A program made the translations under genes and the position numbers. Under the pieces are notes generated by a model that was not told the DNA's origin, made no database searches, and worked only from the letters and a program-made list of their open reading frames with translations. Source: Candidatus Tayloriibacteriota bacterium (lineage in GTDB: Bacteria > Patescibacteriota > Minisyncoccia > Phycocordibacterales > CAIZLB01). Taken from it: a stretch of DNA of 64,000 nt. Shown here piece by piece: positions 1 through 64,000 of the stretch. The DNA lies in NCBI GenBank assembly GCA_018883165.1, contig VEQN01000003.1:9721-73720 (forward strand), in the 5' to 3' direction. Positions within the stretch are counted from its first letter, which is position 1, and each line of letters opens with the position of its first letter.

Positions 1-11
1 TTGAGCAAAAG

Positions 12-749
12 ATGATTAAGATACTTTTAAATGGGTACCCTACAAATGATCCAATTAAGAAGAAAGTAACATCACTTGATTTGAATATCTTTACAAGCTT
101 TGCACGAAAATCATCCATTGAAAATATTAATCAGATAATTGATCAATATTTTCATGTAAAGGAAACAAATATCCACTCACAATCGCTTGCTGCATTTAGT
201 GTAATTGGTAGTCTCTGGAGAGATTTGAATCAATACATAATTACGGATATTACATCTCAACTTACAGAACTTGTGTCAGTACGAAAAGGTATCCTGTCTG
301 AAGCCGCATCAATTCCTAAAGGTAAGCAGTTTCTTGTAAAAAGTGTTTCTAATGATTTAGGAGTAAGCACTGAAGTTGCCGAATCACTACTTAAAATGAA
401 AAGCACTGGGCACATTGAAGAGAACCTTGCTAAGAAAGTTGATACCGCTCTCCTAAAGGCCCAAAAAGAATGGCTCAAAGAGTTTAGTGATGCTCTGCGT
501 GTAATGTCTGCAAGTTCATCACTCCCAAACACATTCATATTGTTTGCACCAAAGGATGTAACTGGGATATTTTCACAATTTATTCAAGCTGAAGAGTACC
601 AGCAATTTTCATTTGCGGAAGGGAAGTTTGAAGTTAAAGAAGTTTCAGTTGCAGACCTACTTCCATATTGCACAATTTCTCCTGGTACAAATCAGGACCT
701 ATCGATTGTACTAGGTTCTCTTTTTAGCAAAGGTTCAATTAAGGTATAA
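12..749 (+). CDS. hypothetical protein (in-frame sequence is open to window start; may be 5'-partial)
   Basis: 245-aa ORF with no recognisable motifs. It sits where secY-adk-map usually precede infA. Confidence 0.45.
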   Translation: MIKILLNGYPTNDPIKKKVTSLDLNIFTSFARKSSIENINQIIDQYFHVKETNIHSQSLAAFSVIGSLWRDLNQYIITDITSQLTELVSVRKGILSEAASIPKGKQFLVKSVSNDLGVSTEVAESLLKMKSTGHIEENLAKKVDTALLKAQKEWLKEFSDALRVMSASSSLPNTFILFAPKDVTGIFSQFIQAEEYQQFSFAEGKFEVKEVSVADLLPYCTISPGTNQDLSIVLGSLFSKGSIKV

Positions 750-763
750 TTTAAGAACAAGAT

Positions 764-2347
764 ATGAAAGACAAGTTCTACGACATTATCCCCGAAAACA
801 AACGAAGCATACGGAATATTCCAATTCCAAACAAAGAACAAAAAGAAGCTATTGAGCAGAAGCTTACTGAGGCTGAGAATTCTTTCATTGAAAATGTAAT
901 TGAAGAACAAGTACCGCATGTAACTGCAAAAGACTCACCGAAGAAACCTGCGAGGAAGGCCTCACACAGTATGGATGGCATCAAAAAAGGAGGTAAAAAG
1001 AAGGCATTAAGAACAGTAACACCAGAAGTCACCACCGAAGCTGAAGAAGAAGTACCACCTCTTACGCCGATACCCAAAAGAGACATTAAGCACAAAGATT
1101 TCAGTGTGGAGCCTGCTTTTGAAACTTTAGATTCTCCTTTAGAAGAAGAGGATCCTGTTAGTGATTCATTAGGTAGAACTGAAACGTATGAGTCTTGGAA
1201 CAGAAATACAAAAAAAGGGTATGTGTTTTGGATAATTTGTGGACTCATACTTGCACTTCTACTCATAACCATTTCATACATTTTCACAGGTGCTACCATT
1301 TCACTTGTACCCAAGAAATATGACCTTAGTGTATCAGGAACAAAAGTGTATCTTTCAGATATACGTCATTCTGGTATCAAAGTAACAGTAAAGGATGAAC
1401 TTACCGTTGATGTTGATGGTACAGTGTCAGTCGACAGAAAAGCATCAGGTACTGTTGTTTTGTATAATGCATTTAGCTCAGCTGAACAAAGATTAGTTGC
1501 AAATACAAGACTTGAGACAAGTGGTGGAAAAATATTCAGACTCACAAAGTCAGTAACAATTCCTGGGCAAAAAACAGTCTCAGGAAAAAATGTTCCAGGA
1601 AGTGTAGAAGCTGAGATTGTGGCTGATAAAAGTGGAGACGGATACAATGTTGGATTCCAAGATTTTAAACTTCCTGCATACAAAGGTACACCTAGGTATG
1701 ATTCAATATATGGGCGATCAAAAACATCAGTAGGTAACGGATATTCAGGGGAAGTTCCAAATATTGGCTCTTCAGGTATTGCATCAAGTACGAAAGCACT
1801 GAAGGAAAAGCTTCTGTCTCTTGCAATCAAAGACGCAGAGAAGAAGAATCCCGACTCGGCAATGTATGCGCTAATTCCAGAGTCGTATATCACTGAATAC
1901 GGTGAAATTAAGCAAACCGTAGCTTCAAATGGAAAAAAAGTGACTTTCGAAGGATCTCTCACACTCACTGCAGTATTCATAGCTAAAGATGACTTGTCTA
2001 AAGCCGTGCTTAAGGCAGAGAATATGATTCAAAACAGTACTTCAACTAAATCTCAAGTTAATTACACAGGGGATACAGGTAGCCTCCGCATCTCTTTCCC
2101 TAAGGACACAATCAGCAAAGACTTGGAAGACACTCAAAAGATGTACTTTACAGTCTCAGGAACCAGTTCAATTTACACCATGGTAAGTGAGGAAACTGTT
2201 GCACAAGCAGTGAGTAATCTCAGGAAAGATAGAGCTGTGCCAGTACTTACAGAACTGACAGATTCTCCAGATGTACAAATTGAAATATGGCCATGGTGGA
2301 AGAATACACTTCCATCGAAAGATAGGATCAGATTGAAAATTAACTAA
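764..2347 (+). CDS. hypothetical single-pass membrane protein
   Basis: 527-aa ORF with a K/E-rich N-terminus, one clear TM helix (GYVFWIICGLILALLLITISYIF) and a large C-terminal extracytoplasmic domain. No family recognised. Confidence 0.5.
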   Translation: MKDKFYDIIPENKRSIRNIPIPNKEQKEAIEQKLTEAENSFIENVIEEQVPHVTAKDSPKKPARKASHSMDGIKKGGKKKALRTVTPEVTTEAEEEVPPLTPIPKRDIKHKDFSVEPAFETLDSPLEEEDPVSDSLGRTETYESWNRNTKKGYVFWIICGLILALLLITISYIFTGATISLVPKKYDLSVSGTKVYLSDIRHSGIKVTVKDELTVDVDGTVSVDRKASGTVVLYNAFSSAEQRLVANTRLETSGGKIFRLTKSVTIPGQKTVSGKNVPGSVEAEIVADKSGDGYNVGFQDFKLPAYKGTPRYDSIYGRSKTSVGNGYSGEVPNIGSSGIASSTKALKEKLLSLAIKDAEKKNPDSAMYALIPESYITEYGEIKQTVASNGKKVTFEGSLTLTAVFIAKDDLSKAVLKAENMIQNSTSTKSQVNYTGDTGSLRISFPKDTISKDLEDTQKMYFTVSGTSSIYTMVSEETVAQAVSNLRKDRAVPVLTELTDSPDVQIEIWPWWKNTLPSKDRIRLKIN

Positions 2348-2369
2348 GTATTTGATACACTCTTTATAC

Positions 2370-2636
2370 ATGGCATCAAATAGTAACAAACAGATAGTAA
2401 CAGGTATTGTCGTAGAAGCACTTCCGAACACATTGTTTAAGGTGCAAATCGATACACCGAAGAACTCTGACCAGAACGGATCTGAGGATGGGGCAGATGT
2501 AAACACACCCGCTCCGATACTTGCGTTTTTGGCTGGAAAAATGCTACTAAACCGAATCCGTGTTATGATAGGTGACAGGGTTACTATGGAATTAGACCCG
2601 TACGGTGGGAAGGCTAGAATAACCAGAAGAGGATAG
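2370..2636 (+). CDS. infA: translation initiation factor IF-1 with loop insertion
   Basis: LPNTLFKV...GKM..RIRVMIGDRVTMELDPYGGKARITRRG aligns to the IF-1 S1-like fold. ATG at 2370 chosen over the TTG at 2352. An extra ~17 aa (TPKNSDQNGSEDGADVN) lies between beta1 and beta2. Confidence 0.8.
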   Translation: MASNSNKQIVTGIVVEALPNTLFKVQIDTPKNSDQNGSEDGADVNTPAPILAFLAGKMLLNRIRVMIGDRVTMELDPYGGKARITRRG

Positions 2637-2753
2637 GTTTCTTCTGGGTAGCGGTACATGCCAAACAGTTGTGGGTATATACCGCTTTACAAATAATTCA
2701 GGTTATAGTAATATGACCTTCACAACTTTTTATTATTATTTTTGATTGTGTTT

Positions 2754-2870
2754 ATGCGAGTAAAAGCTTCTATAAAAAAGAAATGTGCAGAGTGTAAAGT
2801 GGTCCGACGAAAAGGATCTGTGTATATTACATGCAAGGCTAATTCTCGACATAAGCAGAAACAAGGCTAA
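2754..2870 (+). CDS. rpmJ: 50S ribosomal protein L36
   Basis: Translated by hand as [38 protein letters not shown] with the C-x2-C...C-x5-H zinc ribbon. Canonical infA-rpmJ-rpsM position. Too short for the ORF track. Confidence 0.85.
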
Positions 2871-2884
2871 ATACACAAACACCA

Positions 2885-3262
2885 ATGCGTATTCTCGGTA
2901 TTACAATTCCTGAAAACAAAAGACTCGAAATGGCCCTCACTGCCCTTTATGGTATTGGACGACCACGAGCTCAGGCAATTCTTAAAGAAGCAGGAGTAGA
3001 TTTCGGTAAAACAACTAAAGATATTTCTACTGAAGAAGAGAACAAGATTCGACAGATTGTCGAAAGTTTCAAACTCGAAGCTGAATTAAAGCGAGAGGTT
3101 GGTGCGAATATTAAGCGACTCAAAGATATTAAGGCATACCGAGGAACTCGACATGCTCGAAAACTTCCAGCACGAGGTCAGCGAACAAAGACAAACGCTC
3201 GAACTCTTAAGGGTGTTAAGAAGACTATGGGTTCTGGTAAGAAAAAGGATTCTAAGAAGTAA
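2885..3262 (+). CDS. rpsM: 30S ribosomal protein S13
   Basis: MRILGITIPENKR...YRGTRHARKLPARGQRTKTNART matches S13. Confidence 0.9.
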   Translation: MRILGITIPENKRLEMALTALYGIGRPRAQAILKEAGVDFGKTTKDISTEEENKIRQIVESFKLEAELKREVGANIKRLKDIKAYRGTRHARKLPARGQRTKTNARTLKGVKKTMGSGKKKDSKK

Positions 3263-3286
3263 TTATTTTAATATATACACATCACC

Positions 3287-3712
3287 ATGGGAAAGAAACG
3301 AATCGCAACAACAGAATCTAACGAAGCAGGTGCAAAGAAAGCAACCACTTCATCAGGTAAGAAGAAGTATGACGCTGGAATTCTTTGTGTTCAGTCTACA
3401 TACAACAACACTAAACTAGTTCTTACAGACACTAAAGGTAACTCACTTGCATGGTCATCAAGTGGTTCACTCGGATTTAAAGGTGCTAAGAAAGGAACAC
3501 CTTTCGCAGCTGCTAAGGTAGGTGAAATTCTCGCTGACAAAGCAATACTTATGGGTATGAAAGAAATATCTGTAGTAGTTAAAGGAGTAGGCTCAGGACG
3601 AGAATCAGCTATCCGATCATTTATTACAAAAGGTATCTCAGTTGCAGGAATCAAGGATCAAACTCCGGTTCCACACAACGGTCCAAAACCACCTAAGCCA
3701 AGACGAGTATAA
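3287..3712 (+). CDS. rpsK: 30S ribosomal protein S11
   Basis: Matches S11 (GxxGFKGAKKGTPFAAA...VKGVGSGRESAIR...PHNGPKPPKPRRV). Confidence 0.9.
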   Translation: MGKKRIATTESNEAGAKKATTSSGKKKYDAGILCVQSTYNNTKLVLTDTKGNSLAWSSSGSLGFKGAKKGTPFAAAKVGEILADKAILMGMKEISVVVKGVGSGRESAIRSFITKGISVAGIKDQTPVPHNGPKPPKPRRV

Positions 3713-3731
3713 TCTTTAATTATTAAATACT

Positions 3732-4349
3732 ATGAAACTAGGATCAAAATTCAAAATTGCACGACGACTAGGGGCTCCAATATTCGAGAAAACACAAACT
3801 GCAAAGTTTAAGCTTTCACTTGCATCAAAAGATGGTGCTAAAGGTGGGAAGAAGCGAGGAGGGCCTAAGAGTGAATTCGCTAAGCAGCTTATTGAAAAGC
3901 AGAAGGCTCGATTTACATATGGTATCTCTGAAAAACAGTTCGCCAAATACATTAAAGATGTCATCAACTCAAAGAGTACTTCACCTGCAGCTGATATTTA
4001 TCACAAGCTCGAAACCCGACTTGATAACGTTGTATACCGACTTGGTCTTACAACAACAAGGCAGTTTGCACGACAAGCTGTATCTCACGGTCACATCCTA
4101 GTTAATGGACGAAAGCTCAACGTTCCATCATATACCGTACGAGCAGGTGACCAGATTGCTATCCGAGAAGGTAGTAAAAACAACGGTATCTTCAAGGACT
4201 TCGAAGAGAAGATGAAGACTGTTGAGGTACCAAACTGGCTTACTTGGAATATTGAACGAAAGCAAGCTTCTATGCTTAGAAACCCAAGCCTAGAAGGTCA
4301 GGAACTTCTGTTTGACTTGAGCTCTGTAGTGGAATTTTATAAACGATAG
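3732..4349 (+). CDS. rpsD: 30S ribosomal protein S4
   Basis: Carries the S4 domain (LETRLDNVVYRLGLTTTRQFARQAVSHGHILVNGRKLNVPSY). Confidence 0.9.
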   Translation: MKLGSKFKIARRLGAPIFEKTQTAKFKLSLASKDGAKGGKKRGGPKSEFAKQLIEKQKARFTYGISEKQFAKYIKDVINSKSTSPAADIYHKLETRLDNVVYRLGLTTTRQFARQAVSHGHILVNGRKLNVPSYTVRAGDQIAIREGSKNNGIFKDFEEKMKTVEVPNWLTWNIERKQASMLRNPSLEGQELLFDLSSVVEFYKR

Positions 4350-4370
4350 TTTTAAATTAATTTATATATT

Positions 4371-5342
4371 ATGCCTGAAACAAATATCGTACTGCCATCA
4401 AAGCCAAAAGTTGTAGAAGAGTCATCAACTCTAGGTATTTACGAAATTGACGGTCTTTACCCTGGATACGGTCACACACTAGGTAACTCACTTCGAAGAA
4501 TCATCCTTTCATCTCTTCCTGGTGCTGCAATCACAAGTGTAAAGATCGCTGGAGTAAATCATGAATTCTCAACAATTGAAGGTGTTAAAGAAGATGTAAT
4601 CAACATCATTCTTAACCTTAAGAAAGTCCGATTCATGCTCATCGGTGATGAACCACAGACAGTTTCACTTAAGGTAAAAGGTATTAAGGATGTAACAGCT
4701 GCTGAGTTCAAACTCCCAGGCCAACTTACAATCTCAAACCCTGAACACCATCTCTTTAGTATCACAAACAAAGATACCGAAATCGATATGGAGGTAACAG
4801 TAGAGAAAGGTATAGGTTTCGTTGCAAAAGAAATTCTACACAAAGACCGAGTTGAAATCGGAAGTATTGCACTTGATGCCGCGTTCTCACCTGTACTCAT
4901 CACTAACTACGATGTTGAACAAATGCGAGTAGGTGATCAGACAAACTACAACCGACTAAAGATCACGATTAAGACTGACGGAACAGTTTCTCCACGAGAA
5001 GCCCTTGAGAAGTCTATTGAAATCATGATTACTCAGCTTAAAGCTATTGTAGGGTTCAAAGAACCTGAAGTAGAAGTATCATCTTCAGTTCAGAGTGCAC
5101 CAGCACATACTGAATCAGCAGAAGACCGAGAAGAACTCGATGACAAGCTTAAGACACGAATTGAGTCTATTGACCTTTCTCAGAGAACTTCAAATGCACT
5201 CATTAATGCCAACATTCGAACAGTTGGGGGCCTTATCCGAAAGAAGGAAAAGGATCTTCTTGATATCGATGGGCTTGGAGCTAAGGGTATTGAAGAAATT
5301 AAGCAGGTGATTGAAACACTTGGCTTATCATTAAAAGCATAG
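4371..5342 (+). CDS. rpoA: DNA-directed RNA polymerase subunit alpha
   Basis: N-terminal dimerisation domain (GYGHTLGNSLRRIILSSLPGAAI) and C-terminal alpha-CTD (DLSQRTSNALINANIRTVGGL). Confidence 0.9.
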   Translation: MPETNIVLPSKPKVVEESSTLGIYEIDGLYPGYGHTLGNSLRRIILSSLPGAAITSVKIAGVNHEFSTIEGVKEDVINIILNLKKVRFMLIGDEPQTVSLKVKGIKDVTAAEFKLPGQLTISNPEHHLFSITNKDTEIDMEVTVEKGIGFVAKEILHKDRVEIGSIALDAAFSPVLITNYDVEQMRVGDQTNYNRLKITIKTDGTVSPREALEKSIEIMITQLKAIVGFKEPEVEVSSSVQSAPAHTESAEDREELDDKLKTRIESIDLSQRTSNALINANIRTVGGLIRKKEKDLLDIDGLGAKGIEEIKQVIETLGLSLKA

Positions 5343-5372
5343 TATTGTACACGAGCATTTAAATTAACAATT

Positions 5373-5726
5373 ATGAGACACCATAACGCAAACAGAAAAT
5401 TCGGAAGAAAGACAGATCAGCGAGCTGCGCTTCTTCGATCTCTCGCACGAGAGCTTTTCCTTCACGGAAAGATTGTAACTACTGAGGCTAAGGCCAAGGA
5501 AGTTCGACCATTCGCTGAAGAATTGATCACAATCGCACGTGAAGGATCACTCGCATCAAAGCGACTTGTAGGTGCTCGACTCGCAAACAATGTAATTGTT
5601 AAGAAGCTCGTAGATATTATCGCTCCTGAATACAAGGGACGAAACGGTGGGTATACACGAGTCATCAAGCTTGAGCGTCGACCAGCTGATGGAGCTAAAA
5701 TGGCTGCTATCGAACTAGTAAAGTAA
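5373..5726 (+). CDS. rplQ: 50S ribosomal protein L17
   Basis: MRHHNANRKFGRKTDQRAALLRSLA...GGYTRVIKLERRPADGAKMAAIELV matches L17. Confidence 0.9.
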   Translation: MRHHNANRKFGRKTDQRAALLRSLARELFLHGKIVTTEAKAKEVRPFAEELITIAREGSLASKRLVGARLANNVIVKKLVDIIAPEYKGRNGGYTRVIKLERRPADGAKMAAIELVK

Positions 5727-5736
5727 TATCACTATC

Positions 5737-6084
5737 ATGACAAAACACGTAATTGACGCACAAAACAAAAAACTAGGGCGAGTAGCATCAGAAGCTGCAG
5801 CTATCCTCATGGGCAAGAACACTGCTGATTTCGCACGAAACATCGCTCCTGATGTTAAGGTTGAAATCATCAACGCATCAAAAGCTGATATTTCTGAGAA
5901 GAAGAAAGGTGAGAAGTTTTACATTACATACTCAGGTCACCCAGGAGGACAAAAGCGAGAGAAACTCGGTAAGCTCATCGAGCGAAAGAATGTTTCTGAA
6001 GCATTTAAGCGGGCAGTAAAGGGTATGCTCCCAGACAACAAGCTCAAGACAAAGATGCTTCTTAACCTTACTGTAACTGAATAA
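5737..6084 (+). CDS. rplM: 50S ribosomal protein L13
   Basis: Matches L13 (AVKGMLP motif). Confidence 0.88.
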   Translation: MTKHVIDAQNKKLGRVASEAAAILMGKNTADFARNIAPDVKVEIINASKADISEKKKGEKFYITYSGHPGGQKREKLGKLIERKNVSEAFKRAVKGMLPDNKLKTKMLLNLTVTE

Positions 6085-6098
6085 TATTTAATACAAAC

Positions 6099-6503
6099 AT
6101 GACTGAATCAAAATCAAAGTACATAGAAGCTGTAGGACGACGAAAGACTTCAACTGCTCGAGTTCGAATGACTCCAGGAGCTAAGCAGTCAGTTACAATC
6201 AACGACAAACCTATCGCTGAATACTTCAAAACAAACGAACTTCAGGTTGTTGCTCTTGAAGCATTCACTAAAGCTGGCATCGAACAGAAGTTTGCAGTTT
6301 CTGCTCATATTGTAGGTGGCGGTATCAGTTCTCAGGCTCAGGCACTTCGACACGGAATCGCTCGAGCGATTGAAAACTATGACAAGAACCTTCGAGGTGC
6401 TCTCAAGAAAGAAGGATTTCTTACACGAGATCAAAGGGCAAAAGAACGAAGAAAGTTCGGTCTCAAGAAAGCTCGAAAGGCTCCACAGTGGTCAAAACGA
6501 TAG
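6099..6503 (+). CDS. rpsI: 30S ribosomal protein S9
   Basis: GRRKTSTARVRM...GGGISSQAQALRHGIARAI...KKARKAPQWSKR matches S9. Confidence 0.9.
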   Translation: MTESKSKYIEAVGRRKTSTARVRMTPGAKQSVTINDKPIAEYFKTNELQVVALEAFTKAGIEQKFAVSAHIVGGGISSQAQALRHGIARAIENYDKNLRGALKKEGFLTRDQRAKERRKFGLKKARKAPQWSKR

Positions 6504-6568
6504 CAATACAAAGAACAACTCCTCGAAAGAGGGGTTTTTCTTTTACTTTGTATATAAAAATAATATCA

Positions 6569-6597
6569 TTGACATATTAATAATTTACATGTATATT
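6569..6597 (+). promoter_or_regulatory. sigma70-like promoter TTGACA-N17-TATATT
   Basis: Exact TTGACA at 6569-6574, a 17-nt spacer and TATATT at 6592-6597. Predicted TSS near 6604. Confidence 0.5.
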
Positions 6598-6603
6598 ATT
6601 AAC

Positions 6604-7021
6604 GTTGACTAAAGGTTGGGAAACCAGCCCGTAGTCAGGGTCGTTCAGTCGGTTCTGAACAGGATATAGTGCAGAAGTTTCAACCGTGTGTTGAAACTGA
6701 AGTACGAACAACCAAGGTCTAATCCTGGGAGAGCAAAAAACATTACGGTATCTGGCAGTGCGGCTGTCGGAAATGTAGTCGTCTCTCACGACCCTGTCTA
6801 CGTATGTATAGCAACGCTCTCGGCACATGTGCCGGGCTTTTCTTTACCTTGACAGAATTTAAAAATGGGTTAGTGTTGTATCGCTGTAACCCAATGATTG
6901 AAGGGTGACGACCGTCGGCCGCGTGGCCAAGATCCGATAATCCAAGCTACAGCTCGGAATCCAAGGCGGTCGTCACCTGACTCATGTACCTACACAGCGC
7001 TTAAAGTGGCGCTGTTTTTTC
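6604..7021 (+). ncRNA. unassigned highly structured non-coding RNA locus (possibly two transcripts)
   Basis: About 420 nt with no credible ORF but many perfect hairpins: GTTCAG/CTGAAC (6644-6661), GTTTCAAC/GTTGAAAC (6677-6697), CGGCACATGTGCCG plus T-run (6821-6845), and an 11-bp stem GGTGACGACCG/CGGTCGTCACC (6904-6977). It ends with the hairpin CAGCGCttaaagtgGCGCTG plus T6 (6995-7020). A second TTGACA lies at 6848. Confidence 0.35.
6995..7021 (+). terminator. rho-independent terminator
   Basis: Hairpin CAGCGC ttaaagtg GCGCTG followed by TTTTTT. Confidence 0.6.
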
Positions 7022-7063
7022 ATACTTGCATTGAGACTCGCTTTTCATTAAAATAGCACCACT

Positions 7064-7675
7064 ATGACAGATCGGAACCTTCAAGACGATACAAAAGACC
7101 TAGAAATTGAGCCAGAGAACCCTTCTTTGGACGATACTCTGGAATCCGAGTCAGATGTAGTCATTGATGAAGAAGCTGAGATGGCTACACCTCAGATTGT
7201 AAAAAGTCTTCGAGAAAAGCTCAAGAAAGCTGTTGAAGAAAAACAAGAGTACCTTACTGGGTGGCAGAAGGACAAGGCAGAGTTCATCAATGCACGAAGA
7301 CGAGACGAGGAATCTAAACAAGAGTTTCTTAAGTTTGCTAATCAAGGTGTCATCGAAGAACTACTTCCTGTAATGGACAGTTTTGACATGGCAATGGCCA
7401 ACAAAACAGCATGGGAGTCTGTCTCAAAAGAATGGAGATCTGGTATGGAAGGCGTATATACACAACTTGTTGGTGTTCTTCAAAAGCACGGGGCAACAGG
7501 CTTTGGGGCAGTGGGAGACAAGTTTGATCCAAACCTCCACCACTCAATTGGTCTTACAGAAACACCTGATGCGTCTTTTGATGATACTGTTTCTGAAGTT
7601 ATGCAAAAAGGATATACTGTACATGGTAAAGTAATACGGCCAGCACTGGTTAAGGTGTTTGAAGTAAAGAAATAA
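7064..7675 (+). CDS. grpE: nucleotide exchange factor GrpE
   Basis: GrpE coiled-coil and beta domain (ARRRDEESKQEF...VIEELLPVMDSFDMA...GKVIRPALVKV). Confidence 0.85.
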   Translation: MTDRNLQDDTKDLEIEPENPSLDDTLESESDVVIDEEAEMATPQIVKSLREKLKKAVEEKQEYLTGWQKDKAEFINARRRDEESKQEFLKFANQGVIEELLPVMDSFDMAMANKTAWESVSKEWRSGMEGVYTQLVGVLQKHGATGFGAVGDKFDPNLHHSIGLTETPDASFDDTVSEVMQKGYTVHGKVIRPALVKVFEVKK

Positions 7676-7676
7676 C

Positions 7677-8108
7677 ATGCTATCAAATTCAAGAATACTC
7701 GCACAAGGAAAAATAGCTGACAACATTGTGTTTTTGACACAGGTTGATTCAACATACGTGCTTGTTCTTGGTACAACCTTCATACAAAAAGGTATATTCT
7801 CAAAGAAAACAACTTTTAAAGTTCTTGATCAAAAAATACTAACTGCCGAGGAAGCACTTCTTGCACTTGAACAAATCAAGAATCTACAGAAAGGAGAGGT
7901 GTCTTCGAAACTTCTTTCAGCTCCACAGCTTCCAGGTGAAGTATCTCCATATATTGAAGATTCGATTGTACTTCTTCTTGAAACATCGAAAGAGGCGCCA
8001 CTACACCAGCCTGAAAAGAAGAAGACTGCTCCAACTCTTTCACCATACTATCCAACAAAAGAAATTTTTCTTGCATCTCAAATGACCTGCGCACCGAATA
8101 TGTATTAA
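7677..8108 (+). CDS. hypothetical protein inserted between grpE and dnaK
   Basis: 143-aa ORF starting 1 nt after the grpE stop. No recognisable family. It could be lineage-specific or spurious. Confidence 0.35.
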   Translation: MLSNSRILAQGKIADNIVFLTQVDSTYVLVLGTTFIQKGIFSKKTTFKVLDQKILTAEEALLALEQIKNLQKGEVSSKLLSAPQLPGEVSPYIEDSIVLLLETSKEAPLHQPEKKKTAPTLSPYYPTKEIFLASQMTCAPNMY

Positions 8109-8146
8109 TTTCAATATATTAGAAATTAATTAACACATATTCACAC

Positions 8147-10024
8147 ATGGCAAAAATAATTGGTATTGACTTAGGTACTACAAACTCAGCGGTTGCAATA
8201 ATGGAGGCAGGAGATCCGAAGATTCTCGAAAACATCGAAGGATCACGGACAACCCCTTCAATCGTTGCGGTTTCAAAAAACAACGAACGACTTGTTGGTC
8301 TTCTTGCGAAAAGACAAGCTGTTACAAATCCAAAAAATACCGTATACGGTATCAAACGATTCATTGGTCACAGTTTTGATGAAGCTGGTGTTCAGCAAGA
8401 TTCAAAAACTGTTCCATATGAAATTACAAAAGCACAAAATGGTGGTGTAAAAGTAAAACTTTCAGATAAAGAATATACACCAGAAGAGGTATCAGCGATG
8501 ATCCTCACAAAACTTAAGAATGACGCTGAAGCAAAACTCGGAGAAAAGGTAACTGAAGCAATCATTACAGTACCTGCATACTTCAATGATGCACAGCGAC
8601 AGGCAACAAAGGATGCTGGAAAGATTGCAGGTCTTGAGGTAAAGCGAATCATCAACGAACCAACAGCTGCAGCACTTGCATACGGATTCAACAAAAAGAA
8701 AGATGAGAAAGTGGCTGTATTCGACTTCGGAGGTGGAACATTCGATATTTCAGTTCTCGAAGTAGGAGATGATGTGGTTGAAGTAAAAGCAACAGACGGA
8801 GATCATCGACTTGGTGGTCGAGATATCGACTACAAGATCTTGAACTGGATTGCAGATGAATTCAAGAAAGACCAAGGAATTGATGTGCGAGGTGATGCGC
8901 TTGCAATGCAGCGACTCGACGAGGCAGCTGAGAAGGCAAAAATCGAGCTCTCAACAGCGATTGAGACTGAAATCAACATTCCATTCATTACATCTGACGC
9001 AACAGGTCCAAAGCACCTAGTTATGAAACTCACTCGAGCAAAACTTGAAGAGATTGCTGACGAGTTTGTTGAGCGTGCGATGCAAATCACAAAGCGAGCA
9101 ATCGAAGCTTCACCATTCAAGATTGGAGACATTAACGAGGTGATTCTTGTAGGAGGACAAACTCGAATGCCAAAGATTCAGGAGGCTGTAAAGGCATTCT
9201 TTGGTAAAGAACCAAACAAGAGTATTAACCCTGATGAAGTAGTTGCGCTCGGTGCTGCGATTCAAGGTGGTATCATCGCGGGAGATGTAAAAGATATTCT
9301 TCTTCTTGATGTAATTCCACTTTCACTTGGTATTGAAACAATGGGCGGTGTTGCTACTAAACTCATCGAGAAGAATACGACTATCCCAGCATCAAAATCA
9401 CAGGTATTCTCAACCGCAGCAGACAATCAAACATCTGTAGAAATTCACATTGTTCAAGGTGAACGAGCGATGGCTTCTGACAACAAGTCTCTTGGAAGAT
9501 TCATCCTTGATGGTATTCCACCTGCACCACGTGGTATGCCACAAGTTGAAGTAACATTCGACATTGATGCAAACGGTATCCTCAATGTGAAGGCAAAGGA
9601 CAAGGCAACAAACAAAGAGCAATCAATTCGTATTGAAGCAAGTTCAGGTCTCTCACAAGATGACATTGAACGAATGAAGAAAGATGCTGAGGCACATGAT
9701 GCAGAAGACAAGAAAAAGAAAGATGAGATTGAAGTGAAAAACACCGCAGATCACATCATATATTCTGCGGAAAAAGCATTGAAGGACAGCAAGGACAAGA
9801 TACCAGCGGATGTATCAGCTGGCGTTGAAGCAAAGATTAGTGCACTAAAGACAGTGAAGGATGGAAGTGATATTGAGGCGATTAAAAAAGCTACAGAAGA
9901 ACTTTCAGCTGAAATGTCTAAGATCGGTGAGGCCATAAGTAAGACTGCTAATCCAGAGCAAGCAGCGCAGCCTGAAGCTGGAAACGAAACTGATGGTAAT
10001 GTACGAGAGGCAGAAACAAAATAA
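8147..10024 (+). CDS. dnaK: chaperone DnaK (Hsp70)
   Basis: [18 protein letters not shown] and the full Hsp70 architecture. Confidence 0.95.
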
Positions 10025-10091
10025 TTAACCTCGTGTATAGCTTCTGTGGGTGAACATCGCCCACAGGGCGCTATACGCGAACACTAACACC

Positions 10092-11258
10092 ATGTCACAA
10101 GACTATTATAAAATTCTAGGGGTAGACAAAAACGCATCTAAGGATGATATTAAAAAAGCATTCCGTAAGCTTGCGCACCAACACCATCCAGACAAAAACG
10201 GAGGGGACGACAAGAAGTTCAAAGAAGTGAATGAGGCATATACTGTGTTGTCTGATGACCAGAAGCGTGCACAATACGACCAGTTTGGTAGTGCAGGTCC
10301 TAGTACAGGATTTAATGGCGGAGGAGGCTTCGGTGGCTTCGATTTTAGTGGTTTCTCACAAGGATTCAACGGAGCTGATATGGAGTTTGATCTCGGTGAC
10401 ATATTTGGTGGAATATTTGGTGGAGGAAGAAAGAGTTCACGTTCAAAAGAAAAGCGTGGTTCTGATATACAAGTAGATATTGAAATATCTTTTGAAGATT
10501 CTATCTTTGGTACTGAGAAAGAGTTTACGGTTCACCGAACTGACACCTGTACGCATTGTAAAGGAGAAAGAAAAGAACCAGGTACTGATTTTGTGACTTG
10601 TAATACTTGTAACGGGCAAGGGCAAGTGATTGAGAATCGAAGAAGCATGTTTGGAACATTTCAGTCTGCAAGAATGTGTGATACTTGTGACGGTACAGGA
10701 AAAATCCCAAAAGAGAAATGCAGAGAATGTAAAGGTAAAGGTACACAAAACAAAAAAGATACAATACGGGCAGTCATTCCTGCAGGTATAGAATCTGGTG
10801 AGATGCTTCGGGTAACCGGAAAAGGTGAGGCTGTTGCAGGAGGACGAAACGGTGATCTCTTCATCAAAATATATGTACGAAAAGACACAAGACAAGCACG
10901 AAGTGCATACAGCACATCTGATGTCTCATATATTGGAAATGTTAGAAAAGAAGGAAACAATTTGGTAGGTGAGCTGCATATCAAAATTACAGATACACTT
11001 CTTGGTGCTGAAAAAGAACTTGAAACGTTAGATGGAAAAATCACGATTAAAATTCCAAGAGGTATAACTCACGGTGAGATATTAAAAGTAAAAGAGAAGG
11101 GTGTACCGTTTGGCCCAGGATCAGAGAATCCAGAGAAATCTAGAAGCTCATCTGTAAGAAGAGGAGACTTGTTACTTGTGATTAAAATTGATATACCAGA
11201 CAAACTCTCAAAGAATGCACAAAGACTAGTTGATGAATTGAAGGGTGAGGGGGTATAA
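10092..11258 (+). CDS. dnaJ: chaperone DnaJ
   Basis: J domain (DYYKILGV...HPDKN), a G/F-rich region and four CxxCxGxG zinc-finger repeats. ATG at 10092 chosen rather than the upstream alternative start. Confidence 0.9.
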
Positions 11259-11266
11259 TATCCGAT

Positions 11267-11776
11267 ATGGATTTCATTTCATCATATCTCTCAACGTTAA
11301 ACATAACACTCATAGCTGTTGTACTACTCCTTACAATTATTTCTTTCTACAGAGGAAGAAGCATTTTGTATTCAATTATTCTTGCATATTTCCCAGCAGC
11401 AATACTATACGCTTCTTTTCCATACAAAAAACAAATGCTGTTCTTCCAAAACGGAGCTGATCAACTATTCTATTCAAACTTGATTATCTTCCTGATATTC
11501 TTCTGTCTTTCTTTTTTCGGGGCAATACGAATAGTGCATAGTGGAGAATCAAGAGCAGGTCTTCATGGTTTCATAGATGCTTTAGTACTCTCGATCTCAG
11601 TGGTACTTCTCACCACAGCATTAACCTTCCATATATTGCCTTACAAAGATATATATAACCTAGGTACACTTGTTCAGAGCTTTTTGAGTAGCAAAATGGG
11701 ATATTTTGTATCCACACTTGTTCCTGTAATAACCATATATTGGATGACTAGAAGGTACCAGCGGGGAGTGTTATAA
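11267..11776 (+). CDS. hypothetical polytopic membrane protein
   Basis: 169 aa with about five hydrophobic helices. No motif recognised. Confidence 0.45.
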   Translation: MDFISSYLSTLNITLIAVVLLLTIISFYRGRSILYSIILAYFPAAILYASFPYKKQMLFFQNGADQLFYSNLIIFLIFFCLSFFGAIRIVHSGESRAGLHGFIDALVLSISVVLLTTALTFHILPYKDIYNLGTLVQSFLSSKMGYFVSTLVPVITIYWMTRRYQRGVL

Positions 11777-11783
11777 GAAAGTA

Positions 11784-11813
11784 TTGACTTTTTATAATAT
11801 AGTGTGGTATAAT
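11784..11813 (+). promoter_or_regulatory. sigma70-like promoter with extended -10 (TTGACT-N18-TGgTATAAT)
   Basis: TTGACT at 11784-11789 and TATAAT at 11808-11813, preceded by TGG. Confidence 0.5.
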
Positions 11814-11868
11814 ATTATTTAGAATACAGATACTCAGTTTTCAACTCAACATCCAACACCCCGACAAC

Positions 11869-12435
11869 ATGAACTCTGCAACGCTCCTTCACATTGCACT
11901 TTCAGTGCTTTCAGTCATCCTTTCAATATTTGTCGACTCACTCATCGAATGGTGGGTCCACAAATACCCCATGCATCGTAAATTGCCAGGGCCATTCTTC
12001 AAGTTTTTGTTTCGTCACCACGTGACGATTCATCACGCGAAGTTCAGTGGTGAAGCGTATCATCACCACAACCATAAAGACCGCGAGACAATCGCGTTTC
12101 CTTTGTGGGTTGGCCCACTCCTGATTCTAACAGCCATCAGCCCATTCTGGGCCTTCAGCTACTACATCGGGAACAACATACCAGTGTACAGCTCACTCGC
12201 TGTGGCCATCCTTTACTATGTGTGTTTCGAGGGCTTTCACCAGCTCATGCATATGGAGGATTACCCAGTAGTTCGCTGGATCAGGAAAAGCAAGTGGTTT
12301 ACTTGGTTGGATACCCACCATGAGATTCATCATCTCAAGGCTGGTGTTAACTTCAACCTAGTCTGTCCACTAGGCGACTATGCCATGGGGACGCTTCTTA
12401 CAGCTTCAGAGTACGCTCTAAAGTTCAAGAAGTGA
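11869..12435 (+). CDS. fatty acid hydroxylase superfamily membrane di-iron oxygenase (sterol desaturase/CrtZ-like His-box protein)
   Basis: Four histidine boxes: HKYPMH (HX4H), HHVTIHH, HQLMH (HX3H) and HHEIHH (HX2HH), within a 188-aa protein with 3-4 TM helices. The pattern is typical of the membrane FA hydroxylase/desaturase superfamily. Confidence 0.6.
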   Translation: MNSATLLHIALSVLSVILSIFVDSLIEWWVHKYPMHRKLPGPFFKFLFRHHVTIHHAKFSGEAYHHHNHKDRETIAFPLWVGPLLILTAISPFWAFSYYIGNNIPVYSSLAVAILYYVCFEGFHQLMHMEDYPVVRWIRKSKWFTWLDTHHEIHHLKAGVNFNLVCPLGDYAMGTLLTASEYALKFKK

Positions 12436-12452
12436 AAGAATGACAACTTGAG

Positions 12453-12485
12453 GCCCACCACCGATTCGTTCGGGGTGGGCTTTTG
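12453..12485 (+). terminator. rho-independent terminator
   Basis: GCCCACC accgattcgttcgg GGTGGGC followed by TTTT. Confidence 0.6.
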
Positions 12486-12537
12486 TCATATTTGCATTTT
12501 TATAAACATATGTTATTATGTTTATACGTAAGCCCAC

Positions 12538-13350
12538 ATGAAAGAAGTGTCGAACAGTCTGATATACAATCACAAAAGCAGACCCCTTGCTAACGCTATT
12601 CATGTCCAAGAGTCATCACGAAAAAAAGACGACAATTCTACAGTCGTCATTTTTTTTAGAAGAATTAGTCAATATGTGTACGATTTCAAATGTGCAGTTA
12701 TCAAAGGATATGCGCGCATTACCCAATACCTCTCATGGTTTGCATTGTGGCCAATGCTTAAGTTTTTTTATCAAATTAAGTACCATGACCGGAAGAACTT
12801 AAAAGGGATCAAACCTCCTGTAATAATCATTGCAAATCATCAAAAGTTTTACGATGCCTTTTTAATCCGACTTGCACTTGGATTCCATTCTAGACTCCTA
12901 CCAATGAGATTCATGGCGGATATGAAATTTCAAGATCCATTCTTAAAGATGGTTAAGAAGACAGGTCTTATACATTTTCTTTATGCAACAACAGGTGTAT
13001 TCACTGTGGAAAAGGGTCTAGGATTGAACAAGAATCTCAAGCGGGCGAAAGCAATACTTAAAAACAAGGGTGTGGTTGCAATGTTTCCAGAGGGAAGATT
13101 GAATAGAACAAAAGAGCTTCTCCAATTCAAAAGAGGAGTATCCGCACTTGCACTTTCATCAAATACCCCAATCTTACCAGTAGTGATCAAGATAGGTGAA
13201 CATGGTACAAGAAATATATTGGGTATGAGGAGAAGAAAAATTGATATTAAAATTGGTATACACAAAAAACTTGAAACACACAGTACATATGAAGAACTTG
13301 CTGAGCAACTACGAACTGACGTACATGAGATACTCAGTTCAATCGAATAA
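12538..13350 (+). CDS. lysophospholipid (1-acyl-glycerol-3-phosphate) acyltransferase family protein
   Basis: HX4D motif (NHQKFYD) and FPEGR motif of the PlsC/LPLAT superfamily. Confidence 0.6.
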   Translation: MKEVSNSLIYNHKSRPLANAIHVQESSRKKDDNSTVVIFFRRISQYVYDFKCAVIKGYARITQYLSWFALWPMLKFFYQIKYHDRKNLKGIKPPVIIIANHQKFYDAFLIRLALGFHSRLLPMRFMADMKFQDPFLKMVKKTGLIHFLYATTGVFTVEKGLGLNKNLKRAKAILKNKGVVAMFPEGRLNRTKELLQFKRGVSALALSSNTPILPVVIKIGEHGTRNILGMRRRKIDIKIGIHKKLETHSTYEELAEQLRTDVHEILSSIE

Positions 13351-13395
13351 TTATACACATGCACAGAATTTGGAAGTGTATGATATCATTTACGC

Positions 13396-14466
13396 ATGAT
13401 TACTGATTTACTTTCAAATCTGTTTAGAAGAAACTTCAGAAAAAGAAAAATTGATTTTGCCTTTCTGATTCATCCTAGGTATACAGGAGACATATATCGT
13501 AAGTACCCAATATTAAAAGTACTACCTGAGTGGGTGGTTAATTTCGCATTATACTATTTCTGGCCAACATACGGTGGAACAATCAAAGGGTTAACACGTG
13601 AGGGCAAACCGATATTTGGCGCTTTGATTATAGTACCAATGCCTTCAAAGCAAATGCTTAAGTATCGTGCAAGAGCAAAGAAAAGAGTACTTGCAGCTGT
13701 AAAACTGGCCGAAGTATATGGAGCTGAAATCGTGGGACTCGGTGCACTAACATCTTCTGTAACAGGTGGAGGACTCGAAATTATGGAGCAAAGCAAGCCC
13801 GTACACCTCACCTCTGGCAACTCACTTACTGCATACACCACAGCAAATGACATCATCGAGAGGGTAAAAAGAGAAGGTGTCAGTGGACCTATCGCTATCA
13901 TTGGTGCAACTGGTTCAATTGGACAAGCAGTTGCTGAAATGCTTTACGAAGAATTGCAAAACGAAATTATTGTGATTGGAAAAAATCCAGAACGTACAGC
14001 TCGTGTTGCTGAACTTCTAAAGGAAAAGAATATTTCAGGTAAACCTGACCCTAAAGCAAGTACGAATGTTCTGGAAGTATCACGAGCGGAAATTTTGGTA
14101 ATTACAACGTCAGCACATGATGCTACCGTTAACAGGGAGATGATAAAAAATGCGAAAATCATCTACGACGTAACACAACCAAAAAATACACCTGAAGATA
14201 TTCAGAATGATTCAAGTATTGTATTTATTGATGGAGGTTTGATTAAACTCCCTGAACAAATTCACCTTACATTGGATGTTGGTCTACCTAAAGGTATTGC
14301 ATATTCTTGTCTATCTGAGACAATGATATTAGCTGCGTCAGAGCGGTTTGATTTGGTATCAGGTTCAAAACTACTTACTGGGAATATCAGAACAATGGGG
14401 GAATTAGCTAAGAAGTTTGAATTTAAGTCACACCAAATTATTACTAACCATGGACATCACATTTGA
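13396..14466 (+). CDS. acyl-ACP reductase (AAR)-like NAD(P)-dependent reductase
   Basis: Hand alignment to cyanobacterial AAR: GLGALTSSV vs ISALGGFTSII; TSGNSLTAYTT vs TTGNTHTAYV; IAIIGATGSIGQAVAEML vs VAVVGATGDIGSAVCRWL; IIVIGKNPERTARV vs LILTARNQERLDNL; YDVTQPKN vs IDGGYPKN. Confidence 0.6.
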   Translation: MITDLLSNLFRRNFRKRKIDFAFLIHPRYTGDIYRKYPILKVLPEWVVNFALYYFWPTYGGTIKGLTREGKPIFGALIIVPMPSKQMLKYRARAKKRVLAAVKLAEVYGAEIVGLGALTSSVTGGGLEIMEQSKPVHLTSGNSLTAYTTANDIIERVKREGVSGPIAIIGATGSIGQAVAEMLYEELQNEIIVIGKNPERTARVAELLKEKNISGKPDPKASTNVLEVSRAEILVITTSAHDATVNREMIKNAKIIYDVTQPKNTPEDIQNDSSIVFIDGGLIKLPEQIHLTLDVGLPKGIAYSCLSETMILAASERFDLVSGSKLLTGNIRTMGELAKKFEFKSHQIITNHGHHI

Positions 14467-16063
14467 TTTAGAGACAACAAGTCTAGTCATCTCAGGACTA
14501 ATCAACCTGATTTTGGTAGTTGTAATTGGTATTCGAAGGAACAAAACAAAAGATACAATATTCTTCCTGCTCTTTAGTATCTCCGTACTCGGTTGGGTAC
14601 TATCACGTCTCCTTTTTGAAATAACTACAGATGTTACATTATTTAGATCTGCACAACTTTTGTATTTCTGTGCAACCTACATCCCGTTGTTCCTATTGTT
14701 GTTTATCGAATCTTTTCCAAGAAAAGAGCATTCATATTCGAGAGGGAAACTTACTCTCATTCTCACACCCGCAATCATTGCAAGTATCTTATGTTGGATA
14801 CCCGGGGCAGTCATTCAAGCTATTTATACAGATTTAGATGGTCATAAGGCAATCACTTTTGGTTGGGCATACCTCTTCTACTTCTTCTATATTATTTCAT
14901 ATTTCTTACTTGGAATAATTAAAATGATAACAAAACACCGAAAAGCTGAGGGTGTCGAGCGGAATCAACTTGAAATTGTATTCTTAAGTATCCTAGTATC
15001 ATCTTCTGTAGGTATGTTTGCTAACCTTATCCTACCTACACTAGGTTCGTTTGAATTCTTTTGGGTAGGACCACTCTTTAGTGTATTTATGGTTCTCACA
15101 ATCGGATATGCCATCGTTAGGTATCAGCTATTTGAGACGAAGCTCATTACCACAGAGTTCATGACTTTCTTCCTGTGGGCACTAATTCTCATCAGAACAA
15201 TATATTCCGGAAGTACACAAGATAGAATTATAAATGGGTTACTATTCCTAGCATCTGTCATCATTGGTTTGTATCTCATCAGAAGTGTAGTAAATGAGAT
15301 ATTCCAAAGAGAGAAGATTGAAACATTGGCTAAAGATCTAGAAAAAGCCAACGAACATCTTCAAGAACTTGATCAACAGAAATCAGAGTTCGTATCTCTT
15401 GCTAGTCATCAGCTACGAGGTCCACTTACTGCCATCAAAGGATATGCATCCATGCTTTTAGACAACGATTTTGGTGAAATTAAAGGAGAAGTACGTGACG
15501 CTGTTGATAAGGTGTACAAATCAACACAAGATCTTGTAGTTGTAGTAGGTGACTATCTCGATGTTTCAAGAATCGAGCAAGGAAGGATGCAGTACGATAT
15601 GTCTGATTTCGATATGAGAGACCTTGTTGCAACAATCGTAACAGAACTTCGTCCGAACATAGAACGTGCTAAACTCACCATGGATTTCGATTTCGACACA
15701 GAGGGTAACTTTACAGTACATGGTGACCAAGGAAAGATTAAGCAGGTAATTGGAAACATTGTTGATAATGCGATTAAATATTGCCCAAGTGGAGGTATAC
15801 ACATTTGGGTTGCACACCGACCTGAGAATAAAGTATTAGTTACCATTTCAGATACAGGAGTAGGTATTCACCCTGATGTACTTCCAAGACTTTTTGAAAA
15901 GTTTACGCGGGCACCTGATGCTTCAAAAACGAACATCATGGGTACTGGTCTTGGTCTATACGTAGCTCGTAAAATGATTGAGGCTCATAACGGTAAGATC
16001 TGGGCTGAGTCACCAGGGGTAGGAAAGGGATCTAGCTTCTTCATTGAACTGGCGTTGGCATAA
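14450..16063 (+). CDS. sensor histidine kinase with N-terminal multi-TM (7TM-type) sensor domain
   Basis: About eight TM helices, then HisKA (SHQLRGPLTAIKGY) and HATPase_c (DNAIKY...GTGLGLY). No response regulator is nearby. Confidence 0.8.
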   Translation: MDITFDLETTSLVISGLINLILVVVIGIRRNKTKDTIFFLLFSISVLGWVLSRLLFEITTDVTLFRSAQLLYFCATYIPLFLLLFIESFPRKEHSYSRGKLTLILTPAIIASILCWIPGAVIQAIYTDLDGHKAITFGWAYLFYFFYIISYFLLGIIKMITKHRKAEGVERNQLEIVFLSILVSSSVGMFANLILPTLGSFEFFWVGPLFSVFMVLTIGYAIVRYQLFETKLITTEFMTFFLWALILIRTIYSGSTQDRIINGLLFLASVIIGLYLIRSVVNEIFQREKIETLAKDLEKANEHLQELDQQKSEFVSLASHQLRGPLTAIKGYASMLLDNDFGEIKGEVRDAVDKVYKSTQDLVVVVGDYLDVSRIEQGRMQYDMSDFDMRDLVATIVTELRPNIERAKLTMDFDFDTEGNFTVHGDQGKIKQVIGNIVDNAIKYCPSGGIHIWVAHRPENKVLVTISDTGVGIHPDVLPRLFEKFTRAPDASKTNIMGTGLGLYVARKMIEAHNGKIWAESPGVGKGSSFFIELALA

Positions 16064-16075
16064 GTTTGGGTAGAT

Positions 16076-17098
16076 ATGATATCATCACAGCATATGAGTA
16101 ATACTCCAATTACAACAACCACGGGCAAAAAAGTCCTTGTTTCTGGTATTAAATCAACCGGAAGACCACATATTGGTAACTATTTCGGTGCCATGAAGCA
16201 ATATGTAGAGATGCAACATGAGTATGATACTCGTATTTTCATTGCAGATCTTCACTCTCTCACTTCAGTACAAAATGGCAGTGAGTTAGCACAGGCAACT
16301 CTTGATCTTGCCATCGACTATATCGCCATTGGGTTAGACCCTGAGAAGGTGACAATATTTAAGCAATCAGACTTACCCGAAGTAACAGAGCTTGGGTGGA
16401 TTTTTAATTGCATCACAACAATGCCATACCTTATGCGTGCTCATTCATTTAAAGATGCAGAGGCAAAAAACAAGGAAATCAATGTCGGTGTCTTTGATTA
16501 CCCAATGCTCATGGCAGCAGATATCCTCATTCACAATGCAGACATTGTTCCAGTTGGAAAAGACCAGAAACAACATGTTGAGTTTGCAAGAGACACTGCT
16601 GAAAAGTTCAACAGAATCTTTAGAGGTGATGGTAAATCATGCGAACCAGAGAATGCACTCTTTAAGCTTCCTGACGTACATATCATTGAATCGGTTGAAA
16701 CTGTTCCTGGTATAGACGGACAAAAGATGAGTAAAAGCTACAACAACCATATTCCACTATTCTCCACAGATGAAGAGCTGAAGAAACTGGTCATGTCCAT
16801 CGTGACAGACTCAAATGGTGGAAAACCAATGAATGTATACAATATGCACAAATTGTTTAGAGACGAAACATATCTTGAGAAACTATATACTAAGAACGAA
16901 GGGAAGTACAAAATATTAAAAGAGGCTTTACTTGAAGACATGATAGCATTCATTAAACCTCTTCGAGAAAAAAGAGAGCAGATAGCAAAAGACCCAGACA
17001 AGGTAAGAAATATCCTTGCTCGAAATGGCGCTCTAATGAGAGAGAAGACACATGCCTTGATGTATGAGGTACGGAAAGCAACAGGACTCATTGTGTAA
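16076..17098 (+). CDS. trpS: tryptophan--tRNA ligase
   Basis: Class I motifs: HIGN and KMSKS (DGQKMSKS). Confidence 0.9.
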   Translation: MISSQHMSNTPITTTTGKKVLVSGIKSTGRPHIGNYFGAMKQYVEMQHEYDTRIFIADLHSLTSVQNGSELAQATLDLAIDYIAIGLDPEKVTIFKQSDLPEVTELGWIFNCITTMPYLMRAHSFKDAEAKNKEINVGVFDYPMLMAADILIHNADIVPVGKDQKQHVEFARDTAEKFNRIFRGDGKSCEPENALFKLPDVHIIESVETVPGIDGQKMSKSYNNHIPLFSTDEELKKLVMSIVTDSNGGKPMNVYNMHKLFRDETYLEKLYTKNEGKYKILKEALLEDMIAFIKPLREKREQIAKDPDKVRNILARNGALMREKTHALMYEVRKATGLIV

Positions 17099-17274
17099 TA
17101 TTTCCTTACCCTTCACGTCAACTAACTGTATGACCCGAGAAATATATACAAAATAATAGGCGAAAGACTTGTTTTAGGCCATATATTTGAGTTTCCTAGA
17201 AACAAGATGACTCTTGAGCCCCACATTGTTCCTTCTTTGTATTTATTCAACCTTTTTAATTCACACAATATTGT

Positions 17275-19095
17275 ATGAAAAAAACCAATTCGATACGTGG
17301 TCTGGTTAGAAGCGTGTTTCGTTCAGTAAAACTGAGTATGAAGTATGCACCATGGCTTACCTCAATCATGGCCGGAACCTTCGTCATATCGTACTCTCTA
17401 CCACTTCTTCAAAGCAAGATCCTCGGAAGCATCATCGACAAGCTCATTGAAGCCCTTACAAAAAACCCAGGGACATCAAGTGTTACTTTCCTTGTGATAC
17501 TGTATGCATCCGTTTGGATTGGGAGCAAACTAGTCTCAGAGATTAGACTGTTTGTAGATAAAAAATGGTCACTTGAGATTGAACAGAATCTTGAAATCAG
17601 CGTCATGAAAAAGAGGGCTGAACTTGATCTTGCAACACACGAGGATCCAAAATTCCAGGACTTAATGCAAAATGCATTTTCTCGTGGTATTTGGCCGATA
17701 TATCAACTTGTAGACTACCAATTCAGAAACACCGGTAACATTGTACTCATCATTCTGTCATCAGTAATTGCCAGTACCATTAGCTGGAAGCTGTACCTTG
17801 TAGCACTCATTTCAGCGATTCCAACATTCTACGTACAGCTTAAGTACGGTAATGAAACATGGACCATTTGGGCAGAGAATAGTCCAAGAAAACGTGTATA
17901 TGAACATATTCGGATGCATCTTCGAAGCAGAACTGGTATTCAGCAAGGAAAGCTTCTTCAAGCCACACAAAGACTTCTCAATCAGGCAACTAAAATTCTT
18001 AGCGATTTCAAACTAGAACAAGAAAAAGTAGACCTGAAGAGAATGCTTCTTTCCATGGCTGCAGGGGTCATATCCGCTGGAGGTTTCGGCTACGCAATGT
18101 ACCTTCTAGTTCAAGATGTGTCTCTAGGAAAAATTACACCTGGTACCTTGGTATTTCTTGTTGGAGTCTTAAGTCAACTTGTATCCTCAATTAGCGGGCT
18201 TCTCGAATCGATGGCACAGCAATATGAGAAGAACTTGTACGCTAGTGACATCTTTAAATTCTTTGACACAGAATCGCGTGTAAAGGATGTTGAAAACCCA
18301 ACAGTGCTCAAACTCGAAAAAGCTCCAACAATTGAGTTTAGGAATGTATCTTTCAAGTATGATGGGCGAGATGATTTGATTCTCGACAATGTGTCTTTCA
18401 CTATTGAATCAGGGGAACATGTTGCACTTGTAGGACAAAACGGTGCAGGTAAGTCAACACTAATAAAACTCATGATGCGAATATACAACCCGACATCTGG
18501 AGATATATTAATTAATGGTATTAATCTGAAAGACATACAGGGTGAATCCTGGATTAGATACGTATCTGTACTCCTTCAAAAATATATTGTGCATGAATTT
18601 AAAGTACGGGACGCCATTTCAATCGGTAGAAGCGAAGTCCCACACTCTGATGAACTTGCGGAATCATCTGCGATACTTTCAGGTGCACATGACTTCGTGA
18701 AGGACTACAAGCACGGGTATAGTCAACAGCTCGGAAAGGAATTTGAAGAGGGAATTGAGCCATCTCAAGGTCAAGAACAAAAGATTGCACTTGCTCGTAC
18801 TCTCTACAGACTTGATATGGGTTACCTACTCATTCTCGATGAGCCAACAGCTGCCATTGACCCACTTGCAGAGACTGAGATATTTGAAAGTATGGAGAAA
18901 GCGACTGTAGGGAAGAACCTTGTCCTCATTACACACAGATTCAACACTGTAAAGGATGTAGACAAAATCATAGTACTTGAACACGGAAAGATTGTAGAAA
19001 TTGGAGACCATGATTCACTCATGAAAAAGAATGGTCACTACAAAGAAATGTTTGAAAGTCAGGCTAAGGGGTTTATTGAAGGTTCGAGAGTATAG
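17275..19095 (+). CDS. ABC transporter, fused permease/ATP-binding exporter
   Basis: Six-TM N-terminal domain, Walker A (GQNGAGKST), Walker B (LLILDEPT) and a degenerate signature (PSQGQEQK instead of LSGGQ). Confidence 0.85.
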   Translation: MKKTNSIRGLVRSVFRSVKLSMKYAPWLTSIMAGTFVISYSLPLLQSKILGSIIDKLIEALTKNPGTSSVTFLVILYASVWIGSKLVSEIRLFVDKKWSLEIEQNLEISVMKKRAELDLATHEDPKFQDLMQNAFSRGIWPIYQLVDYQFRNTGNIVLIILSSVIASTISWKLYLVALISAIPTFYVQLKYGNETWTIWAENSPRKRVYEHIRMHLRSRTGIQQGKLLQATQRLLNQATKILSDFKLEQEKVDLKRMLLSMAAGVISAGGFGYAMYLLVQDVSLGKITPGTLVFLVGVLSQLVSSISGLLESMAQQYEKNLYASDIFKFFDTESRVKDVENPTVLKLEKAPTIEFRNVSFKYDGRDDLILDNVSFTIESGEHVALVGQNGAGKSTLIKLMMRIYNPTSGDILINGINLKDIQGESWIRYVSVLLQKYIVHEFKVRDAISIGRSEVPHSDELAESSAILSGAHDFVKDYKHGYSQQLGKEFEEGIEPSQGQEQKIALARTLYRLDMGYLLILDEPTAAIDPLAETEIFESMEKATVGKNLVLITHRFNTVKDVDKIIVLEHGKIVEIGDHDSLMKKNGHYKEMFESQAKGFIEGSRV

Positions 19096-19098
19096 GTA

Positions 19099-19132
19099 AA
19101 AACACCCCTGGATAAATCTAGGGGTGTTTTTA
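19099..19132 (+). terminator. rho-independent terminator
   Basis: AACACCCCTggataaatctAGGGGTGTT followed by TTT. Confidence 0.6.
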
Positions 19133-19199
19133 CAGTACACCTTTAAAACATAGGTATTTTCTGATATACTCCGTGGGTTATAAAGAAAACACCATAATC

Positions 19200-20633
19200 A
19201 TGTCACAACGAGTATTCATTAGAGACTTACAAGCACAAATAGGTAATGAGGTAACCATTAAAGGATGGGTTGATGTCCGAAGAGATCAAGGAAAGCTCAT
19301 CTTCTTCGATTTCCGTGACATGACAGGAAAGGTACAGGGTGTAATACTCCCATCAGCCCCTGAAGCTCATGCCGTTGGTTCAACAGTAAGACCTGAGTGG
19401 GTTGTTGAGGTGAAAGGCAAGGTTAACCAAAGACCAGAGCGAGCAATACAGAAAGACAAACAAAATGGTGATATAGAACTTGAAATCCTCAGTATGTCAG
19501 TGCTTGCTGAAGCTGAGACTCCTCCTTTTGACATCCATGCAGATACACGTGAAGTAAATGAAGAAACTCGATTGAAGTACAGATATGTAGACCTGCGAGG
19601 TGACAGACTACAGAAGAATATTCGAAACAGAGCTAAGATAATTTCATATATTAGAAATTTTCTTTCTGGCACAGATTTCACAGAAATCGAAACTCCACTC
19701 CTCACTAAATCAACCCCTGAAGGTGCCCGAGACTACATCGTTCCATCACGACTTGGAGCTGGTCTTTTCTACGCACTTCCACAATCACCACAACAGTACA
19801 AACAACTCCTGATGGCTGGTGGCATCGAAAGATACTTCCAGATTGCTAAATGTATGCGAGATGAAGACACTCGAGGTGACAGACAACCTGAGTTCACGCA
19901 GCTTGATATGGAACTTTCATTTGCAACAGAAGAAGACATCATGGCAATTACCGAACAGCTTCTCATAGAAATAGTTACTAAGCTGTACCCACACAAAAAG
20001 ATTCAAACAATTCCATTCCCAAGAATTCCATACGCAGAGGCTATGGCTAAATACAACATTGACCGACCAGATATCCGAGAAAACAAAGAAGACCCAAATC
20101 TTCTTGCATTCTGCTGGGTTGTTGATTTCCCATTCTTTGAAAAGAACGAAAAACAGAACGGGACAGGAGGTGGACTTAGTCAGTGGACATTTACCCACAA
20201 TCCATTCTCTGCAGCAAAACCTGCGCATCATGAGAAGCTCATGAGCTCAAAAGCAAGTGATGCTGATCTTCAAACAATCACAGCAGCACAGTACGATATT
20301 GTACTTAATGGATATGAGATTGGTGGAGGAAGTGTACGAAACCACAAAGCAGAGTCACTCCTTAAGGTGTTTGAGATTATGGGATATGACAGTGAAACTG
20401 TAGAAAAGAACTTCTCACACATGCTTCATGCATTTAGAAGTGGAACACCACCACATGGAGGTATTGCATGGGGACTTGATCGACTCATTATGCTTCTTGA
20501 GAATGAACCAAACATTCGAGAAGTAATTGCATTCCCAAAAACAGGAGAAGGTAGAGACCCAATGATGGAATCACCAAGTGAAGTAAACCCTGAGCAGCTT
20601 CGAGAGCTTGGATTGATTGTAAACAAGAAGTAG
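19200..20633 (+). CDS. aspS: aspartate--tRNA ligase (short form, no GAD insertion)
   Basis: QSPQQYKQLLM, FRDEDTRGDRQPEFTQLDMELSF and class II motif 3 (GGIAWGLDRL). About 480 aa, versus about 590 for GAD-containing bacterial AspRS. Confidence 0.85.
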   Translation: MSQRVFIRDLQAQIGNEVTIKGWVDVRRDQGKLIFFDFRDMTGKVQGVILPSAPEAHAVGSTVRPEWVVEVKGKVNQRPERAIQKDKQNGDIELEILSMSVLAEAETPPFDIHADTREVNEETRLKYRYVDLRGDRLQKNIRNRAKIISYIRNFLSGTDFTEIETPLLTKSTPEGARDYIVPSRLGAGLFYALPQSPQQYKQLLMAGGIERYFQIAKCMRDEDTRGDRQPEFTQLDMELSFATEEDIMAITEQLLIEIVTKLYPHKKIQTIPFPRIPYAEAMAKYNIDRPDIRENKEDPNLLAFCWVVDFPFFEKNEKQNGTGGGLSQWTFTHNPFSAAKPAHHEKLMSSKASDADLQTITAAQYDIVLNGYEIGGGSVRNHKAESLLKVFEIMGYDSETVEKNFSHMLHAFRSGTPPHGGIAWGLDRLIMLLENEPNIREVIAFPKTGEGRDPMMESPSEVNPEQLRELGLIVNKK

Positions 20634-20666
20634 AACCGTTATTTTTAAATCTGATATACTAAGCAC

Positions 20667-21422
20667 ATGTCAGAGCAAGTAACTAAACCCACATTCACAA
20701 TCAAAACCGAAGTGTTTGAAGGCCCTTTGGACTTACTACTTACACTCATTGAAAAGCGAAAGCTTTTCATTAATGATATTTCTCTTTCCAAAGTAACTGA
20801 TGAGTATGTACAGTACGTACAACGACTCGGTGAATATTCACTCAGTGACAGAACACAATTCATCTACATTGCTTCAACACTGCTACTCATAAAAGCAAAG
20901 TCACTTCTTCCAACCCTGTCACTCACCGAAGAAGAAAAGACAGACATTGCAGATCTTGAACGAAGACTCAAGGAATTAGAAATCATGCGTAAAGCAAGCC
21001 TTGAGCTTCAAAAACTCTTCGGTGAGAAAATCATATATCCTCGAGGAGATTTTAAGATTGATGTCAAAGTGTTTGCACCCAGTCGTGACACCACACTTGA
21101 GCACATTACTGAAAGTATCGGAAGAGTATTGAATGCACTCCCTAAAAAACAAACTGAGCCAAAGGTCAAGGTAAAGAAAACAATTAGTATCGAAGAAATG
21201 ATGGTACGACTTACTGACCGAATTAAGAATGCGGTACGTATGAGCTTCAGAGAGTTTAGTGGTGGGAAGAACTTACTTGATAAAGGGGAGAGGGTACATG
21301 TGATTGTAAGCTTTCTCGCAATGCTTGAACTTGTAAAGCAAGGAACTATTGAAGCACATCAAGAAGGTCTGTTCGATGAAATTCACATGGAAACACAGGA
21401 AATCGGTATACCAAGATACTAA
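20667..21422 (+). CDS. scpA: segregation and condensation protein A
   Basis: FEGPLDLLLTLIEKRKL signature. Confidence 0.8.
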   Translation: MSEQVTKPTFTIKTEVFEGPLDLLLTLIEKRKLFINDISLSKVTDEYVQYVQRLGEYSLSDRTQFIYIASTLLLIKAKSLLPTLSLTEEEKTDIADLERRLKELEIMRKASLELQKLFGEKIIYPRGDFKIDVKVFAPSRDTTLEHITESIGRVLNALPKKQTEPKVKVKKTISIEEMMVRLTDRIKNAVRMSFREFSGGKNLLDKGERVHVIVSFLAMLELVKQGTIEAHQEGLFDEIHMETQEIGIPRY

Positions 21423-21469
21423 CACCTGGCACTGCATTTAATACATCGTATGTTATACTTTAATTCGAT

Positions 21470-21823
21470 ATGCCTCCCAACGATGTACACCATCAGTCTT
21501 CAGTTGATACAAGTCAATCGAATAGAGCTCAGATTTTCCTTTTATTATCTGCAAAGATAATAAAAAATATCCTATATATTGTAGTGATAGCTCTTTTAAC
21601 TATAATATTGTATGAACGTTTTCTTCTTGAAAACCAAGAGCTAGATGTTGTTACAACGAATCCAGAAATATCCCAAGAAGAGAAAGATATGCAACTTATC
21701 GAGCTCTCTAAGAGAACACCGGACATATCAGACGAGGAAAAAGAACTTTCACTTCGAAGTCTCTTAATAAACAAAAACATTGTTTCTGTGGAAGAACGGC
21801 AGAAAAGTTTTAATATAAAATAA
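21470..21823 (+). CDS. hypothetical membrane protein
   Basis: 117 aa with one TM helix (ILYIVVIALLTIILY). Lies between scpA and scpB. Confidence 0.4.
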   Translation: MPPNDVHHQSSVDTSQSNRAQIFLLLSAKIIKNILYIVVIALLTIILYERFLLENQELDVVTTNPEISQEEKDMQLIELSKRTPDISDEEKELSLRSLLINKNIVSVEERQKSFNIK

Positions 21824-21831
21824 TAAAAAAT

Positions 21832-22509
21832 ATGTTTCAAAAAATCTGTACAACTTTATTTATCGTAGGAATCGTATGTAGCGCTTCAATGGTTGCAGCA
21901 TGGACAAACCCAACCGGTACACCACCGCAAAATAACGTTGCGGCGCCATTAAACGTGAGTAATGTTGCACAAAACAAACAAGGGGTCTTAACCGTTGGAG
22001 GACTTGGTATCTTTGGTCCGGCCATAATTACACCAACAGCAGGGTACTCGCTACCATCCTCTCTTAATCTGGGGGTAAACGGTAAGATTGGAGCATCAGC
22101 ATATTGTGACAAGAATGGAAACAACTGTGTAAGTACATTGGCAGGTGGTGTAGCAACAACAGCCAATGTATCAGGTTCATCAAAAGCATGGGTAACATTT
22201 AGAAACATCGGAGGTACCATATCACAAGTAGGTGATGCATATGGTGTAACTTCTGTCACAAACGGAAAAGGTGTATCTAATTTTTCTGCATACGACACGA
22301 TAATTAAATTAGACAGTCCGCTACTTACTGGCGGTTTTGCGGTGGTAGCTTCACCTGCATATGACAGTGGGTCTGGGTATTATAAAGGTAGTGTACTCGA
22401 CTGGGTATGTATTTGGAGTAAGATCTCTTCTGATACAATAGGTGTACATTGTGCATATCCTGGGTATGGACAATATGGTAACTCGATTGTCAGTGTAGTT
22501 GTATTTTAA
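21832..22509 (+). CDS. hypothetical secreted Gly/Ser/Thr-rich protein
   Basis: Signal peptide, then AWTNPTGTPPQNNVAAPLNVS...QGVLTVGG and a Gly-rich body. Confidence 0.5.
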   Translation: MFQKICTTLFIVGIVCSASMVAAWTNPTGTPPQNNVAAPLNVSNVAQNKQGVLTVGGLGIFGPAIITPTAGYSLPSSLNLGVNGKIGASAYCDKNGNNCVSTLAGGVATTANVSGSSKAWVTFRNIGGTISQVGDAYGVTSVTNGKGVSNFSAYDTIIKLDSPLLTGGFAVVASPAYDSGSGYYKGSVLDWVCIWSKISSDTIGVHCAYPGYGQYGNSIVSVVVF

Positions 22510-22573
22510 GGTACAATCTATAAACACTGTACTCTACTAGTGCTGATCCGATAAAACAGATATAATGCTTACT

Positions 22574-23203
22574 ATGAATCTAGAACAGCAAGTGGAAGCA
22601 ATCCTTTTCTGGAAAGGGGAGCCTGTCAGTATAAAAGAGCTCTCAAAGCTCCTTGGTAAGAAGGATGAGGAAATTGATGGTGCCATCCTTAACCTACAAG
22701 CACACCTCCTAAACCGTGGAATCATACTCATGCGTACAGGAAGCAAGGAGACAAAAGATGAGGAAGTGATGCTCGGCACTTCACCTGCAGCAAGTGAACT
22801 CATTGAAAAAATTACCAAGGATGAACTTAAGAAGGATTTAGGTAAAGCAGCACTGGAAACTCTCGCTATCATTCTCTACAAAGGGCCAGTGAAACGAAGT
22901 GAGATCGACTATATCCGTGGTGTAAATTCAACATTTATTCTCCGAAACCTTCTCATACGAGGTCTCATCGAAAAAAAACCTGCACCAAATGACTCTAGAG
23001 CATCCCTTTACAGTGCATCATTTGATCTACTTTCACACCTTGGTGTTTCTGAGATTAAGAATCTTCCAAACTTTGATCTTGTTCAAGAAGAGCTCAGGAA
23101 CTTTGAAGCATCAAAAGATGCGGAAGAGAAAGCGTTAAACACAGAACCTAGTGAAGACCTGGGTCCAGTAGAACCAGACGAAACAATTAACGAAGAAGCA
23201 TAA
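22574..23203 (+). CDS. scpB: segregation and condensation protein B
   Basis: QVEAILFWKGEPVSIKEL and a second winged helix (LETLAIILYKGPVKRSEID). Confidence 0.8.
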   Translation: MNLEQQVEAILFWKGEPVSIKELSKLLGKKDEEIDGAILNLQAHLLNRGIILMRTGSKETKDEEVMLGTSPAASELIEKITKDELKKDLGKAALETLAIILYKGPVKRSEIDYIRGVNSTFILRNLLIRGLIEKKPAPNDSRASLYSASFDLLSHLGVSEIKNLPNFDLVQEELRNFEASKDAEEKALNTEPSEDLGPVEPDETINEEA

Positions 23204-24112
23204 ATGAAAAAAAATATATATACTAAAACTATACTCTCACCTGGATTTATTATCTTCATCTCGATATTCTTCTTTCCAAATGTAATTGCATCAGCTAGTG
23301 AATTAATCACAGGAAAAGATACAATGATTTGGCCTCAAATTACGGCAACATCTGCATACGTGTATGATCCTATTGGAAACAAGGTTTTGTATACAAAAAA
23401 TGCAGATGAGATTCGACCAATTGCATCACTTAACAAACTAATGACAGCAGCTGTTGCAGATACACTTTTAAGTACAAGTCCACACTTCAGAAAGCCAGTT
23501 AAAATACAGAAGTTTACAAATGCAAATAGGGCTGATGTTACTCTTAAAGACGGTTCACTTTGGGGCATAGAAGATTTAATGACATACATGCTTGTGGGGT
23601 CATCAAACAAAGCTGCTGAGACGATTGCTTCTAGTATGGTCCCAAGAGAAAGCTTCATATCCCTTATGAACTTCACTGCAAGAAAACTTGGCCTCACAAA
23701 CACAACTTTTACCAATCCAACAGGTCTCACCACACACAAAACTGTAGGCAAAACAAAGACGACCATACCGAGTGGACACTCAACAGCACGGGAAGTTGCG
23801 CAGATGCTCTGGAAGATAATTGAGTCACATCCAGGACTTCTTGAAGCAACCCAGCTTGCTCATATTACATACTCAAATGGTATTAGTGCAGTTGCAGTAG
23901 ATAATACGAACAAGATACTTGAGAATTTTCCAATAGTTGTTGGTAAAACTGGATTTACAGAAGATGCAGGTGGAAATCTAGTAGTAGTACTTCAAAAAAC
24001 ACCTCGGTCGCACGCATATGTGATTGTAGTACTCGGATCAACACAAGAGGGTAGATTTAGTGATGTTGCTGCACTTGCATCTAAAACATTACAAATCGCA
24101 GGTGAGCGCTAA
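23204..24112 (+). CDS. D-alanyl-D-alanine carboxypeptidase (S11, PBP5-like)
   Basis: Signal peptide, SxxK (SLNK), SxN (SSN) and KTG (GKTG) motifs. Confidence 0.75.
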   Translation: MKKNIYTKTILSPGFIIFISIFFFPNVIASASELITGKDTMIWPQITATSAYVYDPIGNKVLYTKNADEIRPIASLNKLMTAAVADTLLSTSPHFRKPVKIQKFTNANRADVTLKDGSLWGIEDLMTYMLVGSSNKAAETIASSMVPRESFISLMNFTARKLGLTNTTFTNPTGLTTHKTVGKTKTTIPSGHSTAREVAQMLWKIIESHPGLLEATQLAHITYSNGISAVAVDNTNKILENFPIVVGKTGFTEDAGGNLVVVLQKTPRSHAYVIVVLGSTQEGRFSDVAALASKTLQIAGER

Positions 24113-24161
24113 TCTTTGATGCGCGATATAAGTGAGAAGGTAATATAAACAATACATCATT

Positions 24162-25235
24162 ATGGAAATGACCATTTCAGCATTCGATATCATCAAAGTA
24201 CTTTTACCAGCAGTACTTTCATTCTTGGTTGGTATTTTAATTACACCAACACTTACAAATTTCATGTATAAGCACAGAATGTGGAGGGGCGCATCACGAA
24301 GTAAAGAGAATACTGAGGCGATGTCTAAAGATTTCCAAAAAATTCACAATGAGGCAGGGGAGGTAAGTACTCCAAGAACTGGTGGCGCGCTTGTGTGGCT
24401 CTCGATTATCGCAACCATTATAATCCTCTATGTCATTTCAATAGTATTCCCAAATGATGTTACTGAAAAGCTTTCTTTTTTGAGTAGAAATCAAACACTT
24501 CTTCCCCTTGGTGTACTCTTGTTTGCCTCTCTTGTAGGTCTTGCTGATGACCTACTTCAGATCTACGGGAAGAGTAAGGAAATGTCTAATGGAATCCCAA
24601 GGAAACTTCGAATACTTGTTGTGCTCCTTATCGCTGCGGTATGTGCATGGTGGTTCTACTTCAAGCTTTCAATGCTCAGTATCCATATCCCATTCTATGG
24701 CGAATTGAACCTTGGGCTCCTCTTCATCCCATTCTTCATGGTTGTTGTACTTGGGGTGTTCTCAGGATCTGTCATTGATGGAATTGATGGCCTTGCTGCT
24801 GGCGTCATGATTGCTGCATACGCTGCATACATGATCATTGCATACTCACAAAACCAAATTGACCTCGCTGCCTTTTGTGCAGTGATTATGGGAGGACTCC
24901 TCGCGTTTCTTTGGTTCAACATTCCACCTGCGAGGTTTTATCTAGGTGAAACTGGGATGCTTGGTCTTACCGTTACCCTCGCAATTGTAGCGTTTTTGAC
25001 TCGAGAAGTTATCTTGATACCGATTATTGCATTTCCTCTGTTTATCACATCACTCTCATCAAGTGTACAAATGTTCTCAAAGAAATATTTTGGTGTGAAA
25101 GTACTTCGTATTGCTCCACTACACCATCACTTTGAAGCAATCGGTTGGCCACGATACAAGGTAACAATGCGGTATTGGGTCATTGCAATTATTACTGCGC
25201 TCTTAGGCACAATCATATCAATTCTTGGTAAGTAA
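24162..25235 (+). CDS. mraY: phospho-N-acetylmuramoyl-pentapeptide transferase
   Basis: TPRTGG, DDLLQIYG, DGIDGLA and PLHHHFE motifs. Confidence 0.8.
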   Translation: MEMTISAFDIIKVLLPAVLSFLVGILITPTLTNFMYKHRMWRGASRSKENTEAMSKDFQKIHNEAGEVSTPRTGGALVWLSIIATIIILYVISIVFPNDVTEKLSFLSRNQTLLPLGVLLFASLVGLADDLLQIYGKSKEMSNGIPRKLRILVVLLIAAVCAWWFYFKLSMLSIHIPFYGELNLGLLFIPFFMVVVLGVFSGSVIDGIDGLAAGVMIAAYAAYMIIAYSQNQIDLAAFCAVIMGGLLAFLWFNIPPARFYLGETGMLGLTVTLAIVAFLTREVILIPIIAFPLFITSLSSSVQMFSKKYFGVKVLRIAPLHHHFEAIGWPRYKVTMRYWVIAIITALLGTIISILGK

Positions 25236-25266
25236 AAAATATGATTTATGATACAGTATATGTATC

Positions 25267-26367
25267 ATGTCGATGAAATCAGTTGATCGTTCATTTCTTA
25301 TTACTGTAGCAATACTTGTCATAGCTGGTTTTTTCATTTTCTCCTCAGCATCACTTGGGGTACTCTCTAAAAATACAGGTAAGTATCAAGCCGTTACATT
25401 TAACCAACTCATGCTTGGGCTGGTTGCGGGGAGTGTAGCTGCATATATCACCTCAAGAATCTCTTACCAGTTCTGGAGAAAACACGCATTCTATATTTTT
25501 GTCTCAGCATTCCTTCTCATGCTGCTTGTATTCATTCCTGGAGTAGGGAGGTGCGCCAAAGGAGCTTGTCGTTGGATTGTACTCGGTGGGCAAAGTTTCC
25601 AACCTGCTGAATTCTACAAACTAGGGTTTGTGATGTACCTCTCCGCGTGGTATGCATCCGTAAAGCAAAAATCGAGTACATCAAAATTCGGTACCATTCC
25701 ATTTGTCATACTTTCAGTACTCACCGCAAGCGTTGTACTTATGCAGCCTGACACTGATACGTTCATGGTCATAATTGCAGCAGGGGTAGCAATATATGTT
25801 ACAGCAGGAGGTAAATGGAAAGATCTAGCCATCATGGGACTTGTTGGAGTCATCGGACTTACTGCGCTTGTCCTACAACGCCCATACCTACAACAACGAA
25901 TACTGACATTCGCTGACCCTTCAAAAGACCCGACCGGGAGTAGCTACCAAGTACAGCAATCTTTGATTGCCATCGGATCGGGTGGACTCACCGGTAGAGG
26001 TTTTGGACAAAGTATCCAGAAGTTTAACTTCTTGCCAGAGCCAATCGGAGACTCAATATTTGCAGTTGCGGCTGAGGAGTTCGGATTCGTCGGCAGCGTA
26101 TTCATCATATTCCTCTATATCATGTTTGCCCTCAAAGGTCTTAAAATTGCAATCAGAGCACCAGACATTTTTGGCTCATACCTTGTAGTTGGTATCATTA
26201 CATTAATTACAATCCAGTCATTTTTGAATATTGCAGCGATGCTTGCCATAATTCCATTGTCGGGAACACCACTTCTCTTCATCTCACATGGAGGAACAGC
26301 ACTCTTTTTCGCACTCGCATCAGTGGGTATAGTTCTTAATGTTTCAAGGCACCAAAGAAAGGTATAA
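25267..26367 (+). CDS. ftsW: SEDS family lipid II flippase/glycosyltransferase FtsW/RodA
   Basis: Ten TM helices and the conserved periplasmic-loop GGxxGRG-type motif (LTGRGFGQS). Confidence 0.8.
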   Translation: MSMKSVDRSFLITVAILVIAGFFIFSSASLGVLSKNTGKYQAVTFNQLMLGLVAGSVAAYITSRISYQFWRKHAFYIFVSAFLLMLLVFIPGVGRCAKGACRWIVLGGQSFQPAEFYKLGFVMYLSAWYASVKQKSSTSKFGTIPFVILSVLTASVVLMQPDTDTFMVIIAAGVAIYVTAGGKWKDLAIMGLVGVIGLTALVLQRPYLQQRILTFADPSKDPTGSSYQVQQSLIAIGSGGLTGRGFGQSIQKFNFLPEPIGDSIFAVAAEEFGFVGSVFIIFLYIMFALKGLKIAIRAPDIFGSYLVVGIITLITIQSFLNIAAMLAIIPLSGTPLLFISHGGTALFFALASVGIVLNVSRHQRKV

Positions 26368-26431
26368 AAGACCATATATGGTGTAAAAATCCACATGTAA
26401 GGATGACTAAAGGCATGATATACTCACTAGC

Positions 26432-27571
26432 ATGAAAATACTCATGGCAGGAGGTGGAACAGGTGGTCATTTCTACCCACTCATAGCAGTAGCAGACCAG
26501 ATACGAGAGATTTGCAAGAAAGAAAAACTTCTTGAGCCTCAAATATATTTCATGGCTCCAGATCCATATAACAAGAAGGAATTGTTCGATCATGAAATCA
26601 CATTTGTTCCTGTCATGGCTGGGAAGAGTAGAATTTCACCTTCAGCTGGAGGCAGAATCCTAAACATCATTGACATGTTCAAGATGGGTATTGGTGTATT
26701 AACAGCAATCGTAAAACTGTATTCGATATTCCCAGACGTTGTCTTTGCAAAAGGTGGATATACAAGTTTCCCAGCACTCATGGCTGCAAAGATACTTGGT
26801 ATTCCAGTAGTCATTCACGAATCAGACAGTGTACCAGGAAGGGTTAATGCGTGGGCAGGGAAGTTCGCAAAACGAATTGCCATCTCATACAAGGAAGCCA
26901 TCGAATATTTCCCAGCTGATAAAACTGCACACACAGGCAATCCGATTCGAAAAGAGTTCTCTGAGCCACTAAGCGCAGGTGCTGTTGAGTATCTAAACCT
27001 TGAGACTTCAATTCCTGTAATCCTCATACTCGGAGGTTCACAAGGTGCACAGATAATAAACGATGCGATTCTTTCAGCAATTCCTTCACTTGTACCTAAA
27101 TATCAAATCTTGCATCAAACAGGTAAGAAGAATTACGAAGAGGTTTCTAGAACCGCAAATGTCATACTCGAAGGTAATAAGTTCATTTCAAGATACCACC
27201 CATTCGACTACTTCAACACGCTTGCTATGCGAATGGCAGCTGGTGTTTCTTCTCTCATCATTTCACGTGGAGGCTCTACCATTTTTGAAATAGCTGCATG
27301 GGGCATTCCAAGTATTCTCATTCCAATTACAACATCAAATGGTGATCACCAGAGAAAGAACTCATATAACTATGCAAGAGAAAGTAGCGCCATAGTCATT
27401 GAAGAGGCAAATCTTAGCCCTGAGATCATATTGAATGAAATTGATAGAGTAATGAGTAATCAACACCTCTCAGAAAAAATGCGAACAGGTGCAAAATCAT
27501 TTGCACGTCTTGATTCCGCAACACTTATTGCTAATGAAATATTAAAGATTGCACTTAAGCACGAAATGTAA
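26432..27571 (+). CDS. murG: undecaprenyldiphospho-muramoylpentapeptide beta-N-acetylglucosaminyltransferase
   Basis: MKILMAGGGTGGHFYP N-terminal signature. Confidence 0.85.
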   Translation: MKILMAGGGTGGHFYPLIAVADQIREICKKEKLLEPQIYFMAPDPYNKKELFDHEITFVPVMAGKSRISPSAGGRILNIIDMFKMGIGVLTAIVKLYSIFPDVVFAKGGYTSFPALMAAKILGIPVVIHESDSVPGRVNAWAGKFAKRIAISYKEAIEYFPADKTAHTGNPIRKEFSEPLSAGAVEYLNLETSIPVILILGGSQGAQIINDAILSAIPSLVPKYQILHQTGKKNYEEVSRTANVILEGNKFISRYHPFDYFNTLAMRMAAGVSSLIISRGGSTIFEIAAWGIPSILIPITTSNGDHQRKNSYNYARESSAIVIEEANLSPEIILNEIDRVMSNQHLSEKMRTGAKSFARLDSATLIANEILKIALKHEM

Positions 27572-27572
27572 T

Positions 27573-29066
27573 ATGAACAATTCAAAGAAACCAGTAACAC
27601 GATTTGCACCCTCACCTACAGGATATATGCATGTAGGTGGAGCAAGAACCGCCCTCTATGCATGGGCGTTTGCCCGAAAGCAGGGAGGTACCTTCATTCT
27701 TCGTATCGAGGACACTGACAAAGAAAGAGAGGTTCCAGGATCAATTGAACACATTATTGAGTCACTTCGATGGCTTGGACTTGAATGGGATGAAGGAGTT
27801 AATATCGGAGGCCCTCATGCCCCATACAAACAATCTGAGAGACTTGAGAGTTACAAAAAATATGCACAGATGCTCCACGATGCTGGTCTTGCCTATGCAG
27901 ACCCATACACAGCAGAGGAACTTGAATCATTTAGAAAAAAAGCGGAAGAAGAAAAGCGACCATTTTTGTACAGAGATCATAGACCTGAGAATCCACCTGT
28001 ATGGGATGGTACAAAACCACTTCGACTTAAGATAACAGATATTACATCATACGGATGGAACGATCTCATCCGGGGGGACTTGAAAGCTGGTCCTGAAGCT
28101 TTGGATGACTTCATTTTGCTCAAGAGTGATGGGTACCCAACATACAACTTTGCACACATTATCGATGATCTAGAAATGGGAGTAACACATATTTTCAGAG
28201 CGGATGAATTCATATCATCAACACCAAAATTTCTTGCACTGTATGACGCCTTGAAGAAGGTAACAGAAATAGAAAGACCTCTCTTTGCAACACTTCCACC
28301 AATTATGGGTCCTGATGGTAAAAAAAAGCTCGGTAAAAGAGATGGTGCAAAAGATCTTCTTGATTATCAAAAAGATGGGATACTCCCTGAGGCCATGATG
28401 AACTTTTTAGCATTCATTGGATGGAATCCTGGTACTGAGCAAGAGATATTTACACCAAAAGAACTTGTTGATGCTTTTGATATATCTGGAATTCAAAAAG
28501 CAGGTGGAGCACTCAATGAAGAGAAGCTCCTCTGGGTAAACAAGGAACATCTCAAGCGCCTTACTGATGCTGAGTTCTTAGAAAAAGCACTCTCATTCAT
28601 CCCATCACACATTTCTACCCTTGATACATTTAAGGAGAGGATCTCAAAAGTGGTGCCCGTGCTTCGAGAACGAATCTCTGTATTCAAAGAAATTACGGAG
28701 ATGACAGAGCAAGGTGACCTAGAGATATTCTTCAAGGATCCTACATACAGCAAAGACCTTCTGTTATGTCCAGAGAAACAGAGAAAAGGTATTGAAGTTA
28801 GTTCCAGTACACTCATTGAGTATCTCAATGAATTGAAGAGCATTCTCGATACCAAAGCAAGTGATATATCAAAGGAAGAAGCGAAAGAGCTGGTATGGCC
28901 ATATGCAGATTCGAAAGGAAGGGCGATTGTACTCTGGCTTCTTCGAACAGCACTCTCGGGCAGAGAAAGATCCCCAGACCCATTCACTCTCATTGAGATA
29001 CTCGGACACGCAGAAGCAGTACAACGGCTTACAAAAGCAATTGAAAAACTGCATGAAAACGCTTAG
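27573..29066 (+). CDS. gltX: glutamate--tRNA ligase
   Basis: TRFAPSPTGYMHVGGARTALY (HVGG as HIGH) and KLGKRDG (KMSKS-like). ATG at 27573, directly after the murG stop. Confidence 0.9.
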   Translation: MNNSKKPVTRFAPSPTGYMHVGGARTALYAWAFARKQGGTFILRIEDTDKEREVPGSIEHIIESLRWLGLEWDEGVNIGGPHAPYKQSERLESYKKYAQMLHDAGLAYADPYTAEELESFRKKAEEEKRPFLYRDHRPENPPVWDGTKPLRLKITDITSYGWNDLIRGDLKAGPEALDDFILLKSDGYPTYNFAHIIDDLEMGVTHIFRADEFISSTPKFLALYDALKKVTEIERPLFATLPPIMGPDGKKKLGKRDGAKDLLDYQKDGILPEAMMNFLAFIGWNPGTEQEIFTPKELVDAFDISGIQKAGGALNEEKLLWVNKEHLKRLTDAEFLEKALSFIPSHISTLDTFKERISKVVPVLRERISVFKEITEMTEQGDLEIFFKDPTYSKDLLLCPEKQRKGIEVSSSTLIEYLNELKSILDTKASDISKEEAKELVWPYADSKGRAIVLWLLRTALSGRERSPDPFTLIEILGHAEAVQRLTKAIEKLHENA

Positions 29067-30351
29067 ATATACAATTTGTATTTTGCTATTAACCGTACTA
29101 AGTATTGGTACTTTTTTTGAGAATACCTTAACTGTAGAGGCGAACGCTGAAGCTGAAGCGCTCCAGAAACTCATAGAAGAGAAGAGTAAGAACCTAGAGC
29201 AACTCAATAAGGAAATTAAATTGTATGAGGAACTTACTGACAAGACGAGCCAGGAAGCCAAAACCCTACAGGGCCTCATTAGACAACTGGAGCAAAATGC
29301 GAAGGCAATCGACTTAGATATCAGAAAGACAAATGGAAAAATTGACCTTACTAACTTAGATATCCGAAAGATAGATGGAAATATTAGTGATACTGAGTCA
29401 CGCATCCAGAAACTTCAAGACGGAATATCTGCAAGTATACGAGAAATTCAAATGGCTGAAGACCGAGGCATGATTGAACACCTTCTTAGTCAGAAAACTC
29501 TTACCGGATTTCTGTCTGAGGTTGAATACCAATTGGGATTCAACGAGGCACTCCAGGCACAAATCGGTACCATGAGAAAGCAGAAAGATATTCTTGAATC
29601 TAACAAGCATGACAAAGAGGAGAAGAAGGATGAATTAGTAAAGCTACAGAATGAACTTTCCGGAAAGAAGAAAGCTGTACTTTATACAAAAAGTGAACGT
29701 GACCGAGCACTGAAAGACACGAAGAATCAAGAAAAAAATTATCAGAAAATACTGAAAGATAAGTTAGCACTTAAAGCTGCAACTGAGAAAGAAGTGTTTG
29801 AATATGAATCAAAACTTAAATACACACTTGATCCATCAAGTATTCCACAAGCTGGTTCAAGTGCGCTTCAATGGCCGTTGGATAAAGTGAGGATTACACA
29901 AAGATTCGGAAAAACAGTTGCAGCAAGAAGACTATATGTATCAGGTTCACACAACGGTGTAGACTTTGGTGCACCCATTGGAACACCTGTAAAGTCAGCA
30001 GCGTCAGGAACTGTTATTGGCGCTGGTGACACAGACCTTACCTGCCGTGGGGCATCGTTTGGAAGATGGATTCTTGTAAGACACAACAATGGTCTCTCAT
30101 CAATTTACGCACACCTTTCAGTTATTAGCGTACAAGAAGGACAAACTGTGGCTGCTGGCGACGTAATTGGATATTCAGGAAATACAGGATATTCAACAGG
30201 TCCACATCTTCACCTTGGGGTATATGCCGCTGATGCTGTAAAGGTAGAGAACAGGCCGAGTGCAAGTTGTGGTGGAAGGGTGTATAGGATGCCTATTGCT
30301 CCTATCGATGCATACCTTGATCCAATGCTATATTTGCCCGCAACAAATTAG
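29053..30351 (+). CDS. M23 family metallopeptidase with N-terminal coiled coil (EnvC/LytM-like)
   Basis: Signal/TM segment, a long coiled coil, and a C-terminal GVDFGAPIGTPV...HLHLGVY M23 domain. The start overlaps the gltX 3' end by 14 nt. Confidence 0.75.
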   Translation: MKTLRYTICILLLTVLSIGTFFENTLTVEANAEAEALQKLIEEKSKNLEQLNKEIKLYEELTDKTSQEAKTLQGLIRQLEQNAKAIDLDIRKTNGKIDLTNLDIRKIDGNISDTESRIQKLQDGISASIREIQMAEDRGMIEHLLSQKTLTGFLSEVEYQLGFNEALQAQIGTMRKQKDILESNKHDKEEKKDELVKLQNELSGKKKAVLYTKSERDRALKDTKNQEKNYQKILKDKLALKAATEKEVFEYESKLKYTLDPSSIPQAGSSALQWPLDKVRITQRFGKTVAARRLYVSGSHNGVDFGAPIGTPVKSAASGTVIGAGDTDLTCRGASFGRWILVRHNNGLSSIYAHLSVISVQEGQTVAAGDVIGYSGNTGYSTGPHLHLGVYAADAVKVENRPSASCGGRVYRMPIAPIDAYLDPMLYLPATN

Positions 30352-30410
30352 ATGAGTCAATAGGGAAAAATTAGGTTTTTTCACAGTATATTTGTTAAAA
30401 TTATATACAT

Positions 30411-32318
30411 ATGTGCGGCATCGCAGGAACACTCGGAAAAAAAGAACACACCTCAAAACTCATCGACAAGATGGTCGATATCATTACACATAGAGGTCCG
30501 GATGATCGTGGCACACTCATTACAGACTCGTTTGCATTTGGTATGCGACGACTCTCAATCATCGACCTCTCACATGGACACCAGCCAATATGGAACGAGG
30601 ATGAGACGGTCTGTGTAGTATTTAATGGAGAGATATATAACTACAGAGAACTACGACCCGAATTAATCTCTCTTGGTCACAAGTTCAAGACTGAAAGCGA
30701 TACCGAAGGTCTTGTACATTTATATGAACAATACGGGAGAGATATGCTCATGAAACTTCGTGGTATGTTTGGTTTTTGTATATACGACAAAAAGAAAAAT
30801 GAGCTTTTCATTGCAAGAGATCATTTCGGTATAAAGCCAATATATTACAGAGTAGATTCTGTATACAACAAATCAAAAAAAGTGTATGAACAAAAGTTTG
30901 TAAGCTTCGGATCAGAGATTAAAAGTCTGCTTGAAGATGCCGCCTACAAACCCATCATAAACGATGAAGCTGTTCTCAACTATCTCTCATTTCAATACAA
31001 TCCACTCGAGGAGACCATGTTTAAAGATATATATAAGCTTCCACCTGGTCACTATATGAAAGTAAACCTAGCTGATGGAACATTTAAAATATCAGAATAT
31101 TGGAGGTATACATTTCATGACACATTTGAAAACAGTGAAAAGAAACTTAAGGAAGGTAACATTGTAGAAGACAAACTCGCTAAGGATATCAAACAAATAG
31201 TAGAGGACTCTGTACAACACCATATGATTAGTGATGTGCCGGTTGGATCATTTCTTTCAGGAGGAGTGGATAGTGGAATAATTGTCTCAACAATGCAAGC
31301 GCAGAGAAAGAAAATGGGGCAACCAACCGTTTCAACATTCACTATTGGTTTTGACCATGTTAGTGAACACAACGAGGCACGACAAGTTTCAGATGCACAG
31401 AAAACTGACCATACGGAAGTTAAAGTTAACTTTGATACATATTTTAACGAACTTCCTAAAATCGCATGGCACTTTGATGAACCAGTGGCTGACCCATCAG
31501 CTGTGGCTTTGTATTTCCTTGCGAAGGAAGCGAGAAAAAAAGTAAAGGTAGTTCTTTCTGGAGAAGGAGCAGATGAACTCTTCGGTGGATACAACATATA
31601 CCGAGAACCGTTTGCAACACACGTCATTGACAGGCTTCCAAATTTTGTAAAAAAATATATTCTAAAACCACTCGCAAAACTACCATTTGAAATATATGGT
31701 CTTAACTATATCAAAAGATCACTCATTCCTCTCGAAGAGAGATATATTGGAAATGCAAATATTTTTAAAGAGAACGAAATTCGTAGACTATACAAAGGGA
31801 GTATTCCAAAAAGAATCAATATGTCACCCTACTTCAGTACCGTATCTGAACAAAGTGATTCTCGGAAAATGCAGCACATTGATATGAACTTTTGGTTACC
31901 AGGAGACATCTTAGCTAAAGCAGACAAGATGACCATGGCACATTCCCTTGAACTTCGTGTACCATTTCTAGATATCGAGGTGAGTAAAATATCAGCAATG
32001 ATTCCAGATACACTTAAATATAAAGACGGGACTACGAAATATATTCTTAGAAAAGCATTCCAGTCTATTCTTCCTAAAGAAACTGCGGGTAGAAAGAAAT
32101 TAGGATTTCCAACTCCAATTCGAAACTGGCTAAAAGAAAGACCAGAAGACATAAAAAATATCATTGTCGAAAACCCATATATTCAGTCACAATTTAATGT
32201 GGAATACATTGACACATTGATTAGTGACCATGTGAAAGGGAAGAGAGACACCTCAAGAAAGGTATATGTACTTTTGATGTTTTCTTTGTGGTATAATGCA
32301 TTCATAGCGGAGAAGTAA
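30411..32318 (+). CDS. asnB: asparagine synthase (glutamine-hydrolysing)
   Basis: MCGIAG Ntn nucleophile and SGGVDSG PP-loop. Confidence 0.9.
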   Translation: MCGIAGTLGKKEHTSKLIDKMVDIITHRGPDDRGTLITDSFAFGMRRLSIIDLSHGHQPIWNEDETVCVVFNGEIYNYRELRPELISLGHKFKTESDTEGLVHLYEQYGRDMLMKLRGMFGFCIYDKKKNELFIARDHFGIKPIYYRVDSVYNKSKKVYEQKFVSFGSEIKSLLEDAAYKPIINDEAVLNYLSFQYNPLEETMFKDIYKLPPGHYMKVNLADGTFKISEYWRYTFHDTFENSEKKLKEGNIVEDKLAKDIKQIVEDSVQHHMISDVPVGSFLSGGVDSGIIVSTMQAQRKKMGQPTVSTFTIGFDHVSEHNEARQVSDAQKTDHTEVKVNFDTYFNELPKIAWHFDEPVADPSAVALYFLAKEARKKVKVVLSGEGADELFGGYNIYREPFATHVIDRLPNFVKKYILKPLAKLPFEIYGLNYIKRSLIPLEERYIGNANIFKENEIRRLYKGSIPKRINMSPYFSTVSEQSDSRKMQHIDMNFWLPGDILAKADKMTMAHSLELRVPFLDIEVSKISAMIPDTLKYKDGTTKYILRKAFQSILPKETAGRKKLGFPTPIRNWLKERPEDIKNIIVENPYIQSQFNVEYIDTLISDHVKGKRDTSRKVYVLLMFSLWYNAFIAEK

Positions 32319-32319
32319 C

Positions 32320-32547
32320 ATGAAATTTATCCCAACAACAAACAAAGAGAAACAGAAAGGTATACTTGAAATCGTAGTTGTAATCATAATTGCACTTGTT
32401 CTTCTTCGAGTGCTTGGAATAAATATCTCAGAAGTGCTTGCGAAGCCATGGGTCCGAGACTTCGCAACATACACAATCAGCATGCTTAAACTTGTATGGC
32501 AAGATGTTCTAGAGATTGTTGCTTTCGTTAAGGACTTAGCAGCATAA
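32320..32547 (+). CDS. hypothetical small membrane protein
   Basis: 75 aa with one TM helix (ILEIVVVIIIALVLLRVLGI). Confidence 0.4.
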   Translation: MKFIPTTNKEKQKGILEIVVVIIIALVLLRVLGINISEVLAKPWVRDFATYTISMLKLVWQDVLEIVAFVKDLAA

Positions 32548-32557
32548 ACAACATAGT

Positions 32558-33259
32558 ATGCATGAAGGAATACACAACGACGATCCTTCTTTCGAAACAA
32601 AGGAGTCGAGTACGGATGGAACAACTATTGATTCAGAAAGATCTGTTACCATTGATACACCAACCCTAGCCAAGAACGATAGAACAAAGATTGCAGAAAT
32701 AAGGGATGCCTTGGCAGAGAATTCTTCTGAGGATGATCAGATTATTCCAAAACACAGCACCATTCCGAGCGCAGAGAATACTAACGTACGACCAACCAAA
32801 AAAGAAGGAGTGTTGCAAACACTGAGGTCATTTTTCAAAGAATTGATGAAGGGTGAAAAAATGAAAACTAATATTATCTATCAACCTGATAGACTTTATA
32901 GAACAATTGGAAAATTAGGGTACGAAGAATTTTTAACTAACGGAACCATAGAATCAAAGAACAAGCGTAAATATGCAGATGTCTCGTTTAACGTTGGCGA
33001 ACCTGCTAACTTGTATTTACGTAAAGATCCTTCATATATATTGGAAGCAACAGCAGAGGCAGCAAATTTTAAACCTAAAATAAATATATACGATCCTACA
33101 CACAGGGAATTAACTGAGTTGCCATACAGAGGATGTGAACCTGGAGAAATCACTAAAGATTCTCCGATAAGAATATTTGAACTAACAAATGAACCTGGAG
33201 TATACAAGGTAGTCTTTGATAACATACATGATCCAGCACTAGAGGATACAGCTGTGTAA
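32558..33259 (+). CDS. hypothetical protein
   Basis: 233 aa with an acidic, disordered N-terminus. No motif recognised. Confidence 0.45.
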   Translation: MHEGIHNDDPSFETKESSTDGTTIDSERSVTIDTPTLAKNDRTKIAEIRDALAENSSEDDQIIPKHSTIPSAENTNVRPTKKEGVLQTLRSFFKELMKGEKMKTNIIYQPDRLYRTIGKLGYEEFLTNGTIESKNKRKYADVSFNVGEPANLYLRKDPSYILEATAEAANFKPKINIYDPTHRELTELPYRGCEPGEITKDSPIRIFELTNEPGVYKVVFDNIHDPALEDTAV

Positions 33260-33274
33260 ACTACCATATACAAA

Positions 33275-33288
33275 AGAACGTTCGTTCT
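33275..33288 (+). promoter_or_regulatory. Cheo-type LexA box (AGAAC-N4-GTTCT) overlapping -10 TATAAT
   Basis: AGAACGTTCGTTCT palindrome, immediately followed by TATAAT at 33290-33295, 9 nt upstream of lexA. Confidence 0.5.
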
Positions 33289-33303
33289 GTATAATATAGG
33301 TAT

Positions 33304-33894
33304 ATGCCTAAAGTACATATTGATTTACAAACTGCACAAAAACAAATATATACATTCTTTAGTACCCACAAAAGAATGCCGTCATATCAGGAAATCTGCA
33401 CCATATGCAAACTTGGATCTAAAAATACTGCGCATACGTTGGTGCAGAAGCTCAAAGCAACCGGAGCACTCGAAACAGACAAACTCGGTAAAATACTACC
33501 AACCAAACATAAACAATCTTCAATAAAACTTCTTGGCTTAGTAGAAGCTGGATTTCCAACACCAAGCGAAGAATCACTTCATGAGCAGATATCTCTCGAT
33601 GATTGGGTTATACAAAAGAAAGAATCAAGCTACATGCTCAAAGTTAAAGGGGATTCAATGAAAGATGCAGGTATTCTAGATGGTGATATGGTCATTGTCG
33701 AGAGAACAACTACACCTAAAATAGGTCAAATTGTTGTAGCAGAGATAGATGGATCATACACCTTGAAATACCTCAGGAAAGGATCGTCTAGGTATTTCCT
33801 TGAAGCAGCAAACAGCAAGTACAAGCCGATGTACCCAACTGAAGAACTGCAAATAATTGCGGTAGTGAAAGCTGTTGTTAGAAAATATGCGTAA
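33304..33894 (+). CDS. lexA: LexA repressor
   Basis: N-terminal wHTH, VEAG cleavage site, and S24 Ser/Lys dyad (GDSM ... TLKYLRK). Confidence 0.8.
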   Translation: MPKVHIDLQTAQKQIYTFFSTHKRMPSYQEICTICKLGSKNTAHTLVQKLKATGALETDKLGKILPTKHKQSSIKLLGLVEAGFPTPSEESLHEQISLDDWVIQKKESSYMLKVKGDSMKDAGILDGDMVIVERTTTPKIGQIVVAEIDGSYTLKYLRKGSSRYFLEAANSKYKPMYPTEELQIIAVVKAVVRKYA

Positions 33895-35131
33895 CAATCC
33901 TGTAGACAAATACATCCTGCATGTAGACGGAGACAACTTCTTTGTGTCTTGTGAACTTCAAAGATTTCCACATCTCAAAGGCACCCCCGTTGTTGTTGGT
34001 GAAGAACGTGGTATCGCTTCTGCAATGAGCCCAGAAGCAAAAAAGATGGGTATCACTCGTGGTATGCCCATATTCCAGATACGTGCCAAATACAAGAATG
34101 TCACTGTACTGCCAGCACACTTTGAACTATACGAGCAATATAACCAAAAGATGTACGATATTTTGTGTCGATATTCAAATACTGTTGAACGATACAGTAT
34201 AGACGAGTGTTTTGCTGTGATATATGACAAGAATATACTATCTAGAATCAAAAAGGAGGCCGAAGAGGCTCTTGGTATTACATTGTCATTTGGACTGGCT
34301 ACCACAAAGACGTTGGCAAAGATTGCCTCGAAGAAGGAGAAACCGAGTGGGTGTGTATCATTCATTAACACAGACGTGACAGAGATACTCAAACAAACTC
34401 CAATAGGGAGCGTGTGGGGAATCGGAAGAGCAATCAGTGCTGAGCTCACTGGATACAACATACATACAGCATATGACTTCACACAAGCAGGGAGGCAGTT
34501 TGTAGAGAAAAACTTTGGGTCAAATACACTTGAAACCTGGTATGAGTTACAGGGTATAGAACAGAAACCAGTTGAAAGTTCGTATGGTTTACCGGGTGGA
34601 CAAAAATCATTTCAATCAACAAGATCATTTGGATACAGCACAAAAGAACGAACGTTCTTATTATCAGAACTATGTACCCATACCGAAATACTATGCAAAC
34701 GACTTCGAATGGCAGACTTGCAGACTAATCATTTTAGTTTCTTTCTTAAGAAAAATACTGATCACAACAGGTATCTGAGTATAGAACTTGATATTGGATT
34801 TTATACCAACAATCCAAGCCATATCTACGGAATGATTCTAGAATCGTTCAAAGAGATATATTCGAGTATCTACGCATACAAAGGTACAGGTGTATCCATG
34901 CACAGGGTTCGACCTACAGAGACCATACAAGCAGACCTATTTGGTGTGCAGAATACCGTACAAGCACAGAATGCGTTTCTAGACGTATTGGATGAACTAC
35001 AAGATGATTCGGTACATTTGTTGGCAAGCCTGGAATCAAGGCGTGTACGTAAGGAGAAAGAAGATATCAGGAACAAGAGAAACAGATTCATATATGGATT
35101 GCCGTTGCCATACATGGGAGAAGTCTCATAG
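33887..35131 (+). CDS. Y-family translesion DNA polymerase (DinB/UmuC)
   Basis: LHVDGDNFFVSCE, SIDECF and the palm/fingers/little-finger layout. Overlaps the lexA 3' end. Confidence 0.85.
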   Translation: MRNNPVDKYILHVDGDNFFVSCELQRFPHLKGTPVVVGEERGIASAMSPEAKKMGITRGMPIFQIRAKYKNVTVLPAHFELYEQYNQKMYDILCRYSNTVERYSIDECFAVIYDKNILSRIKKEAEEALGITLSFGLATTKTLAKIASKKEKPSGCVSFINTDVTEILKQTPIGSVWGIGRAISAELTGYNIHTAYDFTQAGRQFVEKNFGSNTLETWYELQGIEQKPVESSYGLPGGQKSFQSTRSFGYSTKERTFLLSELCTHTEILCKRLRMADLQTNHFSFFLKKNTDHNRYLSIELDIGFYTNNPSHIYGMILESFKEIYSSIYAYKGTGVSMHRVRPTETIQADLFGVQNTVQAQNAFLDVLDELQDDSVHLLASLESRRVRKEKEDIRNKRNRFIYGLPLPYMGEVS

Positions 35132-35261
35132 CTGGGTTTATGTATGGAATGAGGCTTTTCAATATATATTATGTCGGAAAAGATATATTGTGCGACATAT
35201 ATAAATACCGAAGGGTCTTATCCCCGCAGACCAAAAAGCCCGCATTGTTTACATTCTCTGC

Positions 35262-36593
35262 GTGCTATACTTTTACACAATTGAACATATTATGTGGCGA
35301 GATTTTTTTATAAAAAATAATTCTGTAATTTACATTTTAGGTTTTATATTCATCATTCAACTTGGGATGACTATAAACCTCAAAGCACTCGCGGATGAAT
35401 TCCCCCACTATTGGCAAATCAAGGAGTACGCATACATACCGGAAGGATCTGTAATTATAAATAAAGCGATAACTACACCAACACACATACACAATCTTAT
35501 CGGAAAAGTTGTACACCTCGGAAGCAAATTAGAGATTGGTAAGGCATTAACAAAGGCTGGCATTTTTGAAAAAACTGACGCATTTGATCTGTTTCTTTCA
35601 AGAGGGGTGGTCACAACTCTCATATTTCTAACCCTGTTGTATCTTTCATATATCGCACGAAGTAATAAATTGAATACAAACTACATATTACTTGCACTTG
35701 TAACAATCCCTATCACTCTCCCGTACATTCCACTCATCTATACAGACATCCTTGCGGTATCATTGATTGCACTTTCATTCGTAACTGGATATACCGGGAA
35801 ATACTTTCAAAGCGCAATATCTATTTCTTTAGCAGTCCTCATACGTCAACCATCGATAGTATGGATACTACCGATTTTGTTTTTAATCTCGAGAGACGCC
35901 CAAGGATTGAAAGAAAAGTTTAAAGTCAGTATATACCACCTACTCGTGTGTATATCATTCATAGTCTTCTTCATACTAAACAAAGGAGTTGCACTTGGTG
36001 ATCGTACATCCCATGAGATATCACTCAATCTCTCTAATATATGGTTCTTTAGCTTTGTCTTTTTTGTTACTACAATAGGGTACTTCTACCCTGCCCTAAA
36101 AAAAGCGTATGCTCTTGTATTGAAACTAAACACAAAAAAATATATTGCTCATTTAATAGGTACCATGTGCACATTAGGCATATTCCTTTTGTATTTCTAC
36201 ACATATGAGATACACCATCAATACAATACTCGTAGCTACGGATGGTTTCTTCGAAACCGGCTTTTAGATATCTCTACCAATATCCTTTGGGCGAAAACAC
36301 TGTTCGGTATATTCTCCGTATGTGGACTAATAATGTTCCTTGCCCAAGCCTTTTCAGCAAAACACAAAGTATCTGAATATATCTTTAAAGTAACCGCGTT
36401 GGTATCCATATCAGCAATGCCACTCATTGAACAAAGATACTACATCCCAATATTTATTATATCCGGATTCTATCTTTCTATATCAGAGAAAGGATTTAAA
36501 CTACACACACCAGCTCTAGTTCAAACCATGTTTAATATTATTATAGGTGTGTGTTTCTTCTACGGTATTACACATATTAAATTCTTCTTGTAA
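35262..36593 (+). CDS. polytopic membrane protein, possible GT-C-type glycosyltransferase
   Basis: 443 aa with about 12 TM helices. The first extracytoplasmic loop contains an ADE motif. Confidence 0.45.
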   Translation: MLYFYTIEHIMWRDFFIKNNSVIYILGFIFIIQLGMTINLKALADEFPHYWQIKEYAYIPEGSVIINKAITTPTHIHNLIGKVVHLGSKLEIGKALTKAGIFEKTDAFDLFLSRGVVTTLIFLTLLYLSYIARSNKLNTNYILLALVTIPITLPYIPLIYTDILAVSLIALSFVTGYTGKYFQSAISISLAVLIRQPSIVWILPILFLISRDAQGLKEKFKVSIYHLLVCISFIVFFILNKGVALGDRTSHEISLNLSNIWFFSFVFFVTTIGYFYPALKKAYALVLKLNTKKYIAHLIGTMCTLGIFLLYFYTYEIHHQYNTRSYGWFLRNRLLDISTNILWAKTLFGIFSVCGLIMFLAQAFSAKHKVSEYIFKVTALVSISAMPLIEQRYYIPIFIISGFYLSISEKGFKLHTPALVQTMFNIIIGVCFFYGITHIKFFL

Positions 36594-36595
36594 AC

Positions 36596-36625
36596 AAAAA
36601 GGCCTCATTGCTGAGGTCTTTTTGT
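36596..36625. terminator. bidirectional rho-independent terminator
   Basis: CAAAAAGGCCTCAttgcTGAGGTCTTTTTG, lying between convergent genes. Confidence 0.55.
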
Positions 36626-36645
36626 GAAGGGGCGAGACCTTAATA

Positions 36646-37173
36646 TTATTTCTCTGCTAATACTGGATTTGTGTTGAACATCGCTTTCGCAACATCAGAC
36701 TTCATCCAACATGGAGCTGAAGATTTCCAAGGCTGTGAACCTTTTTCAGAGTACAAAAGTTTTCCGTACTCAAGATTACCTTCAACTGTGTAGATATTAA
36801 TATTAAGTTTTTTTGCTCGCTCAAGGTGATAGAATTCATTTATCTGCATAACGCCAACATCTTTGTTGTTCACTACACCTCTAAATGTACTACCATCCCT
36901 GTTGAACTGACGATATCGAGATTCACATTTAGCAATTTCTGCCATCAGAGGAATATCTTTAAAATATTCTCTTGTGAACGACTCAATACCTTCGTTCGGG
37001 TTAGTCTCTTTTTGAGACTTATTACCCCCTTGATTTGAAGTTGTCTGGGTTGTTGTCCTGCCTACCGCTGCCTGCGTGCTGGACGCCGCGACTACTTCTG
37101 GTTTAGCAACAATGGTCTGATTCTGTACTGCGGGCGTATCTGTCGCCATCATTCCAGAGACCACCATTGCCAT
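36646..37173 (-). CDS. Rpf/SLT-type transglycosylase-like (lysozyme-like) domain protein
   Basis: AKCESRYRQF...GVMQIN...WKSSAPCW resembles the transglycosylase-like domain (AECES...GGVQF...WPxC). Confidence 0.55.
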   Translation of the reverse strand: MAMVVSGMMATDTPAVQNQTIVAKPEVVAASSTQAAVGRTTTQTTSNQGGNKSQKETNPNEGIESFTREYFKDIPLMAEIAKCESRYRQFNRDGSTFRGVVNNKDVGVMQINEFYHLERAKKLNINIYTVEGNLEYGKLLYSEKGSQPWKSSAPCWMKSDVAKAMFNTNPVLAEK

Positions 37174-37419
37174 ACCGATCGTGAGTTGTAAAATAAGCCG
37201 AAATTTAGCTGGTAATGTGTACGCCGATTACTGAGTATCAGTACACTTGCACTAAAATTTAAAAAGCACCTATGTGCTTTATGCCAATATAGTAGCATGT
37301 CACCCCCTTTTTTGTCAACGAAATTGATGCAAAAATGGCTTTTGTAATACAATTTATGTGGCTAAAAATAAAGGTATAATTGATAGATATACCTTTACAA
37401 AATGACAATATATTGTATT

Positions 37420-37641
37420 CTATTTTATACCCTTTTGCAGGCCCTCAAGCACCTTAGCTGCTCGGTCCACTTTCTCTATCTCCTCCCTATCACACTGTAC
37501 CAAAATAGGGGTTTTCTCCCCTATCCTACCTACCAAAAACACCCCTAAACCTATTGAACACACCAAGAAAGAAAGGTTTAAGACTAGTAAGATTCTGGTG
37601 AGTCTTATTTTCGCATCTGGGGTATTGAATAATATAGTCAT
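37420..37641 (-). CDS. hypothetical small membrane protein
   Basis: 73 aa with one TM helix. Confidence 0.3.
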   Translation of the reverse strand: MTILFNTPDAKIRLTRILLVLNLSFLVCSIGLGVFLVGRIGEKTPILVQCDREEIEKVDRAAKVLEGLQKGIK

Positions 37642-37770
37642 TTGGTATATACTCTTCCTTGCTACTTTCGGTATAGAGCTTCAATAGCTTAAGACGAGTT
37701 ACCTTAAGGAAGCTTGAATTATATATAAAAAGCTCTAACTGAAGCTTCAATTAATTATTACTAATACACT

Positions 37771-38043
37771 ATGGCAACCAAAAAAGCTGCCGGTTCGGCA
37801 AAAAACTTAAGAGATTCAAACCCACAGTATCTTGGTATCAAGCTATACGGAGGTGAAAAAGCATCAGCAGGTGCAATCATCGTTCGACAGCGAGGTAACA
37901 AAATTACAGCTGGTAAGAATGTAGGCATGGGCAAAGACCACACACTCTACGCTCTCAAAGAAGGTATTGTGAAGTATGGATCAAAGCGAGTTGTATCTTT
38001 CGATAACACAACAAAGGTTAAGAAAGTTGCTCACGTTGAATAA
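37771..38043 (+). CDS. rpmA: 50S ribosomal protein L27
   Basis: MATKKAAGS...[16 protein letters not shown] matches L27. Confidence 0.9.
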
Positions 38044-38055
38044 GTAACTCTTACA

Positions 38056-38092
38056 CAAAAAGACCACAGGGATTACCTGAGGTCTTTTTGTT
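38056..38092. terminator. bidirectional rho-independent terminator
   Basis: CAAAAAGACCacagggattaccTGAGGTCTTTTTG. Shares the CTGAGGTCTTTTTG 3' half with the terminator at 36596. Confidence 0.5.
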
Positions 38093-38113
38093 ATATATCT
38101 TACCTAACGTAGA

Positions 38114-38560
38114 TTATTCGAGAGCCTTGAGTACAACAGTAAACTCAGCTGACTTGTTCTGAACTTTCACTTCAATCTTATGCTCACCAAGCTCTTTGAT
38201 TGGCTTATCAAGCACAATGTATTCAGGAAGAATATCAAGTCGAGCCTGATCTTTAAGTGCTGAAACTAGTTCTTCCTTGTGAATCCCAGCAAACAAATGA
38301 CCTTTGTCATTAGCCTTACCGTGAATTTCAATTGAAGTACCAGCGATATCCTTGAAGTTCTTAAGCAGAAGCTCTTCTTGTACCTGTCGGTCAGCTTCTT
38401 CAGCAGCTTTTAATACTTTCACTCGCTCAAGCGCTTTAGGTGTAGCATTTTCAGCAAGTCCTTTTGGGAACAATGCATTCATAGCGAATCCTTCAGAAAC
38501 GTTGATTACGTCGAATTTTCGTCCAATTTTCGGAACTGATTTTAATAGAATTACTTTCAT
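38114..38560 (-). CDS. rplI: 50S ribosomal protein L9
   Basis: MKVILLKSVPKIGRKFDVINVSEGFAMNALFPKGLA matches L9. Confidence 0.9.
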   Translation of the reverse strand: MKVILLKSVPKIGRKFDVINVSEGFAMNALFPKGLAENATPKALERVKVLKAAEEADRQVQEELLLKNFKDIAGTSIEIHGKANDKGHLFAGIHKEELVSALKDQARLDILPEYIVLDKPIKELGEHKIEVKVQNKSAEFTVVLKALE

Positions 38561-38635
38561 TGATTGAATATGATGATTAACAAATCTGCTGTATCACTAG
38601 AGATATGCAGTACTGGCTACTGTAGCACAAATGGC

Positions 38636-39892
38636 TTATTTACTCAATACTTCAATAGCCTTCTGGAGCTGCAGGTCCTGACCAGCTTTTACGTTCTCAG
38701 GAGTAAGGTCAACGACATGGTCTGGTGTCAAACCACCATCTGAAATGGACTTACCATTAGGAGTGAGCCATCGAGCGATTGTTACTTTAAGCGCTGTATT
38801 GTCTGTCACCTTGATATATTCCTGTACTGACCCTTTTCCGAACGTCTTTGAGCCCACGAGAGTTGCTCTGCCATGCTCTTGGAGTGCTCCTGCGAGGATT
38901 TCTGATGCTGATGCAGATCCCCCATCAACCAAGACGACCATCTTGAGATTATCATTAAAGATATTGTATCCATGACTTCGTTCGATTACTTCTGGTTTAT
39001 TTCCACCAAAACTCTCTCGAACAATCACTTTACCGGGTGGCAAGAACCAACTAGCCATATCAACCGCAGCATCTAGGTATCCTCCTGGGTTTCCACGCAA
39101 ATCAAGAATTAATTTATTTGATTTTGAGTTCACGAAGTCACGTAGTGCATTTCGGAACAAGCCCGGGGATTGTGCTGAGAAATTATATAGTCGAATAGTG
39201 AAAATATTTGTCTGCTTATCGTAGTTTGTATCGATTGTTGGAAGAACAATAACATCTCGCGTGATCTTAATATCAAGTAAATCTTTCTGACCTTCTCTAA
39301 ACACACTAAATTCTACAATTGTCCCCTTCTTACCTCGAATCTTCTGGATAGCAGCTTCAATGGTCATACCCTCAGTAGAGTTCTGATCAATTCTTATTAT
39401 CTTGTCACCCGACTTGATTCCGGCACGCTCAGCTGGGGAGTTCTTTAATGCTGATATAACTGTTAGTGTCTTATCCTTAATGCCCATTTCAATACCAACA
39501 CCTTCGAAATTACCCTCTATCTCACTTTCAAAAACACTTGCAGCCTGTGGTGGGAAGAATGTAGTATACGGGTCACCCATAGCATCAACCATACCCTTTA
39601 TAGCCCCATATACACGGTCTGTATCACTTGGAGTGGTCGTACCATGTGTTGCAACATACTTTTCATTAACCGTATTCCATACTTTCCAAAATAGGGCGAA
39701 ATCAACCTGATTAGGTTTGTCTTTTGTACCATTTAAACTCTCTGAAATGGCTTGCATTTTACTTGCCTCAGCAGTCTGTGATTTACCAGAAATGAATCCG
39801 AATGAAAACACAGCGATTAATACAATCACCAAACCAATAGATATGAGCGTCTTGTTTTGCTCTGAATTGTGCATATAATGTAAGTATCTCAA
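38636..39892 (-). CDS. ctpA: carboxy-terminal processing protease (S41)
   Basis: N-terminal TM helix, PDZ domain, and the S41 core (GNPGGYL...VLVDGGSASASEILAGAL...GKGSVQ). Confidence 0.85.
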   Translation of the reverse strand: MRYLHYMHNSEQNKTLISIGLVIVLIAVFSFGFISGKSQTAEASKMQAISESLNGTKDKPNQVDFALFWKVWNTVNEKYVATHGTTTPSDTDRVYGAIKGMVDAMGDPYTTFFPPQAASVFESEIEGNFEGVGIEMGIKDKTLTVISALKNSPAERAGIKSGDKIIRIDQNSTEGMTIEAAIQKIRGKKGTIVEFSVFREGQKDLLDIKITRDVIVLPTIDTNYDKQTNIFTIRLYNFSAQSPGLFRNALRDFVNSKSNKLILDLRGNPGGYLDAAVDMASWFLPPGKVIVRESFGGNKPEVIERSHGYNIFNDNLKMVVLVDGGSASASEILAGALQEHGRATLVGSKTFGKGSVQEYIKVTDNTALKVTIARWLTPNGKSISDGGLTPDHVVDLTPENVKAGQDLQLQKAIEVLSK

Positions 39893-39924
39893 AGATAAAC
39901 TTTCGGGTCAACCAACAACTCTTC

Positions 39925-41349
39925 ATGCCTTCTAAAAATATATACCTCATAAATACTCTTGGCAGAAAAAAGGAACTTTTCTCCCCTATCTCAAATGGAA
40001 ACGTTGGTATATATCACTGTGGCCCTACAGTATATTGGACACAACACATTGGAAACCTACGAGCAGTAGTTCTAGCAGACACCATTAGGAGAACATTTGA
40101 GTTCGCTGGTTACAATGTTACCTTCGTTCGAAACTACACAGATGTAGGACACCTTACGGGAGACAATGATGGTGATGCGGATACTGGTGAAGATCGAATG
40201 GAAAAAGCATCTAAACGTGAACAGTTGAATCCGGATCTAATTGCACAAAAATACACACTTCAGTTTGATGCAGATATTGCAGCACTAAATACTCTCCCAT
40301 CAACAGTACGTCCCAAAGCAACAGATCATATTGACGAAATGATTGATATGGTTTCAACACTTCTTAGTGATGGCTACGCATATACCACAGATTACGCAGT
40401 GTATTTTGACGTATCGAAATTTGAAGACTACAACAAACTCTCCGGTCAGAAACTTGAAATGCAGGAGCATGGAAAGGGTCACGGTACTGCACATGATACC
40501 AACAAGAGAAACCCAAGTGATTTCGCACTTTGGATATTTAAAGCTGGAGCATACAAAGATGCTCTTCAAACATGGAAGTCCCCATTCGCCTCTCCTCTTG
40601 TAGAAGATGGTATAGGTTTTCCAGGTTGGCACATTGAATGCTCCGCAATGAGTAAGAAATATCTAGGTAACACATTTGATGTTCACATTGGAGGTGTGGA
40701 GCATATTTCCATTCATCACACCAATGAGATAGCACAATCAGTTTGTGCCAACCATGCACCCTTTGCTACATATTGGCTTCATAATGAACACCTACTAGTC
40801 GACAACAAAAAGATGTCCAAATCTGAAGGCACATCATTTACACTAGAAGATATAACAAAAAAGGGATACAACCCTCTTAGCTTACGGTACTTTTTCCTTC
40901 AAGCTCACTACAGATCGAAACAAAACTTTACCTTTGACGGACTTGAAGCTTCTGATACCGCATACAGAAGATTGAAGAATATAATTTCATCACTCCCTGA
41001 AAGTGGTACACTCATCCAGTCGTATGTGGAAGAGTTTGAGAAATACATCTATGATGATTTTAATATCCCAGGAGCTCTTGGAGTACTGTGGGAACTCACA
41101 AAAGATGAACAAGTTTCAAAGGCAGACATGAGGAAAACTGCATTACATTTTGACACTGTACTCGGTCTCTCACTTGAAAAGACAGAGATGGTTACTATTC
41201 CAGATGATATTAAGGCACTACTCGAGGAACGAAAGACTGCGCGTATGAACAAGGACTGGGTTACATCTGACAAAATACGAGATATACTATTAGAGAAAGG
41301 ATACACAGTTCTCGATTCAGGTACTGAACAAACTGTTTTAAAAAAATAA
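39925..41349 (+). CDS. cysS: cysteine--tRNA ligase
   Basis: HCGPTVY...HIGN and KMSKSEG motifs. Confidence 0.9.
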   Translation: MPSKNIYLINTLGRKKELFSPISNGNVGIYHCGPTVYWTQHIGNLRAVVLADTIRRTFEFAGYNVTFVRNYTDVGHLTGDNDGDADTGEDRMEKASKREQLNPDLIAQKYTLQFDADIAALNTLPSTVRPKATDHIDEMIDMVSTLLSDGYAYTTDYAVYFDVSKFEDYNKLSGQKLEMQEHGKGHGTAHDTNKRNPSDFALWIFKAGAYKDALQTWKSPFASPLVEDGIGFPGWHIECSAMSKKYLGNTFDVHIGGVEHISIHHTNEIAQSVCANHAPFATYWLHNEHLLVDNKKMSKSEGTSFTLEDITKKGYNPLSLRYFFLQAHYRSKQNFTFDGLEASDTAYRRLKNIISSLPESGTLIQSYVEEFEKYIYDDFNIPGALGVLWELTKDEQVSKADMRKTALHFDTVLGLSLEKTEMVTIPDDIKALLEERKTARMNKDWVTSDKIRDILLEKGYTVLDSGTEQTVLKK

Positions 41350-41352
41350 CAC

Positions 41353-41916
41353 ATGGAACTTTTATTTCTCTCATTGGAACTTGTAAGTGTAGCAGTAGGT
41401 GCCGGTAGTGCATTCATTTTTGACACATTCTTTACACTTTCACTTAAAGATCACAAAATACAACCGCACGAAGAGCGTATGCTCTCAAGGATTAGTCTTT
41501 TTTCAATAATAAGTGCAAGTCTCGGTCTCCTTGTGTACACATTCATACTCGCATTGCAACTCGAGTCTGGAATGATTGGTGCGCTCGATATTGCATTCGC
41601 AAAAATATTCCTCTTTGCAATCGCACTTCTCACAGCACTTACGCTACGGAAGATTCACCTCAAAACACTCCTTCGATATCAAAAAACACATTTTCATCTT
41701 TCACTCACGTTTGGAAAGCATGATGATTCAATCGTAAGTACTGCTGTTTTCTCAACACTCTCATGGATATTCCTCATAACCCTTACCGCTCTCGAACAGT
41801 ACAAAATTGCCGAGGATATCTCAGTCTCAATCTTTGGTGTCACACTTGCATATATATTAATTGGCCTTGTAGGCAGCAGAATTGCCTTGTATTTCAAAAA
41901 TACCCATTTGTCATAA
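41353..41916 (+). CDS. hypothetical membrane protein
   Basis: 187 aa with 5-6 TM helices. Confidence 0.45.
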   Translation: MELLFLSLELVSVAVGAGSAFIFDTFFTLSLKDHKIQPHEERMLSRISLFSIISASLGLLVYTFILALQLESGMIGALDIAFAKIFLFAIALLTALTLRKIHLKTLLRYQKTHFHLSLTFGKHDDSIVSTAVFSTLSWIFLITLTALEQYKIAEDISVSIFGVTLAYILIGLVGSRIALYFKNTHLS

Positions 41917-42011
41917 GGATATTTCATATCCCCAGGATATACACACGTTATTCATATTTTTTACCTTTTTGTCACCTGTAATCCTTCAGATATCTGGGGT
42001 ACAATACAGGT

Positions 42012-43406
42012 ATGTCATCAGGCGTTGCGTCACCATACATAAAAAAAGATTTACGTGTACCACCACACAGTTTAGACGCTGAGCAAGCTGTTCTAGGTTC
42101 AATCATGCTTCGAAAAGATAGTTTGTATGATATCAACGACATCATTACTCCTGATTCCTTCTACAGTGACAGACACAAGCTCATATATAACACCATGATT
42201 GAGCTTGCTACAAAAAATGATCCAATAGATATCCTTTCCCTCAAAACAAAACTTGATGAAAAAAATTTAATTGAACAAGCAGGTGGTGCCGCATATCTTG
42301 CCGAACTTGTACACGTAGTTCCTTCAGCATCAAACGTCGTACACTACGCTGAAATAGTTCAGAAAAAATACATGATGCGAAGACTCATCAGTGCATCAGA
42401 GAAACTCTCTGATTTAGGGTTCAATGAGTCTGGAGATTTAGAACAAATTCTCGATCAAGCTGAACAGCATGTTTTTGAACTTGCAAACAAAGGCACATCA
42501 AGAAAATTCGTACAGATGAAAGATGCCCTCAACGAGACATGGGATGTCATCGACAAGCTACACAATGCCGGTGATTCAATTCGTGGTGTACCAACTGGAT
42601 TCCGTGATCTTGATGCAAAACTCTCAGGTCTACAAAAGTCTGACCTCATCATCCTAGCAGCACGACCATCCGTGGGTAAAACATCATTCGCTCTTGACCT
42701 TGCACGAAACGCAGCACTTAAACACAATGTACCAGTTGCCATATTCTCTCTTGAAATGAGTGCACAGCAACTCACAAGTAGAATGTTGTCTGCGACAGCA
42801 TTCGTGGACTCATGGAAAATTCGAACCGCAAGGCTTCAAGATGAAGATTTTGCAAAGCTTCGAGACGGTATCGACAAGTTGAGCCAAGCACCGATATTCA
42901 TTGATGATGTTCCTGGAAACAACATCATTAAGATGCGAAGTACGGCAAGACGACTTAAATCTGAGAAAGGACTTGGACTCATCATCGTTGACTATCTCCA
43001 ACTCATGATGCCTACACAATCACGAAACAGTGACAACGTAGTACAACAAGTTACTGAAATTTCACGATCTCTCAAAAATCTTGCTCGAGAAATGGATGTA
43101 CCAGTACTTGCCCTCTCACAGCTTTCACGAGCAGTTGAAGCCCGAGGTGGAAAGCCGAGACTTTCAGACCTACGAGACTCTGGATCAATTGAACAGGATG
43201 CAGATGTCGTAATGTTCATCCATAGAGAGGACAGATACAAAGAACATGATCAACGAGATGGTATCGCTGAAATCCTCATTGAAAAGCACAGAAACGGTCC
43301 AACAGGTGTTGTACAGCTCAAGTTCGTTCCTGAGCGAACCACCTTCCTTGATATGGAAAAGAGTGACTTTGGCGGTGAATTTGGTGGTAATGACAACGGA
43401 TTCTAA
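42012..43406 (+). CDS. dnaB: replicative DNA helicase DnaB
   Basis: N-terminal DnaB domain (LDAEQAVLGSIM), Walker A (ARPSVGKTSFAL) and Walker B (LIIVDYLQLM). Confidence 0.9.
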   Translation: MSSGVASPYIKKDLRVPPHSLDAEQAVLGSIMLRKDSLYDINDIITPDSFYSDRHKLIYNTMIELATKNDPIDILSLKTKLDEKNLIEQAGGAAYLAELVHVVPSASNVVHYAEIVQKKYMMRRLISASEKLSDLGFNESGDLEQILDQAEQHVFELANKGTSRKFVQMKDALNETWDVIDKLHNAGDSIRGVPTGFRDLDAKLSGLQKSDLIILAARPSVGKTSFALDLARNAALKHNVPVAIFSLEMSAQQLTSRMLSATAFVDSWKIRTARLQDEDFAKLRDGIDKLSQAPIFIDDVPGNNIIKMRSTARRLKSEKGLGLIIVDYLQLMMPTQSRNSDNVVQQVTEISRSLKNLAREMDVPVLALSQLSRAVEARGGKPRLSDLRDSGSIEQDADVVMFIHREDRYKEHDQRDGIAEILIEKHRNGPTGVVQLKFVPERTTFLDMEKSDFGGEFGGNDNGF

Positions 43407-43408
43407 CA

Positions 43409-44026
43409 ATGGATACATCAGACAAACTAGAAGAAATATTTAGAAACTTTCCAGGTATTGGTCCAAGACAAGCGAAACGTTTTGTATATCACTTACTGAC
43501 AAAAAGCCAGAATGAGCTTTCTGAGTTTTCTACCTTGCTTACCCAACTCAAATCAACTGTATTCATATGTCCTTCTTGCTTTAGGTTTCATACACAAAAG
43601 TATGCACTGGATCAAAGTGGCCTCTGTTCAATTTGTAGAGACCAAAACAGAAACCACAGACAACTGATGATTGTTGCTCGAGACATTGATGTTGGCGCAC
43701 TAGAGAAAAGCCGTGCTTACAGCGGTAGATACTTTGTTCTTGGTGGAACTGTACCAATTCTCGACAATGATCCAGCCTCAAAGATTCGACAGAAGGAATT
43801 ACTACAACTACTCACTGATAAAGAGTTTGATGAAATCATCATCGCAACAAGTATAAACCCGGAGAGTGAACATACTGCAACATATATCCTTTCCCTTCTA
43901 AAGAAGCACTACGAAAACTCCAAACTACCAAAGGTGACCACGCCTGGAAGAGGGCTTTCCACTGGAACTGAACTTGAATATTCTGACGCAGATACACTCC
44001 GGAGTGCGCTTGAGAATCGAAGATAG
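43409..44026 (+). CDS. recR: recombination protein RecR
   Basis: HhH (FPGIGPRQAKR), C4 zinc finger (CPSC...CSIC) and Toprim domain. Confidence 0.9.
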   Translation: MDTSDKLEEIFRNFPGIGPRQAKRFVYHLLTKSQNELSEFSTLLTQLKSTVFICPSCFRFHTQKYALDQSGLCSICRDQNRNHRQLMIVARDIDVGALEKSRAYSGRYFVLGGTVPILDNDPASKIRQKELLQLLTDKEFDEIIIATSINPESEHTATYILSLLKKHYENSKLPKVTTPGRGLSTGTELEYSDADTLRSALENRR

Positions 44027-44188
44027 GTATTTGACTGATATTAATATTAGTTGTATTGTTTTTTTGGACCAAGGCAACGACTCAGCTTCGGACTCCCCTG
44101 TACTACAAGGTGCGGGAAGTCCAAAGGGGCTTTTCGTGCTGAGCAAAGGCTCTTTTACAGGTAGCATTCGAGTCACCCCTACACAACA

Positions 44189-44941
44189 GTGAACGCAACA
44201 GATACGCCAGTCACAGGCTCACGTGACAACTACAGCCTCACCATGAGGATCCATGGGATGTATTGGAAAAACTGGTGGAGACCACGCCAGGATACAGCAT
44301 ATCTCGATAATCTGACTCATAAGTACCTACCGAACATCAAAAACGGATACCAAGCTAGTCTTGCGTATCATAACAACGAGGGGTACATGGGTGGCAGTGT
44401 AATCTTCCTTGTACTGACACTTCTTGTGTCAGCGTACATTGGATGGATTTGCTCCGAAGAGTCGATCCTGGTACTACCCAAAGAGCACACACTGCTCTTT
44501 GCAGCGTTTGTGCTCCTACTGGCTGGGTTCCTGTTTTTCACTGAGAAATTCTTCAACACCAGAGTGTCCAACTTCACCAAAGAAGTGGCGCTCAGGTGGA
44601 GAACCTTTTTCAACGAGACACTGGAACCTTCCGGCATGATTACACATCTGCTCAACTGGACATCCAAGCTTACTGACTCTGAATACACTGTGGTTGACGA
44701 GAGCTGTACGAACAGTATTCCGCATCACATTGCAGCCACCCTCAGGAAGCTTGCATACGACAGAGCTGTCGACGTCATGAGAGAAGTACAGAAGGTAGAA
44801 AAGAGTAATGATCAGGTTGAACGGAGGAAGCATGACCGTATCCTCTTACCTTTGATATCTTACATCATGATGTCTGAGAATGTCACGTACGAAGATCTAC
44901 GCGCTCAAATCTACAGAGACGCGAAGGTGCGAGCATCGTGA
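44189..44941 (+). CDS. hypothetical membrane protein in a visibly GC-richer segment
   Basis: 250 aa with two TM helices. GC-rich codons (CTG, GCC, CGC) are unlike neighbouring genes. Confidence 0.45.
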   Translation: MNATDTPVTGSRDNYSLTMRIHGMYWKNWWRPRQDTAYLDNLTHKYLPNIKNGYQASLAYHNNEGYMGGSVIFLVLTLLVSAYIGWICSEESILVLPKEHTLLFAAFVLLLAGFLFFTEKFFNTRVSNFTKEVALRWRTFFNETLEPSGMITHLLNWTSKLTDSEYTVVDESCTNSIPHHIAATLRKLAYDRAVDVMREVQKVEKSNDQVERRKHDRILLPLISYIMMSENVTYEDLRAQIYRDAKVRAS

Positions 44942-44945
44942 CACA

Positions 44946-44980
44946 AACCCCGCCTCGGCGATTGCCAGGGCGGGGTTTTG
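44946..44980. terminator. rho-independent terminator
   Basis: CCCCGCCtcggcgattgccaGGGCGGGG followed by TTTT. Confidence 0.55.
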
Positions 44981-45007
44981 TACTATTCAAAGGAGTGTTG
45001 CAAATAC

Positions 45008-45382
45008 TTACGCGAGAGTTGTAATCTTAACTTTAAAGAAAGACTGTCGATGACCATTCTTCTTAAAACCTGATCGGTTCTTCTGAATGTATCGAGCTGC
45101 AATTACTTTTGCACTTCTTCCAATTTCAACGATTTCTCCTGAAACTTTTGCTCCTGAAACTGTTGGTGTACCAACTTTTGTCTCTGAACCAGAGTCTGTG
45201 AGGAGAACTTCCTTGAAGTCCACCTTATCACCTACTTTGTATTCACCTGGTAATATTTCAATTTTAATTGAGTCTCCTTCTGAAACTCGGTACTGCTTAC
45301 CACCTGTTTTGATTACAGCAAAAGCGCCTGAAGCAGCCTTTTTTGTAGCAGTTTTAGCTTTAGTTTTTGTAATATTTGCCAT
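45008..45382 (-). CDS. rplU: 50S ribosomal protein L21 (with K/A-rich N-terminal extension)
   Basis: FAVIKTGGKQYRVSEGD matches L21. Confidence 0.85.
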   Translation of the reverse strand: MANITKTKAKTATKKAASGAFAVIKTGGKQYRVSEGDSIKIEILPGEYKVGDKVDFKEVLLTDSGSETKVGTPTVSGAKVSGEIVEIGRSAKVIAARYIQKNRSGFKKNGHRQSFFKVKITTLA

Positions 45383-45439
45383 AGACCACGAGTATACCAG
45401 AAAGAAAAAATATGTGCAATATGGCCACGGTTTAGGAAT

Positions 45440-46282
45440 CTACCTCAACATGAGGGTACCTAAGTATCCATTTGCTGCCTGCATTATTGACCGGTATGAC
45501 TTGTTTTGCTTCTTATCCCCTGTGAAAGAGATCCTATATTTGATACCGTTGTTATATACCTCGTAGATTATGGTAAATGTTTGATTACTCAACTTATCCT
45601 CCAAAAGAAGTGACCTGTTAGCTTCATCAGTATCCAAGAGCTCACCTCGCTTTCGAATATCTTCAAACATATACCAGTAGTACTGATATCCATTGATTCG
45701 CGTAAGTCCCTTTTCAATCAAATTAAAGCCCTGTTTCTCCCAGTTAGTATCTTTCAAGAATCTCCCTCCGTCATGATATTTTGGAAACTTCTCTTTGTAG
45801 TATTCAACACATTCAGGAGCATTAAACTTTCCTGCCCAAAGACTTATAACCAAACGAGTCTCAGGCGTAGTTCCTCCTCCAAAGAGGATTCCAGTAGGTA
45901 CAGATTTAGATCCATATGGTTTTGTCTTATCGAACTCCCCAGAAAGATTCCAACTAAATTTGAAGAAATCACTCGTAAGACTTGCTTTCTTTTCCTTAAG
46001 ATTGAATATACTGGTCACATCTTTATCGAGGAGTGGGTATCCACCTGCATTACATGTTTTTTCAAGTTCAAAGTTAAATGCATCATTGGGGTTATATACT
46101 TTATCAGGGTCAACTTGTCCTTTTGTTTCCGGGATATAGTTTTGACCAGTAAGTGGTCCTTTGTTTCCGAGAGTGAGCTTATCAATCGGACTTCGAATTT
46201 TTCCTAAACTGATGTATACTAAAGGCAAGACCACAAGTGCTACCACAAAGACAATTATGAGTACAACGAGTGCATGCTTCAT
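45440..46282 (-). CDS. hypothetical membrane-anchored extracytoplasmic protein
   Basis: N-terminal TM anchor. 280 aa. No motif recognised. Confidence 0.5.
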   Translation of the reverse strand: MKHALVVLIIVFVVALVVLPLVYISLGKIRSPIDKLTLGNKGPLTGQNYIPETKGQVDPDKVYNPNDAFNFELEKTCNAGGYPLLDKDVTSIFNLKEKKASLTSDFFKFSWNLSGEFDKTKPYGSKSVPTGILFGGGTTPETRLVISLWAGKFNAPECVEYYKEKFPKYHDGGRFLKDTNWEKQGFNLIEKGLTRINGYQYYWYMFEDIRKRGELLDTDEANRSLLLEDKLSNQTFTIIYEVYNNGIKYRISFTGDKKQNKSYRSIMQAANGYLGTLMLR

Positions 46283-46291
46283 ATGTATATA

Positions 46292-47401
46292 TTATATCTC
46301 TTCTTGTAATGGTTTTTCAATGACTAATGGCTCAACCGGTGTTCCCTCAACCCCTCCCGTTATTTTCATAACATCCTTATCAATCTTCTTAAGCTCATTG
46401 TGTGCTTTGTTGTAGTGATTTACTGTTGTAGACAAACTCTTACCTACTGAATTCATGTATTCATCATATGCTCGAATGTGCTCACCAAGTTTCTGTACAT
46501 TCTTTCGAATTTCTTTTGCTGATTCTTCAATTTGAAGAGCTTTCAAGCCTTGGAGCACTGTTTGAAGATATGCAAGGAATGATGTTGGGGACACGATAAT
46601 TACATGCTTTTCTTTAAATGCATATTCAATCAAATCTCTTGTATTAATTTTCACTGATCCAACCTGTGCAACGAGAAGATCATAGTAGATGGCTTCATGT
46701 GGAATGAACATGAATGCAAATTCCATAGTGTTCTCATCAGGCTTAATATATTTAGATGTCTCATCAATACGATTCTTCAAGTCATTCTTGAATGCTTTTT
46801 CCAATCGTTCTTTCTCTTGCGGATCACGTTCTTCAACCAATCTGTTGTAGTTCTCCAAACTAAACTTTGAATCAATCGGAATTACTTTGTCTTTTACAAA
46901 CACTGCCGCATCAACAATGGTTCCATCCTTGAATGGATATTGCATTTGAAAACCTCCAGTTGGAAGTACATTCTTGAGGAGAGTTTCAAGATAATATTCA
47001 CCAAGTATTCCTCGTTGTTTTGGATTCTTAAGAATATCTTGAAGTGATTGAAGCTGATCTGCAAATGAAACCACCTGTTTGTTAGTCTCATCAAGTTTTG
47101 TGAGTCGTTCAGTAACATCTTTAAGTAGCTTGAATGATTCACCAGTCTGATGTCTTACTGTTTCTTGCATTTCTTTGTGTGATTCACCAAGCTTTCCATC
47201 AACCAACTTACTCATATCCAATATCTTTGAATCAACAGTTCTCCCAAGTTCGTTGATTTGCTGGAGCAAAAGCTGCAACCCAGCATTGTCTTCTACTTTT
47301 TCAGGTTTGGCTCCTTTGCTTCGAAGGTAAATGATGGCCAAAAAGAGTATGTTGATAGCGATCAATATTAACGCTACAATGAGTATCATTGAATTATTCA
47401 T
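46292..47401 (-). CDS. rmuC: DNA recombination protein RmuC
   Basis: N-terminal TM helix, coiled coil, and a conserved RmuC C-terminal region (RGILGEYYLETLL...IPIDSKF...EFAFMFIPHEA). Confidence 0.8.
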   Translation of the reverse strand: MNNSMILIVALILIAINILFLAIIYLRSKGAKPEKVEDNAGLQLLLQQINELGRTVDSKILDMSKLVDGKLGESHKEMQETVRHQTGESFKLLKDVTERLTKLDETNKQVVSFADQLQSLQDILKNPKQRGILGEYYLETLLKNVLPTGGFQMQYPFKDGTIVDAAVFVKDKVIPIDSKFSLENYNRLVEERDPQEKERLEKAFKNDLKNRIDETSKYIKPDENTMEFAFMFIPHEAIYYDLLVAQVGSVKINTRDLIEYAFKEKHVIIVSPTSFLAYLQTVLQGLKALQIEESAKEIRKNVQKLGEHIRAYDEYMNSVGKSLSTTVNHYNKAHNELKKIDKDVMKITGGVEGTPVEPLVIEKPLQEEI

Positions 47402-47418
47402 AACAAAATTAGTATACC

Positions 47419-47871
47419 ATGACACTCCAGGAAACAATTAAAGGTAGTCTTAAAGAAGCCATGATGGCAAAGGATACTGTTCGAATGACAGTTATTCGTG
47501 GTCTCATGAGTGCATTCACCAATGAACTCGTAGCTATCGGACGAACTCCACAAGATTCACTTACAGACGATGAAGTACTTACTGTAATTCGAAGAGGTGT
47601 AAAGCAGCGAAAGGATGCCATTGAGCAATTTACAACCGGTGGACGACCAGATCTTGCAGAGAGTGAAGCTGCCGAGCTTAAGATTCTTGAAGTATATCTC
47701 CCACAAATGATGTCTCGAGAAGAAATTAAAACTTTTGCTGAAGCAAAGAAGGCTGAGCTTGGTGTAACTGACAAAACCAAGGTTGGTATACTCATGAGTG
47801 CACTCATGAAAGACCTCAAAGGTAAAGCTGACGGATCTGATGTAAAAGCAGTAGTTGAATCACTGTTTTAA
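47419..47871 (+). CDS. yqeY: GatB/YqeY domain protein
   Basis: YqeY-type helical domain (LKEAMMAKD...RRGVKQRKDAIEQF). Confidence 0.8.
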   Translation: MTLQETIKGSLKEAMMAKDTVRMTVIRGLMSAFTNELVAIGRTPQDSLTDDEVLTVIRRGVKQRKDAIEQFTTGGRPDLAESEAAELKILEVYLPQMMSREEIKTFAEAKKAELGVTDKTKVGILMSALMKDLKGKADGSDVKAVVESLF

Positions 47872-47995
47872 ATCCCACCCCAAACAATATTTGACAAAAC
47901 GTGTTTAAATATGTCATAATATTTCATTGAACTAATTCCCTCATTCCGAGGGTTTTCGTTTAATATCAGATCCTCGACAACACCCATAACACCTC

Positions 47996-48271
47996 ATGAA
48001 ACGTATCCTTATCGTCTTCACCCTCACCTTAGGGCTAGCTAGCTTTTTTTACTGGCAAGCTCCTTCCAAGCAGGATGGCAAGAAATCTCGAACCTACGAA
48101 GTGACTCGTGTCACATCAGACAGTTCGGAGCCAAATCTTGTCATCGGTAATGTGACGGTCACCATCGATCCGAGCAATGAGCCGGCCAGTCCACCAGAGA
48201 GCGATCCTCTCTGGCAACAAGCAAGAGCTGACGCTTTGAAACAGCAGCAGCAAAACAAGAAAGCAGAATAA
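47996..48271 (+). CDS. hypothetical small secreted protein (GC-rich segment)
   Basis: Signal peptide MKRILIVFTLTLGLASF. 91 aa. Confidence 0.4.
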   Translation: MKRILIVFTLTLGLASFFYWQAPSKQDGKKSRTYEVTRVTSDSSEPNLVIGNVTVTIDPSNEPASPPESDPLWQQARADALKQQQQNKKAE

Positions 48272-48298
48272 CAACCCACACCCACCCGACACACTCAG

Positions 48299-49474
48299 AT
48301 GAAAACCATTCTCACTCTTCTCGCCAGCTTGTTGCTGGTCTCTAACATGTTCGCTGGTCCAACGACCACGACAACCACCACGCAAACAACGACAGCGAGT
48401 GCAGCTCCTGCACCCGAAGAAATGTTGATGTTGTCTAGCGCCGCCGAGCTCAAGCTCTACGCGCTCAGCTCCATCACGTCTGCCAGTTCGTTTGTCTGGG
48501 GCCAGTCCATCCTGCGGTCTGTCGGCGACGTCACAAGTATCTATGTCGAAGGCGACGTTGATCAGGTCACAGAGCGCCTGCTCCTGCCTGGTAACCAGTT
48601 CCGCTTCAAAGTGCGAAACAACAACGAAGTCTATGTCTACGCAACACTGAATAACTCCAGTGGCGAGAGCCTCTTTACGAGTTATGCTCCTGCGGCTCCA
48701 ATCGCAGGTGGTGGACAGTTGGTCATCAATCCAACGCTGCGACTCCAGATGAATTGGGTCATCCCCGTGTATTTCCCTGGCGCCCAATACGCGACCATTT
48801 ACTACACCGATGATCAAGGTAACTCCTGGCAAGAAAATCTGAACGTCGGCAACGGGAAAATCTACTTCCCAGTCAACTATGCTGGCCGCGGCACACTCGT
48901 CGTTGGTCGCCAGTATCCAAACAACGCCACTGGCGGATACGATTTGGAAGTTGCCTATAACCTGACCACAGGTGCCCTGATTCAAAGCCAGGTCATCGCA
49001 AGTCAGGTTGGATATGTTGGTATCGAGAACTACATCGCCTTCAGCGACAAACTCTCACCAACAATTGGCACCTTGGTTTTGACCACGAGCATGACTCCAC
49101 CATCGAAAGATCAGTGGGGCTTCATATCCCCTCCCACCGGCTCCATCAAACTGGAGTCCACGCAGGAAGGAGCAAGCCGCCCATTCAAACTCAATGTCAG
49201 CTTCTCGTGCACCCCACAGGAACTCGGAACCATTCAGGCGTTCGCCTATGACCCGACAACTGCTGATGCAGATGGCTTTGTCGACGAGTTCCCTGGAGTT
49301 GTGACTACGACAAGTTTTCAAACTCCCAGTGGAACTACGCAGACAAACGTGACGGTGACCTGGACGGTCACCCGAAACACCGCTACCTCCAAGTGGCTGT
49401 GGCGTCTCGAGACGACAGGATTCAACAAGCAAGCGAAGCCTCAACCACCCTATTACGGAGTTGGCAAAGGCTAG
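48299..49474 (+). CDS. hypothetical secreted protein with poly-Thr linker (GC-rich segment)
   Basis: Signal peptide, a TTTTTTTQTTT linker and a beta-rich body. Codon use is visibly GC-richer than flanking genes. Confidence 0.5.
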   Translation: MKTILTLLASLLLVSNMFAGPTTTTTTTQTTTASAAPAPEEMLMLSSAAELKLYALSSITSASSFVWGQSILRSVGDVTSIYVEGDVDQVTERLLLPGNQFRFKVRNNNEVYVYATLNNSSGESLFTSYAPAAPIAGGGQLVINPTLRLQMNWVIPVYFPGAQYATIYYTDDQGNSWQENLNVGNGKIYFPVNYAGRGTLVVGRQYPNNATGGYDLEVAYNLTTGALIQSQVIASQVGYVGIENYIAFSDKLSPTIGTLVLTTSMTPPSKDQWGFISPPTGSIKLESTQEGASRPFKLNVSFSCTPQELGTIQAFAYDPTTADADGFVDEFPGVVTTTSFQTPSGTTQTNVTVTWTVTRNTATSKWLWRLETTGFNKQAKPQPPYYGVGKG

Positions 49475-49499
49475 TCGATGCAAAAGCGTCTTCATGAGG

Positions 49500-49533
49500 A
49501 AAGCCCAGGCAGCGATGCTTGGGCTTTTTTCTT
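49500..49533 (+). terminator. rho-independent terminator
   Basis: AAGCCCAggcagcgatgcTTGGGCTT followed by TTTTT. Confidence 0.6.
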
Positions 49534-49651
49534 TATCCACACATGCATACTAAAACTTGCTTTTTTAATATATATGTGGTAATATTATATCTGGAAGTAC
49601 ACACGCCGTATTTCCTTAACCCTTAACCCAACACCCAAGGAGGATACAAAA

Positions 49652-49846
49652 ATGGCGAAAAGTAATAACCACATAGGGCGCGGATGCCCACTCGATCCTA
49701 TTGATCGAGAAGATAGTGAGGATAAGTCATGGCTTAATCAACCATGGCCAAAGATCCAAATTCCAGTAAAAGCAACAGTCCGCATGACGGACTGGGGCGA
49801 ATTCTGGAAAAGCCAAGGTCAGGGGACCTTGCGCAAGACGAAATAA
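49652..49846 (+). CDS. hypothetical small Trp-rich protein
   Basis: 64 aa. The only strong SD in the window (AAGGAGG, 7 nt upstream of the ATG). Followed by the hairpin CTGCCG...CGGCAG plus T8 at 49858-49895. Confidence 0.4.
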   Translation: MAKSNNHIGRGCPLDPIDREDSEDKSWLNQPWPKIQIPVKATVRMTDWGEFWKSQGQGTLRKTK

Positions 49847-49892
49847 TAAGCGTTACCCTGCCGTCTACGTTCAATCCGTTGCGGCAGTTTTT

Positions 49893-51122
49893 TTATTTGT
49901 CCCCTCTCACTTTTTTAAATACAAACACACTGATTACCACAAACACTGTAATTACTAAAGTTGCAATTTGATACCTTACACTTCCCACAGAAACTAGTGA
50001 TGTAACCGTATATCCCCATACCAATGGCCCAATGAGTGACGATGTTCTCTCAACCAAACCAAAATATCCAAACGTTAGGTTATGCATCCCACTTGGTGTG
50101 AGATATGACATCACCGCACGTGATACTGCCCAACTTGCACCAAACCAAAATCCCATGAGCGTTGCACAAACTACGAACAAAGAGAATGTTGGTGCATATC
50201 CAATCGACGGAAGAATGAATATCCAACCATAGAGGATCACGGTAAGTGTTTTCTTGTGACCAAACCGGTCACCGATTCTTCCTCCAATGATACCACCAAG
50301 TGCTGATGTAACGACGATACCAGCAAGGATTGCAGATTTCAATGTATCCGACACACCCCATACTTGTTCAACAAATATTGGGAAATTGTTCGCAGCAGTA
50401 AGTACCGTATCGTTAAACAAGAAGTACGTAAGGAAAAACAGAAGTACCGGTTTGTATCGAAAGAGCTCAACTGTTGAATTCCATATTGATCGAGCATGTT
50501 CTTTTAGTTTCTTCGCATCTGGAAAAACTTCCCTCTTTGGCTCATGAAAGAATATGAGCATAGGTAGTGAGAGCACTACATACAGTATTGCGGCAGGAAT
50601 TAATGTTTCAAGTCTTCCAGATACACCAAAGATTGACCATGTACCATTAGCAAACGGAAGTGCAAACAAAAGTCCTGCAAACTGACCAATATAATTTAAA
50701 CATACTCCATACCCTGACACCCTCCCTCTTTCATGTTCATGAGATATATCATTAATGAGTGGTGTATAGAATGTAAAGGTGAGCATGTAGAAAAACATAC
50801 CAAGGGCAAACAATGCGAGTGAAACCGCAGGATTTCCATATATACCAAACCAAGCACACAGGATATATGCAACCGTTGTGAATATAGTTGTCACACGCAA
50901 ACCTGAGATTCTTCTCATTCGTGTATCCATTAAAAATCCAACCACCGGAACCACGAACAACAGAAGAATGGTGGCATATGTGTAAGTCAGGTTGTATGAG
51001 AGGTCGGTGAATCCTTTTTCAATGACAATCCATTGAGAAAAATACAAGAAGAATATTATGGATATAATCGAATTTGCAAAGTCATATGATGCCCACAGCC
51101 AAATATTCTTTCTTGTTTTCAT
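49893..51122 (-). CDS. MFS transporter (Atg22/UMF1-like)
   Basis: Twelve TM helices and the N-terminal WASYDFANS motif. Confidence 0.75.
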   Translation of the reverse strand: MKTRKNIWLWASYDFANSIISIIFFLYFSQWIVIEKGFTDLSYNLTYTYATILLLFVVPVVGFLMDTRMRRISGLRVTTIFTTVAYILCAWFGIYGNPAVSLALFALGMFFYMLTFTFYTPLINDISHEHERGRVSGYGVCLNYIGQFAGLLFALPFANGTWSIFGVSGRLETLIPAAILYVVLSLPMLIFFHEPKREVFPDAKKLKEHARSIWNSTVELFRYKPVLLFFLTYFLFNDTVLTAANNFPIFVEQVWGVSDTLKSAILAGIVVTSALGGIIGGRIGDRFGHKKTLTVILYGWIFILPSIGYAPTFSLFVVCATLMGFWFGASWAVSRAVMSYLTPSGMHNLTFGYFGLVERTSSLIGPLVWGYTVTSLVSVGSVRYQIATLVITVFVVISVFVFKKVRGDK

Positions 51123-51124
51123 TG

Positions 51125-51679
51125 CTACACTTCTTTAGATCTATATATCAGCAAGAATGTAATAATCATCACGAAGGCAGTAAATGCCATGAGTGGGATT
51201 GTGATATATCCAAGATTTAATTTGAAATATTGTGAGCATGATACTGAGTAGTTTCCAACAACACTACACCCTGCTTCAACCACACCTCTTTGGAGTAGAT
51301 AGTGGTAGAGTGCGATTGGTGCACCCAATATTGAAAGAATGAGCGCGTAAAAAGCGGCTCTTGTATCTTTAAGTATGAGTGAAAGACCCAAGATGACAAA
51401 CTGTGGGTACATGAATATTCGCTGGTACCAACACAATTTACATGGTTCAATCATGTATATATCTGAATATGTGAGACTTCCTAGAACTGCTGCAAGTACC
51501 ACAATGAAAGAGAACAAGATTGCATGAGTTCTAAAGAAGTTTGTAACCTTTGGTAGTTTTTTCGTTACGTAAAGTACCAACAATATGATAACTAATGCTT
51601 GGCCAAACACAGTGAGCCAAGAGAGTACTATGCTAAAAGTTGCTTGTGACATATAAATGTTTGCTAGCTGTATAAACAA
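51125..51679 (-). CDS. disulfide bond formation protein B family (BdbC/DsbB-like)
   Basis: EPCKLCWYQR (PCxLCxYQR) and a second Cys pair (CSVVGNYSVSC), within 4 TM helices. Confidence 0.75.
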   Translation of the reverse strand: MFIQLANIYMSQATFSIVLSWLTVFGQALVIILLVLYVTKKLPKVTNFFRTHAILFSFIVVLAAVLGSLTYSDIYMIEPCKLCWYQRIFMYPQFVILGLSLILKDTRAAFYALILSILGAPIALYHYLLQRGVVEAGCSVVGNYSVSCSQYFKLNLGYITIPLMAFTAFVMIITFLLIYRSKEV

Positions 51680-51717
51680 TACAATGCACGTGTATCCCTT
51701 TGATTATACACCCAAAT

Positions 51718-52122
51718 TTACCAATTCAAATATGTGATTGTCAGTTGAAGACATGTTGCAAATGTCACCCAAAGGAGATATGGAATATTTGCATATGAGA
51801 CAAACCTAAGTGCCGGTACTTTCTTTGGCGTAGAAATCATAAACCATATGATTGTTCCCAAGATCAGCAAAATATCAATTGAAGCAAGCAGGTTGTTTTG
51901 TAGTCCAAATTGAATTGGTGAAAATATGAGATTGAAAAAGAGGTTTAATGCAAATGGCAAAGCTACAATTCTTGGAATTTCTCTCTTGTATGCTTTGTAA
52001 AACACATACCCGAATGTAATGAAGATAATAGTGTAGAGAAATGTCCAAGCAGGTCCAAAAACCCATGAGGGTGGCGCCCAGGTTGGTTTGATAAGTTCAG
52101 TGTACCAATTGTATTCGTTCAT
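51718..52122 (-). CDS. tspO: TspO/MBR family tryptophan-rich sensory protein
   Basis: WYTELIKPTWAPPSWVFGPAWTFLY signature. Confidence 0.75.
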   Translation of the reverse strand: MNEYNWYTELIKPTWAPPSWVFGPAWTFLYTIIFITFGYVFYKAYKREIPRIVALPFALNLFFNLIFSPIQFGLQNNLLASIDILLILGTIIWFMISTPKKVPALRFVSYANIPYLLWVTFATCLQLTITYLNW

Positions 52123-52162
52123 GTCCTGATTTTAGCACGACTATTGAAACCACTTAAATTTG

Positions 52163-52234
52163 TGACCCTACCGGGAATCGAACCCGGCTTTAGAGCTTGA
52201 GAAGCTCTCGTCCTAACCGATAGACGATAGGGCC
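52163..52234 (-). tRNA. tRNA-Glu (anticodon CUC)
   Basis: Reverse complement GGCCCTATCGTCTATCGGTTAGGACGAGAGCTTCTCAAGCTCTAAAGCCGGGTTCGATTCCCGGTAGGGTCA. Features: 7-bp acceptor stem, GTCTA..GGAC D-arm, anticodon loop TTCTCAA, and T-arm CCGGGTTCGATTCCCGG. No encoded CCA. Confidence 0.85.
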
Positions 52235-52273
52235 AGTACGAACCATTGTACATATTTATACGGAAAAATAAAG

Positions 52274-53992
52274 CTATCTATCAGGTGGAATCTGGTAGTA
52301 GTTAATCAAGAACTTAGTAAGCTCAATAAAGGGCTTTGCCAAGGTCTCAGAGGCGAAATTTACCCCTCTAGGGTTAACAATATACATAAACACTACAAAC
52401 TGTGGGTCACCCTCAGGCAAGAACCCCACAAACGAGTGGAGGAAGCGATCTTCAGAATAACTTCCCCTCTCTGCAATCTGCGCAGTACCAGTCTTTGCAC
52501 CAATGGCATATCTTGGATTCTTTGCCTTACCATCAAGGAGTGAATTGTCCACATTGTATACCATCATGTTTCGAATCTCCTCAGCTGTTGACTCACTAAT
52601 GACCCTCAGTGGCTCTGATTGATTCACTTCCTTAGTAAACCCAACCTTGTACTGTATCTTCTTTACCACTCGTGGTTGTACCAACTTCCCTCCATTTACA
52701 ACCGATGCAAATGCTCTTGTTACCTCAATTGGACTTACCGCAATACCCTGACCAAATGAAGCGGTAATATATTCAATATTTCTTGGACTCTTCAAGTTGT
52801 CGAGTAGACCTTTGGATTCATTTGGAAGATCGATACCCGTTCTCTCACCCAGTCCAAACTTGTGCACATATTCTGCAAATGTTTTGTTTCCAACTCGTTG
52901 CACAATGTATGCAAATCCAGTGTTCAATGATTTTGAAAGTGCATATTGTAGCGTAATGACTCCTCTACCCTTCTTGTCGAAGTTCCAAATGGTTCTACCA
53001 TCAGAAGAAATTGATCCTGTGTCATTGTATGTACTTGTTGCATGCACCTTACCTTGATCCACACCAACTGCCATGGTTAAAGGTTTAATGATGGAACCCA
53101 TTTCATATACGCTTTCAACCAAATCGTTTTTAAACACTCCAACATTCTTTTCCTCTTTAAAATTGTTTGGATCAAATGTTGGATTAATTGCCATGGCATG
53201 AATCTCCCCGGTACTTGGGTTCATGATGATGGCACCAGTTCTTTCAGCAGAATATTGTGACTGGATACCCTTAAGCATATTCTCAACATATGCTTGAGTT
53301 CTTGGTTCAATGGTTGTGACGATATCACCTTCAAAATCTCTGTCTCCGACAGTCTTCTTAAGGTTTGAAAACATTTCTGCAAAGAAGTTTACATACACCG
53401 CATCAGATTCTCGAGACAATGTATCGTTGTATTGTCTCTCAAGACCATACCGCCCTGATATCTCATCACCCTTGTACCCCATGAATCCAAGCACATGAGC
53501 AGCGAGAGTTCCACCTGGGTAATATCGCCACTTGTCTTTGAATACACTTACGCCAGGAATTTTGAGTGCTGCGATTGCCTTACCCTCATCTTCACTTGCT
53601 CTCTTTTTCACCTCCTCATATGTATCATTAGCTTTGTTTGCTTGTGACAAAAACACAGCTTCATCAAGTGGAATGATGGCAGATATTTTTTGATATGCAG
53701 ATTCAACCGAATTGTTCTTCTGGAGAATCTTTGGATTAATGGCAATCAAGAAACCTGTTTTAAGTGTTGCCGCTGAAATGAGGTTACCAGTCCTGTCTGA
53801 GAAATATATCGTACCCCTATTGAAGGCATCTGCTGGTTTCTGATATTGCCTGTCAGCACGTTCTGAGAACTCATCATAGTTCACGATTTGCACCATGTAG
53901 AGTTTGGTAAAGAGAAGAAGTGATACAGCAAGTACTACTATGGAAAGTAACCTAACGCGTTTTCGTATTTGTTGCTGTAGCTGATTGTTCAT
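52274..53992 (-). CDS. ftsI: class B penicillin-binding protein (FtsI/PBP3-type transpeptidase)
   Basis: N-terminal TM helix, SxxK (SIIK), SxN (SLN) and KTG motifs. dcw position after ftsL. Confidence 0.85.
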   Translation of the reverse strand: MNNQLQQQIRKRVRLLSIVVLAVSLLLFTKLYMVQIVNYDEFSERADRQYQKPADAFNRGTIYFSDRTGNLISAATLKTGFLIAINPKILQKNNSVESAYQKISAIIPLDEAVFLSQANKANDTYEEVKKRASEDEGKAIAALKIPGVSVFKDKWRYYPGGTLAAHVLGFMGYKGDEISGRYGLERQYNDTLSRESDAVYVNFFAEMFSNLKKTVGDRDFEGDIVTTIEPRTQAYVENMLKGIQSQYSAERTGAIIMNPSTGEIHAMAINPTFDPNNFKEEKNVGVFKNDLVESVYEMGSIIKPLTMAVGVDQGKVHATSTYNDTGSISSDGRTIWNFDKKGRGVITLQYALSKSLNTGFAYIVQRVGNKTFAEYVHKFGLGERTGIDLPNESKGLLDNLKSPRNIEYITASFGQGIAVSPIEVTRAFASVVNGGKLVQPRVVKKIQYKVGFTKEVNQSEPLRVISESTAEEIRNMMVYNVDNSLLDGKAKNPRYAIGAKTGTAQIAERGSYSEDRFLHSFVGFLPEGDPQFVVFMYIVNPRGVNFASETLAKPFIELTKFLINYYQIPPDR

Positions 53993-54004
53993 TACACGAA
54001 CATT

Positions 54005-54271
54005 TTAACACAAGGCTGAGGCTTTAAGAAAAATATTTCCAAGTATCCAAAGCTCAAGTGTAAACAATGAGAACAATATTGCAGCATACATACTGTTTTT
54101 GTATGACCGATATTTCTTCTGATCTCTATGCTTCTCAATACGCATATGATGCCATGCATAGAATGCGATCAGGAGGAGGATATAAAAGACAAAAGGAAAC
54201 ACAATATCGAATGACTTCAGTACTTCAAATGGTAAATTAGATTGGAAGTATCCAGCGATGTTACAGATCAT
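54005..54271 (-). CDS. hypothetical small membrane protein
   Basis: 88 aa with two TM helices. Inserted between ftsL and ftsI. Confidence 0.35.
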   Translation of the reverse strand: MICNIAGYFQSNLPFEVLKSFDIVFPFVFYILLLIAFYAWHHMRIEKHRDQKKYRSYKNSMYAAILFSLFTLELWILGNIFLKASALC

Positions 54272-54288
54272 GTCTCTAGTATATCAAA

Positions 54289-54612
54289 CTATCGAATAGC
54301 GACATTCTTTCCTGTGTGTTCACGAGTAACAAATATGGTCTTGTCCGTAGCTGATTTAAACCCGAGATCTCTTGCTGTATCCATGGTCACACCTTCAACA
54401 GCGTTAATGTATTGAAATTCAACATCTGAGAGCTTTGAGTTGATTGATGCAATCTGCTCTCGATATGTGTCACCAAGTACCACGTTTCGAACAGCCTTTT
54501 GTATGAAATATACATATACAGCACTTGAACACACCAAAGAAATGGCAAGAATCCAAAACAATGGTTCTGAAATCTTATCAATTTTTCGTATTGTTGCTTG
54601 TGCTTGTTTCAT
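54289..54612 (-). CDS. ftsL: cell division protein FtsL-like
   Basis: Single TM helix, then a coiled coil. Sits between rsmH and the PBP gene. Confidence 0.5.
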   Translation of the reverse strand: MKQAQATIRKIDKISEPLFWILAISLVCSSAVYVYFIQKAVRNVVLGDTYREQIASINSKLSDVEFQYINAVEGVTMDTARDLGFKSATDKTIFVTREHTGKNVAIR

Positions 54613-54621
54613 ATGGTGCTG

Positions 54622-55599
54622 TTATATTTTTTGAATAATTCGAAGCTTTGAACTTCTTGATCTCGGATTAGCTTCAATTTCCGAGTCTTCGGGTACTATG
54701 GGTTTTTTAGTAACTACCATAGCTTCCCCTCCATCTATTTTTTCCTTGAAGTATCGTTTAATGATTCGATCTTCAAGACTATGAAATGATATGACTGCAA
54801 GTCTTCCACCTGGTGCCAATGATTCGAATGCTTGTGGTACAGCTTCTTCGATTGAACGTAGTTCATCATTTACCGCTATACGTAGTGCCTGAAATGTCTT
54901 TGTAGCAGGATGGATTCTTCCATGCCGCTTAAAGCTTGGATATGCTTTCTTCACAATTTCAGCGAGTTCAGTTGTAGTTTTAATCTTTGTACCCACAACC
55001 TCCCCATCTTTCGTCACTTTTTCACGCGCTTCAACTATTGCTTTTGCAATCCGTCTCGCATAGGTATCTTCCCCATATCCGTAGATGATGTCTGCGATGT
55101 TCTCTTCGTCCCATGTATTCACAATGTCATATGCAGTGAATGCATGAGAAGCTGGAGTTCCAAAGGTCATATGTAGTGGTTCTTCTTTTCTAAATGAAAA
55201 TCCTCTACCTGACTCATCAATCTCATATGAGCTAATACCTAGATCGAACAATATTGCATCTGGGTGTATTGGCTTTGTAGTCACCTCTTCGATTTCTCGA
55301 AGAGATTTCTTAAAGTGTCTAAAGTTTGTATTCACAAAATGGAGCTTTGGAGTTTTGAATGAAGAATCTTTCTTCTGTTCTTCCCCTACTCTTTTTTGAA
55401 TATGCTCTTTTGCTCGTTCAATTGCTTCAGAATCTAGATCAAAACCTATGACTGTAATATCTCCTTTTGTCTTCTCAATTACAGCCTCAGTGTGACCCCC
55501 ATCCCCTAAGTTACAATCAACGTACACAGATTGTGACTTCAAGTCACTAATCCGTAGACCTTCAAGAACTTGTTGTAAAAGAACTGGTACGTGTCGCAT
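54622..55599 (-). CDS. rsmH: 16S rRNA (cytosine1402-N4)-methyltransferase
   Basis: HVPVLL...DCNLGDGGH SAM-binding signature. Internal Met chosen so that the start abuts the mraZ stop. Confidence 0.85.
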   Translation of the reverse strand: MRHVPVLLQQVLEGLRISDLKSQSVYVDCNLGDGGHTEAVIEKTKGDITVIGFDLDSEAIERAKEHIQKRVGEEQKKDSSFKTPKLHFVNTNFRHFKKSLREIEEVTTKPIHPDAILFDLGISSYEIDESGRGFSFRKEEPLHMTFGTPASHAFTAYDIVNTWDEENIADIIYGYGEDTYARRIAKAIVEAREKVTKDGEVVGTKIKTTTELAEIVKKAYPSFKRHGRIHPATKTFQALRIAVNDELRSIEEAVPQAFESLAPGGRLAVISFHSLEDRIIKRYFKEKIDGGEAMVVTKKPIVPEDSEIEANPRSRSSKLRIIQKI

Positions 55600-55600
55600 G

Positions 55601-56041
55601 TTAGATGACTCCAACTTCGCCGAGTTTTTCTGCAAGCTGGTCTGCTTGCTTCAAAATCTTCGCTTTGTATTCCTTCCATCGTGACTCATCCCACACTTCG
55701 ACTCTGTTGTGTACACCTGCGAACACCACCTTAGTTTTAACTGACACACCTGCATACTCTCGTAGAAATTCAGGGATGAGGATTCTACCGATTGCATCAA
55801 CCTCAAGTTCTACTGCTCCTGCGAGCATGATTCGGTTGAATCCTCGACTATCAGCCTGACCCATTGAAAGATTTCCAAGTTTCTCAGAAATCTTCGCCCA
55901 CTCTTTCACTGGATACATAAAAAGACAGTTATCAAGGCCGTGAGTAATCACCACCTTCTTTCCAATTTCCTTCCGAAACTTTGATGGAAGTGAAATTCTC
56001 TTTTTATCATCTTGTGTGTGGGTATATTCTCCGATGAGCAT
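55601..56041 (-). CDS. mraZ: transcriptional regulator MraZ
   Basis: Duplicated MraZ domain (DDKKRISLP ... DAIGRILIP). Confidence 0.85.
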   Translation of the reverse strand: MLIGEYTHTQDDKKRISLPSKFRKEIGKKVVITHGLDNCLFMYPVKEWAKISEKLGNLSMGQADSRGFNRIMLAGAVELEVDAIGRILIPEFLREYAGVSVKTKVVFAGVHNRVEVWDESRWKEYKAKILKQADQLAEKLGEVGVI

Positions 56042-56186
56042 ATTAGTTTTTTCTTGCTTAAAGGTAAGTGGGAACCTTTAAGTCTCGCATCGAACCGAAA
56101 ACCTGTTGGCAGCGGGTTTTCGATCCTTAAATCAACTCACTCTTTCCGATAAATCTACGAGGAGAACTAACGCTTTTTTGTAGATT

Positions 56187-56258
56187 TACCACTTCTTCCC
56201 ACTTACTTACTATTCTATTCCACTTTACTTCACTTAGCAAACAAAAATACCCACTTTT
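56187..56258 (-). promoter_or_regulatory. phased AAGTGG direct repeats (putative MraZ operator)
   Basis: Minus strand reads ...AAGTGGGAAGAAGTGGTAAA... Plus-strand CCACTT copies lie at 56189, 56199, 56220 and 56251, with spacing of about 10, 21 and 31 nt. Confidence 0.4.
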
Positions 56259-56279
56259 AGGTGGATAACTTAAAGAAAA

Positions 56280-56342
56280 TACCCGCACCACGTAATGGGT
56301 GTACGCGTGCGGGTAGACAGCCTGTCTTGAAGGGTGTTTTTT
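56280..56342. terminator. strong bidirectional hairpin/terminator
   Basis: TACCCGCAC-18nt-GTGCGGGTA, a perfect 9-bp stem, with T6 downstream on the plus strand and TTTTCTTT downstream on the minus strand. Confidence 0.45.
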
Positions 56343-56734
56343 CCACCCAACATTTACCACCAGGGCATTTGTCACTAGAACACTGCCTGGATGGGTTATT
56401 ATGCCGCTCATCTGTCACTGCCGGGGTCAGGTAGAGCTCCTCTCGGTTAAGTTAACATCACACAGGGTGAGAAACCCCTGCAATCGGGTATATGTGCTTC
56501 CACACAGTGACCCACTTTACGACCTTTAACACGCTATGTATTTTAGAGATTCTTCATGTACATAATTAACAACCCAACAACAGATAATGGTTCTGTTGTA
56601 TGTACTCTGGAGAATCTCTTTTCACGTGCCATTCTGTTACAGCAATGTGTGATGCGTTTGTGCTATTCCAACTTCAGAGACTCGCTCAGAGGTTGGTACA
56701 CGAAAATGCTACTCTGGGTAGGACAAAGTGTCAA

Positions 56735-58321
56735 TTATTCCTCTTTCTTTTGTGGAGTATGATTCTCCGGCTTCATTGTTGGGAACAGAATTGCATCCTT
56801 GATATTTGTTGCATTCATGAAAAGCATCGCCAACCTATCAATACCAATTCCGATTCCTCCGTTTGGCGGCATACCATATTCCATAGCTTCAAGATAATCT
56901 TGATCACTTGGTGAGATTTCTCCATCTCCATTTCTCTTCTTTCGATCCTGTTCTTCGTATCGAGCCTTCTGATCAACTGGATTGTTTAGTTCAGAGAAAC
57001 AGTTTGTTACCTCAAGACCACCCATGACAAGCTGGAATCGATCAATCAATGTCTTGTCATCCTCTCGTCTCTTTGCAAACGGGTTAAATTCTACCGGGTA
57101 GTTAATGAGGAAGGTTGGTTGAATCAGTTTCGGTCGCACCGCTTTCTTGTATATCTTGTCTACAATCTTTTCAAATTCATCAGCAGGCTCAATATCAGCA
57201 CCGTACTTCTCAGCGATTGCTACAAGCTGGTCTCTACTCATTTCTCTCACGTTTGTGATTCCTGCACATTCAGCAATTACTTCAAGATATTCTCGCACCG
57301 CAAATGGTTTTGATGTATCGATAGTTTGTCCATCAAATTCAAACGATTCCTTGCCGAATAGATCTTTTACAAGTGTTTGTACAAGATCTTGTATGAACTG
57401 TCTTTGTGACTTTGCATCAGCGTATGCCTCTTGTGATTCAAGCATCGTGAATTCAGGATTGTGTGTTGCATCAATACCCTCATTTCTAAACCTTCGTCCA
57501 ACCTCATATACCTTGTTAAACCCACCAACCACAAGCTTCTTTAGGTAGAGCTCTTGAGCAATGGTAAGGTTAAAGTCTAAATCAAGTGCATTGTGATGCG
57601 TACCGAATACGGCTGCTGTTGCGCCACCTGCAAGAGCCTGGAGGATTGGAAGTTCAACCTCAAGGTATCCATGTGAATCAAAAAATCTTCTTACACCTGA
57701 GAGAAGTTTCGTTCGAAGCACGAATGACTTTCGAACTTCTTCATTTGTGAGAACATCAAGATATCGTCTTCGATATCGCTCCTCAACATCTTGTAACCCT
57801 GCCCACTTTTCAGGAAGAGCTCGGAGTGACTTTGTAATCATTCTCCAAGATGAAACCAAAAGACTCATTTCACCTCTCTTTGTTCTCATCAGACTTCCAC
57901 GCACTTCAATGAAATCTCCCATATCAGCTGTATCAACAAACAATGTAAAAGCATCTTCAACTTTCGGATGCGCCACGGTCTCTTGTATACCAAACACTGA
58001 TTCACCCTGTTGGTAACTTTGAATATATACAGGATTCTGGTCTTTCTTTATGATTGCCTGGAAAGATGCTGTACCATCGAAGAGATCTGCGAATATGAGG
58101 CCACCTTGTCCTCGAAGTGACATAACTCTACCAACAATAGCAATCTCCTGCTTCTTCTGTTCTTCTGATCCTTCTTCTTTGACCAATGAATCAAACTTTT
58201 CTCTCAGTTCAAACAGGTCATAGTCTTTTCGTACAGATACCGGGTATGCTTCAATACCCAAAGCTTCAAGCTTTGATAGTTTCTGAATCCGTACTTCTTT
58301 GATTTCTTCTTGTGATGCCAT
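56735..58321 (-). CDS. lysS: lysine--tRNA ligase (class II)
   Basis: OB-fold N-terminal domain and FRNEGIDATHNPEFTMLE motif 2. Confidence 0.9.
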   Translation of the reverse strand: MASQEEIKEVRIQKLSKLEALGIEAYPVSVRKDYDLFELREKFDSLVKEEGSEEQKKQEIAIVGRVMSLRGQGGLIFADLFDGTASFQAIIKKDQNPVYIQSYQQGESVFGIQETVAHPKVEDAFTLFVDTADMGDFIEVRGSLMRTKRGEMSLLVSSWRMITKSLRALPEKWAGLQDVEERYRRRYLDVLTNEEVRKSFVLRTKLLSGVRRFFDSHGYLEVELPILQALAGGATAAVFGTHHNALDLDFNLTIAQELYLKKLVVGGFNKVYEVGRRFRNEGIDATHNPEFTMLESQEAYADAKSQRQFIQDLVQTLVKDLFGKESFEFDGQTIDTSKPFAVREYLEVIAECAGITNVREMSRDQLVAIAEKYGADIEPADEFEKIVDKIYKKAVRPKLIQPTFLINYPVEFNPFAKRREDDKTLIDRFQLVMGGLEVTNCFSELNNPVDQKARYEEQDRKKRNGDGEISPSDQDYLEAMEYGMPPNGGIGIGIDRLAMLFMNATNIKDAILFPTMKPENHTPQKKEE

Positions 58322-58391
58322 GTATATGAAATTAATAGATGCTGATGTATCTGATTATACACCATGTACAAAAGTATATGATATATACGAG

Positions 58392-58862
58392 CTATTCGAT
58401 AGAAGTAACAGTGTACTTCACTTCACCTTTCGGTGTTTTGAATTTAAACTCCTCACCCTTCTTCTTTCCAAGAAGAGCTTGGCCTAGAGGAGATTTGAAT
58501 GAGATTTTACCAGCTTGAGTATCAGCTTCTTCTGATCCTACAATGGTGTATGTATGCTTAGCTTTTTCTGTTGATTTCTGAACGTGTACTACTGATCCGA
58601 TTTCAACAACATTACTATGGTGAGTAGCAACAATTTCTACGTTTGGAAGAATAGTTTCAAGTTGTGAGATTCGGTCTTCAAGTGCAGCCTGAGCTTCTCT
58701 TGCTTCATGATATTCTGCATTTTCTGACAAATCACCAAGACCCTTGGCATATTCAAGTTTATCCGCAATTTCTTTTCGTTTGTTTGTCTTCAAATCTTCA
58801 AGCTCAGCTTTAAGCTGCTCGAACTTTTCTTTTGAGAGGTATTCTTTTGCTTTTATAGACAT
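58392..58862 (-). CDS. greA: transcription elongation factor GreA
   Basis: LGDLSENAEYHEAREAQ coiled coil and FKBP-like C-terminal domain. Confidence 0.9.
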   Translation of the reverse strand: MSIKAKEYLSKEKFEQLKAELEDLKTNKRKEIADKLEYAKGLGDLSENAEYHEAREAQAALEDRISQLETILPNVEIVATHHSNVVEIGSVVHVQKSTEKAKHTYTIVGSEEADTQAGKISFKSPLGQALLGKKKGEEFKFKTPKGEVKYTVTSIE

Positions 58863-58951
58863 ATCGAGATAGAAGTGTACACGGTAAATACAACATAGTC
58901 AACCATTAATTTTAATAACAAAATGGCTTAAAATAAGCATTTAATTATACC

Positions 58952-60688
58952 CTACTGTAAGTATTCTGACGCGTAGACCTCCATCCACCTCATCCATTCC
59001 AAGACCGCAGGGGAAGCTCCAACAGTAGCCGTGTGTGGACCCTTCTCCAACAAAAGCGCAAAAGCATATCTTGGTTTTTCATATGGAAAGAAACCAACAG
59101 CCCAAGAGTTTATGAATTTTTTCGAGATACCAAGCTGTGCGGTACCAGTTTTTCCCGCAATCTTCACTGAAGGAATATTCACCGCTTGCATTGTTCCATT
59201 AGTAACCGTTAATCTCATACCCTCTCTAATAATCTTAAACCACTGCTCTGCACCCGGTTTTGTTGCAACAGAAACCTTTTCTGCCACCTCTCTTGCTTTG
59301 ATGATTCCCTTTTGAATTAACTCATCTTCTTTTTCTTTTTTCAAAACCGTTGGGACCACCAATGTTCCACCATTTGCGATTGCAGCTGTTGCACGTGCCG
59401 CTTGTATTGGTGTCACCTGAAATCCATATTGCCCAATCACGGTGTTGTATGTATCTCCTACTCGCCAGATGTCACCTTTGAAATTCTGTTTCTTCCATTC
59501 AGGTGTCGGTATTACACCTTTTCTTCCAGTGAAGAAGTTGTTTGGGATATCGAGACCAAATCCAAACATTTGTGCATATTGATCGAGTAGATCAATACCT
59601 AGACCCTTCTGACTCTGAAAACCTCCACCAATTTGATAGAAATACACGTCTGAGGAAACAGCGATTGCTTCCCTCATATCCGTGTATCCATGAGCTTTCC
59701 AGTCTTTAAACACGGTGTATTCACCAGGACGATATGGATTAGGTACACGCATTTCGCCTGTACTTTCAATTTTCTTTTCTGGACCAATGACACCTTCAGC
59801 AAGTGCTGCTAATGCAAATATTGGTTTAAGAATGGATCCTGGCGTATATAGACCAGATGAGACACGATCAAGAAACGGATTATTGTCATTTGATAGATAT
59901 GACTTAATCTTTTGTACATCTTTACCGGAGGTCATAACATTCGAGTCATACTCAGGAAATGATACACTCGCAAGCACTTCACCAGTATGTACATCAAGTA
60001 CTACACCGGCACCACCTTGAAATCCAGACCTCCTCGATATTTCTTGTATAGCTCCAAACAATGCTTTCTGAACTCCTGCATGTATTGAGAGTTGAATATT
60101 CTCACCTTTAACAGCGGGTCTAACCGTACTTTGAGAGAGAGTCTTCCCGAGCGCATCAGTTTCTGTAATCTTCAAACCATTTTGACCAGTAAGTGCATCG
60201 TTGTAATATTTTTCAACACCATCAGCTCCTGCATACTCGGTATTGTAATAGAATCCAAACTTATCTTTCTTTGGATATTTTACATACCCTATGAGGTTAT
60301 GGAGTCCAGGTTCGTTGGTATATGACCTCAATGAGAATTCATTCTGGTTTGGATCAATATCATTCCAAGCAAGAAGTGTCCCTTCCCTGTCTTGAATAGC
60401 GCCACGCTCAGAAAAAACTAAACTATGATGCAGACGATTGTTTTCTGATATCTCTTTGTATTTTTTTCCATCCACCAATTGTAAATTTCCAATCTGGAGG
60501 GTAAACAACACGCCAACAAGTGCAAAGAACATTGCAGCTACCAATATTGTACTGTGTGAAATTGGCTTTTCAATTTGTCCCTCAAATTGATCAGTGTCAA
60601 ACTCAGGCAAGTTTGAAGAATCGAGGAATATTTCATCTGGAGCGATCTCTCGTGAGATGCGCACATATGTTCTCCTTCTGAAAATCAT
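58952..60688 (-). CDS. mrdA: penicillin-binding protein 2 (elongasome transpeptidase)
   Basis: SxxK (SILK), SxD and KTG motifs. Immediately downstream of mreBCD. Confidence 0.85.
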   Translation of the reverse strand: MIFRRRTYVRISREIAPDEIFLDSSNLPEFDTDQFEGQIEKPISHSTILVAAMFFALVGVLFTLQIGNLQLVDGKKYKEISENNRLHHSLVFSERGAIQDREGTLLAWNDIDPNQNEFSLRSYTNEPGLHNLIGYVKYPKKDKFGFYYNTEYAGADGVEKYYNDALTGQNGLKITETDALGKTLSQSTVRPAVKGENIQLSIHAGVQKALFGAIQEISRRSGFQGGAGVVLDVHTGEVLASVSFPEYDSNVMTSGKDVQKIKSYLSNDNNPFLDRVSSGLYTPGSILKPIFALAALAEGVIGPEKKIESTGEMRVPNPYRPGEYTVFKDWKAHGYTDMREAIAVSSDVYFYQIGGGFQSQKGLGIDLLDQYAQMFGFGLDIPNNFFTGRKGVIPTPEWKKQNFKGDIWRVGDTYNTVIGQYGFQVTPIQAARATAAIANGGTLVVPTVLKKEKEDELIQKGIIKAREVAEKVSVATKPGAEQWFKIIREGMRLTVTNGTMQAVNIPSVKIAGKTGTAQLGISKKFINSWAVGFFPYEKPRYAFALLLEKGPHTATVGASPAVLEWMRWMEVYASEYLQ

Positions 60689-60689
60689 A

Positions 60690-61040
60690 CTAGAATCTTA
60701 CCCGTTTTTTAACGAGATGCAAAACAATCAGGATAATTCCTGTAGACGCAGTTATGGGTAGTGGAAACTCAGAACCAAAGATTGTACTGAAATTTGTACT
60801 TCGATACATAATATCAAACAATAAACCAATAAGGATGAACTCGTAGTATGTATAGTGCCAAGAGGCAATGATTGCACAAAGAAATACTATGTACCACGGT
60901 ATGAATGGTAGAAAAAGTATTGCACCAAAAATCCCAATATTAACGTATATTCTTTTTGACTTGGACATAATGTAATGAATAGAGTAAGACTGGCATTCTA
61001 AAGTATACATGTGAGTACGCATCGCCATCATCAGAATCAA
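60690..61040 (-). CDS. mreD: rod shape-determining protein MreD-like
   Basis: Small polytopic membrane protein in the canonical position after mreC. True start is probably internal. Confidence 0.5.
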   Translation of the reverse strand: MILMMAMRTHMYTLECQSYSIHYIMSKSKRIYVNIGIFGAILFLPFIPWYIVFLCAIIASWHYTYYEFILIGLLFDIMYRSTNFSTIFGSEFPLPITASTGIILIVLHLVKKRVRF

Positions 61041-61740
61041 CTCGCTCTGCAGTTCCTAATACCTTACTCTTTATACCCGACACAATGATTTGATCACCTT
61101 CCTCAACATCAATATTTTTTGGCACTTTAATATAGAAATTACCAGACCCTCTTCCTTCAGCAACCACCGGCATGGTACTTGAACCGAGAAGTACATCAAA
61201 CTTTTGATCAGGTGCTGAGTAGAGCTTTACTACAGCTGTACTTTTAAGTACCTCAACAATCATACCGATGACATAGTCCCGTTCAGCATATACAACATCC
61301 CCAACAACCAATCCCTCATCTTCTCCGATATCAATGAGAAGTGAATCGTACGGAGTTCTGGGTGGTCTTGCGAGAATCACTCCAAGAACCAATGAACTAC
61401 CTGGTGTATTAAATACCTTCTTCGCCTCTACGATCCTGGTTGTTGAAGCGGTTGTAGTACCAAAAACATCATATTCATCAACCACCGTATCCCTTCCTAA
61501 TAGTTGCTTCAACGAAGCATTTTCTCTTTTCAAATCTTTAATCAAAGAATTCTCAGACATTGGCCTTATTGGATCTTGGTAATAACCAAAGAACGTTGCT
61601 ACACCTTTTTGCATTGCATGTATTGAATATGCAAGCATGTTTCCAAATAGTAGGTAGACAATGTATGCGGCAATGAATAATCCAATGATCTTATACACGC
61701 CACCGTCTTTTTTTCTCCTATCGCGTAACTGGTAATTCAT
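60940..61740 (-). CDS. mreC: rod shape-determining protein MreC
   Basis: N-terminal TM helix, coiled coil and beta-rich C-terminal domain, in mreB-mreC context. Confidence 0.8.
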   Translation of the reverse strand: MNYQLRDRRKKDGGVYKIIGLFIAAYIVYLLFGNMLAYSIHAMQKGVATFFGYYQDPIRPMSENSLIKDLKRENASLKQLLGRDTVVDEYDVFGTTTASTTRIVEAKKVFNTPGSSLVLGVILARPPRTPYDSLLIDIGEDEGLVVGDVVYAERDYVIGMIVEVLKSTAVVKLYSAPDQKFDVLLGSSTMPVVAEGRGSGNFYIKVPKNIDVEEGDQIIVSGIKSKVLGTAERVDSDDGDAYSHVYFRMPVLLYSLHYVQVKKNIR

Positions 61741-62782
61741 TTTCGTTTTGGATTAACATATCTTCAAACTTTTCTAATTCCTCCAAAATCACACCCGCAC
61801 CTCTTGCAACAGCGGTGAGCGGATCATCAGCCACATACACAGGAATACCTACATATTCTGTCAGTACTTCAGGTAGTCCTCTAATGAGCGCTCCACCCCC
61901 TGTGAGATATATACCATTTCGCATTACATCAGCAAGAATTTCTGGAGGAGTGGTCTCTAATACCTCTTTAACAGAATCAAGAAGTGTATCGATTGACGGA
62001 CCAATTGCTTCTCGAATATCTGAATCCGTAACAACCACTTCTCTTGGAAGACCTGTCACCAAGTCTCTTCCACGAATCGCGGCCTCCAGTGGTGGAGTAC
62101 ATGGTACAACACTTGCAATCTGGATCTTTACTTCTTCAGCAGTCTTTTCTCCAATCAGAATTTTAAACTCATTTCGGATGTACGACATGATGTCATTGTT
62201 AAGTTTGTCTCCTGCAACCTTAAGGTTTTTCGCTCGTACAATTCCACCAAGTGAAATAACTGCGATATCAGTTGTTCCTCCACCAATATCAATGACCATA
62301 CTTCCAGTTGCTTCGCGCACAGGAAGTCTAATACCAATTGCAGCCGACATTGGTTCTTCAACAATATGTACTTCTCGTGCACCAGCGTTCTTTGCAGCAT
62401 CTCTCACCGCTCGCCTTTCAACGTTTGTAACACCATATGGCACACCAACAACAACTTTAGGGCCGAGCATCTTCTTTGAGATTCCCTCTGCTTTCTTAAT
62501 GAGATATGAAAGCATTTCTTCAGTAATTTCGAAATCTGAAATTACACCATCAACAAGTGGTCTCACAGCAACAATATGTCCCGGTGTTCTCCCAAGCATT
62601 GCTTTTGCTTGAGAACCTACCGCAACCACTCTTCCAGTCTTTTGGTTTACAGCAACTACAGATGGTTCATTAATGACCACACCTTTTCCCGAAACATACA
62701 CAAGCGTATTCGCTGTACCGAGATCGATACCAATGTCGTTTGAGGTTGCTTTTAGGAATTTATGCTTTAGTTTCTTATACAT
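61718..62782 (-). CDS. mreB: rod shape-determining protein MreB
   Basis: IGIDLGTANTLVY and the actin fold. Start placed at an internal Met (M35 of the ORF). Confidence 0.9.
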   Translation of the reverse strand: MYKKLKHKFLKATSNDIGIDLGTANTLVYVSGKGVVINEPSVVAVNQKTGRVVAVGSQAKAMLGRTPGHIVAVRPLVDGVISDFEITEEMLSYLIKKAEGISKKMLGPKVVVGVPYGVTNVERRAVRDAAKNAGAREVHIVEEPMSAAIGIRLPVREATGSMVIDIGGGTTDIAVISLGGIVRAKNLKVAGDKLNNDIMSYIRNEFKILIGEKTAEEVKIQIASVVPCTPPLEAAIRGRDLVTGLPREVVVTDSDIREAIGPSIDTLLDSVKEVLETTPPEILADVMRNGIYLTGGGALIRGLPEVLTEYVGIPVYVADDPLTAVARGAGVILEELEKFEDMLIQNENELPVTR

Positions 62783-63084
62783 ATTTCTTCTACATTCCAG
62801 AGGAATATCGTGGACGTATTGTACACCAAAATGAGCTTTTTGTGATATTCTAATATTAGCCAACAAAACATCGATCTTTGGCAAGATTTCAGCCTATGGA
62901 ACCTACATTCCTTATTGGTATCATCACCCTATTACTCACCGGAAACACGCTGATGCATCTGTGTGTTGAAATGACACCCGACAGCATCACCGCTGAGAGT
63001 CCGTGGGAAAATGGATATCGGTGGAGTTAACCCCACAAATATCCTAAGAGTACGGCAGGGCTCAACACGAGCCCTGCTATCTAT

Positions 63085-64000
63085 TTAATTAAACAATGTA
63101 GACACATCCTTCACAGTAACCACTATCATGAGTGTGATGAGAAGAATGAATCCGATTGCATTCACCCACTGTATAATTTTTGGATTTAATTCTCTTCGAA
63201 GTATTCCTTCAATGATGACAACCACCAAGCGTCCACCATCAAGAGCTGGAAATGGCACCATGTTAATCACTGCAAGATTCGCCGAGATCACTGCGGCCAT
63301 TACAAGAAGTGATGCGAAGCCAATCTTTGCAGATTCACCAACGGCACCTGCAATACCCACAGGACCACTCACTTGCTGAAGACTTGCCTGACCTGTGACT
63401 ACATTCTTAAGAAATTCATAGAGACCAGTGGCAACATTGTATGTTAGATGATATGTCTGACGTGCCCCATAGTAGAAAGATTCAAAAAATCCTGCTTTAA
63501 CCGTTGCTACCATATCCATTGATATACCTACCGCTTTTTTTCCTGGTACCAACCCTTCAGCAGGAGTAGCCACGATTTGTCGAACAACGTACCCATCATC
63601 AGTAGTCGAAGTTGCACTGAATTGTCGTACGTTAAATGTGACCTTGTTCTTCGCACTAGCAATCGCTTTTTGTGCTGATTCAACAGAAAGTGTGCTTGTA
63701 GCAAGCAATACTTCTGCGTTTGTTATCAAAAGAATTTCATCACCACTCTTAAGTCCAGCTTTCTCTGCAGGACTTCCTGGTGATACCATGATTACAGTAA
63801 GTACAGGGTCGTGTACGATATCTTTTGGCATTGCATTATATGATGCTTTCGTACCCAAAAAGAGTGAGAATGAAAGAAGAAGCCATGCAAAGATGACATT
63901 GAATGTTACACCCGCAACAAGTACGATCCCTTGCTGCCATCTATTTTTTGAAAGAATACTATCTGGTGTTCTCTCGTCATCTGGTCCTTCACCATATATC
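63085..64000 (-). CDS. rseP: RIP metalloprotease RseP (site-2 protease), 5'-partial at window edge
   Basis: In-frame translation continues past the listed start to the window end (IYGEGPDDERTPDSILSKNRWQQGIVLVAGVTFNVIFAWLL...). PDZ domain and C-terminal TM helices are present. The HExxH region lies beyond the window. Confidence 0.8.
   Translation of the reverse strand, partial: IYGEGPDDERTPDSILSKNRWQQGIVLVAGVTFNVIFAWLLLSFSLFLGTKASYNAMPKDIVHDPVLTVIMVSPGSPAEKAGLKSGDEILLITNAEVLLATSTLSVESAQKAIASAKNKVTFNVRQFSATSTTDDGYVVRQIVATPAEGLVPGKKAVGISMDMVATVKAGFFESFYYGARQTYHLTYNVATGLYEFLKNVVTGQASLQQVSGPVGIAGAVGESAKIGFASLLVMAAVISANLAVINMVPFPALDGGRLVVVIIEGILRRELNPKIIQWVNAIGFILLITLMIVVTVKDVSTLFN

Follow-up and report, generated by a model that had tools for sequence, protein, structure and literature searches.

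Organization of the rpsI–grpE spacer

The window analysed here is a 64-kb, gene-dense stretch of a Patescibacteria genome, whose nearest relatives by GrpE are labelled as Paceibacteria, Taylorbacteria or Parcubacteria MAGs. The gene order rpoA-rplQ-rplM-rpsI, spacer, grpE, hypothetical ORF, dnaK and dnaJ is kept in ~45 related loci, with the length of the rpsI–grpE spacer varying from 17 to >2000 nt. In the window this spacer is 560 nt long (6504–7063) and probably contains two back-to-back structured small-RNA genes on the plus strand, each provided with its own predicted promoter and terminator. The predicted transcripts are ~240 nt (unit 1, about 6604–6845) and ~139 nt (unit 2, about 6883–7021) in length, in good agreement with the two transcripts of ~240 and ~135 nt put forward in the preliminary description of this stretch. 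Unless stated otherwise, the features described below are on the plus strand.

The ribosomal protein operon ends with an intrinsic terminator of rpsI (6517–6546), in which an 8-bp stem (hairpin 6517–6536) is followed by a T-run, and the same element is found after rpsI in the relatives. The predicted unit 1 promoter (6569–6597) is composed of the −35 box TTGACA (6569–6574), a 17-nt spacer and the −10 box TATATT (6592–6597), as described before; it agrees with the consensus at 11 of 12 positions and places the transcription start at about 6604. Unit 1 is closed by a putative intrinsic terminator (6819–6845) formed by the palindrome CGGCACATGTGCCG (hairpin 6819–6836) and a T-run, which is the internal palindrome recognized earlier. 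This terminator is conserved in the related loci L171 and L172, where a one-sided change still leaves a pair. A second TTGACA had also been reported; it is present, at 6849–6854 rather than 6848, and serves as the −35 box of the predicted unit 2 promoter (6849–6876), a consensus match with a 16-nt spacer and the −10 box TAGTGT (6871–6876), from which a start at about 6883 is predicted. At the end of the locus, the canonical terminator noted previously is made of a hairpin at 6994–7015 (ACAGCGC...GCGCTGT) and a T6 run, and spans 6994–7021. A terminator scan returned five terminator-like sites versus 1.3 expected. All these promoters and terminators are predicted as consensus matches, and the promoter rules may be different in this phylum. 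Every cassette in the relatives likewise opens with a comparable near-consensus promoter lying directly 3′ of a terminator.

Beyond the last terminator, grpE is preceded by a putative promoter of its own (7026–7063), with TTGCAT, a 17-nt spacer, TAAAAT (7049–7054) and 9 nt before the ATG at 7064. Relatives preserve the block CTTGCAT...TTTTCATTAAAATAGCACCACT whether or not they have RNA cassettes, and the complete arrangement CTTGCAT-N17-TAAAAT-AGCACCACT-ATG is the same in relatives having 0, 1 or 2 of them. Since this conserved promoter lies 3′ of the last terminator and leaves a 5′ UTR of only ~3 nt (a nearly leaderless mRNA is predicted), grpE appears to have its own promoter and the RNAs appear to be separate genes. 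A riboswitch or cis-regulatory leader of grpE was considered and discarded, given that the conserved grpE promoter is located 3′ of both terminators and is also present where there are no cassettes.

Structure and homologues of the unit 1 RNA

The unit 1 RNA body (6602–6818) is supported by a covariance model match, by covariation and by folding z-scores of −5 to −6. Its 5′ end pairs with its 3′ region in P1 (6603–6607/6812–6816), followed by the hairpin HP1 with a GAAA loop (6614–6629) and by the long helix P2 (6631–6644/6788–6801). P2 encloses HP2 (6645–6658), the conserved ACAGGAUAUAG (6659–6669), whose CAGGAU pairs with AUCCUG at 6722–6727, HP3 (6669–6705), the conserved unpaired CGAACAACCA (6705–6714) and HP5 (6729–6787). 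The joiner J3, GUAUGUA (6802–6808), connects the 3′ strand of P2 to that of P1. The homologous RNAs are built in the same order. In their 5′ part, P1 is followed by a short A-rich joiner and HP1, which has a GAAA loop in several members; then come a P2 of 13–15 bp with an invariant CAGG/CCUG, HP2 stacked on P2, and a variable interior; and the 3′ part consists of the P2 3′ strand, a GUAUGaA joiner, the P1 3′ strand and the terminator. The scaffold is conserved and the interior varies, with ACAGGAUAUAG and CGAACAACCA, as unpaired motifs, being common to the window, L171 and L086.

Only L086 and L087 were used to build covariance model R1. In the 64-kb window it gives a single, full-length match at 6602–6818 on the plus strand, with 22.6 bits and an E-value of 3.7e-4. 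It also matches L081 (32.5 bits) and L171 (44 bits, E = 9e-10), and its weak matches sit exactly on the units of L166 and L082. When four distinct unit 1 sequences were aligned with the model, 93% of the cells were paired and 30 of the 48 pairs had changed on both sides, as compared with 35–40% paired cells in slid controls and with 0 of 500 shuffles reaching the observed values; these strongest covariation counts come from an alignment fitted to the structure. For this reason a recount was made on a sequence-only MAFFT alignment of the window, L171 and L172 (74% identity) with a structure predicted by RNAalifold. In this alignment 95% of the cells were paired, and nine compensatory pairs were found versus 3.0±1.4 in shuffles and 0–2 in slid controls. 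It contains 28 G-U cells, which would be A-C mismatches on the other strand, and therefore the RNA is read from the plus strand.

The compensatory changes keep the helices across cassettes that BLAST cannot align. MAFFT on the divergent cassettes gave structurally wrong alignments, and a trimmed-core model, R3, recovered known members only, found no distant ones and missed members with long interiors. A pairing between the 5′ segment and the interior of unit 1-type RNAs was also considered; it was dropped, because its position is inconsistent and it is absent in L087. In all, the homologues amount to ~8–10 distinct sequences, all of them from metagenome contigs.

Structure and homologues of the unit 2 RNA

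The unit 2 RNA body (6883–6993) has a folding z-score of −4.6 and was modelled with a hand alignment to the unit 2 sequences of L083 and L086. It starts with the 5′-terminal segment a, GCUGUA (6883–6888), followed by the conserved CCCAAUGA (6890–6897), the long helix P2 (6903–6914/6967–6978), HP2 (6917–6928), HP3 (6931–6937/6954–6961) and a tail (6979–6993). P2 includes the 11-bp stem singled out in the preliminary description, GGTGACGACCG (6904–6914) with CGGTCGTCACC (6967–6977), which encloses exactly 52 nt. The loop of HP3 carries a′, UACAGC (6948–6953), and the pairing of segment a with a′ is predicted to form a pseudoknot. With such a pseudoknot the 5′ end of the RNA would be hidden, and a hidden 5′ end together with a terminator hairpin would be the design expected of a nuclease-resistant, stable RNA.

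The window, L083 and the second cassette of L086 share, in order, segment a, CCCAAUGA, HP2 (GGCC/GGACC...) and HP3 with a′ in its loop. The long P2 is common to the window and L083, and no clear P2 is seen in L086. Each of the three genomes has a different a/a′ pair (GCUGUA/UACAGC, ACUGCC/GGCAGU and GUGACUCA/UGAGUCAC), and it is the same case for the HP3 stems (GAUCCGA/UCGGAAUC, UAGCUC/GGGCUA and CGUGAA/UUCACG). Counted by script on the hand alignment, which was made to fit the structure, 78 of 78 cells are paired and 21 of 33 pairs show compensatory changes, with slid controls at 21–43%. In all three genomes transcription is predicted to start exactly where segment a begins; the unusual −10 box TAGTGT is found ahead of both the unit 2 of the window and its L083 homologue, and the unit 2 terminator with the following grpE promoter is 86% identical between the window and L086. 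The single-sequence model R2 covers L083 from end to end, with only 10.8 bits and a non-significant E-value of 0.76. The homology of unit 2 is therefore statistically weaker than that of unit 1, and it draws on the hand alignment, synteny and shared motifs.

Folding and coding potential

Folding z-scores, all computed against dinucleotide shuffles, are −4.96 for unit 1 (−5.98 without its terminator) and −4.64 for unit 2. The whole 420 nt gives −5.87 on the plus strand and −4.49 on the minus strand, and the cassette bodies of the window and its relatives all fold, with z-scores from −2.4 to −6. The longest ORF of the stretch has 83 aa and is on the minus strand, and no ORF of the stretch has a match in Pfam or NCBIfam. 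The alignment of the window with L171, at 74% identity, contains five 1-nt indels, so that the frames are not kept and a conserved reading frame is excluded. The earlier characterization of the stretch as a structured non-coding locus with no plausible ORF is borne out by these data, which also speak against a conserved short-peptide gene in the spacer. A type I toxin mRNA or other small-protein gene was discarded, since frames are not conserved and no protein family is matched, and the AUG conserved in the J3 motif was rejected as a start codon because the frames 3′ of it are unrelated. Gene callers place spurious ORFs in the spacer, for example one of 66 aa in L166.

Searches for known RNA families and further copies

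Rfam 15 at the gathering score detects in the 64-kb window only a tRNA-Glu, which is elsewhere in the window; ARAGORN likewise finds only this tRNA-Glu (52162–52234) there and nothing in the spacers of 39 related loci. At E ≤ 10 on 651 nt (6450–7100), Rfam 15 returns only noise, without RNase P, tmRNA, SRP or 6S. Searches of 11–22 related loci gave nothing relevant, and in 11 homologous loci at E ≤ 5 neither RNase P nor SRP was matched. RNase P RNA was rejected on the lack of a covariance-model match (RF00010/RF00011) in the window, the spacer (E ≤ 10) or the 11 loci, tmRNA on the negative ARAGORN result at the locus and the lack of an Rfam tmRNA match, and SRP RNA (4.5S or large bacterial SRP) on the lack of a match to the domain IV motif in the window, the spacer or the 11 loci. 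For 6S RNA there is no match to RF00013, and both the minimum-energy and the consensus folds are multi-branched. The Rfam comparison with these four families had been proposed beforehand as a check, and the statement that no known family matches the locus is confirmed by it even at E ≤ 10.

BLAST and nhmmer searches with both units against 80 species-representative loci matched only the grpE promoter block, and blastn together with one motif scan gave no match in phages, plasmids and viral contigs. No family member was found outside the rpsI–grpE spacer in ~0.7 Mb of related loci, nor in relatives below ~77% GrpE identity. A MITE or Correia-like repeat was dismissed on the finding of one copy per model in the 64-kb window and none beyond the spacer in those ~0.7 Mb. 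In the literature, no description of this RNA was found.

Turnover of the cassettes in related strains

Closer relatives (GrpE 77–80% and RpsI 85–90% identical) were taken from Logan, JGI and NCBI assemblies. In nearly all of them the rpsI–grpE spacer contains promoter–RNA–terminator cassettes, and the members are always between the rpsI terminator and the grpE promoter. Two cassettes are present in L086, as in the window, and just the first in L087; in L171 and L172 the first is accompanied by a decayed 3′ remnant of the second. A third sequence class is shared by L081 and L166, and L082 represents a fourth. L083 has a unit 2-type RNA only, L084 has two further structured RNAs, and the spacers of L167, L169, L174 and L027 have no cassette. 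The comparative alignment of the spacer, which had been suggested earlier, thus yields homologues with compensatory changes, and these occur in the closest Paceibacteria relatives only and always in the same spacer. The proposal of a lineage-specific sRNA fits this distribution.

Replacement is seen between L082 and L171, which are 97–98% identical in rpoA-rpsI and grpE and share the cassette promoter, and yet have RNA bodies unrelated in sequence. Unit 1 is 97–98% identical between L086 and L087, whereas their flanking genes are only ~90% identical. Between these two loci unit 2 has also been cleanly inserted or deleted, and the indel is flanked by the repeat TATACTTG(A)CAT, corresponding to the −35 region of the promoter that follows. 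The unit 1 of the window is 74–77% identical to that of L171 and is not BLAST-alignable to that of L086, even though L086 is as related to the window as L171 is, judged by rpsI and grpE. From this pattern of identities it follows that the cassettes form discrete classes at odds with the species tree. L171 also carries as extra cargo a GNAT acetyltransferase gene, a UCP032817-like gene and a duplicated fragment of the rpsI 3′ end. HicAB pairs (L091 and L177), a pilin-like ORF (L028) and unknown ORFs occupy this spacer in more distant relatives. For an ORF beside the L081 cassette, Pfam gave no meaningful family and PADLOC only a 15-bit match. Judged from these comparisons, the site is a hypervariable accessory locus, in which cassettes seem to be duplicated, deleted and exchanged between strains.

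Comparison with known RNA systems

Several known RNAs resemble the units in part. Like the orphan ncRNAs of the raiA motif, OLE, ROOL/GOLLD and HEARO type, they are intergenic, with a covariation-supported multi-helix fold, conserved unpaired junction nucleotides, GNRA loops and a pseudoknot, and with a function that is not deducible from sequence. However, none of the Rfam models of those classes matches, and the rpsI–grpE family has a much narrower phylogenetic range, is confined to a single site in the chromosome and is hypervariable between strains. PrrF1/PrrF2, OmrA/OmrB and AbcR1/2 are likewise neighbouring same-strand sRNA genes with their own promoter and intrinsic terminator and with a copy number that varies; these RNAs are short, with open seed regions, and their tandem copies are clearly alike. 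In contrast, units 1 and 2 differ in sequence, are 140–240 nt long and nearly fully structured, and have both ends locked. 6S RNA (ssrS) has in common with them an abundant-type promoter, a length of 150–250 nt and a structure that is kept while the sequence drifts. Nevertheless, 6S RNA is a rod with a central bubble encoded by a core gene, and RF00013 has no match here; the consensus fold of the present RNAs is a three-way junction with a multi-branch interior, and the gene is dispensable.

The msr-msd ncRNA of retrons has terminal 5′/3′ pairing, short conserved hairpins and a long stem with a strain-variable interior, and is found in an accessory or defence-island context, all as here. Unlike in retrons, there is no reverse transcriptase gene beside any cassette and each cassette has its own terminator; with rpsI, grpE, a hypothetical ORF and dnaK as the neighbours, a retron ncRNA was rejected. 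The overall topology, in which P1 is followed by a hairpin and then by a long helix around the remainder, also resembles the catalytic domain of RNase P. Unlike the RNase P RNA of the Candidate Phyla Radiation, the present RNAs do not align to RF00010/RF00011 at E ≤ 10, are 130–240 nt long, are not universal and are replaced between strains.

Discussion

The analysis shows that two predicted cassettes, structured, non-coding and strand-specific, lie in the spacer, at an accessory hot spot, and that they represent a lineage-restricted RNA family not described before. By sequence, they have what is generally expected of independent trans-encoded sRNA genes, namely their own promoter, their own intrinsic terminator and no ORF. 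In the explanation that we favour, with a confidence somewhat above even for the whole of it, the two units belong to one undescribed RNA family or to two sister families of a narrow Paceibacteria clade. Each gene would be transcribed independently from a near-consensus sigma-70-type promoter up to an intrinsic terminator, and each RNA would fold compactly into several helices with both ends sequestered. In unit 1 this would be achieved by pairing of the 5′ end with the 3′ region in P1, beside a GNRA-loop hairpin and the long P2 enclosing several hairpins, and in unit 2 by a pseudoknot between a hairpin loop and the six nucleotides predicted to come first. The cassettes would come in discrete sequence classes sharing one scaffold. 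The RNAs are presumably made and stable, and would act in trans through their structure, being probably neither a grpE leader nor classical seed-pairing sRNAs. As to how they act, the binding or sequestering (as a decoy) of a protein partner is the most plausible single mechanism in view of the intricate fold with its GNRA loop, conserved junction nucleotides and locked ends; we put it forward tentatively, as less likely than not when taken on its own. The strain-level turnover suggests an accessory role, possibly in genetic conflict, rather than a core one. High turnover could also mean weak selection on the RNA body.

A special case of this explanation, rather than its opposite, is that the RNA is part of a genetic-conflict or accessory module as an RNA antitoxin, decoy or guide-like molecule, with the conserved P1/HP1/P2 scaffold binding an effector encoded elsewhere and the variable interior conferring specificity. 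In favour of such a role are the replacement of cassettes from strain to strain and the richness of the neighbourhood in toxin-antitoxin genes in sister strains: the same hot spot holds HicAB (L091, L177), the GNAT acetyltransferase (L171), the pilin-like ORF (L028) and unknown ORFs, the RNA classes are discrete and off the phylogeny, the L086 and L087 unit 1 sequences are 97–98% identical against ~90% in the flanks, and the scaffold is kept while the interior is variable. Nonetheless, the window has no adjacent effector, toxin or reverse transcriptase gene, no phage, plasmid or viral contig is matched, type III antitoxin-style repeats are missing, and the only PADLOC result is the 15-bit match for the one neighbouring ORF in L081; we regard this special case as rather unlikely. 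A little less probable still is a more specific form, a new kind of RNA-only accessory module built on a conserved three-way-junction scaffold (P1, the GNRA hairpin and P2 with CAGG/CCUG and GUAUGaA) and an interior "payload" that can be exchanged. Its discrete classes would be kept by diversifying selection, and the RNA would act as the specificity partner (a guide, a decoy or something like an antitoxin) for a protein whose gene lies elsewhere. The arrangement as tandem independent units, each with promoter and terminator, together with the short conserved single-stranded motifs, would also suit classical base-pairing sRNAs, tandem paralogues like PrrF1/PrrF2 or OmrA/OmrB using the unpaired CCCAAUGA and CGAACAACCA as mRNA seeds. 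We consider this improbable, for typical seed sRNAs are smaller and far less structured than these RNAs, and the motifs are not common to all cassette classes; moreover, the complements of one motif occur in the window at chance level, and those of the other exceed shuffles only through 1-mismatch matches unlinked to gene starts.

The remaining explanations are less probable again. An insertion hot spot with rapid turnover, a decayed cassette remnant in L171 and gene callers that put spurious ORFs in the spacer (such as the 66-aa one in L166) are what would be seen if the stretch had no function, as decaying remnants of inserted accessory genes, spacer junk or fortuitous structure, or if it were a small-protein gene. 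Against the former, compensatory changes keep the helices across BLAST-unalignable sequences and a promoter, a terminator and a very low folding z-score are retained in all variants; against the latter, 1-nt indels and non-conserved frames exclude a shared peptide and no protein family is matched, which leaves the pair of them quite unlikely. It is not hard to imagine that units lying immediately upstream of a heat-shock operon on the same strand, each ended by a terminator, could be a cis-acting leader or attenuator, for example heat-sensing terminators controlling read-through into the grpE-dnaK-dnaJ operon. The chance of this is slight, given that the grpE promoter is strongly conserved with its ATG only 9 nt past the −10 box, that it is unchanged in relatives with 0, 1 or 2 cassettes, that the cassettes are dispensable and interchangeable, and that in a read-through transcript the grpE AUG would be internal with no evident ribosome-binding site. 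A divergent housekeeping RNA (RNase P RNA, tmRNA, SRP RNA or 6S RNA), as raised in the preliminary description, is compatible with the size and the strong expression signals, and RNase P RNAs scoring under the Rfam thresholds are known from Candidate Phyla Radiation genomes (PMC8172020). Even so, no such family appears at E ≤ 10 on the 651 nt or in the 11 homologous loci, ARAGORN is negative, and members can be as short as ~130 nt. The RNA is also missing at the site in close relatives (L167, L169, L174 and L027), unit 2 is lacking in L087, and the bodies are swapped between 97–98%-identical flanks. Essential housekeeping RNAs do not show such presence/absence and replacement. We therefore give up the housekeeping proposal as extremely improbable.

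Our preferred explanation, an undescribed structured RNA family in an accessory hot spot, bears on organisms with tiny genomes and little non-coding DNA, the Patescibacteria, in which regulatory and structural RNAs are almost uncharted. A further unannotated locus of similar style lies in the window at 56248–56734 on the minus strand, and suggests that such RNAs are under-annotated in the Paceibacteria lineage. The spacer offers a well-delimited, covariation-supported RNA family described in no database, and the combination of a conserved scaffold, swappable bodies and toxin-antitoxin cargo nearby in sister strains is unusual for bacterial sRNAs. If the RNA-only module were true, its RNA would serve these ultra-small Candidate Phyla Radiation bacteria, for instance, in conflicts with phages, hosts or competitors. 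The locus is thus a concrete target for metatranscriptomics, for a new Rfam model and for tests of RNA-based accessory functions.

Contents of the rpsI-grpE spacer in relatives

The rpsI-grpE spacer of related genomes holds a variety of other elements. In some relatives it is filled by toxin-antitoxin pairs of the HicB/HicA type (the spacer of locus L091; L177 3029-3575), while a pilin-like ORF is found in L028 and a 374-aa ORF of no named family in L175. In more distant relatives the spacer has further non-coding stretches that are rich in GC and in hairpins and show signals for a promoter and a terminator; they are located at L001 5370-5870 (probably minus strand), L003 5090-5800 (plus strand) and L084 2480-2960 (plus strand), as well as in L092/L005, L093 and L095. 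None of these matches Rfam or our models R1 (unit 1 type), R2 (unit 2) and R3 (trimmed core). They may represent additional, unrelated RNA cassettes.

In L171 and L172, two relatives with the unit 1 RNA, the 3′ end of rpsI is partly duplicated together with its terminator (L171 4112-4182). The duplicate, which has an inserted GNAT acetyltransferase gene and a UCP032817-like gene upstream of it, looks like the trace left by an island that integrated at the rpsI 3′ end.

The regions L081 2013-2681 and 2760-2930 comprise an ORF of about 171 aa, of no recognised family, and an adjacent sRNA cassette (L081b). The only protein family match of this ORF is a 15-bit one in PADLOC. What drives it is a near-duplicate of the L081b promoter together with the first ~45 nt of that cassette; either the ORF has borrowed the sRNA leader, or the ORF and the cassette are functionally linked.

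The grpE region and ribosomal protein genes

The grpE promoter block, CTTGCAT-N17-TAAAAT-AGCACCACT-ATG (window 7026-7066), is strongly conserved among relatives; with this layout, the predicted grpE mRNA is essentially leaderless. No HrcA operator of the CIRCE type is visible. Between grpE and dnaK lies a 143-aa ORF (7677-8108, plus strand) without a family in Pfam, NCBIfam or PADLOC, whose position is kept in all close relatives, with a length there of 132–166 aa. This ORF may belong to the chaperone operon, as a gene not yet characterised.

The product of rplM (5737-6084) is only 115 aa, short for ribosomal protein L13, and has the same length in all close relatives. An AT-rich non-coding sequence of ~530 nt (37230-37760) precedes a short rpmA-like ORF (37772-38043).

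A second structured non-coding locus

Another promoter- and terminator-bounded structured non-coding locus lies on the minus strand at window 56248-56734. Its promoter is TTGACA-17-TAGCAT (56734-56706), its terminators are at ~56330-56285 and 56267-56248, and the stretch, ~430–460 nt long, is free of ORFs. The folding z-score is −3.3, and the Rfam search gave zero matches, even at E ≤ 10. One possibility is that this locus encodes a further RNA not yet described; a highly divergent housekeeping RNA is the other.

Follow-up and report, generated by a model that had tools for sequence, protein, structure and literature searches.

Acyl-ACP reductase (AAR), the N-terminal thioester-reductase domain of PigE (PigE-N) and GluTR share a chemistry in which the substrate is held as a thioester on an active-site cysteine and reduced by NADPH, and the aldehyde is channelled to the next enzyme by AAR and GluTR, as has likewise been proposed for PigE (PMC8341465). 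That cysteine is also retained beside the nicotinamide in the related TAD domain (bioRxiv 10.1101/2024.10.28.620694). The partner that receives the aldehyde is the aldehyde-deformylating oxygenase (ADO) for AAR and an aminotransferase for both PigE and GluTR, and substrates of these relatives include non-fatty ones, namely a 3-acetyloctanoyl thioester (PigE), peptidyl-PCP (TAD) and Glu-tRNA (GluTR). A second described arrangement is that of an autoinducer synthase with a polytopic sensor kinase, such as CqsA-CqsS and LqsA-LqsS, where the enzyme gene adjoins the kinase gene, the response regulator gene often lies at another locus, and the kinase senses through its membrane-spanning domain. Autoinducer synthase and receptor genes are usually adjacent and co-evolve (PMC3376566).

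The window analyzed here (the whole 64-kb stretch of DNA) comes from a Candidatus Taylorbacteria genome (CPR), and it matches a Candidatus Taylorbacteria MAG (locus tags FGM57_01115 and FGM57_01125) at 100% identity. An earlier sequence-only reading of the window described four genes, all of which are present as described: a histidine-box (His-box) membrane enzyme, a PlsC-type acyltransferase and a cyanobacterial-type AAR, taken together as a pathway, and an orphan sensor kinase. Its family assignments stand at the superfamily level, but the cyanobacterial-type AAR, the trio and the orphan kinase do not. The interval is instead made up of two separable things, a PlsC-reductase-kinase module (12538-16063) and a stand-alone His-box gene (11869-12435), with every feature given here on the forward strand. 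A housekeeping backbone (DnaK-DnaJ ... TrpRS-AspRS-ScpAB) surrounds the module, which therefore looks like core genome and not an island. We use the name AARL for the AAR-fold reductase homologue (356 aa, 13396-14466), and neighborhood counts below refer to 14 to 17 loci among the matches listed.

AARL is a member of the AAR fold superfamily with a catalytic cysteine and a nucleotide-binding motif. Its AlphaFold model (pLDDT 92) has the two-domain fold of AAR and retrieved AAR structures 6jzy and 6jzu as its top PDB matches (E 1e-19, TM 0.76-0.80) in the structural comparison that had been suggested for this product, with TAD domains as the next structural matches. A phmmer alignment to 6jzu (3e-10 over residues 69-313) places AARL Cys305 on the AAR catalytic residue Cys294. 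Further motifs are TSGN at 139 (TTGN in AAR), GATGSIG at 170 (GATGDIG in AAR), and the N-terminal strand motif FAFLIHP at 21, which we take to correspond to FGLIGH in AAR. While the fold, the cysteine and the GATGSIG motif thus agree with AAR, the cyanobacterial subfamily was rejected: AARL has only about 19-20% identity to AAR and scores 62.2 bits (5.2e-17) against the NCBIfam AAR model TIGR04058, whose equivalog cutoff is 449.7, and the PigE-N model NF053554 is a better match and the best of any family (126.7 bits, 1e-36, positions 58-339). The PDB sequence 4ppm (PigE) was also matched at 9e-15. Since PigE-N is itself AAR-like (PMC8341465), the better match alters the subfamily of AARL and not its chemistry. 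AARL further differs from AAR in having a basic amphipathic N-terminal extension of about 20 aa, in lacking an aldehyde-deformylating oxygenase partner, in occurring in organisms reported to be without ACP, and in always being paired with a 7TM kinase in the CPR loci examined. The cysteine and nucleotide motif of the PigE/TamH N-terminal domain (prodigiosin and tambjamine pathways) are kept, but AARL is a stand-alone protein that carries no class III aminotransferase, and no pigment or secondary-metabolite cluster surrounds it. The family is common in CPR/Parcubacteria, and the reductase is not the oddity of this genome that it had been taken for.

The only invariant neighbor of AARL in the CPR loci examined is the 7TM sensor histidine kinase (14450-16063), in which Pfam finds HisKA_7TM, HisKA and HATPase_c and no recognized sensor domain besides the 7TM bundle. 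Among the matches listed, a HisKA_7TM kinase directly follows AARL in all 14 of the independent CPR loci that have sequence downstream of AARL (the window, L006, L007, L009/L014, L010, L011, L012, L015, L016, L019, L020, L021, L024, and L027/L028), which contradicts its description as an unrelated orphan, and the adjacency holds down to 35% AARL identity. The likelier start of the window kinase, based on the L019 orthologue, is ATG 14450, giving a 17-nt overlap with the 3' end of AARL; an alternative start, TTG 14417, gives a longer ORF (14417-16063, 548 aa). In the six loci that have gene calls, the two genes meet at junctions of -29 to +5 nt, and the window junction is -17 nt; this tight overlap is evidence of co-expression, not of physical or signaling coupling. 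Pairwise identities of AARL and kinase co-vary across 12 loci (r = 0.94), a correlation that vertical co-inheritance would produce for any pair of genes. The 64-kb window contains no response regulator, and there is none beside most of the pairs. Outside the CPR, AARL homologues (Armatimonadota, Caldanaerobius) occur without the 7TM kinase and instead have a conserved protein of about 305 aa upstream, which makes the pairing clade-specific. We found no description of it in the literature; the constant adjacency suggests that AARL and the 7TM kinase are a new kind of enzyme-plus-sensor pair, one that is probably connected with the supply of membrane lipids.

The variable neighbors of AARL share a lipid theme, consisting of PlsC, FA_hydroxylase and alpha/beta-hydrolases. 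The 270 aa PlsC/LPLAT-type acyltransferase of the window (12538-13350) was correctly recognized before, as it matches PF01553 (2.9e-20, 72.9 bits, cutoff 23) and has both HX4D (H101-QKFY-D106) and FPEGR (residues 183-187). Among the matches listed, PlsC lies within 3 kb upstream of AARL on the same strand in 8/17 loci, an FA_hydroxylase (His-box) gene is near AARL in 3/17, and alpha/beta-hydrolases are near it in five, and the supposed trio is thus not a conserved unit. CPR bacteria are reported to have no fatty-acid synthesis and no ACP, to retain PlsY together with PlsC, and to contain abundant lysolipids (PMC7242380).

In characterized relatives the aldehyde goes to a partner that is fused or bound to the enzyme, and the constant gene neighbor of AARL is the kinase; we therefore propose, tentatively, that AARL and the kinase may act as one enzyme-coupled sensor, with PlsC drawing on the same acyl pool and the His-box gene separate. 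An activated acyl group would most likely be loaded onto Cys305, and NAD(P)H would then reduce the thioester, giving an aldehyde, by ping-pong chemistry as in AAR, PigE-N and GluTR. The hydrophobic product, or else the acylation state of AARL, would signal to the 7TM sensor in the membrane how large the supply of activated acyl chains is, and PlsC, frequent but not obligatory, would re-acylate lysolipids from that pool. The acyl donor may be something other than a fatty acyl group, given that CPR genomes reportedly lack ACP (PMC7242380). The likeness to CqsA-CqsS and LqsA-LqsS is one of architecture only, and CqsA uses acyl-CoA thioesters, comparable to the predicted chemistry of AARL. However, CqsA is a PLP enzyme with no sequence relationship to AARL, and those systems are autoinducer cassettes, whereas the AARL-kinase pair shows no sign of a diffusible signal.

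It is possible, but doubtful, that the genes form a lipid salvage or remodeling operon, in which the 7TM kinase would sense membrane state like DesK and PlsC and AARL would be the effector enzymes. AARL may then run oxidatively, working as an aldehyde dehydrogenase of the acylating or phosphorylating kind; from fatty aldehydes that the cell scavenges it would supply PlsC/PlsY with an activated acyl donor (a thioester or an acyl-phosphate) in organisms without PlsX, ACP or fatty-acid synthesis. Cys-thioester dehydrogenase chemistry would be reversible in principle, such reversibility being familiar from GAPDH- and ASADH-type enzymes, and the recurrence of PlsC and alpha/beta-hydrolases near AARL is consistent with such an operon. 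The source of activated acyl groups also needs explaining in CPR bacteria, which have PlsY and PlsC without PlsX or ACP (PMC7242380). Against this, the characterized relatives of AARL are all reductive, and a regulator encoded beside its targets normally brings a response regulator, of which there is none here. Moreover, PlsC is absent from 9/17 loci and the kinase from none, among the matches listed, and PlsC is therefore not the reason for the kinase linkage.

That AARL might instead act on a non-lipid thioester or acyl carrier, as PigE-N, TAD and GluTR do, yielding a small aldehyde or amide metabolite with the lipid-type neighbors incidental, we regard as improbable. PigE-N and not AAR is the best family match, TAD domains come next in the structural matches, and the reported lack of ACP in CPR genomes (PMC7242380) points the same way, but none of the loci examined has a gene for an aminotransferase, NRPS, PKS or carrier protein beside it, and the recurrent neighbors are lipid enzymes and a membrane-embedded sensor.

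The remaining role for the His-box protein, as proposed in the sequence-only reading, was that of a dedicated partner replacing ADO, converting the fatty aldehyde from AARL by CER1-like decarbonylation or an AGMO- or hydroxylase-type reaction and, with PlsC, forming a hydrocarbon, wax or ether-type lipid pathway. The 188 aa protein (11869-12435) belongs, as a divergent member, to the fatty-acid hydroxylase (PF04116) superfamily, an assignment that holds through its homologues, although the protein from the window gave no Pfam or NCBIfam match of its own at E<0.1. PF04116 matches were found for 3/7 close and 8/10 distant homologues, and a 60-sequence profile matched the Scs7p hydroxylase 4zr1 across the catalytic domain (4e-8). 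Like Scs7p/FA2H-type hydroxylases it has a four-helix membrane core and ten conserved histidines in four motifs (HX4H, HX3HH, HX3H, HX2HH), nine of them invariant and H155 present in at least 90% of the 60 sequences, but it lacks a cytochrome b5 domain. A putative sigma-70-like promoter (11784-11813; TTGACT, 18-nt spacer, TATAAT with extended -10 TG, present as TGgTATAAT) agrees at 11/12 positions and is the best in 11200-16200, though promoter-like sites in general are not over-represented (11 against an expected 15.7). Directly 3' of the stop codon is an intrinsic-terminator-like hairpin (12450-12489; -30.5 kcal/mol, z = -5.9, 0/200 shuffles folding as well) followed by UUUUGU. As had been read before, the gene has its own putative promoter and terminator, and judging from these signals it is a separate transcription unit between the TM169 gene and PlsC.

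A lipid-directed action is plausible for all three proteins, and a His-box gene is near AARL in three different arrangements at AARL identities of at least 59%, immediately 5' of it in both L020 and L025, and separated from it by one gene in the window; in L025 the copy scores above the Pfam FA_hydroxylase threshold (37.3 vs 31 bits). Nonetheless, such a pathway is quite improbable, and the dedicated partnership does not pass the comparison of co-occurrence in relatives that the sequence-only reading had itself proposed. The complete trio occurs only in the window among the loci examined, and the closest syntenic loci, L019 and L021 (74-78% identity), have TM169-PlsC-reductase-kinase without the His-box gene. 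Five His-box relatives (54-65% identity) share a conserved setting unrelated to this one, flanked by a Mur-ligase-like gene and by a PEP-utilizers gene, with a UbiE-type methyltransferase next in 3/5. In L020, an in-frame TGA of the His-box gene replaces a conserved Trp. The nearest relative among the solved structures compared, Scs7p, is an acyl-chain 2-hydroxylase, and no alkyl-DHAP synthase or ADO is among the neighbors. The His-box protein is better described as a predicted accessory lipid-modifying enzyme, only occasionally linked to the module.

Inherited synteny without functional meaning is a very remote explanation of the AARL-kinase adjacency, since although the whole neighborhood (DnaJ ... 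TrpRS, AspRS, ScpAB) is syntenic in close relatives, the pair is kept to 35% identity where all other neighbors differ (L014, L016, L020 and L027) and the two genes overlap or abut throughout. The 169-aa multi-pass membrane protein TM169 (11267-11776), which has no Pfam or NCBIfam match, contains four strongly hydrophobic segments and recurs 5' of the PlsC-reductase-kinase module, with orthologues directly 5' of PlsC in L007, L019 and L021.

Read from the sequence alone, the 356-aa product of window 13396-14466 (+ strand), here called AARL, had been taken for a homologue of cyanobacterial acyl-ACP reductase (AAR), and this held for the fold and the catalytic cysteine but not for the cyanobacterial type. 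The best NCBIfam match of AARL is the N-terminal domain of the PigE model NF053554 (1e-36), of which it covers only positions 58-339 of 837 and against which its 126.7 bits fall below the cutoff of 850. The second best is the cyanobacterial AAR equivalog TIGR04058 (5e-17), where a score of 62.2 bits against a cutoff of 449.7 led us to reject AARL as a cyanobacterial-type AAR. Solved structures retrieved by sequence were PigE (4ppm, 9e-15) and AAR (6jzu, 3e-10). When an AlphaFold model built with 17 homologues (pLDDT 92) was compared to the PDB using Foldseek, the top matches were AAR (6jzy/6jzu, E 1e-19, TM 0.76-0.80), followed by carmabin TAD domains. Cys305 of AARL aligns to the catalytic Cys294 of AAR, and GATGSIG to GATGDIG. 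Cys305 is kept in all 17 homologues aligned, and the residues F21, F23, H26, T139, G141, G170, G173, I175, G176, D258 and C305 are invariant in homologues down to 31% identity. PigE-N has been described as a thioester reductase that resembles AAR and shares its Cys (PMC8341465), a residue that the TAD domain also retains beside the nicotinamide (bioRxiv 10.1101/2024.10.28.620694). Judged from sequence and the predicted model together, AARL is a member of the AAR-fold superfamily and very likely an enzyme that acts on acyl thioesters by way of a Cys and NAD(P).

At 356 aa only, AARL carries no fused class III PLP aminotransferase, and no aminotransferase gene is adjacent to it in the window. 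Nor, in the window and all the loci examined, does AARL adjoin a gene for an aldehyde-deformylating oxygenase (soluble ferritin-like di-iron); what stands beside it there is PlsC, the 7TM kinase, TrpRS, hydrolases and the like. The window matches a Candidatus Taylorbacteria MAG (CPR/Patescibacteria) at 100% identity. Within CPR the AARL clade is widespread, under generic annotation only, and an exact-sequence look-up returned no record identical to the window protein. The first 20 residues (window 13396-13455) form a basic amphipathic N-terminal extension, MITDLLSNLFRRNFRKRK, which is predicted to be helical and could serve for docking to the membrane or to a partner. Another extension, of 27-30 aa, is found in a second CPR clade, and non-CPR and some CPR homologues have none. 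A tie between the extension and linkage to a kinase was considered and rejected, since one related locus (L027) lacks the extension yet has the kinase.

For the co-occurrence test that the sequence-only reading had called for, 28 locus records (L001-L028, with a few duplicates) were searched with tblastn and HMMs. The 17-sequence AARL alignment was too divergent for a genome scan, and a 7-sequence alignment was used, which yielded 8 genome loci and 6 metagenome loci; the neighbourhood statistics for AARL rest on 14 to 17 loci. A HisKA_7TM histidine kinase lies directly 3' of AARL in 14/14 independent CPR loci with downstream sequence, with AARL identity down to 35%. For the six loci that have gene calls, the junction of the two genes lies between -29 and +5 nt. 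The gene for the 188-aa histidine-box (His-box) protein, by comparison, adjoins AARL in only 3 of 17 loci (the window, L025, where it is intact, and L020, with a TGA for a conserved Trp), and the invariant partner of AARL is the kinase that had been called an orphan. The non-CPR homologues of AARL (Armatimonadota, Caldanaerobius, Margulisbacteria) are without a 7TM kinase. Outside CPR, the AARL family has a different conserved partner, a protein of ~305 aa that precedes AARL in Armatimonadota and Caldanaerobius (L017 5043-5969 and L018 5057-5968); the two share 48% identity and gave no Pfam match and no meaningful NCBIfam match. We would also like to note two truncated AARL fragments, of about 145 aa (L023 4079-4525) and 94 aa (L026 2723-3004), each followed by unrelated sequence and no kinase, which may be gene remnants or assembly chimeras.

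The window kinase (14450-16063, + strand) contains HisKA_7TM (PF16927), HisKA and HATPase_c domains at 60.5, 55.4 and 96.5 bits, all over their cutoffs, and eight hydrophobic segments in its first 300 residues. Comparison with the L019 orthologue places its start at the ATG at 14450, giving a 17-nt overlap with AARL. The 7TM membrane bundle is the sole sensory part recognised by Pfam, and no solved structure was matched by this region. PADLOC found no defence-system match beyond generic kinase-ATPase similarity. When three REC queries (CheY and two more) were run by tblastn against all 64 kb of the window, no response-regulator receiver domain was detected, and among the related loci a response regulator lies near the AARL-kinase pair only in L016 and L010; the output partner of the kinase is encoded elsewhere or is very divergent. 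Additional kinase-like genes were seen at three loci: a tandem duplicate HisKA_7TM kinase beside the pair in L014 (8031-11325), a 368-aa 7TM and HisKA protein with no ATPase domain beside the pair in L010 (4614-5720, - strand), and a second HisKA_7TM kinase 5' of PlsC in L012 (3405-5063).

Upstream of AARL, the 270-aa product of window 12538-13350 (+ strand) is the PlsC-type acyltransferase that had been called from its motifs, matching PF01553 at 2.9e-20 (72.9 bits, cutoff 23) with HX4D as HQKFYD at residues 101-106 (H101-D106) and FPEGR at 183-187; its score against the 1-acyl-G3P acyltransferase model TIGR00530 (58.9) is below the cutoff of 102.95. PlsC lies within 3 kb 5' of AARL on the same strand in 8 of the 17 loci with upstream sequence. 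Genes for alpha/beta-hydrolases (GxSxG), not all mutually orthologous, stand beside the AARL-kinase pair in five loci (L006 4923-5615, - strand; L008 83-604, - strand; L026 1227-1931, - strand; L019 9410-10135; L020 10817-11539), and none does so in the window. One alternative reading is a lipid-salvage operon under the control of the kinase, with AARL possibly working backwards. The other neighbours of the pair are entirely different among L014, L016, L020 and L027. The module is set in a housekeeping backbone, GrpE-DnaK-DnaJ on the 5' side and TrpRS-ABC exporter-AspRS-ScpA-ScpB-PBP-MraY-FtsW-MurG on the 3' side, which is syntenic in L015 and L019. At L027, the AARL-kinase pair (35% identity; the region covers 1642-5310 and 10878-12429) sits among isoprenoid or archaeal-type lipid genes, namely a CDP-archaeol-synthase-like gene (CarS, 125 bits), a CDP-alcohol phosphatidyltransferase, a cis-prenyltransferase, a thiolase, an SDR and a UbiA prenyltransferase. 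The same contig also carries a PolyA_pol-family nucleotidyltransferase, presumably a bacterial one.

CPR bacteria are regarded as incapable of fatty-acid production and as dependent on the lipids of other cells; reportedly, fatty-acid synthesis and ACP are missing from their genomes, PlsY and PlsC are kept, and the cells are lysolipid-rich (PMC7242380). Each component protein of the module belongs to a known superfamily and the pairing of AARL with the kinase is clear and deeply conserved; the function of the pair is wholly inferred. AARL would make an aldehyde out of an activated acyl chain, and this reaction would be coupled to the 7TM sensor of the kinase. We propose this because the Cys-thioester chemistry of the superfamily is uniform and its product is passed to a partner, because the sensory domain of the kinase is the membrane bundle alone, and because the variable neighbours are lipid in character. 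Direct hand-over of the aldehyde to the next enzyme is known for AAR and GluTR, and the same has been proposed for PigE (PMC8341465). Extended further, AARL and the overlapping kinase might be a cognate signal-maker and receptor cassette across Paceibacteria/Parcubacteria, in which scavenged acyl chains would be turned into a fatty aldehyde, or another hydrophobic compound of that kind, that is sensed within the membrane, a reading that we offer as a tentative one and consider rather unlikely as a whole. In autoinducer synthase/receptor-kinase cassettes of the CqsA-CqsS type the genes are usually adjacent and a local response regulator is often missing (PMC3376566). The AARL-kinase pair is like the Cqs/Lqs cassettes in its adjacency (overlapping or abutting throughout) and in its polytopic kinase with no extracytoplasmic domain; this is a likeness of architecture and not membership, and that AARL uses an acyl thioester is deduced from homology only. 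A non-lipid substrate of AARL is a further alternative.

Were the cassette reading true, these host-dependent, lipid-auxotrophic bacteria would own a device dedicated to reading how much lipid is supplied or which cells are nearby. The partners of AAR-fold proteins known so far are an oxygenase, aminotransferases and NRPS modules, and a sensor kinase would add a new type to these. Searches of an open-access library found no paper that links AAR-like enzymes to CPR/Patescibacteria or to HisKA_7TM kinases. The tie of an AAR/PigE-superfamily reductase to a kinase within the membrane, kept over deep divergence, counts among the few conserved modules for signalling that these reduced genomes show, and as a two-protein system that lends itself to heterologous expression it offers a concrete, testable entry point.

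An unlikely alternative is that of the sequence-only reading, in which the aldehyde from AARL feeds the His-box protein in a fatty-aldehyde-derived lipid pathway. The four same-strand ORFs, kinase included, are present as described, and the His-box protein (window 11869-12435, + strand) probably belongs, as was proposed, to the fatty acid hydroxylase superfamily (PF04116). The window protein itself has no Pfam or NCBIfam match at E<0.1, though PF04116 is matched by 3/7 close and 8/10 distant homologues, several below the cutoff, and the AARL-adjacent orthologue in L025 is above it (37.3 against 31 bits). An exhaustive profile search found 1053 relatives. Nine histidines (H31, H36, H51, H55, H56, H124, H128, H151 and H154) do not vary in a 60-sequence alignment and a tenth, H155, is kept in at least 90%, so that the conserved motifs HX3-4H, HX2-3HH and HX2-3HH are present on a membrane core. 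The profile made from this alignment matches Scs7p, the ceramide fatty-acid 2-hydroxylase of yeast, along the entire catalytic domain (4e-8). A further homologue search with this profile added no named proteins, a cluster look-up gave one generic name only ("sterol desaturase/sphingolipid hydroxylase"), and the AlphaFold model is poor (pLDDT 62). Single homologues gave matches to the plasmanylethanolamine desaturase CarF (E 0.0015) and Lipid_desat (E 0.045) that are too weak to argue for an ether-lipid or plasmalogen role.

The His-box gene is its own transcription unit, since it has, as first noted, a promoter-like site at 11784-11813 (+ strand; 11/12 positions with an extended -10; the region holds none better, though sites of this sort show no enrichment overall) and, directly after its stop codon on the same strand, a terminator hairpin with a U-run (-30.5 kcal/mol, z = -5.9). 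As a unit, the trio of His-box gene, PlsC and AARL was found in the window only, and the link of the His-box gene to AARL is sporadic, though recurrent. The closest syntenic loci, L019 and L021 (74-78% AARL identity), read DnaJ-TM169-PlsC-AARL-kinase with nothing between PlsC and TM169, the 169-aa membrane protein found at 11267-11776 (+ strand) in the window. An alkane or ether-lipid pathway is much less likely than it first seemed. Orthologues of the His-box protein (54-65% identity) were also found in L001-L005, between a divergently transcribed Mur-ligase-like gene and a PEP-utilizers-domain gene, a conserved setting that has nothing to do with AARL; a UbiE-type methyltransferase follows 3' in three of these five (L001, L002 and L004). 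The copy directly 5' of AARL in L020 (7302-7883) has its in-frame TGA at the conserved Trp (SN*F vs SKWF); the gene may have decayed to a pseudogene, or the stop may stem from a sequencing error or be read through.

Elsewhere in the window, a 391-aa ORF (48299-49474, + strand), whose product begins with what resembles a signal peptide and contains a poly-Thr run, lies within 2 kb where GC is about 50%, compared with some 40% in the rest. Neither strand yielded a Pfam match there, tandem repeats and RNA families were likewise not found, and the ORF could encode an acquired or fast-evolving surface protein.

Follow-up and report, generated by a model that had tools for sequence, protein, structure and literature searches.

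Within the 64,000-nt stretch of Candidatus Tayloriibacteriota DNA analysed here (hereafter, the window), which was identified as belonging to a Candidatus Taylorbacteria (CPR) contig, the interval between yqeY and the MFS gene contains a two-gene cassette at about 47.89-49.54 kb, which extends from its own consensus sigma-70-type promoter through a strong terminator. The promoter (47891-47920, + strand) consists of TTGACA at 47891-47896, an 18-nt spacer, and an extended -10 element, TGt-CATAAT, at 47912-47920, and matches 11 of 12 positions in a consensus scan, with the TG in addition. The same layout, TTGACA-N18-TGnTATTAT, is kept 5' of the cassette at the homologous loci L001, L004, L008, L011, L012, L013, and L014. 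At the 3' end, an intrinsic terminator (49496-49535, + strand; inverted repeat I11) combines a 16-bp stem with a following UUUUUU run (MFE -25.8 kcal/mol, z -5.5), and the sole Rfam match at this position is a sub-threshold ctRNA-like hairpin.

The leader that precedes the first gene is composed of two parts. The first is a 5'-terminal hairpin (47926-47964, + strand), comprising an outer stem (UGAAC/GUUUA), an inner stem (CCCUC/GAGGG), and a U-rich internal loop, that begins 0-3 nt from the transcription start predicted from promoter geometry and has an MFE of -12.3 to -14.2 kcal/mol (z -3.1 to -3.6). An equivalent hairpin is found at eight loci, where the stems differ in sequence yet pair by way of compensatory variants such as UUCCCU/AGGGAA, AUCUCC/GGAGAU, and CCUCC/GGAGG; across homologous loci its z-scores range from -1.9 to -4.5, and within the window the motif occurs only once. 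The second part (47965-47995, + strand) is G-poor, C/A-rich, predicted to be entirely unpaired, and devoid of a Shine-Dalgarno sequence, and its final bases, directly 5' of the ATG, read ...GACAACACCCATAACACCTC; homologous loci retain the block TTGACAnCACCCATACCTC-ATG. Similarly, direct reading of the intergenic spacer (48272-48298, + strand) reveals a C-rich, G-poor sequence (ACAACCCACACCCACCCGACACACTCAG) that also lacks a Shine-Dalgarno motif. A G-poor leader without a Shine-Dalgarno sequence is present, together with a terminator, in each copy of the cassette.

The first gene (47996-48271, + strand; MBU3668584.1, annotated as hypothetical) encodes a 91-aa protein, which the initial annotation had listed as secreted. 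The open reading frame exists as described, and an N-terminal hydrophobic segment, of transmembrane or signal-anchor type, suggests a small membrane or secreted partner of the larger protein encoded downstream. Its conserved motifs include a beta-strand, G-x-V-x-V-x-I-D, and the sequence PESDPLW..A...A.KQ, and no family in Pfam, NCBIfam, or PHROG was matched. At 10 of the 11 distinct loci that carry the cassette, the large gene is directly preceded by a homologous small open reading frame, which confirms the gene pair there; at the eleventh, L016, the contig begins with the large gene itself.

The second gene (48299-49474, + strand; MBU3668585.1, likewise hypothetical) encodes the 391-aa secreted protein with a poly-Thr linker noted initially, and both attributes were borne out: a Sec-type signal peptide is followed by PTTTTTTTQTTT, with the Thr-rich linker spanning residues 22-36 approximately. 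The mature product is acidic (pI 4.8), contains one Cys, and is rich in Thr, Ser, Gly, Ala, and Val. An AlphaFold model of the protein is all-beta (pLDDT 89.3), with about three beta-sandwich domains and a conserved C-terminal KPxxPYY..KG tail. Taken together, these properties describe a predicted secreted, acidic, multi-domain beta-sandwich protein of Ig/Fn3-like character, bearing a Thr-rich stalk and one Asp-box (TDDQGNSW, about residues 170-177), of which D171, G174, and W177 are invariant in the family. The Asp-box accounts for a weak sequence match to a sialidase blade (E 3e-3). The homology search proposed at the outset returned relatives and no known family or fold. Specifically, 9 close homologues and 243 representative clusters were recovered at E<1e-3, the closest homologue being 58% identical and also located in an AT-rich CPR context, while no Pfam or NCBIfam domain was found in the window protein, no Pfam family in any of 52 members, and no significant match in a search of PDB and viral folds, which yielded generic Ig/Fn3-like hits only (TM about 0.1).

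Two further open reading frames had been associated with the segment. The first, a Trp-rich frame of 64 aa (49652-49846, + strand; 4 Trp), was indeed found with the AAGGAGG Shine-Dalgarno sequence (49637-49643) and the terminator attributed to it. The description of that motif as the only strong one in the window also holds, since about 48 other gene starts lack a Shine-Dalgarno sequence, one weak GAGG excepted. The inclusion of this frame in the GC-rich segment did not stand. Instead, it belongs to a separate small unit (49557-49897, + strand) that, as read from the sequence, begins with a weak -35 element, TTGCTT, and an extended -10 element, TGgTAATAT (49557-49585), and closes with a hairpin at 49858-49887 (49858-49894 with its T-run; MFE -13.4 kcal/mol, z -3.8). 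No homologue of the 64-aa product, which is unannotated there, was present in the protein collection. In locus L025, which has no cassette, the same position beside the 3' end of the MFS gene is occupied by a unit of weak similarity, whose frame is split and whose Shine-Dalgarno sequence is GGGAGG. The 64-aa frame is placed outside the cassette, as a weakly supported, independent neighbouring unit. The second, an antisense frame of 289 aa (48116-48985, - strand), exists but was rightly dismissed as spurious, since the frame is interrupted by 5-14 stops in seven full-length or near-full-length homologues and by 1 in one partial homologue.

The segment was initially singled out for an abrupt shift to GC-richer sequence, and sliding-window analysis rules out uniform composition: the GC content of 47990-49490 is 0.528, as compared with a mean of 0.400 for all other 1500-bp windows (sd 0.018, maximum 0.457; z = 7.2). 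The rise begins near 47950 and ends near 49540, and its onset and end coincide with one transcription unit. The accompanying claim of a shift in codon usage was equally well founded, as GC3 reaches 0.511 in the 91-aa gene and 0.615 in the 391-aa gene (0.477 in the 64-aa frame) while the host overall has a value of about 0.33, and the usage is opposite to that of the host; neighboring genes have values of 0.278 (yqeY), 0.346 (MFS), and 0.314 (RmuC). The rise is not symmetric, the excess lying in sense-strand cytosine: C amounts to 0.30 as compared with 0.16-0.20 in host genes, while G remains flat at 0.22, and C3 in the 391-aa gene is 0.39. The whole transcript is C-rich, its untranslated leader and intergenic spacer included. 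Further GC-rich single-gene units are present elsewhere in the window.

An abrupt change of this kind could, in principle, arise from an assembly or binning chimera in which a foreign piece has been joined into the contig, an option that was raised initially and for which the abruptness itself is the sole support. Against it, the cassette was found at 11 distinct loci on continuous contigs from independent JGI, ENA, Logan, and NCBI assemblies, where the gene pair and the same compositional step lie between CPR-type genes and the promoter region is common to the homologous loci. Moreover, at L013 the cassette is joined directly to orthologues of the DsbB and MFS genes of the window (73-75% identity). 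The conservation of the cassette at these loci, combined with the substitution and divergence data presented below, rules out a chimera, which is effectively refuted and retains a negligible probability.

The neighbors of the cassette are chromosomal housekeeping genes (RecR, L21, RmuC, YqeY, and DsbB), and comparison among relatives, undertaken at the yqeY-MFS junction as the initial annotation had advised, revealed that gene content there varies. About 1.07 kb of different small units separate yqeY from MFS-DsbB in L025, and two small units stand between yqeY and DsbB in L023, with no cassette within either contig; both L011 and L013 carry the cassette on the opposite side of DsbB. Absence in two contigs and altered placement in two others indicate that the cassette moves or gets lost, a behavior that also fits transfer among relatives and in that respect counts against a native operon. 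Neither integrase nor transposase genes occur in or beside the segment, the sole tRNA is 2.6 kb away and no tRNA attachment site is present, and a flanking 23-nt repeat, 78% identical and partly coding, is at chance level. Of the horizontally acquired islet proposed initially, the compositional outlier, the secreted protein with its small membrane or secreted partner, and the insertion or deletion among relatives are supported, while a recent acquisition retaining the composition of its donor is not.

The latter proposal, in which a GC-richer donor supplied the segment recently and amelioration has yet to take place, draws on the sharp compositional step, the variable presence and placement of the cassette, and the other GC-rich units of the window. 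It also draws on the codons themselves, as the pattern of GGC, GCC, ACC, CGC, and GTC resembles ordinary usage in moderately GC-rich bacteria, and on a distant family member that is not anomalous in its 0.51-GC host, indicating that a GC-richer reservoir exists; both points count against a native operon. However, the same anomaly recurs in all 10 AT-rich contexts and persists down to 28-35% protein identity. Cassette GC averages 0.508 (sd 0.017) over hosts with GC contents of 0.30-0.51, with which it is not significantly correlated (r = 0.29), such that the cassette exceeds its flanks by 9 to 21 GC points in the 10 AT-rich contexts and is about equal to them in the 0.51-GC host. Sense-strand C is 0.27-0.30 in 10 of 11 cassettes. 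C-richness of the sense strand is thus a property of the gene family, held at a GC of about 0.51 irrespective of host.

Analysis of substitutions bears further upon recent acquisition. The window gene and its homologues agree at 0.33-0.40 of third positions, which is near saturation, and GC3 is still 0.51-0.66. Polarised by parsimony on a three-taxon star with 57-62% third-position identity, S→W and W→S changes in the cassette number 101 and 93, respectively, implying an equilibrium GC3 of 0.53, and the counts are balanced separately on each branch (32/24, 24/35, 28/21). By comparison, control host genes, drawn from a different genome trio than the cassette test and offering 305 S and 820 W sites, display 203 S→W and 327 W→S changes, which corresponds to an equilibrium GC3 of 0.37 (binomial test, p = 2e-5). 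Cassette and flank divergence also rise together over four pairs (cassette versus flank: 93% vs 97%; 80% vs 79-88%; 51% vs 73-75%; 37% vs 55-76%), and L001 and L004 have the same left-flanking gene, placing the origin of their divergence in situ. In addition, a host-style promoter, a C/A-rich leader lacking a Shine-Dalgarno sequence, and the 5' hairpin are kept with the cassette, and searches for homologues in phage, plasmid, and viral collections, PHROG, and GTDB species representatives gave no match. Conservation at 11 loci, balanced substitutions, and divergence that tracks the flanks argue against a recent, decaying insert, and recent acquisition is accordingly considered unlikely.

A raised equilibrium GC3 at a locus that differs between relatives is likewise anticipated if GC-biased gene conversion acts at a recombination hot spot, with allelic exchange of a surface-protein locus driving W→S fixation. 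Genes for surface proteins are often exchanged and CPR bacteria are believed to be naturally competent, which lends this proposal some credence. Nevertheless, the effect is very large, at about +25-30 GC3 points, and is asymmetric between strands, cassette C3 being 0.36-0.39 as compared with a G3 of 0.20-0.22. Among the eight four-fold boxes, codons ending in C outnumber those ending in G in every box of the window gene and in seven boxes of its homologues. Synonymous sites do not diverge clearly more in the cassette than in the flanks, and the composition steps at the ends of the transcript without taper. Gene conversion is, consequently, judged to be quite improbable.

A third possibility, ordinary translational selection for host-optimal codons in a very highly expressed gene, is suggested by the consensus-like promoter, the 5' mRNA hairpin, and the strong terminator, as well as by the two-fold pyrimidine codons, among which the preference of the cassette for TTC, AAC, and ATC agrees with that of ribosomal-protein genes. 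In the four-fold boxes, by contrast, the C-ending codons that the cassette favors are exactly the ones that ribosomal-protein genes and dnaK avoid. Specifically, the frequencies in the cassette and in these host genes are 0.57 versus 0.02 for GTC, 0.45 versus 0.06 for GGC, and 0.50 versus 0.00 for CGC, with the reverse for TCA (0.03 versus 0.58); ribosomal-protein genes and dnaK use GCC at 0.03, ACC at 0.07, and TCC and CCC, like CGC, at 0.00. Furthermore, no genes in the window have a lower GC3 than those for ribosomal proteins (0.24-0.34). Ordinary translational selection is, on these grounds, very unlikely.

Taken together, these data suggest that the segment is probably a native two-gene operon of the Paceibacteria/Parcubacteria (CPR), the composition of which is maintained, and that it is neither a recent import nor a mis-assembly. 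At equilibrium, T→C changes offset C→T losses in the cassette, and a transcript-specific force would hold the composition, selection at the level of the mRNA or of the codon being, by inference only, the most likely. Two means by which such selection might act can be envisaged. Firstly, C-richness may protect a long-lived, hairpin-capped mRNA from AU-directed RNases. Secondly, codons seldom used by the host may set the rate of translation or tap an otherwise idle tRNA pool. The large protein would be an exposed cell-surface or adhesion component that the small protein would tether or escort at the membrane, and the shifting or loss of the cassette between lineages would make it an islet in a variable yqeY/MFS-DsbB slot. 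More tentatively, the cassette could represent a family of CPR surface-protein operons whose transcripts are selected throughout for C-richness, and hence for codons that the host avoids, independently of host GC; this would amount to a gene-specific code that sets mRNA lifetime or the kinetics of translation in organisms devoid of Shine-Dalgarno initiation. The same may be true of the further small GC-rich promoter-gene-terminator units that occupy variable slots of these genomes.

Atypical GC content is routinely read as recent transfer or, in metagenome bins, as contamination, and the cassette advises caution in making such calls in CPR genomes: here, a strong compositional island appears to be a conserved native operon, constant in composition through saturating synonymous turnover, which points to an unrecognised constraint on one transcript. 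The analysis also brings to light a large family of about 243 clusters, so far uncharacterised, in which a secreted β-sandwich protein occurs together with a membrane partner and a 5' leader hairpin that is conserved. Plausibly, this family serves at the cell surface or in host contact in episymbiotic bacteria, the surface biology of which is, to our knowledge, almost unknown.

The cassette invites comparison with several known systems. Like acquired islets, it has atypical GC content and codons and is variable in presence and position among relatives; unlike them, it lacks an integrase, a tRNA attachment site, and flanking repeats beyond chance level, and shares its anomaly, without amelioration, with distant homologues across ten AT-rich hosts. 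Phage morons, as described by Hendrix, are autonomous promoter-gene-terminator units of atypical composition that lie between genes adjacent in relatives. Similarly, the cassette possesses its own promoter and terminator, deviates in composition, and lies between genes that are closer together in relatives, and several small units fill the same slots in related genomes. The cassette differs from morons, however, in that it is found in a cellular CPR chromosome, with no phage homologue found, and in that its composition is held at equilibrium and not merely inherited from a donor.

With regard to the encoded protein, the 391-aa family has in common with Asp-box (BNR) proteins and sialidases the conserved motif S/T-x-D-x-G-x-S/T-W, in one copy. 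A sialidase or BNR propeller, in which six blades with several Asp-box repeats carry a catalytic Arg triad, Tyr, and Glu, was considered and rejected for the 391-aa protein, given its single Asp-box, its beta-sandwich model, and the lack of catalytic residues and of any Pfam BNR or Sialidase match. Resemblance to S-layer proteins is found in the Sec signal peptide, acidity, beta-rich fold, and near absence of Cys, but the protein shares no similarity of sequence or fold with them (best match, the Sap S-layer protein, E 1.3e-2, TM 0.10) and carries no SLH, CWB, CWB2, LPXTG, or lipobox anchor. Stabilising 5' stem-loops are known from the slpA S-layer operon of Lactobacillus and, as regards the hairpin principle, from ompA of E. 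coli. As in operons of the slpA type, the cassette opens with a strong promoter and a 5' hairpin, continues with an unstructured leader, and closes with a strong terminator. For the very high abundance typical of such surface proteins, the consensus promoter and the 5' hairpin are indirect signals only. Lastly, rare codons selected for function occur in the bldA/TTA-dependent genes of Streptomyces and in the clock genes frq and kaiBC. Like these, the cassette retains codons that its genome seldom uses and that ribosomal-protein genes avoid, with a bias conserved across species; unlike these, it is C-rich over the entire transcript and not in particular codons only.

Sliding-window analysis and third-position GC content (GC3) both confirmed the abrupt shift to GC-richer sequence described in the initial annotation. 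Specifically, GC content is 0.403 across the window and 0.528 at positions 47990-49490, a segment that stands at z = 7.2 relative to the other 1500-bp windows (mean 0.400, sd 0.018, maximum 0.457), and at 300-bp resolution the step rises near 47950 and falls near 49540. The two-gene cassette in question (approximately 47.89-49.54 kb) comprises a 91-aa gene (47996-48271, + strand) and a 391-aa gene (48299-49474, +), with a Trp-rich 64-aa ORF (49652-49846, +) lying downstream; all three ORFs, the poly-Thr stretch and the AAGGAGG motif were found as first described. GC3 is 0.511, 0.615 and 0.477, respectively, compared with 0.24-0.34 in the ribosomal-protein genes and dnaK of the window. Codon preference in the 391-aa gene runs counter to that of these highly expressed host genes, as seen for GTC (0.57 versus 0.02), GGC (0.45 versus 0.06), CGC (0.50 versus 0.00) and TCA (0.03 versus 0.58). 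Because the two sets of codons are opposed, the explanation that ordinary translational selection shaped the cassette is contradicted by ribosomal-protein codon usage and is very improbable.

The gene family was recovered at 11 distinct loci (the window; related contigs L001-3; L004-7; L008-10; and L011-L017). The cassette exceeds its flanks by 9-21 GC points, with sharp edges, in ten AT-rich contexts, even at 28-35% protein identity, and at the one locus in a host of 0.51 GC it stands at 0.524. Cassette GC (0.508 ± 0.017) is not significantly correlated with host GC (0.387 ± 0.047; r = 0.29), a compositional constancy that is unusual. The excess is one of sense-strand C, which makes up 0.27-0.30 of ten of the eleven cassettes versus 0.16-0.20 of host genes, with G unchanged at 0.22; the exception, L017, carries a G-rich cassette (G 0.30, C 0.22). 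GC-biased conversion, which would also enrich a segment in GC, is decidedly unlikely given both the size of the effect and the asymmetry of C over G.

Third positions of the window gene are nearly saturated relative to its homologues (identity 0.33-0.40), and despite this GC3 lies between 0.51 and 0.66 in every case. Furthermore, cassette divergence climbs along with flanking-gene divergence in four pairs: the large proteins of L011 and L013 are 93% identical (DsbB 97%), those of L001 and L004 80% (flanking genes 88% and 79%), those of the window and L013 51% (DsbB 73%, MFS 75%), and those of L012 and L006 37% (flanking genes 76% and 55%). As L001 and L004 have the adjacent upstream gene in common, their cassettes diverged in place. 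Third-position changes polarised by parsimony in the cassette trio L001/L004/L008, a three-taxon star with moderate saturation, number 101 from G/C to A/T (S→W) and 93 in the reverse direction (W→S) on 249 S and 206 W sites, giving an equilibrium GC3 of 0.53, the same as the present value. The host control, six genes from another genome trio (the window, L023 and L025), yields 203 S→W and 327 W→S changes on 305 S and 820 W sites and an equilibrium of 0.37, a bias that differs from that of the cassette (p = 2e-5). S→W and W→S changes are balanced on each cassette branch (32/24, 24/35, 28/21), T→C making up for C→T; contigs from the same strain are identical throughout the cassette, leaving no within-population SNPs there for polarising. 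With respect to origin, the suggestion of an assembly chimera is ruled out, since the cassette recurs on many independent contigs and in L013 is directly linked to DsbB and MFS orthologues; that of a horizontally acquired islet survives in part: the composition is atypical and the locus shows an indel, but a GC-rich donor is an unlikely recent source. The cassette can be seen as a form of atypical-composition islet or putative surface-protein operon.

Comparison with the two related contigs that are without the cassette, L023 and L025, demonstrated that both retain RecR-L21-280aa-RmuC-YqeY synteny and encode YqeY proteins 87-90% identical to that of the window. The initial annotation had asked whether yqeY directly adjoins the MFS gene in relatives; the cassette is indeed found nowhere on either contig, but in L025 yqeY is separated from MFS-DsbB by approximately 1.07 kb with two other small units, and in L023 two small units lie between yqeY and DsbB. 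In L011 and L013, whose DsbB and MFS proteins are 73-75% identical to those of the window (versus 62-68% for L023 and L025), the cassette lies on the opposite side of DsbB. Absence in one pair and the altered side in the other indicate that lineages differ through relocation or loss of the cassette, and make the yqeY-to-DsbB slot a variable region. No integrase or att site is present near the cassette, and flanking repeats considered as att sites proved to be short and at chance level. Searches of IMG/VR and of phage and plasmid collections returned no cassette relatives, and a cassette profile found no match among GTDB species representatives.

Several further observations concern the window and its relatives. 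The small units of L023 (6750-8166) and L025 (4860-5936), with products of 78, 86 and 84-94 aa, each have their own promoter, long leader and GC-rich terminator; those of L025 are C-rich (GC3 0.61 and 0.48), those of L023 mildly so (0.39 and 0.33), and the N-terminal motif M..(T)NLL.I..L is common to the L025 78-aa and L023 94-aa products. The MFS/Atg22-like transporter (49893-51122, -) matched only DPANN archaea and one Pseudomonas among GTDB species representatives, with no synteny gained; its nearest relatives there (Woesearchaeota, Nanoarchaeota) are 53-56% identical over the full length, a similarity suggestive of exchange between the CPR and DPANN groups. The sole tRNA in the window, a tRNA-Glu with anticodon CUC that reads GAG only (52162-52234, -), adjoins a TspO/MBR-family gene (51718-52122). 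A second self-contained GC-rich unit (11780-12490, GC3 0.58) pairs a TTGACT-N18-TATAAT promoter and C/A-rich leader (...CCCCGACAAC-ATG) with a GC-rich terminator; its product, a membrane protein of 188 aa that fits no Pfam or NCBIfam family, carries His motifs of the HxxHH type. A third (44030-44990, GC3 0.57), with its own promoter and terminator and a 232-aa product from the ATG at 44243, lies between RecR and L21, another variable slot: L023 has nothing there, and in L025 it is occupied by an unrelated gene of 228 aa.

The 391-aa and 91-aa proteins are identical to MBU3668585.1 (FGM57_01300) and MBU3668584.1, respectively, both annotated as hypothetical in a Candidatus Taylorbacteria MAG (CPR/Parcubacteria). 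Nine close homologues share 49-58% identity with the large protein and a further homologue 33%, and a profile search extended the family to 243 representative clusters (E<1e-3), mostly of 330-415 aa. No family was assigned to any of the three ORF products in Pfam, NCBIfam or PHROGs, and a Pfam scan of 52 members of the large family gave no meaningful domain. A signal peptide, a Thr-rich linker and a conserved KPxxPYY..KG tail at the C terminus stand out in the family alignment, as do numerous columns of invariant Gly, Pro or aromatic residues. An initial AlphaFold model from 10 sequences (pLDDT 68.9) had no Foldseek match in the PDB; the 52-sequence alignment produced a confident all-β multi-domain model (pLDDT 89.3), for which Foldseek against the PDB and BFVD found no specific relative, only generic Ig/Fn3 or tail-fibre-like folds (TM ~0.1). 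The sole match in a PDB sequence-profile search, a weak one to sialidases (E 3e-3), is due to one conserved Asp-box, TDDQGNSW. Two giant proteins matched by the profile, P0132 and P0154, were set aside as generic fn3 or β-propeller similarities. In its mature form the protein is acidic (pI 4.8), with a single Cys and an abundance of Thr, Ser, Gly, Ala and Val, and we infer that it may be an exposed cell-surface or adhesion protein.

The 91-aa protein has a hydrophobic N-terminal anchor and conserved motifs, and at 10 of 11 loci the large gene is immediately preceded by a homologue of the small one; the contig of the remaining locus, L016, begins at the large gene. Since the large protein is without an anchoring module of its own, we propose that the small partner may tether or escort it. 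In L001 (532-945), and also in L002 and L003, the public call for the small gene is in the wrong frame and yields a 137-aa Arg-rich product, probably owing to the atypical composition; the conserved partner in L001 is 97 aa (608-901).

A long antisense ORF (48116-48985, -) is present and, as first supposed, spurious. The 64-aa ORF stands apart as a unit whose -35 is weak and whose -10 is extended, with AAGGAGG and a terminator, and it is unannotated and without homologues in the protein collection. L025 carries a weakly similar unit with a GGGAGG Shine-Dalgarno at the same position beside the MFS 3' end; the motifs M.K..(I/L)GRGC.LD and V...DW..F are common to both, split in L025 by a frameshift. 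The 64-aa ORF may conceivably be a genuine small gene specific to the lineage. Its Shine-Dalgarno is a curiosity in an otherwise SD-less genome: the assertion that it is the only strong one held across ~48 other gene starts in the window, with none strong and one weak GAGG.

Elements upstream of the small gene are shared with seven closer homologous loci. Firstly, a TTGACA-N18-TGnTATTAT promoter is kept, the window copy scoring 11/12 plus TG. Secondly, a hairpin begins 0-3 nt from the predicted transcription start, which in the window falls at about 47926-47929; the predicted 5'UTR in the window folds as this 5'-terminal hairpin followed by an unpaired leader that is G-poor, C/A-rich and without a Shine-Dalgarno (...TTGACAnCACCCATACCTC-ATG). 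The outer stem is GAACG/CGUUC, and the inner stem varies by lineage yet stays complementary (CCCUC/GAGGG in the window, UUCCCU/AGGGAA in L001, AUCUCC/GGAGAU in L012, CCUCC/GGAGG in L015). Across loci MFE ranges from -9.6 to -13.9 kcal/mol (z -1.9 to -4.5), and the motif occurs once in the whole window. RNAalifold on the ungapped alignment detected weak covariation because loop lengths differ, so the hairpin rests on single-sequence folds and visibly different complementary stems. Downstream of the large gene lies a 16-bp terminator (MFE -25.8 kcal/mol, z -5.5). Rfam returned nothing above the gathering threshold and, at the E-value level, only a terminator-like ctRNA and a MicC chance match. 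In many window genes a -10 box stands 6-10 nt ahead of the ATG, a spacing suggestive of leaderless mRNAs, and CAC(C) is frequent just upstream of gene starts. With a host essentially devoid of Shine-Dalgarno motifs and many leaderless-looking genes, the cassette initiation region is host-style.

The cassette is most plausibly read as a native operon for a putative surface protein, in which a transcript-specific force would keep the sense strand C-rich. Three candidate causes of that C-richness are put forward: foremost would be mRNA-level selection, which accords with a leader and spacer rich in C, with the 5' hairpin and with a shift in composition that is co-extensive with the transcript; second, selected non-optimal codon usage or tRNA-pool partitioning; and third, Rho sensitivity, considered because the RNA has more C than G. 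The 391-aa/91-aa protein family and its leader are hitherto uncharacterised; a literature search for this family or for maintained GC-rich genes in CPR found no description, a negative that is no proof of absence. Stem-loops at the 5' terminus stabilise bacterial mRNAs, as in ompA and in the aprE and slpA leaders of Gram-positive bacteria, and by analogy the cassette leader hairpin may play a comparable mRNA-stabilising role.
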